Shown here in pieces: positions 1 to 32,000 of a stretch of 32,000 nucleotides of DNA. The notes beneath the pieces were generated by a model. That model did no database searches, had not been told where the DNA came from, and was given only the letters and a program-made list of their open reading frames with translations. The position numbers and the translations under genes were made by a program. This DNA is from Candidatus Saccharimonadota bacterium (lineage in GTDB: Archaea; Micrarchaeota; Micrarchaeia; Micrarchaeales; Micrarchaeaceae): the NCBI GenBank assembly GCA_021654395.1, contig AP024486.1:180001-212000 (forward strand), written 5' to 3'. How positions within the stretch are numbered: position 1 is the first letter of the stretch; the number at the start of each line of letters is the position of its first letter.

Positions 1-1762
1 TGGAGAAGAAGTTTGCTATAACTCTCGCCTTATTTGGAGACTCTACAATAAATAGTGTAGATTTAACATCGCTTATAGCTTGAAGCTGCTCGGCTCTGCT
101 TCTATCTATCTCTAATGATATCTCTTTAAGTGATCTTCCATCTACTTTAAGATTATCTATATCTAACTCCTCTAATTTAAGATCATCTATAATAAATGAT
201 AGCCTACTCTCAAGCTGCCTTATAATATCCTTATCTTTTTCTATTATTACAGATAAGCCAAATGTTAATGGTCCATTTAGTATTCTAGAGATTCTACCAG
301 TTGCTTGTATATATGTTGATGTGTCTGCTATTCTTATTCTATCTCCTTCTATTGTAAAGTCATTAAGCTTAGATAGCTCTTTCTGTATTCTTTCTTGCTT
401 TATATAATGATCAAGATACTCGTAAGTCTTCTTTATAAGCTGATTATCTATATTATTATTCTTTATATTATCGTAAAGTACCCTTAAGGCCTCATTACTC
501 ATCTTTTTTATATACTTATTAAAGGCATATACTGTTCTTCTTAACTCATTATCATTTACAACCCCTATTATTCTCTCTAGTAGTATAGATGCTAGTGCTG
601 GTGGTGGCTTATCCCCTATCTTAAAAGTAAATGATGGTGCTCCTATAAATACTATATATCTTAGCCTTTCTGGGAGATCTATACCTCTTACTAATATCCC
701 ATAGTGACTAGCAGATCCGATAAGTATATCTAGCTGCTTATCTGCAAAAAGCTGAAAGTCTTTTATACTGGATGTTGAGCTGATTCTCTTTGCCTTATAT
801 ATCTTATTTACTCTATTTTCTATAGTATCTATAAGCTCTTCTTTTGCAGTATATGGATTATAAAGTATTAGGCCACCAGCCCCAAGGCTGCTTATGACTC
901 TTTCTGTATAATCTGCAATCTCTGTATCGCTTCTTGCTATTACATAAGAGTCTAGTACATTCCTCATATATGTGCTTGAGCTTCCTGGCATAAATCCAAG
1001 CTCTTTTAATAGTATTAGACTTGCTTTCCTTATGGTTGCAGATGAGAGCACTATCTGCTTCTTCTTACTACTGCTCTTATATAAGCTTACAAGCAGCGAT
1101 GTTGCTCTCTTTGATTTAGCAAATGAATCTACATCATCCAGAAAGTATAGATCTATCTCTGCTCCATTAAATAGATCTATATTTCTTATCAAAAACTTAG
1201 ATGTTACAATTAGAATATCGAAGCTATTGCTTGATAATGCCTCTTTAAGCTTATTCTTATCTGTGCTTATATATATCCTTGGATCTTTAGATATCTTGCT
1301 AGAGTAGTCTAATAATCTGTCATATATCTGCTTCGCTAGCAGCTTTGTTGCCACTATAAATAGCGTTCTCTTTTTATTTAATAGCATAAATAAGGATGAG
1401 ATTATACCAAATGTTGTCTTTCCAGAGCCTGTAGGCGCATTCAGAGTGAAGCTCTGATCAGTTAGAAGCTTATTTATCCATAGCCTCTGTATACCTGTAG
1501 GCTTTGAGCTTAAGATCTCTTTAAACAGCTTCTCCATCTCTGCCCTTTTATCCATTAGATCCTTTATATATCTCATACCATTAAGCCTATTAGCTGCTTC
1601 TAGGTATCTTATTACCTCCTCTAAGCTTATAATCTTCTTATCCTTAATATAGCTATCTGGTAAGCATTCCTTACAGGGTAGACCTTTAATCATCCTCTCT
1701 GCTTCTATGTCTCTGCCGCAGTTCGGGCAGGAGCTTGCATAAATAGCGTCTATATCTTTCAT
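1..1762 (-). CDS. rgy: Reverse gyrase, N-terminal zinc-finger plus helicase-like domain (5' part of the gene; the ORF runs off the window start where the topoisomerase IA domain begins)
   Basis: My own minus-strand translation from the ATG at 1762-1760 gives MKDIDAIYASSCPNCGRDIEAERMIKGLPCKEC (Cys4 zinc finger), Walker A NAPTGSGKTT and motif II FLDDVDS. The frame stays open to position 1 and ends ...LFIVESPNKARVIANFFS, the TOPRIM start typical of type IA topoisomerases. It is missing from the ORF track because the window edge truncates it. Confidence 0.9.
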   Translation of the reverse strand, partial: MKDIDAIYASSCPNCGRDIEAERMIKGLPCKECLPDSYIKDKKIISLEEVIRYLEAANRLNGMRYIKDLMDKRAEMEKLFKEILSSKPTGIQRLWINKLLTDQSFTLNAPTGSGKTTFGIISSLFMLLNKKRTLFIVATKLLAKQIYDRLLDYSSKISKDPRIYISTDKNKLKEALSSNSFDILIVTSKFLIRNIDLFNGAEIDLYFLDDVDSFAKSKRATSLLVSLYKSSSKKKQIVLSSATIRKASLILLKELGFMPGSSSTYMRNVLDSYVIARSDTEIADYTERVISSLGAGGLILYNPYTAKEELIDTIENRVNKIYKAKRISSTSSIKDFQLFADKQLDILIGSASHYGILVRGIDLPERLRYIVFIGAPSFTFKIGDKPPPALASILLERIIGVVNDNELRRTVYAFNKYIKKMSNEALRVLYDNIKNNNIDNQLIKKTYEYLDHYIKQERIQKELSKLNDFTIEGDRIRIADTSTYIQATGRISRILNGPLTFGLSVIIEKDKDIIRQLESRLSFIIDDLKLEELDIDNLKVDGRSLKEISLEIDRSRAEQLQAISDVKSTLFIVESPNKARVIANFFS

Positions 1763-1949
1763 AATCTCATTTACTTTTTAATAATATTCTTTTTAAAGTA
1801 ATCCTCCTTATAAATTATTGCTTTTTAAAAAATCTTTTATAGATTCTATATCTAATCTTATCATATAAAAGTGATCTATTATAAAGATCAGTGAAAGTAG
1901 CAGTAGCGAGCCTGTTGAATCTTATCAGCCGATAGAAATTAGTATAAGC

Positions 1950-2393
1950 TTGCCTCTTATAGTATGGATATCTATATTTATTATAGGTATAGTGCTTATA
2001 GCTATAGCGCATTTCCTTAGCAGAATACCTTTGATAGGCTCTGTAGCAGGATCTTTAGATAATATAGGCATATCTATCATATTCTACCCGGGAGATATTA
2101 TACTACCGCTAATAGCAGGTCTTTTGCTTGGTGACTCTATAGGAAGAGTTGTAGATAAGTTAAGCAGAGCCTTTTATCTCTGTATTATAAACGCTACATA
2201 CATATTCATTATATACATAATAATTGCTATAGTGCTTGTCCTTATATTCAATAAAGCCGTAATCTCATCTATTAGCTACAGTGGCTCTTTTATAAGCGTT
2301 ATGGCTTTTAATATAGGCCTTATACCTCTAATATCTATAGAGGTAGTAACTCTACTGCTTGCACTTCTCTCTTACCTTAAGCATAATGCCTAA
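1950..2393 (+). CDS. Hypothetical multi-pass membrane protein
   Basis: 147-aa ORF with a TTG start in the track. It has about four hydrophobic segments and is divergent from rgy. I recognise no family motif. Confidence 0.4.
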   Translation: MPLIVWISIFIIGIVLIAIAHFLSRIPLIGSVAGSLDNIGISIIFYPGDIILPLIAGLLLGDSIGRVVDKLSRAFYLCIINATYIFIIYIIIAIVLVLIFNKAVISSISYSGSFISVMAFNIGLIPLISIEVVTLLLALLSYLKHNA

Positions 2394-3562
2394 TACGATC
2401 TTTTAGATACTATCTTTATTATATCATTATCCTTTAAGATATACTCTTTAGGTATACGCATCTTTGATCTTGCATCTATAGCATAAAGCATGTTCTTAGC
2501 GAGATCTGAATGAATAATATATGCAAGATCCTCTGCTGTAGATCCTTCCTTTAATAGAATTGCATCTAATAATATATTACCATTGCTATCAGATAGGGAG
2601 TTCTCATTCTCTACAGGATATACAACTATATACTTCATTATATCAAATACTAATCTGTTTATTAGCTCCTGTACATGTGTACCATTATTCCTTACAAGAT
2701 AATCTTCTATTCTGCTAAGCGCGTCCTTTAGCGCTATGCTATCTGTCTCTTTTAGTATCCTGAATCTGCTCTCCCAGGGCCTATAGCTGATTATTCCTTT
2801 TTGATCAGCTCTTCTTAATGCTAGTTCTATATCTGCAGAACAGTGAACTGTTGGGTATCTGCTCTCTAACTCTTTTAGATACTCTTTATTATAGTTAAGA
2901 TCATCCTTGTTTGCTGCTACTATAAAAGACTTGTATCTGCTTATTACATATCTAGAGAACTGCTCTATCTCATCATTACTCCATCTTATATATCTTGATG
3001 ATAGACTATTCTGCTCTATAGCCTCTTCTATCTGCTCTTTCCTTAGCTTAAATGAAGACAGTATCTGCTGTAATGCAGATGGCCCGTCTTCTATCCTTGA
3101 TATAGATGGCATGTTTCTCTTTAATATAGAAGAGAGCCATTTAACTATCTCTTCAATTATAAACTCTACATCATCTACAGGGTTGCAGCTATCACAAGGA
3201 TTACCATTCTGATCGGTCTTACCAGATAGATCTGCTACAATTATAAAGCCCTCTGCTCCGCTTATATCATTTAGAAACTGATTTCCCATACCTCTGCCTT
3301 GATGTGCGCCCTTTACCAAGCCTGCAGTATCTATTATATTTATTGGAATAAGCCTTGTACCATCTATGCATAGATTATCTCTTGCATTACATCTTGTATT
3401 AAAATCTGACTCTACGCATCTCTTTGATAGATACGCTATACCTTTATTTGGCTTTATTGTAGTAAATGGGTAGTTCGCTATTGCAACCTCATTGAGCGTT
3501 AGGCTAGAGAATAAAGTGCTCTTTCCTTTATTTGGAGCTCCGATTATACCTATAGAAACCAT
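2390..3562 (-). CDS. Obg-family GTPase (YchF/Ygr210-like) with a C-terminal TGS-like domain
   Basis: G1 GAPNKGKST, G2 YPFTT, G3 DTAGLVKGAHQGRGMGNQFL, G4 ANKDD. The C-terminal ...ILKDNDIIKIV resembles a TGS domain. Confidence 0.8.
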   Translation of the reverse strand: MVSIGIIGAPNKGKSTLFSSLTLNEVAIANYPFTTIKPNKGIAYLSKRCVESDFNTRCNARDNLCIDGTRLIPINIIDTAGLVKGAHQGRGMGNQFLNDISGAEGFIIVADLSGKTDQNGNPCDSCNPVDDVEFIIEEIVKWLSSILKRNMPSISRIEDGPSALQQILSSFKLRKEQIEEAIEQNSLSSRYIRWSNDEIEQFSRYVISRYKSFIVAANKDDLNYNKEYLKELESRYPTVHCSADIELALRRADQKGIISYRPWESRFRILKETDSIALKDALSRIEDYLVRNNGTHVQELINRLVFDIMKYIVVYPVENENSLSDSNGNILLDAILLKEGSTAEDLAYIIHSDLAKNMLYAIDARSKMRIPKEYILKDNDIIKIVSKRSY

Positions 3563-3571
3563 GAATAATCA

Positions 3572-4459
3572 TTAAGAGGCTTTAATTGATTCTACTATAT
3601 TCTTAACAAAGCTTTGATTACATATGTATGATGGCGTATAGTTATCTATAATGCATATCTCTGCTGTGTATACATTTGCTAAGCCTATTAATCCCTTAGA
3701 TATATTGCTATTAGTATTACTTAGATTGTTTATTACATAGCTCCATGTATGACCATTTACTATTGCTGGAGAGACTAACGCACCTACTTCGTAGCTCTTA
3801 TTATTAAAATCTAAAAACGGGATAGCACCTTGTGTATCATACTTATTAACTGTTGCATTATCTAGAGGAGTTAACGGCTGCAGTGGCTCATAGAAGCCGT
3901 TTGCTGGAATATTTGTATACTGCTCTGTCTCTAAGAATGATATATAGCTGCTATAGTAGCTAGAGTTATAGAAGGTAAATGTTGGAGTATATGGAAATAC
4001 ATCTACTGCTGATGATGTCATATAATGAAGCATCGTAAAGTTTCCGAATCTTTCAAGAGCTAGTATCAAGCCCCATCTTGTAACTGCGCAGAATGGACAG
4101 TAGTCAGCTCCCAGATACAGTACTGTTGGCTTTCCATTATAGTTTATAGGAGTTCCATTAGTATTATTTGGTAAGATCTCTACAGACCCTCTGCCTATCT
4201 TATCTGCTAATGTCATATTATCCGCTATAGCTTTAAGCTCTGCTAATGTGGAGCTATTCAGAGGCTTATTGTCCATAAGACTTAGATTCTTACCTATAGC
4301 TGTCTCGTTCTTAACGCTGTTACTACTCTGCAGATAGATATATGCTATAGCTATAAATATTAGAAATGCTGCTATTACTGCATAGACTGCTGCCTCTTTC
4401 TTACCTAGCTCTCTATTACTTCTACTTTTAGTCTCTTTACTGCTCTTTTGATCTGCCAT
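3572..4459 (-). CDS. Membrane-anchored thioredoxin-fold-like protein with a CxxC motif (resembles the DUF929 family)
   Basis: N-terminal basic stretch plus a TM helix ([20 protein letters not shown]). Motif [24 protein letters not shown]. Many N-x-S/T sequons. The family assignment is from memory of the CPxC..RW motif. Confidence 0.55.
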
Positions 4460-4534
4460 ATCTATCAGCTTATAAATTATTAGTAATAAGCTATCTTAAT
4501 TAATTTAACTTAGATAAGATTATTATGATTTATA

Positions 4535-4996
4535 ATGCCTATAAGTGAGTCTGAGCTTATAGAGAACGAGCTAAAGCTAAGGCTAATAAGAATAGATAAC
4601 AGTAGCATAGTATCAAGAAGATCACTTATAAGACTTCTGGCCTTATCTCTAGGGATAATTAATCCTGGTGAGAGTAGACAGTCTATAATACCAATAATAG
4701 ATGCTATAATATACATACAGTTTAATATGAAGAGGTATCCAGTAGTTGATGATATTAAGGCATATATAAATGAGAGATGGAATATTAACATAAATATAAA
4801 GACTCTCTATTACCACCTTCTTAAATTAAAGGAGCTAGGCTTTATAGAGAGCGAGAAGGGTCAGTACTTTATAAAGCCACCATTAAATGGGGATCCCTAT
4901 AATATAAAAGACTGTATAAGATACTATCTAGATAGAAATATAAATGAGATAAAGATGCAGATCGATAACCTTCTAGATAATATTAAAAACGCTTAA
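4535..4996 (+). CDS. Putative winged-helix DNA-binding protein
   Basis: 153-aa ORF. The segment IKTLYYHLLKLKELGFIESEKGQYFIKP looks like a recognition helix plus wing. An AT-rich TATA-like tract lies about 30 nt upstream. It is preferred over the antisense ORF 4510..4791. Confidence 0.4.
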   Translation: MPISESELIENELKLRLIRIDNSSIVSRRSLIRLLALSLGIINPGESRQSIIPIIDAIIYIQFNMKRYPVVDDIKAYINERWNININIKTLYYHLLKLKELGFIESEKGQYFIKPPLNGDPYNIKDCIRYYLDRNINEIKMQIDNLLDNIKNA

Positions 4997-5023
4997 TAGA
5001 TTAATAATCTATATCTGCATCAT

Positions 5024-6643
5024 ATGATATATATGAAAAGATTTAGCTATATACTGATATTTATAGCTGTTATATTAATACTAATATTAGCATATTTTGG
5101 ATATAGTAGATATAGCAGCAATAAGTACTACTTTGAGTTAGAGGCATCATACTCTAATACTACTTATCCATTTCAGATAGACTATATAAATATAACAGTA
5201 TTCAACCTAGGCAATACAACGATAAAGGGCTTGCCTGTAGGATACTACGAAGATAACAATCTAGTTAGTGTATTCTATGTAAATGCTACACCGCACAACG
5301 GATCTTTATATAAGATACCTTTTTATACCAGTGCTCCAGGCTTATATAATATATCTATAGTTGCTGATCCTGCGCAGCTCTATAAGGCATATATATATGA
5401 TAGATCTAAAACAGAGATTAGCTTACATATAAATGTTAGCAGATTAGGAAATAGCAATCTTCTCTATTATCTTCCATCTAATAATGTAAGTAATGCATAT
5501 ATATTCTTTGCCGAGAACACAACGGCAGCTGCTATAGATGGTATCGCATCCTCGCTATCTGGATCTTATAGTTACCTTAATCTGATAAATAATGTGACAA
5601 AGGCATTAAGGAATTTAGACAGGTATATGCCATACATAGAGGCAGGTTATATAAACTATAAGAATGGAAGCTATGCGCTATCAGATTACTTTGTAGGACC
5701 TAATAATCAGAATAGTATATTGCAGATACTTCAGAGATCTAGCATACCATTTAAGAAGTTAAACTCAAGCCTATATCAATTAGATATAAGCAATATAACA
5801 TCTTGCTACACATTTAATAGAGGTTGGAATATAATTGTTAGCTATAATGGATTATGTAGCTCTTTAAAGGCTTATAACTATACAATTAATATAAATAATA
5901 CAAATGCAACCACATTGAGATCTCTTGTTACAAGGGCGATATATAAAGGTTCTATTAATACAGGATCCATACTATATTATAATAACAGCAGCTATAGATT
6001 CTCAAACTTTAATATTATAGGAGATAATATATACATATCAACAGCATACAATCATAAACCAATTGAAAATATGACTGCTTCGTGCTTCGGAAATGTAACA
6101 GATTATAATGGTATATCGATCTGTACAACTACACAGATAGCACCATCTAATACTGTTATTATAAAGCAGCAGTACTCTGGTAAGCTATACAACTTTAGCT
6201 TAACAACTATAACAAATACCTCAGTTGATAGTATACTATCTGCTATAAGATCTGGAATAGATCTGATAGACTCATTGTCTCTTAATAAGAGTGCAGTTTC
6301 ATTTGAAAGCCAGTTTAAGAACAGCTGCTCTATAATAGACGCAGACCTATCTTGCAGCTTTAATAGATATAACTCTCTGCTTGATAGATTAAATATAACA
6401 TTAACAAATAGATACAATAGTAGCATATACTTATCAACAGTATACTGCTATAGCAATACTGCGATAATACCAAATAACATCAACTCGAGTATAGCCCCTA
6501 ATAATAGCATATATCTTAATCTTGCATGCTCTAATAGCAATAATATAAGTGTTGCAGGAAGCTATAAGCTATTGATGATATATACCATTAATAAGAAGCT
6601 GAAGTCTGCTAACGGTACAGTAAACTATACACTAGCTATCTAA
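5024..6643 (+). CDS. Secreted or surface protein with an N-terminal TM/signal anchor, very rich in N-glycosylation sequons
   Basis: 539-aa ORF. N-terminal hydrophobic anchor YILIFIAVILILILAYFGY. More than 20 N-x-S/T sequons by eye. The N/S/Y/I-rich composition is typical of archaeal extracellular glycoproteins. Confidence 0.6.
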   Translation: MIYMKRFSYILIFIAVILILILAYFGYSRYSSNKYYFELEASYSNTTYPFQIDYINITVFNLGNTTIKGLPVGYYEDNNLVSVFYVNATPHNGSLYKIPFYTSAPGLYNISIVADPAQLYKAYIYDRSKTEISLHINVSRLGNSNLLYYLPSNNVSNAYIFFAENTTAAAIDGIASSLSGSYSYLNLINNVTKALRNLDRYMPYIEAGYINYKNGSYALSDYFVGPNNQNSILQILQRSSIPFKKLNSSLYQLDISNITSCYTFNRGWNIIVSYNGLCSSLKAYNYTININNTNATTLRSLVTRAIYKGSINTGSILYYNNSSYRFSNFNIIGDNIYISTAYNHKPIENMTASCFGNVTDYNGISICTTTQIAPSNTVIIKQQYSGKLYNFSLTTITNTSVDSILSAIRSGIDLIDSLSLNKSAVSFESQFKNSCSIIDADLSCSFNRYNSLLDRLNITLTNRYNSSIYLSTVYCYSNTAIIPNNINSSIAPNNSIYLNLACSNSNNISVAGSYKLLMIYTINKKLKSANGTVNYTLAI

Positions 6644-6916
6644 TAACTTATCGAGCTCTTTAAAATCGTACTTTGTCTTACCTTTAGGAAATACAAGTAT
6701 CCCTGCTGCCCTAACTGGAAGCATATATCTTTCTGCTATATTATGCAGATCGTCTATTGCTACTCTTTTATCTGTATAAAGCTCTATAAAGTATGATCCT
6801 CCAGCAAGCTCTTCCTTATTTATAGAGAATCTTATATTTACGTATGCTCCAGCTACTCTAACTCTTATATTTATGCCATTATTCTTAATTATACTCTTCT
6901 GCTCCTCAGTTAGCAT
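6632..6916 (-). CDS. Hypothetical small protein
   Basis: 94-aa ORF with balanced, soluble-looking composition. It converges on the preceding gene with a 12-nt overlap. No recognisable motif. Confidence 0.35.
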   Translation of the reverse strand: MLTEEQKSIIKNNGINIRVRVAGAYVNIRFSINKEELAGGSYFIELYTDKRVAIDDLHNIAERYMLPVRAAGILVFPKGKTKYDFKELDKLLDS

Positions 6917-6957
6917 GATAATACCTTAATAATCTTTTACTTAAAAATAATTAATAT

Positions 6958-7980
6958 ATGCTCTCGCCTTTCATTAATAGCATTTATGGTTATATAAACG
7001 GCATACTTAGATATTATACAAGCCAGCTACTAGCATCATCAATAAGCGCTATTATAGCTGCCTTAATATTTACGATACTTCTTTCAATATTACTAACTTT
7101 TTATGCTGTTATATACGGCTGGGTAGAGAGAAAGCTGCTAGCAAGGGCACACTCAAGACACGGCCCCACATATGTTGGTAAGTTTGGAATACTACAGAAT
7201 ATAGCAGATGTAATTAAGCTACTGTCTAAGGAGCATATAACCCCAAAGTATGCCTCTAGAGGCTTATTCTTTGGTGGCATATTAGCAGTAGCAGCGTTAA
7301 CTGTCTTCTCTACCACTATACTGCCTCTATCTCCTTACTTTTACGGGCTTTACTCTAATTACAGTCTATTAATTATATTTCTTACCTTAGCAGTATCTCC
7401 ATTACTGATCTTTATAGTAGGTTGGGTCTCTGGTAATAAGTTCTCTTCTATAGCATCACAAAGATCTATAGTTGTACTTGTAAGCTTTGAGTCTGTTCTT
7501 TTAATTACATTAGTTGCTATATCGCTCAATGGTGGCTTTAATATAATAGATGTGGTAGAGGCTCAATCTAATATATGGAATATTATAAGATACCCGATAC
7601 TTTTCATTGTATTCTTAATAGCCTTGTTGGCTGAGCTTGAGAGGCCGCCATTTGACTTTAGAGAAGCAGACAGCGAGCTAATAGCTGGATGGTTAGTTGA
7701 TGTAAGCCCCAGATACTATGCTATAGCGCTGCTAGTCGATTACATAAGGCTATATATGGGATCATTACTTATAACTGACTTATTCCTTGGCGGTTGGTTA
7801 GGACCTGTCCTTCCAGCTCTTGTCTGGAGCTTTATAAAGCTTACAATAGTAACACTATTAATAATATTTATCAGAGTAACGTTCTTTAGAAGTAAGATTG
7901 ACAGAGTTGTTAAGATAGGTTGGGTTTATCTTCTGCCATTAGCAGTTATAAATCTTCTAGCAAGCTTTTTATTTATTTAA
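6958..7980 (+). CDS. nuoH: NADH-quinone oxidoreductase subunit H
   Basis: GWVERKLLARAHSRHGP, the ELERPPFDFREADSELIAGW motif, and about 8 TM segments. Confidence 0.9.
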   Translation: MLSPFINSIYGYINGILRYYTSQLLASSISAIIAALIFTILLSILLTFYAVIYGWVERKLLARAHSRHGPTYVGKFGILQNIADVIKLLSKEHITPKYASRGLFFGGILAVAALTVFSTTILPLSPYFYGLYSNYSLLIIFLTLAVSPLLIFIVGWVSGNKFSSIASQRSIVVLVSFESVLLITLVAISLNGGFNIIDVVEAQSNIWNIIRYPILFIVFLIALLAELERPPFDFREADSELIAGWLVDVSPRYYAIALLVDYIRLYMGSLLITDLFLGGWLGPVLPALVWSFIKLTIVTLLIIFIRVTFFRSKIDRVVKIGWVYLLPLAVINLLASFLFI

Positions 7981-7995
7981 TCCGAATAATTTAAT

Positions 7996-8355
7996 ATGCC
8001 TATTAAACCGATACTTGATGTAATTAAGAATAGCTTAGATAAGCAGTTTACTATTGAGTTTCCTGAAGATAATGAGGAGAAAGCAGACAACTATAAAGGA
8101 CTGCATAGACTAGATCTAGATACATGTATAAGCTGTGCTGCATGCCAGAGAATATGCCCTAATCAGACAATAGAGATGGTTGAAGTTCCATCAAAGGGTA
8201 ATAGAAAGATGCCACAGATAAACTGGGAGAGATGCTTATTCTGTGCTCTATGTGAAGAGGTCTGTCCAGTACACTGCCTTATATTAACAAAGGATACGCA
8301 ATATGAAGTCTATGATAGGAGAGATCTGTTAAAGAGACCTGAGGAGCTAAGGTGA
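7996..8355 (+). CDS. nuoI: NADH-quinone oxidoreductase subunit I (2x[4Fe-4S] ferredoxin)
   Basis: Two CxxCxxCxxxCP motifs: CISCAACQRICP and CLFCALCEEVCP. Confidence 0.9.
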   Translation: MPIKPILDVIKNSLDKQFTIEFPEDNEEKADNYKGLHRLDLDTCISCAACQRICPNQTIEMVEVPSKGNRKMPQINWERCLFCALCEEVCPVHCLILTKDTQYEVYDRRDLLKRPEELR

Positions 8356-8359
8356 TCCT

Positions 8360-8845
8360 GTGTTATTGATATATATCATATCTGCTATTTACATAATAGT
8401 AGCTTTAGCTGCATCTTACTTTATATTCTACCAAAGAGATATAATTAAGGCAGTTATCGCTCTTTCTTCAATATTTCTTTTTAGCGGCATACTTCTATTA
8501 TCTTATAATCTAATATTACTTGGCCTATTACAGATACTTATAACGATAGGGGGGATATCAACATACTTAGTCGTTGGTGTTGCAAATGCAGATATTGAAA
8601 GATTTAAAGGCTTTAGAAGTATAGCTTATATGCTTGTAACAGCAGTACTATTTGCTTCCTTCTTATATATTATATACATCTCTAATATAAGTAATACAGA
8701 AGAAGGCTTTAGTAGCTCTGCAATAAGCTATCAGATATACTCAAGCTTAAGTAATATAGTATTATACTTAGTTATATCTATATATCTAGTAAGCTTAGGA
8801 GCAGCAGCAGTCTACGCTCTTGTCTCGAATAGAAGAGGAGATTAG
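8360..8845 (+). CDS. nuoJ: NADH-quinone oxidoreductase subunit J
   Basis: 161-aa polytopic membrane protein sitting between nuoI and nuoK. GTG start 5 nt after the nuoI stop. Confidence 0.75.
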   Translation: MLLIYIISAIYIIVALAASYFIFYQRDIIKAVIALSSIFLFSGILLLSYNLILLGLLQILITIGGISTYLVVGVANADIERFKGFRSIAYMLVTAVLFASFLYIIYISNISNTEEGFSSSAISYQIYSSLSNIVLYLVISIYLVSLGAAAVYALVSNRRGD

Positions 8846-8846
8846 T

Positions 8847-9134
8847 ATGATACCTTTAATATATATAATAGCGGCTTTAACTCTTTCAATTGGATTAGCC
8901 GGAGTTCTACTAAATAAGAATCTAGTTACTATTGTTGTGTCTTTAGAGGTTATCTTAGTCTCTGCAACCCTATTTGGATTAGCCGGAGCTTACTATATAG
9001 ATCAGAGCTACCCTTTATTTGAGCTGCTTATAGTTATATGGATAGTTATGGCTCTAGAGGCGATTATGCTTATAGTTATATTTACATCTAAGAGGGATAA
9101 AGAGATATTTACTGATGTGGATAAGATGATATAG
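8847..9134 (+). CDS. nuoK: NADH-quinone oxidoreductase subunit K
   Basis: About 95 aa with 3 TM segments (MIPLIYIIAALTLSIGLAGVLLNKN...). The ATG at 8847 lies just after the nuoJ stop and is preceded by GAGGAG. I prefer it to the track's TTG at 8820, which overlaps nuoJ. Confidence 0.8.
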   Translation: MIPLIYIIAALTLSIGLAGVLLNKNLVTIVVSLEVILVSATLFGLAGAYYIDQSYPLFELLIVIWIVMALEAIMLIVIFTSKRDKEIFTDVDKMI

Positions 9135-9136
9135 CT

Positions 9137-10870
9137 ATGATACCTTATCTGTTATTTATACCTCTTATAGTTGGGATGCTTATATACTTAGTCTTGCCTA
9201 ATGATAAGGATAGCTTATCTAAGATAGTTGCCATTATAGCATCTTTACTCACTCTTATATTAAATATACTTCTCTATGCAGATCTAAACTCTATATACAC
9301 CATAAGCTGGTTTAGTATATCTAGCTATAGCTTTAATATAGAGCTAACATTCAATTATATAAACTATCTGCTCTCTATAATAGTATCTTTCATAGGCTTT
9401 CTTATAAACATATATGCAGCAGGCTATATAGATAGCTCTTCTAGAAGATTCTTCTTTGAGCTATCATTATTTGAGTTAGGTATGTTGATCTTTGCACTAT
9501 CCTATAGCATATTAGCTCTTCTAATAGGATGGGAGCTTCTAGGTATAAGCAGCTATCTACTTATAGGCTTCTATTATGAAAGAAAGGATGCTGCTTTTTC
9601 TTCAAGAAAGGCCATAACAACAGTAATGCTAGGAGATATATTTCTATTAGTTGGCGTTGCCTTGATATTCTCACAAGGCTTCTCAAGCTTATATGGTATA
9701 ACTGCTGCAGATAATACTGCTATACTATATGGACTAATCTTTATCTTGATAGGAGCATTTACTAAATCTGCACAGTTTCCATTCCATGAATGGTTAAGCG
9801 ATGCGATGTCTGGACCAACTCCTGTATCTGCGTATCTCCATTCATCTACAATGGTTAAGGCAGGAGTCTTCCTAATACTGCTAATGCTACCAGAATATCA
9901 GCTATATAATCTAACAGACCCTATACTTATAATAGGCTTCATATCTGCACTTATAGGAGCTATAAATGCATTATCTGAGAGGCATATTAAGAAGGTATTA
10001 GCTTACTCTACTATAGAGGATCTAGGCTTAATGTTTATAGCCATAGGCCTAAACCTTCCTTATGTAGCATTAGCTCTATTTGTATTTCAGACTTTCTATA
10101 AGGCAGCATTATTCATGTATAGTGGAGTTGTTATAAAGGCCAATGATGATAGAGAAGATATATACAAAGTCAGCGTTGATAAGGGACTTATAGCTAGTAT
10201 CTCTAGCTTAATAGCTGTGCTATCATTAATAGGCATATTCCCACTAAGCGGATACTTTGGAAAGGGATTCCTTTTAGACTCTTCTATTAGATCAATGTCA
10301 ATAGGAGAGTATAGCTATATTGCATTTGCTCTACTTGTCATAATAGAGCTCCTTACATCATTATATATCTTTAGATGGTGGCTTATTCCAAGAAGGAGTA
10401 AGAGCAATAGAAGCAAAGTTAGCAATCTTATGAATGCACCATTTTACATACTTGTTATAATAAATGCATTGGCTTATCCTATCTTCCTTCTATTCTTATA
10501 CTATATAACAGCTAATGGCTACTCTGCTACTTATAGCATAATAAGTATATACACAATTATTGACTATATTATAGCAGGATTAGCTGCGTATCTCTCTTAT
10601 AAGATAGTTAAATCAGGATATGATAAGCATATCATTAGCTTTAAGAGTATAGTGAATAGCTTCTATGCAGCTTTATATAATGCATTAAATGCATTCTCAT
10701 TAGCTTTATCGGTATTTGACTCTTATATATATAGATTCTATCTTTATATATCTAACTTGTTTATAATATTAAGCTCAAAGGTGCCTATTATACAGAATGG
10801 TAGATTAAATACTTATATAGTTATATTTATAATTGGTATTATAATGGTAATAGCAGTGTTAGTTATATGA
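9137..10870 (+). CDS. nuoL: NADH-quinone oxidoreductase subunit L (Mrp-type antiporter-like)
   Basis: FPFHEWLSDAMSGPTPVSAYLHSSTMVKAG signature. 577 aa, polytopic. Confidence 0.9.
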   Translation: MIPYLLFIPLIVGMLIYLVLPNDKDSLSKIVAIIASLLTLILNILLYADLNSIYTISWFSISSYSFNIELTFNYINYLLSIIVSFIGFLINIYAAGYIDSSSRRFFFELSLFELGMLIFALSYSILALLIGWELLGISSYLLIGFYYERKDAAFSSRKAITTVMLGDIFLLVGVALIFSQGFSSLYGITAADNTAILYGLIFILIGAFTKSAQFPFHEWLSDAMSGPTPVSAYLHSSTMVKAGVFLILLMLPEYQLYNLTDPILIIGFISALIGAINALSERHIKKVLAYSTIEDLGLMFIAIGLNLPYVALALFVFQTFYKAALFMYSGVVIKANDDREDIYKVSVDKGLIASISSLIAVLSLIGIFPLSGYFGKGFLLDSSIRSMSIGEYSYIAFALLVIIELLTSLYIFRWWLIPRRSKSNRSKVSNLMNAPFYILVIINALAYPIFLLFLYYITANGYSATYSIISIYTIIDYIIAGLAAYLSYKIVKSGYDKHIISFKSIVNSFYAALYNALNAFSLALSVFDSYIYRFYLYISNLFIILSSKVPIIQNGRLNTYIVIFIIGIIMVIAVLVI

Positions 10871-12273
10871 TGATTAACTATCTATTAATATCGCCATTGA
10901 TCTTAGGCTTAATTGCTCTATTTGGATCTATACTATTAGACTATAAGAAAGGCAAAGCATTATCTGCTATGCTTTATGCATTATCTATAATGCTATTTAT
11001 ATATATGCTTTTATATTATAATAGTGGATTTAACTTAGAGCTTAGCTACTCATATATAAATTTGCCAATAATTCAGTTCAGCTTAGTATACAATAATGTA
11101 AGAGCTGCTTTACTGATAATGACTTCTATAGTAACGTTTGTAAGCTTAATCTCTGGTGATCTAACAGAAGAAGAGAGAAGCAAGGCAAGCAATATACTGA
11201 TCAGCCTATTCTTTATATCTGCAACAGGACTCTTCTTATCTAATAATCTGGTTCTATTTTTCATATTCTGGGATATAGGCTTAGTCTCAATGTTCTTTAT
11301 GATATATCTATTAGGATCTGTAAACAGAAGAATGGCTGCTAGGAAGTTCATGTTTTATGAGATACTTGCAAGCCTCTCACTTCTGACAGGCATAATGATA
11401 ATATACTTTTATTTAAATATAGCAACGTTCCAGATTAATGCTTTAACCTCTGCTATAAGCAGCCTGCCATTATATAAGCAGATAATACCTTTTATCTTTA
11501 TACTATTCGCATTTCTAATAAATATGCCAATATTTCCATTCCACAACTGGCTACCAGATGCACATTCAGAGGCATCTACTCAGGGTTCAATGCTTCTATC
11601 TGGTGTACTGACTAAGTATGGTGCATTTGGAGCTTTGCTATTATACATAATATTTCCAGATGTGATAGTCAGCTATGGCTTTTATATAGGATTATTGGCT
11701 ATAATATCATCTATATATGCAAGCATACTTATACTTAGACAGAGAGATATAAAGAGAGCTATTGCTTACAGCACTATAGTAGAGCTTGGTATAATACTAT
11801 TTGCTATAACTGCTGCATATAACACTCTAGCTTTCTATGGCTCTGTATATGCTATGCTTGCACATGGCTTAGTAATAGCAATGATGTTTCTTGTAGCAGG
11901 AGCAATAAGGATGAAATATCAGATAAGAGATGTAAATATATTAAGCGGCATAGTCCATACTGATAATAGGCTTGCTTATGCATTTCTGTTTGGAGTATTT
12001 ACTATAGCGGGTATGCCTCTAACAAGCAGCTTTATAGGGGATCTTCTAATTGCATTTGGCTCTGTAGTGAGATATAAAGCATTGACTGTGCTTCCATTTA
12101 TAGCCTTATTTATTAATGTTGCAGTCTTTTATTATATATATCAGAAGAGCTTTGTAAGCAGAAAGAAGTATAAGCCAATAAATAAGCTTGACCCATTAGT
12201 ATATACTGGCATATTTATATTAATTGCATCCATACTTTTATTTGGTGTATTCTCTTATATAATACTTGAGTGA
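10867..12273 (+). CDS. nuoM: NADH-quinone oxidoreductase subunit M
   Basis: PFHNWLPDAHSEASTQGSMLLSGVLTKYG signature. ATGA overlap with the nuoL stop. Confidence 0.9.
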   Translation: MMINYLLISPLILGLIALFGSILLDYKKGKALSAMLYALSIMLFIYMLLYYNSGFNLELSYSYINLPIIQFSLVYNNVRAALLIMTSIVTFVSLISGDLTEEERSKASNILISLFFISATGLFLSNNLVLFFIFWDIGLVSMFFMIYLLGSVNRRMAARKFMFYEILASLSLLTGIMIIYFYLNIATFQINALTSAISSLPLYKQIIPFIFILFAFLINMPIFPFHNWLPDAHSEASTQGSMLLSGVLTKYGAFGALLLYIIFPDVIVSYGFYIGLLAIISSIYASILILRQRDIKRAIAYSTIVELGIILFAITAAYNTLAFYGSVYAMLAHGLVIAMMFLVAGAIRMKYQIRDVNILSGIVHTDNRLAYAFLFGVFTIAGMPLTSSFIGDLLIAFGSVVRYKALTVLPFIALFINVAVFYYIYQKSFVSRKKYKPINKLDPLVYTGIFILIASILLFGVFSYIILE

Positions 12274-12279
12274 AATATT

Positions 12280-13632
12280 ATGCTAGAAGAGCTTATAGTA
12301 CTTATACCATTAATAGCATCTTTCTTAGATGTATTGCTAATTGCATTTAGAAGATCTTTAGTAAAGTATCTTGCTATTATATCTATACTTCTATTGCTTG
12401 TTATTACCGTTATAGATATAAGAGCTACTGAATCAAGCATTATATATGGTATATTTAAGATTAACCCATTAACTCTTATTATACTCTTAATACTCTATAT
12501 TATACTTTTATTAGATGCTGTAGCTTTCATAGATAGAAGTAAAGAGCTATCAATAATGACTTTATATATAGCTCCATTAACATTTGCTATAATATCTGCT
12601 TCTCTGCCATTATCTATATTGAGTATTGAGCTACTAAGCTTGATACCTATAGTAATGATGGTACTAAATAGGAATATAACGGCAGCAGTAAAGTTCTTTA
12701 TTATAAGTAGCATAGGTATAGGATTGCTGCTATCTGGATTAGCTATAGCTGCTCCTTACTTGAGCCAGTTAAGCTACTCTGAGATAAGCTTTAATCCTAT
12801 ATCATTACTTGCATTAGCTTTAATATTAGCAGGTCTTGGAGTCGAGATCTCTATATGGCCATTTAATCTATGGGTTGCGGACGTTTACTCTGAAGCAGAA
12901 GGAAGGATAACGGCGCTTATAGCAAGCATAAATAAGAAAGTTGCGTTAGTTATACTAATATTTATATTATCCATAGTCTTTAGCAGCTATATGAGCTATA
13001 ATGTAAAGATAGTGGCGCTTCTTGCAACGCTAACTATGTTATTTGGTAATATAGCTGCATTATTTGAGAATAATTTAAAGAAGATCTTTGCCTACTCCTC
13101 TATATCCCAGATGGGCTATATGCTAGTTGGTTTAGCTGCGTTTAACTATATAGGCGTAAGCGGAGTTATATATAACATACTTATACATGGTATATCGATC
13201 TTTGCAATCTTTTTGATACTTGATTATCTTGAGAGATATAAGCTCTATAATGTAGAATCTGTAAAAGGACTTTACTATAATAACAAAGAGATATCGTTAG
13301 CTGCAGTAATACTTATGCTTTCATTTATAGGAGTTCCTCCATTGGCTGGCTTCTATGCAAAGTTCTTACTATTCGGTGGCGCTTTAGACTCTGGCCTCTT
13401 ACTTTTAGTTATTATAGCAATAATAAATAGCTTTATATCTGTTTACTACTATCTAAAGATAATTATAAATATCTTCTCTTCAGATAAAAGATTAAAAGCA
13501 TTAAAGCTTAATATTATAGATAAAGGGGCTATTATTGCAGTTGCTGCTATAATAATAGCCTTAGGGGTATTTCCTAATATTATAGTAGGCACCATTCAAA
13601 ATGCTATACAGAGCTATCTTATGCTCCCATAG
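12280..13632 (+). CDS. nuoN: NADH-quinone oxidoreductase subunit N
   Basis: WPFNLWVADVYSEAEGRITALIASINKKVA signature. 450 aa, polytopic. Last gene of the module. Confidence 0.9.
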   Translation: MLEELIVLIPLIASFLDVLLIAFRRSLVKYLAIISILLLLVITVIDIRATESSIIYGIFKINPLTLIILLILYIILLLDAVAFIDRSKELSIMTLYIAPLTFAIISASLPLSILSIELLSLIPIVMMVLNRNITAAVKFFIISSIGIGLLLSGLAIAAPYLSQLSYSEISFNPISLLALALILAGLGVEISIWPFNLWVADVYSEAEGRITALIASINKKVALVILIFILSIVFSSYMSYNVKIVALLATLTMLFGNIAALFENNLKKIFAYSSISQMGYMLVGLAAFNYIGVSGVIYNILIHGISIFAIFLILDYLERYKLYNVESVKGLYYNNKEISLAAVILMLSFIGVPPLAGFYAKFLLFGGALDSGLLLLVIIAIINSFISVYYYLKIIINIFSSDKRLKALKLNIIDKGAIIAVAAIIIALGVFPNIIVGTIQNAIQSYLMLP

Positions 13633-13695
13633 TCTAGCGGCCAAGGACGCAGCCCTCTCACGGCTGAGACTCGGGTTCAAATCCCGATGGGAGCA
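13623..13695 (+). tRNA. tRNA-Glu (anticodon CTC); no CCA encoded
   Basis: Hand-folded cloverleaf. Acceptor GCTCCCA/TGGGAGC. D stem GTCT/GGAC. Anticodon stem CAGCC/GGCTG with loop CT-CTC-AC. T arm TCGGG-TTCAAAT-CCCGA. Discriminator A. It is a GC-rich island in AT-rich DNA. Confidence 0.85.
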
Positions 13696-13978
13696 TTATC
13701 TATTTTAAACGCTTACTTATCAGATTGTCAATTGGAAAAATGCCAATTATAACTTTTATAGTTATTATTTCTATTGATATAAAGAAAATATTAAATGACA
13801 ATAGAAGACAGCCACAACTTATTTATTGAGCTTGAGCTTTAGAGAAGAATAAGGATGTATATCTAATATTAGATATTCTTACTATTCTTAAATCTAAAGC
13901 AGCTTGATGTAATGATTAAACATTAAAGAAGAGTAATTTAAATATATAAAATCTATTTAAGTTTAATAGGTTAATTCT

Positions 13979-14956
13979 ATGAATATAATAATACCAAGAA
14001 AGTTAGAAAGATGATCAAATATAAGAGTAATAGCACCATCAAATAGCATGGCAATCATATCTGAGGATGTTAGATCAATAGCAAAGCAGAGACTTGAAGA
14101 TATGGGTTATAAGGTATCTTTGGCAAGCATGTAGAAGAGTCTAATGAGTTCAATTATGCAAGCATAGAATCAAGAGTAGAGGATCTTATTAAGCATTTTA
14201 AGACCCTACTGTTGATAGCATATTAACAGTTATAGGAGGATATAATGCAAATTAGCTTTTAGATTACATAGATTTTGAAGTAATAAAGAGAAATCCGAAG
14301 ATACTCTGTGGATATTCTGATATAACTATATTAAATGATTCAATACTTAAGAAAACAGGTTTAATTACATACTATGGGCCCAATTTTCAACATTTGGAAT
14401 GCTTAAAGGGATAGATTATACCATAGAGTATTTTAATAGATGTTTAGCTCAAGATAAGCCATTTAATATAATTCCGGCAGAGGAATGGAGCGATGATGAA
14501 TGGTATATAGACCAAGAAAGATGCAACTTCATAAAGAATAATGGATTCTTGCTTATACATGAAGGCGAGGCAGAAGGAAAGATAGTAGGAGGTAATCTAT
14601 CAACACTTTCATTGCTACAAGGAACTGAATATATGCCTAGCTTAAAAGATAGTATACTATTTATAGAAGACGATGAAGGGGTTAGCCCAAGAGTATTTGA
14701 TAGATAATTGCAATCATTACTACAGCAAGAAGCAGAAGGCATAAAGGCTTTAGTTATAGGAAGATTTCAAAATGCATCTGGTATAACTGATGAAGTATTA
14801 AAGAAGATTATTAACAATAAAAGAGAGCTTGCTAATATTCCTGTTATTGCTAATGTAGACTTTGGCCACACTACACCACAGATAACATTTCCTATTGGAG
14901 TTACAGTTAAAGTAATCTCTGAAGATAATCCACAAATCGAGATTCGTATTCATTAA
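13979..14956 (+). pseudogene. Decayed peptidase S66 (LD-carboxypeptidase / MccF-like) gene
   Basis: Family motifs are recoverable only by hopping between frames: [33 protein letters not shown] (nucleophile Ser), GGNLSTLSLLQGTEYMP, LFIEDDEG, DFGHTTPQITFPIG. There are at least 3 frameshifts and at least 2 in-frame stops. Track ORFs 14399..14707 and 14708..14956 are fragments of it. Confidence 0.8.
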
Positions 14957-15154
14957 CTTTTTATTTATAACCAGAGTGGCTTTTTAGATGGCTAATCATT
15001 ATTTTAGTTGCTACTGAAGCTTTATATGATATTAGAACTACAGTTTATCTAATAGATTTAATAAAATTAAAGAAGATTTAGATATAAAGAATTATTTAGT
15101 ATTTTATATTGGAATCCTTAAATCAACTTATCTCAAATTTACATCGAAGAAAAA

Positions 15155-15164
15155 TTTAAAAATA
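15155..15164 (+). promoter_or_regulatory. TATA-like box upstream of cas6 (near-leaderless cas operon start)
   Basis: TTTAAAAATA centred about 25 nt upstream of the cas6 ATG. No Shine-Dalgarno sequence is seen. Confidence 0.3.
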
Positions 15165-15184
15165 TTTTATCTCATATATTACTT

Positions 15185-15931
15185 ATGTTTCCTTACTCAA
15201 GAATAGTAGTAACATTTAGAGCTTTAGATCCAAATTTTACTTCTTCTAATCTATTCTATAATCATAATTATCCATTTTATTCAACAATATTGAGTATAAT
15301 AAAGAGTGAAGATCAAGAGTTATCTAAGGAGATACATGAAAATAAATATAAGAGAGCTTTCCTATTTTCAAACATTATACCTACTAAACGTAGGAACGAA
15401 TTTAGAATATTTATAACGAGCCAGCATAAAAAGATACAACAAGCTATAGCTAACGGCTTCTCAAGACTTAGCACGAGTAGACCTTTAATAATTTATTATG
15501 AAGGTTCTCAATACCTCTTTTCAATAAATAACGTTAATATTCAAAGCTTTTCTATATCAGATAAGAATAATACTTACAGATTCAACTTCCTTTCTTATTT
15601 TATACTTAGAGGTGAAGATGGAAAACCTATAGAGCCTAAAGATGACTCAGAATTTTCAATATACATAAAAGAAAGCTTGCTTAGAACTGTAAGAAGTATA
15701 GGAATTAAAGATGAATTTGATTTAAGGATAAACGGTAGTTGTTCTTTTAAGAAAAAGCTAATAAAAATAAAGCATGAGTTTTATAGAGCGTGGTCTGCAG
15801 CATCTCCTAAAAAAACTATTGAGATATCTGGTAGCGAGTTAGTTGCAGCTAGTGCTTTGTATCTAGGTATTGGCGATAAGACAAAGATGGGATTCGGAAT
15901 GCTTGGCATAGAGAAAGGTGCTATAGAATGA
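15185..15931 (+). CDS. cas6: Cas6 crRNA endoribonuclease
   Basis: First gene of the cas operon. C-terminal glycine-rich loop LGIGDKTKMGFGMLGI is typical of Cas6. 248 aa. Confidence 0.8.
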   Translation: MFPYSRIVVTFRALDPNFTSSNLFYNHNYPFYSTILSIIKSEDQELSKEIHENKYKRAFLFSNIIPTKRRNEFRIFITSQHKKIQQAIANGFSRLSTSRPLIIYYEGSQYLFSINNVNIQSFSISDKNNTYRFNFLSYFILRGEDGKPIEPKDDSEFSIYIKESLLRTVRSIGIKDEFDLRINGSCSFKKKLIKIKHEFYRAWSAASPKKTIEISGSELVAASALYLGIGDKTKMGFGMLGIEKGAIE

Positions 15932-17382
15932 GGCTTAATGCTATAATTAATAACACTAAAGAAGAAGCACTCTTAATACTTAAATCTTTATATCCTGAAA
16001 AATCTAGAGAAGATTTAGAAAATGAGGTTGAAAACGAGCTTAATGAAATTAAAGAAAAAGCAAATGAGATTAAAAACGAATATTTTGGTGGAAACAAAGA
16101 TATCTTCAAGAATAGATATACTTATTTATATTCAATAATAAGCTATATTGCAGTTTCGATAAGAGAGGAAAATCTTGGAAAACTTTTTAATAGGAAAGGT
16201 TATAAAACGAATGACCCAAATAATCATATAAAAGACTTCTTACCAAAGAACGCTATTATTCTAGATCCAAAAGAAATCAAATCTCCATCTACGTTACAGC
16301 CTTATATTAAGAGCTTTACTGACTATCTTTTCTACCTCTTTTTGATAAACCCATTAATAAAACCATCAATTAAAATTAATACGAGCAAAAGAAGTAGGAA
16401 TAAGCAGAAAGACGAACTTTACTGTATTGCTTGTGGTAGAAGTGAAACAAAGCTATTTAATCCAGTATTCTTTGCTAAGTTATCAAATGCTACAAATCTA
16501 ATAGTAAATACTGTAAAAGGTAATCCATTAGATCTTGTATGCTTTAGCTGCAACTTTTGGATTTTTATATCTGATTTTATATTGGCTAACAGGCACAAGG
16601 TAGATACGAGTTTTATTTATTATGCCCTTTTATCAGGAGATGGTAAATATATATCTATTGAAAATACCCTAGAAAGATTTGTAAAGGAGTATTCAATTAA
16701 CAGAAGCGCTGACCTTGAGATACTATTTTTTATTAAAGAAAAAGGAAATAAGAATGATACTTTCTTAGGCCAAGCTAGATTTAACATAATGCCAAGATTG
16801 GCTGAGATATATGAAAATGAGCCCAAAAGAATAAAGAACTTTCTTAAATCTTTCCTTTTCACGGGTGAAGTTGAAGAGCACATTAGAAATGGTATTATTA
16901 AACAAAAAGAGGATGTATATATTAAAAGGAATATCCTAGATCTTCTCAGCTTTATAGAAACAGGTTTTATACCAGATGATTTATTTATATTATTTAATGA
17001 ATATATGCGTGAGAATTACGATAGATCCTCTAAGAAATCAAGGATATTTAAAGATTTTAAATATTTTCTAGTGGTATATATGAATAACGAAGAAAAGAAT
17101 TATATAAAAGAAGGCCTTAAATTTGCTAAAAGTTTGAAAAACTCAGTTAAAGATGAGGATGAAAAAGAAAGTATGAAAAAGTACATAATTTCAATTTCTG
17201 CTGTAATGGAGTCTAGCGGGACAGAGTTCTTAAGGCAAATGAATACTATTTTAAGAATGTACAAGCCAGTTATTGATGAATCTGATGAGATGACTGAAAA
17301 TCTTATAAATATAGCAAATAATAAAAGATATCTGAGCGAATTTGTAACAGGGTTGCTTTTAGGATTATCTACTAATGAATAA
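15928..17382 (+). CDS. cas8b: Type I-B large subunit Cas8b (Csh1-like)
   Basis: Position between cas6 and cas7, with an ATGA overlap onto cas6. 484 aa. Cys pairs CIACGR...CFSCNFW. The call rests mainly on synteny. Confidence 0.65.
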   Translation: MRLNAIINNTKEEALLILKSLYPEKSREDLENEVENELNEIKEKANEIKNEYFGGNKDIFKNRYTYLYSIISYIAVSIREENLGKLFNRKGYKTNDPNNHIKDFLPKNAIILDPKEIKSPSTLQPYIKSFTDYLFYLFLINPLIKPSIKINTSKRSRNKQKDELYCIACGRSETKLFNPVFFAKLSNATNLIVNTVKGNPLDLVCFSCNFWIFISDFILANRHKVDTSFIYYALLSGDGKYISIENTLERFVKEYSINRSADLEILFFIKEKGNKNDTFLGQARFNIMPRLAEIYENEPKRIKNFLKSFLFTGEVEEHIRNGIIKQKEDVYIKRNILDLLSFIETGFIPDDLFILFNEYMRENYDRSSKKSRIFKDFKYFLVVYMNNEEKNYIKEGLKFAKSLKNSVKDEDEKESMKKYIISISAVMESSGTEFLRQMNTILRMYKPVIDESDEMTENLINIANNKRYLSEFVTGLLLGLSTNE

Positions 17383-17392
17383 GTGATGGGAT

Positions 17393-18901
17393 ATGCCTAG
17401 AAAAAATGAAGAGAGTGAAGAAAGTGAAGAAATAAAGAGCGTAGTGAATTTTGGTGATTTTAGAAAAGTAAACGCACCAGTTTCCTTTAAAAAAGGCACA
17501 GTAGTAGCAATTTACTATTCCCTACCTTCAAACCAAAATGGAGGAGGAAGCTCTGGAACCAACGTAATAACGCAGAAAGTAATTCCTTTCGGAAAAGATG
17601 AAATGAGAGTTTATGTAAGTCCATTTGCATTAAAAAGGAGAATTCGCGACTATTGGATAAGGCTAAATGATGAAAAAGTTAAAGTTTATTTAAGAGAATC
17701 TAGAGAAGTTCTTGAAAGAGAGAAAAGTACAGGATCTGAAAAGGATAACAATAAGCAACAGAATAGCTCGGCTAGTCAAAATGGCGCGTCTATGGGTACA
17801 CAATTACAGAAAAATGGAAATAATACTGATAATAAAAACAATTTAAGCAACCTTATAGAAGAATATATAGATATTGATCTATTTGGTTATATGAAAGCTG
17901 AAAGTAGAAAAGCACCAGCACTTACAAGGCCAGGTCCAATTACTACTTGGGGAGCAATATCATTAGAACCCTTTGTGGCTTTTGTTGATTTTAATACTTC
18001 AGTAGAATCGACAACAGGATCAAGTGAAGGAGGTTCCATAATAAATAGGTACATATCAACAAACTTTTATTTCACTTCTTTCTTTATTAATACAGATCTT
18101 ATATCTATTGATATGTCAGATGTAGAAAAGAAGGCCAGTAATAAAATGGAAGATAAATTTAAAGATGAAGAACGCGATAAAATATTAAATAAGAGAAAAG
18201 AAAGACTCAAGTACTTCTTTGAAGGTGTAAAGTATGCTATGCAGAAAGAGGTAGGAGGTCCTAGAGATAGACCAGAATGCGTATTTCTAGCAGTAGAAGT
18301 AACAGAAAACCATTATGGACACTTTGATAAATGGATCCTTAAAAATGCAAAAATAGTAGATGTAAATTCTGAGAAACAAGATAATAATAAAGAAGATGCG
18401 AATAGAGAAGACATAAAGGTAAAAATTGATTTTTCTAATTTAAATAAATCAGAACATGGTGACATATATATATTAGTATGCGATGAGAATTATGTAAAAT
18501 TAAGTTGTGGTAATAATGAATTAGACCGTGAAAAATTAATTAATTGCAACGAAAATGGAAATCAAAGTAGCAATGCTAATAAATGGCCTAAGTTTGCAGA
18601 TATAAAAACAGTAGTCGATTTCCTAGTAGGTAAAATAGAGATTACAAAAGATGAGCTTGCTTTAATTAAAAAACTTATTAACATGAAACCTACAGAAAGA
18701 ACAGTAAGTGATATAGAAAAGATGCTTAATGATAATGAGAAAGAGACGCTAAAGGAGCTTATAAAAGAAGGCTTTGTTATAAGATTTAAGAAAGCAAATG
18801 AAGATGAAGAGCACTACACAATACCAGAAGCGGTATATAAAGCAATAAATAAAGAAGAGTATAAATTACTTGACAATAAAAATAATGGAGAGTCTGTTTA
18901 G
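17393..18901 (+). CDS. cas7: Cas7 backbone subunit (Csh2-like), unusually long with a C-terminal extension
   Basis: N-terminal SNQNGGGSSGTN...VSPFALKRRIRDYW, and IDIDLFGYM, the D-x-LFGYM motif of Cas7. 502 aa, against my recollection of roughly 300-350 aa for typical I-B Cas7. Confidence 0.85.
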   Translation: MPRKNEESEESEEIKSVVNFGDFRKVNAPVSFKKGTVVAIYYSLPSNQNGGGSSGTNVITQKVIPFGKDEMRVYVSPFALKRRIRDYWIRLNDEKVKVYLRESREVLEREKSTGSEKDNNKQQNSSASQNGASMGTQLQKNGNNTDNKNNLSNLIEEYIDIDLFGYMKAESRKAPALTRPGPITTWGAISLEPFVAFVDFNTSVESTTGSSEGGSIINRYISTNFYFTSFFINTDLISIDMSDVEKKASNKMEDKFKDEERDKILNKRKERLKYFFEGVKYAMQKEVGGPRDRPECVFLAVEVTENHYGHFDKWILKNAKIVDVNSEKQDNNKEDANREDIKVKIDFSNLNKSEHGDIYILVCDENYVKLSCGNNELDREKLINCNENGNQSSNANKWPKFADIKTVVDFLVGKIEITKDELALIKKLINMKPTERTVSDIEKMLNDNEKETLKELIKEGFVIRFKKANEDEEHYTIPEAVYKAINKEEYKLLDNKNNGESV

Positions 18902-18930
18902 CAGAACAATAAATAATAAGACAGATTGTT

Positions 18931-19689
18931 ATGAATCTAGAAGATTATTTTATTTTTGATATAAAATTAGATTCTTATTTAGCTATGTTTAAGGACAAAA
19001 GAACAGCTACTACTAGAGTATCGCATTTGATACCAAATAAAAGTCAGATTATAGGAATGCTTTTAGCAAAGCTTGGCTTTATAAAGTCATATACTCTAGG
19101 TGACCTATTCGATAAAAATCAGATTCATACCTATAAAAATTTTAATGGCAATAACCTCTTCAATATAAAGTATGCAATAAAAGTAAATATGAGCGGCAGT
19201 TCTACGATAAAAAGATTTCTAGATTACGTAAATTTTGTGGGCGTAGGCAAATATTCTAAGCTTATTGTTTCTCCAGTTTATATAGACTATATAGTCAGTC
19301 CGTCTTATGAAATAGTGATATTTATTCCAAGGAATCTAGATATACTAAGTAAAGAAAAGGATCACCTACTAGACAAAAACTATGAGATGTGTAAGATCTA
19401 CTTTGGTACTAATGAATGTCCTGCCCATATAGAAGAGATTAATGAAATCAGCTACGATGCTATAAATAAGGAAACGGGTCAGATCTCTACAGAATTTGTA
19501 TTACCAAGGTCTAGTATAAAAGAAGTATTATCTGATAACTCCAATTTCATAATAGAAGAGATTGAAGATTCTGAAGGTAAAAATCAGATGAAGGAAGTTA
19601 TAGTGCCTATTGGATCTAAAGTTAAAGTTAACTTAAATGAAGATATTGAATGCTTTAAATATAAAGATTATAGTTTCGTGGTTTTATGA
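18931..19689 (+). CDS. cas5: Cas5 subunit
   Basis: N-terminal Cas5 motif ...KDKRTATTRVSHLIPNKSQIIGMLLAKLGF. Position between cas7 and cas3. Confidence 0.75.
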   Translation: MNLEDYFIFDIKLDSYLAMFKDKRTATTRVSHLIPNKSQIIGMLLAKLGFIKSYTLGDLFDKNQIHTYKNFNGNNLFNIKYAIKVNMSGSSTIKRFLDYVNFVGVGKYSKLIVSPVYIDYIVSPSYEIVIFIPRNLDILSKEKDHLLDKNYEMCKIYFGTNECPAHIEEINEISYDAINKETGQISTEFVLPRSSIKEVLSDNSNFIIEEIEDSEGKNQMKEVIVPIGSKVKVNLNEDIECFKYKDYSFVVL

Positions 19690-22577
19690 TGATAGGGGAT
19701 TATTACCTTGCAGGAAAAAATCAGACGCTTGCTGAACATCTTGTAGACACTGGAAGGAATTCTGGAGAACTAGCAAAGAGCTATAGTGAAAAATATATTA
19801 GCTCGATCAAAAAAAGCAGATATATTAATATACCTGATGAAGCTTTAGATAAATTACCAGAGTTGTTTAGTACTTATGGCTCTTTGGTGGGATTTTTACA
19901 TGATTTTGGAAAAGTATCACGCAGATTCCAGTGTAATTTAAAAAGGCATTATAAAATTTGGCCAATCAGTAAAATAAAAGAAGAAGATAATAAACAGAAA
20001 ATAAAAAAAGAAGATAATAAACAGAAAAGCAATGACTCTAAAGGTATAACCAAACGTTCAAAAGTGGAATTATACAATATTCAAATTGATATTTTGAATG
20101 CCAGAAGAGTAGCAGAGCTTAAAAGTAAACTAAAACGCGGATATACAAAGTTTAGGCACCCAATAGCTGCGCTACCCGTAGTATACTTCTTCCTTAACAT
20201 TTTAACCTTAGAGCCACTAGAAGATTTAAAAAACAAACTTACTGAAAAGGATCAGATGCTTGCTGAACATCTGAAAGAGATATTTGATGCTTGTGCTCTT
20301 CTAGCTATATACTTTCACCATAATGAAATTAATTTGTCAACATTATATAACGATGTGCTTCGTTTAAGTAGCGAGAAAAATTATGATGATTATCTTACTC
20401 TTTCAGAAGAAGAAGTTAAAATTGGCTTTGAAATAGTAAGAAATCATATAAAAGAAGCAGTAAAAAATATTAAAGATGAAGATATAAAGAAGATATCTAT
20501 AGAAGAATTTAATAAATTTATAGGATTAGACACAAGTAGCAGCTTCAAAGAAAAGTATAAAGAGAAGCTTAAGAGAATACTTTTAGATATTATTAAAGAA
20601 AAGTTTTTAGCTTATAGCATTGATAATATTTCAGACCTTATGCTAGGGAAGGAGATCCTAACTATTCTTTACTCTAGTTTAATAGAGGGAGATTGGACCT
20701 CATCCTCTAAAAGGATTAAAGATGATATTAACAATAGACCTCAGGATAATATATGCTTTAATGAACTTTATGAGCGCTTAAAAAGCAAATTAGAAGAACT
20801 TAAAATTAAAGAAACAAATTCAGAGGTATCTACTATTAGACAAGAAATAACGCATGCTATTGATTCTAGCAAAGGCAATAAGATTATATTGACTGCTCCT
20901 ACAGGTATAGGAAAAACAGAGATATCTTTACTATGGGCGCTTAAAAAAGCACATGAAATCGATGCAAAAAAGATAATCTATGTTTTGCCTTTAAAAGCGC
21001 TTATAGAAGATATATATGAAAGACTTAAAAAATATTTTGGAGAAGGAGATATTATAAATAGATGGGATTCTGATGGTGAAATCGATCTACTTGAGTCTGT
21101 ACAAAAAGAGTTAGAAGATAAAAAACCAGATGATAAAAAAACTGAAAGCAGTGATTTATTTAACTTTCTAAAAGTAGCAAGAAAATATTTCCTTAAGGGC
21201 AAAATAATTATAACAACAGCCGATCAGATCTTAATGACATACCTAAATAACGGAAGATATGCAATTAGATATGGTATGTTCTATGACTCAGTTTTTGTTT
21301 TTGATGAAATACAAAATTACGGCTCTACTATAAGAAATCTCTTATATCATTTTATTAATGATGTTCCAAGGGCTTACTTAATAATGACTGCAACACTACC
21401 TGTAGAGTTAAAGAAGTTAGGTAAAAAGCTAATAGATTTTGACGAACTTATAGAAAACGATAAATGGTTGGAATTTCATAAATATAGAGATGCTAGCATA
21501 TCTACATATAAAGAGAGTATAGATGTATATCTAAACTCTTCTTATGAAGATATATTATCATCCCTTAAAGAAGACTTAAAGAATAAAGATATAAACCGCA
21601 TTGCTGTAGTGGTTAACACTATTAGCGAAGCCTTAGAGTTATATAATAAAATTAAAAAAGATATAAACGAAGAGATAGAAAAAGGTAATGTAAATATATC
21701 TCTTCTGCATTCTGAAATGCTTAAAGATGATAAAGACAAAGTTCTAAAGTCATTCTTAGAAGATAAAAAGACAACGCAATTATCTAACTCAAGTAATTCA
21801 GATACTATCTCAGCGAACCAGAAAAGGATATTGGTCTCTACGCAAGTAATAGAAACCGGGGTAAATATATCTTTTGATAAGATGTATAGACTAATAGCTC
21901 CTTTGCAGTCTATTGTGCAGTCTATGGGAAGAGTTCATAGATTTGATGAAAATAATAAACCTTTTGAATTTGTAATACTTTACCCTTCTCATGAAGAGAA
22001 AGACAAAGATAAAGAAAGCAAAGACAAAGATAAAGAAAATAAGAAAAGTAATGAAGGCTTAAATAAAGATATTTTTGAACCTTATCCTATGGAAGATGTC
22101 TATACTTCACTAAATTTTATTAAAAGTATCGAAAATGAAGGAGTTAAAAGTAAATTCGACTTCGAAAAGAAAGTTGAAGAATATATATTAAACCAGTTTA
22201 AAGAGGAATCGTTTTACATAGAGTATGATTACTTTAAGCCTATACTTGCTAAAGTAAAAGCAAGCGTTTGGACTACTTCCAGTGTAGAAGAGATATTAGG
22301 AACAAATCTAAGAGAGATTTCTAATAGAGTGCCTGCTTTTGTAGGAAGTGAAGAAGAGTATAAAGAACTACGTAATAAAATTGCAAGTAAAAAAGATAAC
22401 CTTACAGAAGACGACGTAAGAGATTTATTGGAATTCAAGAAGAGGTTTATCAATATAAACAAATGGGGTATTAAGTTTATGAACTACATGATTAAGCCCA
22501 AGTCTGTAATAGAAGGAGGTTACGTATTAGACGAGGAAGCGTATAATGTTTTAGCAGGTAAACCAACAAAAATATAA
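19686..22577 (+). CDS. cas3: Cas3 fusion of HD nuclease and SF2 helicase
   Basis: HD domain motifs LAEHLVDTG and GFLHDFGK. Helicase motif I LTAPTGIGKTE, motif II VFDEIQ, motif VI QSMGRVHR. 963 aa. Confidence 0.9.
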   Translation: MMIGDYYLAGKNQTLAEHLVDTGRNSGELAKSYSEKYISSIKKSRYINIPDEALDKLPELFSTYGSLVGFLHDFGKVSRRFQCNLKRHYKIWPISKIKEEDNKQKIKKEDNKQKSNDSKGITKRSKVELYNIQIDILNARRVAELKSKLKRGYTKFRHPIAALPVVYFFLNILTLEPLEDLKNKLTEKDQMLAEHLKEIFDACALLAIYFHHNEINLSTLYNDVLRLSSEKNYDDYLTLSEEEVKIGFEIVRNHIKEAVKNIKDEDIKKISIEEFNKFIGLDTSSSFKEKYKEKLKRILLDIIKEKFLAYSIDNISDLMLGKEILTILYSSLIEGDWTSSSKRIKDDINNRPQDNICFNELYERLKSKLEELKIKETNSEVSTIRQEITHAIDSSKGNKIILTAPTGIGKTEISLLWALKKAHEIDAKKIIYVLPLKALIEDIYERLKKYFGEGDIINRWDSDGEIDLLESVQKELEDKKPDDKKTESSDLFNFLKVARKYFLKGKIIITTADQILMTYLNNGRYAIRYGMFYDSVFVFDEIQNYGSTIRNLLYHFINDVPRAYLIMTATLPVELKKLGKKLIDFDELIENDKWLEFHKYRDASISTYKESIDVYLNSSYEDILSSLKEDLKNKDINRIAVVVNTISEALELYNKIKKDINEEIEKGNVNISLLHSEMLKDDKDKVLKSFLEDKKTTQLSNSSNSDTISANQKRILVSTQVIETGVNISFDKMYRLIAPLQSIVQSMGRVHRFDENNKPFEFVILYPSHEEKDKDKESKDKDKENKKSNEGLNKDIFEPYPMEDVYTSLNFIKSIENEGVKSKFDFEKKVEEYILNQFKEESFYIEYDYFKPILAKVKASVWTTSSVEEILGTNLREISNRVPAFVGSEEEYKELRNKIASKKDNLTEDDVRDLLEFKKRFININKWGIKFMNYMIKPKSVIEGGYVLDEEAYNVLAGKPTKI
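19977..20030 (+). repeat. In-frame 27-nt tandem duplication inside the cas3 HD region (KEEDNKQKI/KKEDNKQKS)
   Basis: AAAGAAGAAGATAATAAACAGAAAATA followed directly by AAAAAAGAAGATAATAAACAGAAAAGC. 24 of 27 nt identical. Confidence 0.9.
21999..22040 (+). repeat. In-frame 21-nt tandem duplication inside the cas3 C-terminal region (KDKDKES/KDKDKEN)
   Basis: AAAGACAAAGATAAAGAAAGC followed by AAAGACAAAGATAAAGAAAAT. Confidence 0.9.
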
Positions 22578-22597
22578 AAAGATTAAGGAAGAAAGCG

Positions 22598-23131
22598 ATG
22601 ATCAAGGTGAAGGAGGAGAGTTTATCTGATATAGAATTTAACGATATAAGTGGTGTAGAGGTACAGTACTACTTTACATGTAAAACAGAGTTATGGTTAT
22701 TTTCACATCAAATTCTTTATACAAATGAAGATGAAAATGTCTTAATAGGAAGATTATTGCATGAGAGTAAATATAAAAGAAAGAAGAAAGAGCTTTCTAT
22801 AAATAGAAGCAAGCTTGATGTATTTAATGTAGATCCTTATCTAATCTATGAATTAAAGAAAAGTAAGATAACTGAAGGAGATATCTATCAGCTAAAGTTT
22901 TATTTATACCAAGTCTATTTAGCAACTAATAAAAAACCAAAAGGAGTTATAATAACAAAAGGCTTTAGAAGATTAATAGAGCTTAGTGATGAAGATATAA
23001 AAACAATTGAAAGCGCATTAGAAGATATTAAAATAATTAAGTCTTTAGACGTTCCTCCAAAGCCAGAGTATAAAAAGATATGCAGACTCTGCTCTTATAG
23101 AAGATTCTGCTTTGGAGATATATATGAGTAA
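22598..23131 (+). CDS. cas4: Cas4 RecB-like nuclease with a 4-Cys Fe-S cluster
   Basis: N-terminal Cys (YYFTCKTE) plus the C-terminal CRLCSYRRFC. Nuclease motifs D...ELK (DPYLIYELKK) and QLKFY. Confidence 0.85.
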   Translation: MIKVKEESLSDIEFNDISGVEVQYYFTCKTELWLFSHQILYTNEDENVLIGRLLHESKYKRKKKELSINRSKLDVFNVDPYLIYELKKSKITEGDIYQLKFYLYQVYLATNKKPKGVIITKGFRRLIELSDEDIKTIESALEDIKIIKSLDVPPKPEYKKICRLCSYRRFCFGDIYE

Positions 23132-24083
23132 AAAGAACTTATACATATTTAAAGATGGAGCTATAAGACTAAAGAATACTACATTATACCTAATAACTAA
23201 AGAAGAAAAGATACCACTGCAAATAGAGCAGATAAGAAGCATATACTTTATAGGCTCTGGATCTATATCAACTAAAGTTCTACAGAGATTCAAAGAGCTT
23301 GGCATATTAATACATTTTTATGATAGATTCGGTAATTATATAGGAACTTTCTATCCAAAGGATAATCTTATATCTGGAGAGATCTTACTAAGACAAGCTA
23401 AAGCAGCAATAGATATTAATTCTAGATTGAGATTTGCAAAGCTATTTGTGACTGGTGCAATGAAGAACATAAATTGGATACTAGATAGATTTGGGCTAGA
23501 TCAGTTAGAAATAAAAGACATTAGCAATATATCTAATATAAATGAACTTATGCAAGCTGAGGGCTTGTTTAGAAGAATGTTTTATGATAAATTAGACTCT
23601 AAATTGCCTGATGAATTTAAGATAGTTAAGAGAGAGATGCATCCACCATCAAATAGAGGTAATGCGCTATTAAGCTTTCTAAACTCTTTAGTCTATAACC
23701 TCGTTACAACTGAAATCTATTATACTCATTTAAACCCTTCTATCTCCTATCTACATGAACCATTTGAAAGAAGATTCTCGTTGAGCTTAGATGTTGCTGA
23801 GATATTTAAACCTTTACTAAGTGAAAGATTAATCTTAAGATTATGCGATCTAAAGCAGCTAGATCCAGTAGCAGATTTTGAAGATAATGAGGGCTTATTC
23901 TTAAGCAAATTAGGATTGAAGAAAGTTGTTAAAGCATTTGATGATGAGATATCTAAAACAATACAATTTAGAACTAAAAATAAGAACGTTACAATAAGGC
24001 AGCTTGTCCGTATAGAGCTATATAAGATAGAAAAGGATCTCTTAGGAATAAAGGAGTATAAGCCATTAGTATGTTGGTGGTAA
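23124..24083 (+). CDS. cas1: Cas1 integrase
   Basis: MSKKNLYIFKDGAIRLKNTTL..., and SYLHEPFERRFSLSLDVAEIFKP (the conserved H..E...SL.LD..E.F.P region). I prefer the ATG at 23124, which overlaps the cas4 stop by 8 nt, to the track's TTG at 23112. Confidence 0.9.
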   Translation: MSKKNLYIFKDGAIRLKNTTLYLITKEEKIPLQIEQIRSIYFIGSGSISTKVLQRFKELGILIHFYDRFGNYIGTFYPKDNLISGEILLRQAKAAIDINSRLRFAKLFVTGAMKNINWILDRFGLDQLEIKDISNISNINELMQAEGLFRRMFYDKLDSKLPDEFKIVKREMHPPSNRGNALLSFLNSLVYNLVTTEIYYTHLNPSISYLHEPFERRFSLSLDVAEIFKPLLSERLILRLCDLKQLDPVADFEDNEGLFLSKLGLKKVVKAFDDEISKTIQFRTKNKNVTIRQLVRIELYKIEKDLLGIKEYKPLVCWW

Positions 24084-24084
24084 T

Positions 24085-24357
24085 TTGTTTGTTATTGTTG
24101 TTTATGATATAAGTTCAGTTAGATTACAAGGAAGAATCAGAAACTTCTTGAGAAGATTTCTAAATCATATTCAGCTATCAGTATTTGATGGTGAGTTAGA
24201 TCCTTCACAGGCTAAGGAGATTGAGCTGTTCTTAAAGGATCAGAATTATAACGATGGTGAATATACTATTATGTATACAATTAGCTTTCATGGAAAAGTT
24301 GATAGAAACATATTTGGTAAACCGAAAGATTTAAGATATGATGAGAACATAATATAG
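24085..24357 (+). CDS. cas2: Cas2
   Basis: 90 aa. The N-terminal beta strand MFVIVVYDIS carries the conserved Asp. It lies directly after cas1 and before the array. Confidence 0.85.
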   Translation: MFVIVVYDISSVRLQGRIRNFLRRFLNHIQLSVFDGELDPSQAKEIELFLKDQNYNDGEYTIMYTISFHGKVDRNIFGKPKDLRYDENII

Positions 24358-24435
24358 TATTATACATTTGCACAAAAATAGGTTTGTAGCAATTTTTAAT
24401 TGTGTTTTACCAAAATGTATTCGAAGCTGCGGCTG
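24358..24435 (+). promoter_or_regulatory. Putative CRISPR leader (only 78 nt between the cas2 stop and repeat 1)
   Basis: AT-rich with a TATA-like TTTTTAATTG. Its position next to cas2 and the repeat orientation (3' end ...ATGTAAAC) both argue for plus-strand transcription. Confidence 0.45.
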
Positions 24436-25537
24436 GTATAAAATCATACAGAGATGGATGTAAACCCTCAGCTTCCAAGCTTACCCAGAAGCGCAAACAA
24501 CAGTATAAAATCATACAGAGATGGATGTAAACTGTGGTATACCTTTGCAAATGTATTTGATTAATGTAGTCTGTATAAAATCATACAGAGATGGATGTAA
24601 ACTAGGTTCCAGCTGTATAACTATTTGAATATACTAAAAGTATAAAATCATACAGAGATGGATGTAAACATATATAGCATTACTATAGAGCCATTTATAC
24701 TTGGCGTATAAAATCATACAGAGATGGATGTAAACGAGTTGTAGATATCATACTTAACTCGTCGTCAGATAGGTATAAAATCATACAGAGATGGATGTAA
24801 ACATGAATCTCTCAATGCTGATAATCATGAATTCCTATACTATTAGTATAAAATCATACAGAGATGGATGTAAACTTGCAATTTAATTTGTGAATTTAAT
24901 ATTATTATTTTGTATAAAATCATACAGAGATGGATGTAAACTTAGGTTCAGATGCTATCTCTATATCATGATTTAAATGCATAAAATCATACAGAGATGG
25001 ATGTAAACTTCTATATAAGCTATTTTTTATGTTTTTTTATTTTGTATAAAATCATACAGAGATGGATGTAAACCAGTTCCAATACTCGATATAGGATTTA
25101 CTTCGCATAAGTATAAAATCATACAGAGATGGATGTAAACTCGCAGACATTCTTTCATATGATTCCACTGAGATTTGTATAAAATCATACAGAGATGGAT
25201 GTAAACTTGGCATAACAATCAATTAGTAATATATAAAGGAAGAGTATAAAATCATACAGAGATGGATGTAAACGCGGTTGTAAGCATAGTGCAAAACATA
25301 AAGGTATAAGTATAAAATCATACAGAGATGGATGTAAACGATATAACAGTAAAGCTAAATCCTACATTAAGCATAGTATAAAATCATACAGAGATGGATG
25401 TAAACTCTGTTATTTTCATTCCTTTCATACCTCCTCCTCTCGTATAAAATCATACAGAGATGGATGTAAACACATATTACTAGATGCTAACCGCTCTAAA
25501 ATGGATAGTATAAAATCATACAGAGATGGATGTAAAC
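24436..25537 (+). CRISPR. CRISPR array: 17 repeats of 30 nt (GTATAAAATCATACAGAGATGGATGTAAAC) and 16 unique spacers
   Basis: Repeat starts counted by hand: 24436, 24503, 24573, 24640, 24706, 24773, 24846, 24912, 24979, 25044, 25111, 25177, 25244, 25310, 25376, 25442, 25508. Spacer lengths: 37, 40, 37, 36, 37, 43, 36, 37, 35, 37, 36, 37, 36, 36, 36, 36 nt. All repeats are identical except repeat 9 (24979), which has T2>C (GCATAAAATC...). Confidence 0.97.
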
Positions 25538-25567
25538 TAAGCATCACTCAAATAATTGTCAATAGTA

Positions 25568-25577
25568 TTAAATATAT
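25568..25577 (+). promoter_or_regulatory. TATA-like box upstream of the array-embedded mini-ORF
   Basis: TTAAATATAT centred about 32 nt upstream of the ATG at 25605. This is compatible with a leaderless or very short-leader archaeal mRNA. AT-rich motifs are common here, so the support is weak. Confidence 0.25.
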
Positions 25578-25604
25578 TACCTGTGTTATTATTATTTAGA
25601 GTAT

Positions 25605-25784
25605 ATGAGATGGCATTGGTTGGTAATAAGCTCCTTTGTGATTCTGTTGTTTGGTCTAAGTATGGGGAGTTGGAATTCGATAGTAGGTGGGTTTCTGAGT
25701 TTAATGGGCTTTGTCGTGTTTGGAATGGGCTTAGGCTACCTCCTAGCGGAGCATATCCTGAAGAAGGAGCAGAAATCAAATTAG
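25605..25784 (+). CDS. Candidate 59-aa two-TM glycine-rich mini-protein embedded in the CRISPR array (not in the ORF track)
   Basis: My own translation: MRWHWLVISSFVILLFGLSMGSWNSIVGGFLSLMGFVVFGMGLGYLLAEHILKKEQKSN*. It has two hydrophobic helices joined by a 3-4 residue turn, small-xxx-small motifs (GFVVFGMGLG) and a charged C-terminal tail. G+T-rich codons explain the local base skew. This is compositional and structural plausibility only. Two other frames are also open here. Confidence 0.4.
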   Translation: MRWHWLVISSFVILLFGLSMGSWNSIVGGFLSLMGFVVFGMGLGYLLAEHILKKEQKSN

Positions 25785-25822
25785 ATGTGGTGTAGTCTCC
25801 GCTTAAAGCATAACCTCCTCTG

Positions 25823-25852
25823 GTATAAAATCATACAGAGATGGATGTAAAC
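25823..25852 (+). CRISPR. 18th, perfect CRISPR repeat, separated from repeat 17 by 285 nt
   Basis: Exact copy of GTATAAAATCATACAGAGATGGATGTAAAC, 40 nt upstream of the photolyase ATG. Confidence 0.95.
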
Positions 25853-25892
25853 GGAGATATTTAATTAAATTAACTTCTTCATTAATGATTTA

Positions 25893-27200
25893 ATGAGAAG
25901 CATATTCTTATTTCATAGAGATCTTAGACTAGAAGACAATTCTGCTTTAATAAGAGCATTAAAAGAGAGTGAAGAAGTACTTCCATTATTTATAATTGAT
26001 CCTAGACAAGTAGAAGATAATGAATACAAATCTCTTTATGCAATAGGCTTTATGATAGACTCATTAATAGATCTAGATAATGAATTAAAGAAGCATAACT
26101 CTAAGCTACATGTCTTAAAAGGAATTGCAGAAGAGATATTACCAAAGATAGCGTATGAATTAAATATTGAAAGAGTGTACTTTAATGAAGATTATACACC
26201 ATTTAGCATAAAGAGAGACTCCTCTATAAAAGAGAGATTTAAAGGAGAAGTTATAACTGAAGAAGATTATTTACTAGTAAAGAAAAACTTCTTTATAAAT
26301 AAAGGAAAGCCTTACTCAGTATTTACTCATTTCTATAAAGATGCTTTAAATTTAGATATAAGAAAACCTATACAGAATAGATATAATAATTATATTAAAG
26401 CAGATCTTCCAGGCATAGAGATACTAAGAGACATAAAATATGAAAGACCAGCATTAAAAGGAGGCAGAAATGAAGCGTTAAAGCTTCTTGAAAGAGCTAG
26501 AAGCATAGATTATAGACTTAGAAATATTCCAGCTGCAAATGCAACAACTATGCTTTCAGCATATATAAAGTTTGGTTGTATATCTATAAGAGAGGCTTTT
26601 CATAACCTTAATGATTCTATAAAAAGACAGCTCTTCTGGAGGGACTTTTATACATTATTGGCTTATTATAATCCACATGTATTTGGACATGCTTATAAGA
26701 GAGAGTATGAAAATATAAGATGGAACTATGATGAAAAGCTATTTGAGGCTTGGAAGAATGGATTAACAGGCTATCCTATTATAGATGCAGGAATGAGAGA
26801 GCTTAATCAGACAGGCTATATGCATAACAGAGTAAGAATGATTGCAGCATCATTCTTGGTTAAGGTATTGCATATAGACTGGCGCTTAGGAGAGAGATAC
26901 TTTGCTACTAAGCTTGTTGATTATGATCCTTCTGTAAATAATGGAAACTGGCAGTGGGTTGCTTCTACAGGAGCAGATTACATGTTTAGATTATTTAATC
27001 CATGGATACAACAGAAGAAGTTTGATCCTAATGCAGATTATATAAAGAGGTGGGTACCGGAGCTTAAGGATCTAGAGCCAGATGTAATTCATAATATATA
27101 TAATTATAACATAGATAATTATCCAAAGCCTATAGCAGACTATTATAAAGAGATAAAGACAGCTAAGCAGCTTTATGGAATATATAATAGGAGCTATTAA
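25893..27200 (+). CDS. phr: Deoxyribodipyrimidine photolyase (class I CPD photolyase/cryptochrome family)
   Basis: FLFHRDLRLEDNSAL, WRDFY, TGYPIIDAGMRELNQTGYMHNRVRMIAASFLVK, DYDPSVNNGNWQWVASTG. Confidence 0.9.
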   Translation: MRSIFLFHRDLRLEDNSALIRALKESEEVLPLFIIDPRQVEDNEYKSLYAIGFMIDSLIDLDNELKKHNSKLHVLKGIAEEILPKIAYELNIERVYFNEDYTPFSIKRDSSIKERFKGEVITEEDYLLVKKNFFINKGKPYSVFTHFYKDALNLDIRKPIQNRYNNYIKADLPGIEILRDIKYERPALKGGRNEALKLLERARSIDYRLRNIPAANATTMLSAYIKFGCISIREAFHNLNDSIKRQLFWRDFYTLLAYYNPHVFGHAYKREYENIRWNYDEKLFEAWKNGLTGYPIIDAGMRELNQTGYMHNRVRMIAASFLVKVLHIDWRLGERYFATKLVDYDPSVNNGNWQWVASTGADYMFRLFNPWIQQKKFDPNADYIKRWVPELKDLEPDVIHNIYNYNIDNYPKPIADYYKEIKTAKQLYGIYNRSY

Positions 27201-27266
27201 CGACCAAGTCTTATATAAATTGATTACGTTAAGATTAGAAACCCATATGCCTATTAATATGAATAC

Positions 27267-27593
27267 TCATGAATTATTCAGATGGCTAATTATTAGTATA
27301 CTAGCAACTATCAATAAACCACCAAATATCTGAATTGGTTTATAACTCCCTATAATTACACTACCTAATAAAACAATCAAAGTATCTGCATACTCGAAAT
27401 CATTTATAAAATTTCTCTTTATAACCTCTTTGCTTATCGTCTTTATATGAATCTTACTAACAGCTTCTAACTCGCATAAAGAAGCTATAGGATATAGTAT
27501 ACCGCTTATAATTCCTATAACTAAATATATATAATTATTCATATTTATGGGAGTTATAGATCTGTAGAATATAGCTATCGTTAAAGGCAACAT
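27267..27593 (-). CDS. Membrane protein resembling the second EamA/DMT repeat
   Basis: 108 aa with 3-4 TM segments and a C-terminal ...FGGLLIVASILIISH, similar to the end of an EamA domain. See the finding on a possible split gene. Confidence 0.4.
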   Translation of the reverse strand: MLPLTIAIFYRSITPINMNNYIYLVIGIISGILYPIASLCELEAVSKIHIKTISKEVIKRNFINDFEYADTLIVLLGSVIIGSYKPIQIFGGLLIVASILIISHLNNS

Positions 27594-27693
27594 TAATAAT
27601 GGTTGAACTATAAGCTTAGAGCCTATCTTATATTATTTAGATTATAAAATTGCATATAATATCCAATACCAGAGAATAATGCTATGCTTATAA

Positions 27694-28149
27694 CTATAGG
27701 CAATGCTTTGACATGAAAAGAATAGCCATTACTCTCAGCAAAAATATACCAATTACTAATATAGATATACCTATAAATAGCATCAGCATATCATTATATC
27801 TCAGCTTCTTATTATACTTAATAAGATCTATAAAGAAGAATACAAAAACGGATAGGCCCATCAGAGGAAATATACTTGCAAGATCGTAGCTCTTATACGC
27901 TGCAAACATTATTAAAGAGTATATAACAATAAAAAGTGTTGCTAATGTGCTGAATATATAGTATATCTTTCTCTTAAGATGTATTGAATCCTTAATATAT
28001 CTATATAATATTAGATCTGATATAGCTATACCCAAGCCTATTGATAATATTGAATCGCCCAATGTTAGATTGCTTATTGCAACATATTCTAATATGTTGT
28101 TAATCCCATAAAATACAGTGCTTATTATCATTAGCTCTAGCTCTTTCAT
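27694..28149 (-). CDS. Membrane protein resembling the first EamA/DMT repeat
   Basis: 151 aa with about 5 TM segments. ...FYGINNILEYVAISNL and ...FIGISILVIGIFLL resemble the start and end of an EamA domain. Confidence 0.45.
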   Translation of the reverse strand: MKELELMIISTVFYGINNILEYVAISNLTLGDSILSIGLGIAISDLILYRYIKDSIHLKRKIYYIFSTLATLFIVIYSLIMFAAYKSYDLASIFPLMGLSVFVFFFIDLIKYNKKLRYNDMLMLFIGISILVIGIFLLRVMAILFMSKHCL

Positions 28150-28230
28150 TTATATTTACCAAGAGCTCTATATAGAATTGTTGCTAGGTAATCTTTATAT
28201 ATTTCATTTTCCACTATAATATTGACTAAT

Positions 28231-28758
28231 ATGAGCGAGATTGATGAAGATGAATTGAGAAATATTATAAGCGCCATACTTAGAAAGGAGCTTGAGAGTA
28301 TGCTAGCTGATATAAGCGAAAATGATATAAATGATCTAAAAAGGATACTGGCAATAAATGATAAAGATTATATAAATAATCCGATATTTAGAAGGTTAAA
28401 TGAAACAATAGCAAGGATAGAATCAAGATATAGTAAAGAGGATCAGATAGAAGAGAGTAAAGATGAGAAGCTGTTTTATGAAGTGATAAACAAAAATGAT
28501 TCTGTAGATGTTATAATAGATCTAAGAGGATTCAATAAAGCATTAACTAAATTAACAATATCTAATAGTAATATAATCTTGGATGGAGTAAGAAATGACA
28601 ATAAGAAGATAACAAAGATAATAAATCTGAGCTATAGAATAGATCCCAGATCTATAGAGAGCAGATTTGTAAATGGAATACTTGCGCTAAGCTTTAACAA
28701 GTCTTATGAGATTCCTAGAACAGAGAACGAGGTAGTTTTAGAGTTAGATAAGTTGTAG
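28231..28758 (+). CDS. Hsp20/alpha-crystallin-domain-like protein with an acidic N-terminal extension
   Basis: The C-terminal half, DVIIDLRGFNKALTKLTISNSNIILDG...INLSYRIDPRSIESRFVNGILALSFNK, follows the ACD pattern (V.vDLPG...i.v....L.i.g...i.LP..vd...i.a...nGvL.i...K). I prefer the ATG at 28231, with TTTATATA about 30 nt upstream, to the track's TTG at 28222. Confidence 0.45.
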   Translation: MSEIDEDELRNIISAILRKELESMLADISENDINDLKRILAINDKDYINNPIFRRLNETIARIESRYSKEDQIEESKDEKLFYEVINKNDSVDVIIDLRGFNKALTKLTISNSNIILDGVRNDNKKITKIINLSYRIDPRSIESRFVNGILALSFNKSYEIPRTENEVVLELDKL

Positions 28759-28839
28759 CTCTTTATCTATCTATAGAAATAATCTTTATAATAGTTTAAG
28801 ATCTAATTTTATATCAGCTAGCTTCTATAAGGTGGTTTT

Positions 28840-28977
28840 ATGTCTAAGAGAAAGATAGGCAAGGCGTACAGACCAATATATAGAGCTAGACTTAAGAGAG
28901 AGATAAGAGCAAAGCTAAAAGCAAATAAGGATAGCAAGGTTCTATTTAGGCTGAACTTCGCTAAAAGCGAATCTTAA
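28840..28977 (+). CDS. Candidate 45-aa highly basic small protein (not in the ORF track)
   Basis: MSKRKIGKAYRPIYRARLKREIRAKLKANKDSKVLFRLNFAKSES*. A GGTGG Shine-Dalgarno-like motif lies 5-9 nt upstream of the ATG. It sits in an otherwise empty 245-nt gap. Confidence 0.3.
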   Translation: MSKRKIGKAYRPIYRARLKREIRAKLKANKDSKVLFRLNFAKSES

Positions 28978-29003
28978 TATAACTTTTATAATATCCTTAA
29001 TAT

Positions 29004-29798
29004 ATGCATAGATCTTATGTATTAATAGTATTATTACTACTTATAGCATCTTATATATCATACTCTGGAACAGTCTCTATAGGATTCTCATGCTATACAA
29101 AGGCAGCAACGAATAATCAATCCATAATATTTTATAATATAAGCAACTATGGAGATGTTCAAGCAAGCAATCTTGTTATAAATGGCGTAATAGGTAATAG
29201 ATCTTACTATAACATAGAGATACCATATATTAATCCGAATAGCAGCCATATAGGAGATATAACGATAGATACATCCGGCTTTTATGTTGGAACTTATACT
29301 GTTATAAACTATATAAGTTATAATCAAGGTAGTAGTAGATTTACCGTGGCTGCACCATGCATCGCTTTAGTTAAAAACTCAACAGAGGGCTTAATAAATA
29401 TAAATAATATCTCATTCAATAATAATCTCTTGAGCTTAAGAGTATTTAATGGCTACAACTCTACAATAAGCTATACTATAGAGATAATACCTCCTCCAGA
29501 GGTAGGAGCAGAAGTAATTAAGAGTTATACAATATCTCCTTTAGCATATTCAAATCTAGGTATTCCACTTAAATTACATAGCTCTGCAAATATAAGCTCT
29601 GTTATAATTATAACATTAGATTATATACACAGCTCAAGACATTTCTCATACTTCTATGAGATACCTTATAGCTCAAGCTCTGCTAGCTATGAAGGCATAC
29701 CAGGTTTGTATAGCACCTATTTAAGTATAATATTAATATTTTTAAGTTTATCTACAATATTGGCCTTATTAAGAGTATATTATAAAAGGAGAAGCTAA
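29004..29798 (+). CDS. Surface protein with an N-terminal signal/TM and a C-terminal TM anchor, sequon-rich
   Basis: N-terminal YVLIVLLLLIASYISY and C-terminal YLSIILIFLSLSTILALLRVYYKRRS. Multiple N-x-S/T sequons. Confidence 0.55.
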   Translation: MHRSYVLIVLLLLIASYISYSGTVSIGFSCYTKAATNNQSIIFYNISNYGDVQASNLVINGVIGNRSYYNIEIPYINPNSSHIGDITIDTSGFYVGTYTVINYISYNQGSSRFTVAAPCIALVKNSTEGLININNISFNNNLLSLRVFNGYNSTISYTIEIIPPPEVGAEVIKSYTISPLAYSNLGIPLKLHSSANISSVIIITLDYIHSSRHFSYFYEIPYSSSSASYEGIPGLYSTYLSIILIFLSLSTILALLRVYYKRRS

Positions 29799-29830
29799 TT
29801 AAAATAAAATATAGAAAAGTGATTTAATAT

Positions 29831-30514
29831 ATGCCAGAAAAAGAGCTAGTATCTATTGTTATACCGACCTGGAATGAAGCAGGAAATATAAGAACGCTTA
29901 TAGAAGATATAAATAGATGCCTTAAAGGCTATAACTATGAGATATTAGTTATAGATAAGTACTCTGAGGATGGTACAGCAGATATCGCAAGAAAGATGGG
30001 GGCCAGAGTTATTTTAGATAAAGGCGGAAAAGGGGCAGCTCTAATAAGAGGCTTTAAAGAGGCTAAAGGAGATATAGTAGTGTCGATGGATGCTGATCTA
30101 TCGCATAGGCCAAAAGAGCTTGTACTTCTGATAGAGAGTATAAAGATAGGCTATGATGCTGCGATGGGGTCTAGATTTATAATAGGTGGTGGTAGCTCAG
30201 ATATGCCATGGTACAGAAGATTTGGGAATAAGGTATTTGTAATACTTGTAAATCTTTTATATAGAACGCATTATACAGATCTATGCTATGGCTACAGAAG
30301 CTTCTCTAAGGAAGCATTAAATAGGCTTAAGCTTAGAGAGGAAGGATTCGGTATAGAGACAGAGATAAATATAAAGTGTGCTAAGCAAAGACTTAATATA
30401 ATAGAGATACCGAGCTATGAGAAGAAGAGAAGCAGCGGAGAGGCAAAGCTTAGAACTTTCAGAGACGGCTTTAGAATATTAAAGGCGATAATTAAGTATA
30501 AATTTATGGATTAG
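29831..30514 (+). CDS. GT2 family glycosyltransferase (dolichyl-phosphate sugar synthase, Dpm1-like)
   Basis: VSIVIPTWNEAGNI, DKYSEDGT, DADLSH (DxD), GSRF. 227 aa. Confidence 0.85.
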   Translation: MPEKELVSIVIPTWNEAGNIRTLIEDINRCLKGYNYEILVIDKYSEDGTADIARKMGARVILDKGGKGAALIRGFKEAKGDIVVSMDADLSHRPKELVLLIESIKIGYDAAMGSRFIIGGGSSDMPWYRRFGNKVFVILVNLLYRTHYTDLCYGYRSFSKEALNRLKLREEGFGIETEINIKCAKQRLNIIEIPSYEKKRSSGEAKLRTFRDGFRILKAIIKYKFMD

Positions 30515-32000
30515 ATAGGTTAAAGCTCCCTTCTATTAGAGAGAAGTTATAAGTAGAGTTATACGCTATTACTTTAGTATTAGTTAAAGCTTCCTTATAG
30601 TTGCAGTCAGAGTTATATGGTGGTGGTATATTACACCAGTAATCATAAGAGAAGACAGCGCAGCTATATCTTGATGATACATTCTGTATGAAGCTCTTGT
30701 TATAAATATAGTATGACTGTGCTGCTGTTAGATTATAAAGCTGAAATATGTATGGATCGTAGTCAAATACTATACAGCTTTTGCTTATATTCTTCGCATT
30801 CTGCTGTATAAAGATCTCATAGTATCTCGCTGGCGCTGCCTGCTGTATATGAGAAGGAGGTATACTTATAAATGGATAGTTTGTGTATATGCTATATACT
30901 GTAAGAATTAGACTTATAATTATACCAATAGCTCTCTTCCTTTTTGGAGCTATCCTATAAGTAAAGTATGCTGCTCCTATAATTATAATAATCTCAAATG
31001 GTAGCATAAATCTTACATCTACCCCATATAATACAGAGCCTGCATAGAACGCAGAGTAGAAAATAACTCCAGAGATAAATATAAGTAGCATCGATAATCC
31101 ATTTAATCTATCTCTCTTTTGAATTATCATTAAGGCTATGCCTAATAGAGCAACAAGAGTAATAATAAATGTCTGCGGTACATCTAAGTAGCTAAGAGAT
31201 GGATGAGTCAGATTCAATGAAGGATTATTAAGAGAGCCGTTTAATAGAGTAGTTGTGTTTAGATATGTATATGCATTAAACCAGAATAGCAGATTACCAC
31301 ATATATTCGCCTTAAGATTAGATATACTAAATGTACTATTAGATATAACCTCTGATGCGTATGGCATGCTTCTACTGGCACACGTATTTGGTATATAAAC
31401 AACAGAGCTACTAGATACACCATAATTTCCGTATAGCAGCTCGTATCTATCATAACTTATAATTACTGCTATAGAGAATATAACAGCTAAAAGTAGGATA
31501 AGATTGATAGTATTCATACTTGCTACTATCTTTGCAGTCCTTCTTATAGATCCTCTATATACTAAGATCAGTAGTAATATATCAAATAAAGCAAATAAGA
31601 GTGCATCAACTTTTATATATAAGAGAAATGCTAATGCAGATATAAATAGCATAAACGACTTTGTATCCTTTTTAGATATATAGAGATATGTGCCTATAAG
31701 AGAGATTATAAAGAAGACAAGCAGAGGCATATCATTTGTTGTGGAAAAGGCCCATTGATATATTATAGGAATAGATGCATATAGTATCTCTGCTGAGAAA
31801 GCTATGTATCTATCCTTAAAGATTATAGAAGCTAGAATAAATGTTAAGAACATCCCTAAAACAGTTGTAAAGAACATTGCTGCATAGGCAGAGCTAAAGC
31901 TAGAACCAAAGATTATAAAGAACAAGGCGATTATAAATGAGGCTCCAGGAGGCTCATGAAATAGCTGCCCAGAGTAACATCTAACTCCACTCCCGTAATT
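30504..32000 (-). CDS. GT-C type polytopic membrane glycosyltransferase (ArnT/PMT-like); the 5' end lies beyond the window
   Basis: The track starts at a TTG at 31925, but the frame stays open to position 32000 (NYGSGVRCYSGQLFHEPPGASFIIAL...). The HEPPG motif and more than 10 TM helices followed by a sequon-rich soluble C-terminal domain are typical of GT39/GT83-like enzymes. It converges on the GT2 gene. Confidence 0.65.
   Translation of the reverse strand, partial: NYGSGVRCYSGQLFHEPPGASFIIALFFIIFGSSFSSAYAAMFFTTVLGMFLTFILASIIFKDRYIAFSAEILYASIPIIYQWAFSTTNDMPLLVFFIISLIGTYLYISKKDTKSFMLFISALAFLLYIKVDALLFALFDILLLILVYRGSIRRTAKIVASMNTINLILLLAVIFSIAVIISYDRYELLYGNYGVSSSSVVYIPNTCASRSMPYASEVISNSTFSISNLKANICGNLLFWFNAYTYLNTTTLLNGSLNNPSLNLTHPSLSYLDVPQTFIITLVALLGIALMIIQKRDRLNGLSMLLIFISGVIFYSAFYAGSVLYGVDVRFMLPFEIIIIIGAAYFTYRIAPKRKRAIGIIISLILTVYSIYTNYPFISIPPSHIQQAAPARYYEIFIQQNAKNISKSCIVFDYDPYIFQLYNLTAAQSYYIYNKSFIQNVSSRYSCAVFSYDYWCNIPPPYNSDCNYKEALTNTKVIAYNSTYNFSLIEGSFNLSNP

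Follow-up and report, generated by a model that had tools for sequence, protein, structure and literature searches.

A small gene of foreign composition framed by the last two repeats of a type I-B CRISPR array in the DPANN archaeon ARM-1

The CRISPR-cas locus and its array

The window (the whole 32,000-nt stretch of DNA that was analyzed) comes from Candidatus Microcaldus variisymbioticus ARM-1 (Micrarchaeota, DPANN). Long and short reads were assembled jointly to close the ARM-1 genome (814,439 bp, 34.1% GC), and the organism was grown with Metallosphaera sp. AS-7 (47.1% GC); the paper describing it mentions a type I-B system and "CRISPR repeats" and is silent on the interval reported here (PMC8784108). 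The cas operon occupies positions 15185 to 24357 on the + strand and comprises cas6, a cas8b-like gene, cas7, cas5, cas3, cas4, cas1, and cas2. Pfam matches were obtained for Cas6, Cas7, Cas5, Cas3, Cas4, Cas1, and Cas2, and a cas8b-sized ORF without Pfam assignment follows cas6; the system has been typed as subtype I-B (PMC8784108). Two of the proteins are much longer than those of related DPANN type I-B loci: Cas7 (17393-18901) has 502 aa vs. 308-351 aa, and Cas3 (19686-22577) has 963 aa vs. 731-814 aa. Both appear to bear additional domains. Before the operon, an LD-carboxypeptidase (muramoyltetrapeptide carboxypeptidase) gene at 14399-14956 appears in the annotation as a pair of CDSs, BCS90751 and BCS90752, which lie in one frame and are separated by a single in-frame TAA (14705-14707); the gene is probably a pseudogene.

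The 78 nt after cas2 (24358-24435, + strand) were recognized as the CRISPR leader by comparison with the leaders of three related loci (L005, L007, and L008), with which they have in common a TATA element and the motif TGCAnAAAA...TTTGyAnCAA. The leader ends in CTG directly before repeat 1 (CAG in L007). The array that follows, from 24436 to 25852, consists of 18 copies of the 30-nt repeat GTATAAAATCATACAGAGATGGATGTAAAC, 17 of them identical; the only deviating copy is repeat 9, with a T>C change at position 2. Repeats 1 to 17 and 16 ordinary spacers of 35-43 nt fill positions 24436 to 25537 on the + strand. Repeat 17 is then separated from repeat 18 by 285 nt (25538-25822, + strand), and repeat 18 (25823-25852, + strand) is perfect and terminal. 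A recount gave the same repeats, spacer lengths, and interval as the original prediction. Because the leader lies after cas2 and the array is read on the + strand, the interval is the leader-distal, that is, the oldest, of the 17 slots. The repeats that bracket it are perfect and in register, as those of a spacer would be, and its length falls outside the 35-43-nt ruler that holds for all 16 local spacers and for approximately 172 spacers of related arrays. The last three nucleotides before repeat 18 are CTG, as in leaders, and none of the 16 spacers ends in this way, perhaps by chance. A second leader ahead of repeat 18 was considered and rejected, the terminal CTG being all that the sequence there has in common with leaders.

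Spacer 1, the newest (24466-24502), has a GC content of 51%, far above that of the genome, whereas the other spacers range from 11% to 39%. This suggests a target of higher GC content, e.g., the Sulfolobales host or viruses thereof; a 26-mer from this spacer had no exact match in viral contigs. At the other end of the array, the trailer and the photolyase promoter occupy 25853-25892 on the + strand, as seen from the sequence and from comparison of upstream regions, and the photolyase gene begins at 25893, 40 nt past repeat 18. Between the two lies a perfect 12-nt palindrome, ATTTAATTAAAT (25859-25870), which is also a TATA-like element and could in principle promote transcription both ways.

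Cas1 relatives with 55-65% identity were found in other DPANN archaea, including Anstonellaceae and Aenigmatarchaeota. Seven arrays at these loci have closely related repeats of the form GT[TC]TAA[AC]ATC[AG]TACA[GA][AT]GATGGATGT[GA]A[AC][CT]. No long interval was found in these seven arrays, in which all of the approximately 172 spacers measured 35-42 nt; of the arrays sampled, that of ARM-1 alone contains such an interval. The arrays of L005 and L007 end in perfect repeats, and the terminal repeats of the remaining related arrays carry one or two mismatches. Therefore, the perfect state of repeat 18, which the original prediction had cited together with that of repeat 17 against ordinary trailer decay, is unremarkable per se. 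Duplicate spacers were seen within two of the related arrays (spacers 6 and 10 of L005; spacers 3 and 13, and 58 and 65, of L007). In addition, three Aenigmatarchaeota MAG contigs (L011, L012, and L013) carry the same array, with four more spacers at the leader end in L011, which is a clean case of leader-end growth in this repeat family.

Composition and coding content of the interval

The interval differs in composition from its surroundings. Positions 25605-25781 (177 nt) contain 55 G, 22 C, 59 T, and 41 A (43.5% GC), the G and C counts being exactly those obtained by hand before, and the first 30 photolyase codons have a GC3 of 16.7%, in agreement with the earlier estimate of approximately 17%. 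When every 177-nt segment of the 32 kb (31.6% GC) was considered, 0.6% reached the GC content of this stretch and 0.3% reached its G+T content (0.644); a GC content of at least 0.42 combined with a G+T content of at least 0.60 occurred nowhere else. The claim that the stretch is more GC-rich than anything nearby was valid locally and not for the window as a whole, in which coding stretches at 7100-7850 and 29950-30230, and the tRNA region, reach a similar GC content.

As stated in the original prediction, three reading frames stay open across 25600-25800; two of these belong to the + strand and the third to the - strand. One of the + frames is a 59-codon ORF (25605-25784, + strand) whose product, MRWHWLVISSFVILLFGLSMGSWNSIVGGFLSLMGFVVFGMGLGYLLAEHILKKEQKSN, is hydrophobic (GRAVY 0.81), with two hydrophobic segments and the charged C terminus EHILKKEQKSN. 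In the AlphaFold2 model the product forms a helical hairpin (helices 2-21 and 25-58, pLDDT 74.6), and it is accordingly predicted to be a membrane protein with two transmembrane helices. Its only large tryptic peptide comprises 51 hydrophobic residues and would escape standard proteomics (e.g., PXD045678). Leu, Gly, Val, Phe, Ile, Met, and Trp account for 39 of the 59 residues. Because such residues are encoded by TTN, CTN, GTN, GGN, ATG, and TGG codons, they explain the richness in G+T. The earlier explanation of the open frames as a by-product of the skew is thus reversed, since the skew follows from the hydrophobic residues that are encoded.

Among 1.84 billion representative proteins, a full HMMER search identified a sole relative (E = 5e-6), the 91-aa protein P0001 (hypothetical protein LVQ95_02425) encoded in a Ca. 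Micrarchaeales MAG (locus L002). The two proteins are 51% identical over residues 5-58 of the 59-aa product, with 29 invariant columns that include GGFL and GYLLAEH. When all six frames of the insert were compared with L002 by tblastn, the 59-aa frame gave E = 1.4e-12, whereas the best other frame gave 5e-7 over 32 residues. Composition-preserving shuffles of the protein placed the similarity at z = 16.6. Over the 53 aligned codons, pN was 0.36 and pS was 0.79 (saturated), with 24, 15, and 34 differences at the first, second, and third codon positions, although these values come from one pairwise comparison of a hydrophobic protein. Frame-specific similarity and a pattern of purifying selection place the product in the family of P0001, again on a single pair, and the evidence from this pair is good that the 59-aa frame is a real coding sequence.

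Other searches returned little. No significant match was obtained from Pfam, PHROGs, PADLOC, or NCBIfam, and P0001 itself weakly matched a PHROG holin family (E = 0.008). Foldseek found no match with E <0.9 to the hairpin model in BFVD and PDB. A word-index protein search returned no match for the 59-aa query and only P0001 itself for the P0001 query, and an exact look-up of the 59-aa product returned no contig on record. Pattern and tblastn scans of genome, viral, and metagenome contigs produced only a spurious match to an 18-residue transmembrane segment in a Clostridia MAG.

The GenBank annotation places a different CDS here, ARM1_0218 (BCS90761.1; 61 aa; 25610-25795, + strand), in the overlapping +0 frame, as identified by exact look-up. 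Its product has no relatives and no family matches and is not hydrophobic (GRAVY -0.02), and its frame showed no significant similarity to L002 (tblastn, E = 0.13). ARM1_0218 is probably a mis-called frame, and the gene caller probably chose it because its GC3 (0.30) is host-like.

The ATG at 25605 is the earliest start codon of the 59-codon ORF. A TATA-like box, TATTAAATATATTA (25566-25579, + strand), lies 26-39 nt upstream, and the same layout of TATA and ATG was found upstream of other first genes of the window (cas6, photolyase, the genes at 5024 and 29004, and others), which suggests that an mRNA of the ORF would be leaderless or near-leaderless. A TATA-like match with at most one mismatch occurred at equal distance from 20% of random positions, and for this reason the box is weak evidence in AT-rich DNA. 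The ORF runs in the direction of the array and would therefore also be contained in the pre-crRNA, with Cas6 sites in repeats 17 and 18 around it. Downstream of the ORF, a 3' flank of 38 nt (25785-25822, + strand; 47% GC) runs up to repeat 18, possibly as a 3' UTR or as what is left of a spacer; it had no match in viral contigs.

It is also conceivable, although improbable, that the interval holds no functional gene, being either a dead foreign fragment (a pseudogene remnant) or the seat of ARM1_0218 as the true product. P0001 extends at its C terminus by a tail of 22 residues that is missing from the ORF, the unameliorated composition of the ORF means that the insertion may be too recent for any selection to have followed it, and the GC3 of the annotated frame is that of the host. 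Against this, the ORF is intact from its first possible start codon and has the TATA-like box at the correct distance, whereas ARM1_0218 has neither the relatives nor the hydrophobicity noted above for the 59-aa frame.

Origin of the interval

The GC3 of the 59-codon frame was 0.54, compared with 0.26 ± 0.06 in 19 long ORFs of the window. Among 6395 windows of 59 host codons the maximum was 0.42, and a value above this maximum indicates a foreign origin of the ORF, in agreement with the foreign composition claimed originally. The genome that encodes P0001 has a GC content of 50%, and the GC3 of its other measured genes was 0.42-0.67, with most values between 0.55 and 0.62. By composition, the ORF would have come from a genome of approximately 45-50% GC, and the ARM-1 copy appears to have been imported recently from a lineage of higher GC content, for which another Micrarchaeote, or a mobile element of one, is a plausible candidate.

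In L002, P0001 is part of an A-B-A arrangement in which two segments of approximately 200 nt (9687-9899 and 10353-10545) surround a 453-nt segment with the small gene. The A segment contains the 3' end of a Gly-rich pilin-like gene and intergenic DNA, and the A-B-A arrangement lies just upstream of MCM. The same A-B-A loop was present in an independent ENA metagenome contig (L003, 1-751). The position of P0001 between direct repeats hints, from two instances, that the gene family moves as a small recombining cassette.

A search for a donor of the interval in phage, plasmid, viral-contig, genome, and metagenome collections found none, nor did it find an empty site or a second strain. The search for a viral or plasmid source suggested with the original prediction gave only chance matches when the insert was compared with phage and plasmid collections by blastn and tblastn, and 22-mers from each end of the insert were absent from viral contigs.

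The interval is not a decayed part of the array. The best alignment of the repeat with the insert scored 7, below the shuffle mean of 8.2, and no match with eight or fewer mismatches was found; because no degenerate repeat lies inside, trailer decay is rejected here, as it was in the original prediction. A structured RNA was likewise rejected, with no Rfam match at E ≤ 1 and folding z scores of +0.82 for the sense strand and -0.03 for the antisense strand.

An assembly artefact, in which the 285 nt came from elsewhere, e.g., from Metallosphaera javensis AS-7 (47% GC), and were mis-joined between repeats, is very improbable. The GC content of the insert does resemble that of the co-cultured host, short-read contigs do break at repeats, and a Logan short-read contig stops at repeat 18. 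However, both junctions fall exactly at repeat boundaries and in phase, the genome was closed with long and short reads (PMC8784108), the sole homologue is from Micrarchaeales and not from Sulfolobales, and a chimera would require the same 30-nt repeat on the other replicon.

What lies at the trailer end of the array is a foreign small gene, exactly between two perfect repeats. We consider it probable that ARM-1 gained a mini-gene by horizontal transfer and that this mini-gene, the interval, now fills the oldest spacer slot of its type I-B array. Among the three explanations offered at the outset, a captured gene cassette fits best, given the small conserved protein-coding gene inside. The insertion event would have used the CRISPR repeat itself, and two routes can be envisaged, either of which would leave a perfect repeat on both sides. 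The favored one, recombination having also been among the initial explanations, is an exchange between an array repeat and a repeat-bearing donor or circular fragment; in the other, Cas1-Cas2 would have integrated an over-length fragment with the normal duplication of the repeat. Recombination is favored because the 35-43-nt ruler is otherwise strict and because a unit of promoter and ORF is unlikely as a random prespacer. At the trailer end an insertion would perturb crRNA production least. Once in place, the ORF would be transcribed into a leaderless mRNA under control of the TATA-like box, and cleavage by Cas6 in repeats 17 and 18 would release an RNA of approximately 315 nt bearing the ORF. 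The interval is not immune memory, and the default reading of its content is a passenger membrane-protein gene.

The second route, taken as an explanation of its own, states that, at a time when the array still began with repeat 18, Cas1-Cas2(-Cas4) inserted approximately 285 bp between leader and repeat, and that 16 normal spacers were added later. Perfect repeats in register around a spacer slot, the oldest position (as expected of the first acquisition), and the foreign nature of the DNA are all consistent with it. Nevertheless, we regard it as unlikely, since none of the local or related spacers departs from the length ruler and since a full promoter and ORF in a randomly caught fragment would be a coincidence. 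To our knowledge, no natural gene-sized spacer has been established.

Comparison with known systems and significance

Viruses and plasmids with solitary repeat units or mini-arrays recombine with host arrays. Recombination with such an element would likewise give a repeat-insert-repeat arrangement with perfect repeats. The exact repeat GTATAAAATCATACAGAGATGGATGTAAAC was absent from the viral and metagenome contigs searched, and no repeat-bearing element with the ARM-1 repeat was found in these collections.

The ARM-1 case resembles IS insertions, and Tn7-like transposons whose targets are CRISPR repeats (PMC11837452), in that foreign DNA interrupts an array. The ARM-1 insert differs from them in its length of 285 nt, in having no transposase, inverted repeats, or element-type duplications, and in having edges that are the edges of the repeats. 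A transposon, IS, or MITE was rejected, since there were no terminal inverted repeats, no transposase ORF, and no second copy, and there was no target duplication beyond the repeat itself; on the same grounds, the element targeting repeats that had been among the initial explanations has no support.

CreTA and CreP are similar in that a gene other than cas lies beside repeats within a CRISPR-cas locus (PMC8501985, PMC9458426), and the CreP toxin is a captured foreign protein (bioRxiv 10.1101/2024.01.05.574328). However, CreTA sits inside the cas operon, whereas the ARM-1 gene is in the array, and CreA requires degenerate repeats around a pseudo-spacer that partly matches the toxin promoter, neither of which was found in ARM-1. 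Matches of the spacers and of the sequence after repeat 18 to 25538-25822 spanned only 11-12 nt of AT-rich, low-complexity sequence; there being no complementarity beyond this, a CreA-like guide is absent.

In Clostridioides difficile, type I toxin-antitoxin genes adjoin type I-B CRISPR arrays (Maikova et al. 2018, PMC5961336). What the two cases have in common is a protein of <60 aa that is hydrophobic, ends in a charged C terminus, and is encoded in physical linkage to a type I-B array, and the 59-aa ARM-1 product has this size and this kind of C terminus. The C. difficile genes, in contrast, flank the arrays and encode one transmembrane segment, with proven antisense antitoxins and toxicity, whereas the ARM-1 gene is between two repeats, encodes two predicted transmembrane helices, and belongs to a DPANN archaeon. 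By this analogy, or by that with CreTA and CreP, an addiction module resembling type I toxins could be proposed, in which an antisense RNA, or else transcription of the array together with Cas6 processing, would restrain a membrane-active toxin, and the toxin would stabilize the CRISPR-cas locus. In its size, its hydrophobic core, and its charged tail rich in Lys, the product corresponds to type I toxins as generally described (PMC5961336); P0001 weakly matched a holin family; the gene is physically within a type I-B array, the downstream palindromic TATA-like box could in principle fire an antisense transcript, and crRNA-like guides repress protein toxins elsewhere (CreP, bioRxiv 10.1101/2024.01.05.574328). 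We hold such a module to be unlikely, however. Neither the spacers nor the sequence after repeat 18 are complementary to the ORF promoter (best matches of 11-12 nt, of low complexity), and degenerate repeats are absent. PADLOC, Pfam, and NCBIfam gave no matches, and two transmembrane helices are predicted instead of the usual one. The feature is also missing from the seven related arrays, and no CRISPR lies in the vicinity of the homologue in L002.

A bolder reading, which we consider improbable, would see the array as an integron-like platform for gene capture. A unit of promoter and ORF would enter a spacer slot through the adaptation machinery or repeat-guided recombination, its mRNA would be released by Cas6, and its product would act as a toxin or in abortive infection, with an output tied to how the array is transcribed and processed. 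The placement of P0001 between direct repeats is a suggestive detail in this respect.

The ARM-1 arrangement is an unusual variant of two known themes, interrupted arrays and small membrane-protein genes linked to type I-B arrays. It is a single instance, an association without conservation, and may be a neutral passenger insertion. If real and functional, it would mean that a pair of CRISPR repeats can frame and carry a protein-coding gene, and that the association of type I-B arrays with genes for small membrane proteins extends to archaea, besides Clostridioides. It would also mean that gene callers trained on host codon usage can mis-frame fresh small transfers, as with ARM1_0218. The co-culture of ARM-1 and Metallosphaera would offer a culturable system for the release of an mRNA from pre-crRNA by Cas6.

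Follow-up and report, generated by a model that had tools for sequence, protein, structure and literature searches.

A foreign gene for a predicted membrane mini-protein lies between the last two repeats of a type I-B CRISPR array in the DPANN archaeon Microcaldus variisymbioticus ARM-1

The 32,000-nt stretch of DNA analysed here (the window) belongs to Microcaldus variisymbioticus ARM-1 (Candidatus Micrarchaeota, DPANN), a symbiotic archaeon, and carries a cas operon followed downstream by a CRISPR array (Table 1). NCBIfam models matched Cas6, Cas7/Cst2/DevR (BCS90755.1), Cas3' with its HD domain, Cas4, Cas1b (above the curated cutoff) and Cas2 (BCS90760.1); the ORFs at the cas8b (15928–17382) and cas5 (18931–19689) positions matched no NCBIfam family at E ≤ 0.01 and are, judged by their place in the operon, very divergent putative Cas8b and Cas5 subunits. 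The presence of Cas1b, Cas2, Cas4, Cas3, Cas7/Cst2 and Cas6 beside an array identifies the locus as type I-B, the subtype also assigned in the genome paper, which describes it as unique among cultivated Micrarchaeota and is silent on the interior of the array (PMC8784108). The HD domain of Cas3 carries a long insertion, with residues 15–341 aligning to a 178-position model. Upstream of the operon, a tRNA gene (13623–13695) is followed by approximately 1.5 kb of nearly gene-free DNA up to cas6, and the sole content of this gene-poor stretch is a fragment of an LD-carboxypeptidase C-terminal domain (14399–14707); the region (13623–15185 with the tRNA gene) may be the edge of an island carrying the CRISPR–Cas locus.

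Table 1 Features of the ARM-1 CRISPR–Cas locus and of the interval between its last two repeats (window coordinates).
Feature	Position	Strand	Description
Type I-B cas operon	15185..24357	+	Order cas6-cas8b-cas7-cas5-cas3-cas4-cas1-cas2; array downstream
Leader	24358..24435	+	78 nt, from cas2 stop to repeat 1
CRISPR array	24436..25852	+	18 repeats of 30 nt, GTATAAAATCATACAGAGATGGATGTAAAC; 17 identical, repeat 9 with one change
Spacer 9	25009..25043	+	Nearly pure A/T; T6, T7 and T4 runs on transcribed strand
Repeat 17	25508..25537	+	Perfect copy; left border of insert
'Spacer 17' insert	25538..25822	+	285 nt between repeats 17 and 18
Upstream region homologous to relatives' loci	25553..25604	+	Defined by alignments; includes TATA-like box
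Two-TM helical-hairpin gene	25605..25784	+	59 aa; GYLLAEH C-terminal motif, then basic tail
Deposited CDS ARM1_0218 (BCS90761.1)	25610..25795	+	61 aa, MALVGNKLL...KLDVV; frame +2 relative to real gene
Stop codon to repeat 18	25785..25822	+	38 nt; GC 0.47, no T5 run, not conserved with homologues
Repeat 18	25823..25852	+	Perfect copy; last repeat; right border of insert
Deoxyribodipyrimidine photolyase gene (BCS90762.1)	25893..27200	+	First gene past array

The position of the leader sets the orientation of the array on the forward strand. Spacers 1–16 are 35–43 nt long, and the sole variant repeat, repeat 9 (24979–25008), reads GCATAAAA... where the others read GTATAAAA.... The terminal repeat is perfect, which is unusual for a leader-distal repeat and suggests that the array is young. 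Spacer 9 resembles an archaeal terminator placed in mid-array and might truncate the pre-crRNA. Spacer 15 (25406–25441) and the 38 nt that precede repeat 18 share the ending ...CATA(A)CCTCCTC..., which is a Shine–Dalgarno sequence plus ATG in reverse complement; in spacer 15, this ending suggests that the protospacer came, in antisense, from the beginning of a gene.

The interval between repeats 17 and 18 is flanked by intact repeats, as an ordinary spacer is, but at 285 nt it lies far outside the 35–43 nt range. Its GC content is 0.39 overall and 0.43–0.45 in the core, against approximately 0.30 in the surroundings. The initial annotation had pointed to a G+T skew and a high GC3 and had noted that the gene looks imported, a view borne out here: the ORF has a GC of 0.43, a GC3 of 0.55 and a G+T of 0.64, compared with 0.28–0.32, 0.21–0.27 and 0.46–0.54, respectively, for host genes in the window (n = 10), and this foreign composition argues that the gene was imported. 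The GC content of the ARM-1 genome is 34.1% and that of its Metallosphaera host 47.1% (PMC8784108). A scan of positions 25538–25822 found no site with at least 17/30 identity to the repeat, and window-wide counts equalled the shuffle expectation, which rules out a hidden degenerate repeat that divides the 285 nt into spacers of normal size. Neither terminal inverted repeats nor a convincing target duplication mark the ends of the insert, where the only pairs found were weak and AT-rich or else short and attributable to chance. The insert contains neither a transposase ORF nor a mobility gene, and insertion of a MITE or an IS is also rejected.

Within the interval, the segment homologous to relatives' loci, comprising promoter and ORF, spans about 232 nt (~25553–25784). 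To its left 15 nt remain and to its right 38 nt, and together these 53 nt are longer than any normal spacer in this array. The 38-nt tail could be the remnant of an old spacer or a 3' UTR. A 10-nt inverted repeat with 90% complementarity (25796–25805, TCTCCGCTTA, versus 25848–25857, TAAACGGAGA) pairs this 3' flank of the mini-gene with the junction of repeat 18 and the trailer, and may be due to chance.

A 59-codon frame opening at the ATG at 25605, lying inside the array and sense to the crRNAs, had been proposed initially to encode a protein with two hydrophobic helices, small-residue motifs and a Lys/Glu tail. The frame is present with the identical sequence, it falls in the interval between repeats 17 and 18 in the orientation set by the cas operon and leader, its product has the small-residue motifs and a Lys-rich tail, and two analyses of the product agree with the two helices: hydropathy peaks at residues 8–18 and 29–43, and AlphaFold2, run on a four-sequence alignment, gives a helical hairpin (H3–21 and H25–58; mean pLDDT 80.5). 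The glycine-zipper look of the hairpin is real but generic. The protein would be expected to insert into the cell membrane with both ends cytoplasmic, as the positive-inside rule predicts, which would place the GYLLAEH motif at the cytoplasmic end of helix 2.

When the insert is shuffled, 4% of the shuffles contain an ATG-initiated ORF of at least 59 codons, and in the insert itself another frame holds an overlapping ORF of 61 codons; thus, the length of the ORF is only weakly beyond chance, and its status as a gene is decided by homology. The single sequence matched nothing in a word-indexed search of 5.8 billion proteins, and an exhaustive phmmer search of 1.84 billion representatives returned one, P0001 (91 aa; E = 5e-6; 47–51% identity across the whole query), which is hypothetical protein LVQ95_02425 from a Candidatus Micrarchaeales metagenome-assembled genome (MAG; NCBI). 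Two more proteins, P0002 (61 aa) and P0013 (77 aa; E = 1.3e-6), were recovered with profiles. The real phmmer scores of 42.5, 33.4 and 31.5 bits compare with maxima of 16.5, 11.6 and 17.8 bits among 500 shuffles that preserved the transmembrane architecture and the composition of each helix. A scan of GTDB genomes yielded a lone 18-residue match in a Clostridia MAG (L004), which is spurious; the JGI metagenomes, searched with the family profile and the exact repeat, showed neither the mini-protein nor the repeat, and a sequence search of the PDB gave no match.

The four members (59–91 aa) each have two hydrophobic helices, rich in Gly and small residues. GYLLAEH closes helix 2 without variation in all of them, and beyond it comes a basic tail, which is longer in P0001 and P0013. 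The N-terminus is M-[RKN] in all four, and the family signature takes the form M-[RK]-W. Frame 0 is the only frame open at all four loci (ARM-1 and three homologues); the +1 frame has 7–12 stops, and the +2 frame, open in ARM-1, has three stops in each homologue. Identity by codon position follows the order 2 > 1 > 3 in six of six pairs, dS is saturated (≥1.2) and dN is 0.45–0.77. The initial annotation had named coding conservation among homologues as the check that would bear on the gene's reality, and had offered a conserved RNA structure or another frame as the alternative. Three homologues share frame 0 with dN below saturated dS, the other frames are interrupted in the homologues, and the minimum free energy of the RNA (z = +1.5) shows no unusual folding and speaks against a structured-RNA reading. 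This comparative evidence makes the ORF a genuine gene that codes for protein in the frame first proposed, and the gene belongs to a very small, uncharacterised and previously unrecognised family of roughly 60–90-aa two-TM proteins.

The gene had been described as unannotated, which holds for the true frame, in which no CDS is deposited, but not for the position, where the GenBank CDS ARM1_0218 overlaps it in another frame. Because the ARM1_0218 frame contains three stops in every homologous locus, the deposited call is mis-framed, and the annotated alternative is ruled out as the true gene. The published ARM-1 proteome search used the deposited, mis-framed proteome (PMC11329633), and the true product therefore could not have been found in it. 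Trypsin is also expected to release just one peptide from the protein, of approximately 50 hydrophobic residues, and its detection would be all but impossible. For an imported gene, the wrong frame can be chosen by a caller trained on an AT-rich genome, and the present analysis corrects such a call in one of the few cultivated DPANN archaea while defining a tiny family of membrane mini-proteins.

Upstream of the gene, a TATA-like box (TTAAATATAT, 25570–25579) lies 26–35 nt before the ATG, in keeping with the box of about 32 nt upstream that had been noted from the sequence, and it is conserved in homologues. TTAAATAT and the bases downstream of it align with L006 and L002: ARM-1 TTAAATATATTACCTG...TATTATT corresponds to L006 TTAAATATTCCACCTG...TATTATT, and L002 has GTATTAAGTAT at the position of ARM-1 GTATTAAATAT. 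L005 and L006 share the sequence context of the start codon with ARM-1, and comparison with the homologous loci shows no DNA conservation past the stop codon. From the spacing of archaeal TATA boxes, we predict a leaderless or very short-leader mRNA, most likely transcribed from the gene's own promoter.

Archaeal RNA polymerase terminates at oligo-T. Between the stop codon (25784) and the ATG of the photolyase gene (25893) every T run is shorter than five; hence, the transcript should enter repeat 18, where Cas6 could cut it. The T6 and T7 runs of spacer 9, on the other hand, should reduce leader-driven read-through to the distal end of the array, which makes the gene's own promoter the likelier driver and weakens the idea of a pre-crRNA that doubles as mRNA. 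Release of an mRNA by Cas6 cuts at repeats 17 and 18 would nevertheless be geometrically possible, given the positions of the two repeats.

The homologous genes occupy ordinary surroundings. In L002 (20 kb), the mini-gene lies between a gene for a pilin-like Gly-rich protein, itself preceded by that for MetRS, and the gene for MCM; in L005 (3.3 kb), it comes after PadR and DUF5679 genes; and in L006, L007 and L008, it stands between hypothetical genes and dnaJ. All three homologous loci are free of CRISPR arrays and cas genes, and the suggestion that homologues might recur beside or inside arrays thus finds no instance among them (0/3). The homologues stand alone in apparently chromosomal settings, and no partner gene is kept across the three loci.

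We consider it probable that the ARM-1 gene is a horizontally acquired passenger, lodged in the oldest spacer position of the array and expressed from its own promoter. According to this interpretation, a promoter-plus-ORF cassette of ~232 nt came to rest in the leader-distal, oldest spacer position, most likely through an accident of insertion or recombination and without functional coupling to the array, and any trimming by Cas6 of a transcript that runs into repeat 18 would be a side effect. The GC of the gene (0.43) matches that of the homologues' genes (0.44–0.45; homologous loci, 0.48–0.51), which fits a recent transfer from a higher-GC lineage or from one of its mobile elements. Either some untranslated sequence accompanied an insertion into an earlier spacer 17, or all 285 nt arrived as a unit, in the latter case by over-length integration or by recombination with a repeat-bearing element. 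Since the insert sits directly between perfect repeats and shows no transposon hallmarks, ordinary insertion into a spacer is not demonstrated, and the leftover 53 nt (15 + 38) exceed any normal spacer. We further caution that the arrangement is found in one genome only, that recent arrival and an intact frame do not by themselves make a gene functional in its new genome, and that the sense orientation, the absence of a terminator before repeat 18 and the zipper-like motifs would also fit a tie to the array combined with membrane activity.

An alternative interpretation is that the gene is an intact but functionless hitch-hiker, so recent that it is neutral or silent in ARM-1 and has had too little time to decay. 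Its unameliorated composition, its occurrence in a single genome, the failure to see the mini-protein or the repeat in metagenome collections and the overall youth of the array (17 of 18 repeats identical) are all consistent with this; we nevertheless consider it unlikely, as the promoter is whole, the ORF is complete and L005 and L006 share the start context, although these observations do not separate it from the passenger gene that we favour.

It is also doubtful, and we think distinctly unlikely, that the interval is a giant spacer, a 285-nt fragment integrated by Cas1–Cas2(–Cas4), or acquired by recombination with a repeat-bearing element, that would represent the memory of an invader and not a working host gene. 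Two perfect repeats directly at the borders reproduce the geometry of spacer integration, transposon hallmarks are absent, the interval is foreign in composition for the greater part, the 38-nt tail (GC 0.47) included, and the position is the oldest of the array. However, every other spacer here is 35–43 nt, as would be expected if the Cas1–Cas2 adaptation machinery sizes prespacers, a complete promoter and ORF would be rare in a random 285-nt fragment, and neither the insert nor the gene has a match in IMG/VR or in the collections of phages and plasmids: in these collections, blastn with the 285-nt sequence gave short chance matches only, and IMG/VR yielded nothing when scanned for protein patterns, for the repeat, for the 3' flank or for back-translated GYLLAEH.

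The initial annotation had raised, by analogy with CreTA, a more functional candidate role, that of an array-embedded toxin, addiction or membrane effector. In this reading, a membrane-depolarising toxin would be expressed in step with the type I-B system or held down by it, and loss of cas genes or a block of Cascade or Cas6 would be punished as in CreTA and CrePA. Several features invite this reading, among them the two-TM hairpin with its Gly and small-residue motifs and charged tail, the sense orientation of the gene between intact Cas6 sites, the absence of a terminator ahead of repeat 18 and a weak PHROG holin match in one of the four members (E = 0.0067), and a CRISPR-repressed protein toxin does exist in the Acinetobacter type I-F system (CreP; bioRxiv 10.1101/2024.01.05.574328). 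We consider it improbable because none of the homologues at the three loci is CRISPR-associated, the insert contains no psi-repeat or creA-like element, and the spacers match promoter and ORF no better than chance would (14/20 was the highest score for the first 20 nt of any of the 16 normal spacers against the insert and its borders, equal to the 95th percentile of the null). In addition, Pfam, NCBIfam and PADLOC gave no match for the mini-protein, Foldseek against the PDB returned generic hairpins only (E > 1), and the homologues are solitary in apparently chromosomal settings with no conserved partner gene. On these comparisons of sequence and predicted fold, the toxin or addiction reading is not supported. 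We hold just as little expectation that the mini-gene is a functional part of the array, with Cas6 cuts setting the ends of an mRNA for a membrane-active peptide whose levels would track or require array transcription and the activity of Cas6 or Cascade. If true, it would constitute a protein-based guard or abortive-infection switch within an array, mechanistically distinct from CreTA and CrePA, and an mRNA shaped by Cas6 processing would be a new interplay between array and gene; present evidence does not support this.

A misjoin of foreign DNA into the array during hybrid assembly is very improbable: independent short-read Logan contigs from this organism do break at repeats 1 and 18, one of them beginning within repeat 18, so that the array interior rests on the hybrid assembly, but the insert has perfect repeats at both borders, the co-culture contained only two organisms with no homologue among the host proteins, and the finished circular genome in which it lies, and in which ARM1_0218 is annotated, was built from long and short reads (PMC8784108).

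The locus can be compared with known arrangements in several respects. P0001 (LVQ95_02425), P0002 and P0013 resemble the ARM-1 protein in sequence (47–51% identity), in the hairpin, in GYLLAEH with a basic tail, in gene GC and in a TATA-bearing upstream region, but differ in lying in ordinary gene neighbourhoods with no CRISPR array. Like CreTA of type I-B haloarchaea and CrePA of type I-F Acinetobacter, the ARM-1 locus combines a small, possibly toxic gene with a type I CRISPR–Cas system. Cre modules, however, lie in intergenic regions among cas genes, with a creA mini-CRISPR of the form psi-R, psi-S, psi-R in which psi-S partly matches the toxin promoter beside a PAM (bioRxiv 10.1101/2024.01.05.574328), whereas the ARM-1 gene stands between bona fide repeats, has no psi-repeat and no promoter-matching guide among the spacers of the window, and belongs to a family whose other members have no Cas linkage. 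Small hydrophobic toxins and holins (type I toxin–antitoxin toxins; class II two-TM holins) share its size, hairpin, glycine-zipper-like motifs and charged C-terminus, but the ARM-1 protein has no significant profile or fold match to them and no lysis cassette, and neither endolysin nor phage genes lie nearby; the resemblance is generic and shared with many small membrane proteins that are harmless.

Insertion sequences and MITEs are known to interrupt CRISPR arrays, and the ARM-1 array is similar to arrays of that kind in having foreign DNA between two repeats; it differs in lacking a transposase, inverted repeats and a target-site duplication, and in its payload of a promoter and a 59-codon gene. 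Our search of the literature on genes embedded in arrays found nothing directly comparable. We regard the advance as modest, consisting of an unusual instance of an array broken by foreign DNA, a mini-protein family not recognised before and a corrected gene call. A complete promoter-plus-gene cassette between perfect CRISPR repeats without transposon hallmarks is nonetheless uncommon, and it raises the question of how non-spacer DNA enters arrays, be it by over-length integration, recombination with repeat-bearing elements or illegitimate insertion.

Direct repeats also occur around one of the homologues. In L002, from the Micrarchaeales MAG, the mini-gene is flanked by direct repeats of ~190 nt (9687–9899 and 10353–10545; 94–100% identical), each of which comprises the 3' end of the pilin-like Gly-rich gene and the intergenic region downstream of it. 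These repeats could be the remnant of a tandem paralogue or the signature of an insertion or recombination event. A 751-nt metagenome contig (L003), which circularises through a 37-nt overlap, fits the repeat structure of L002.
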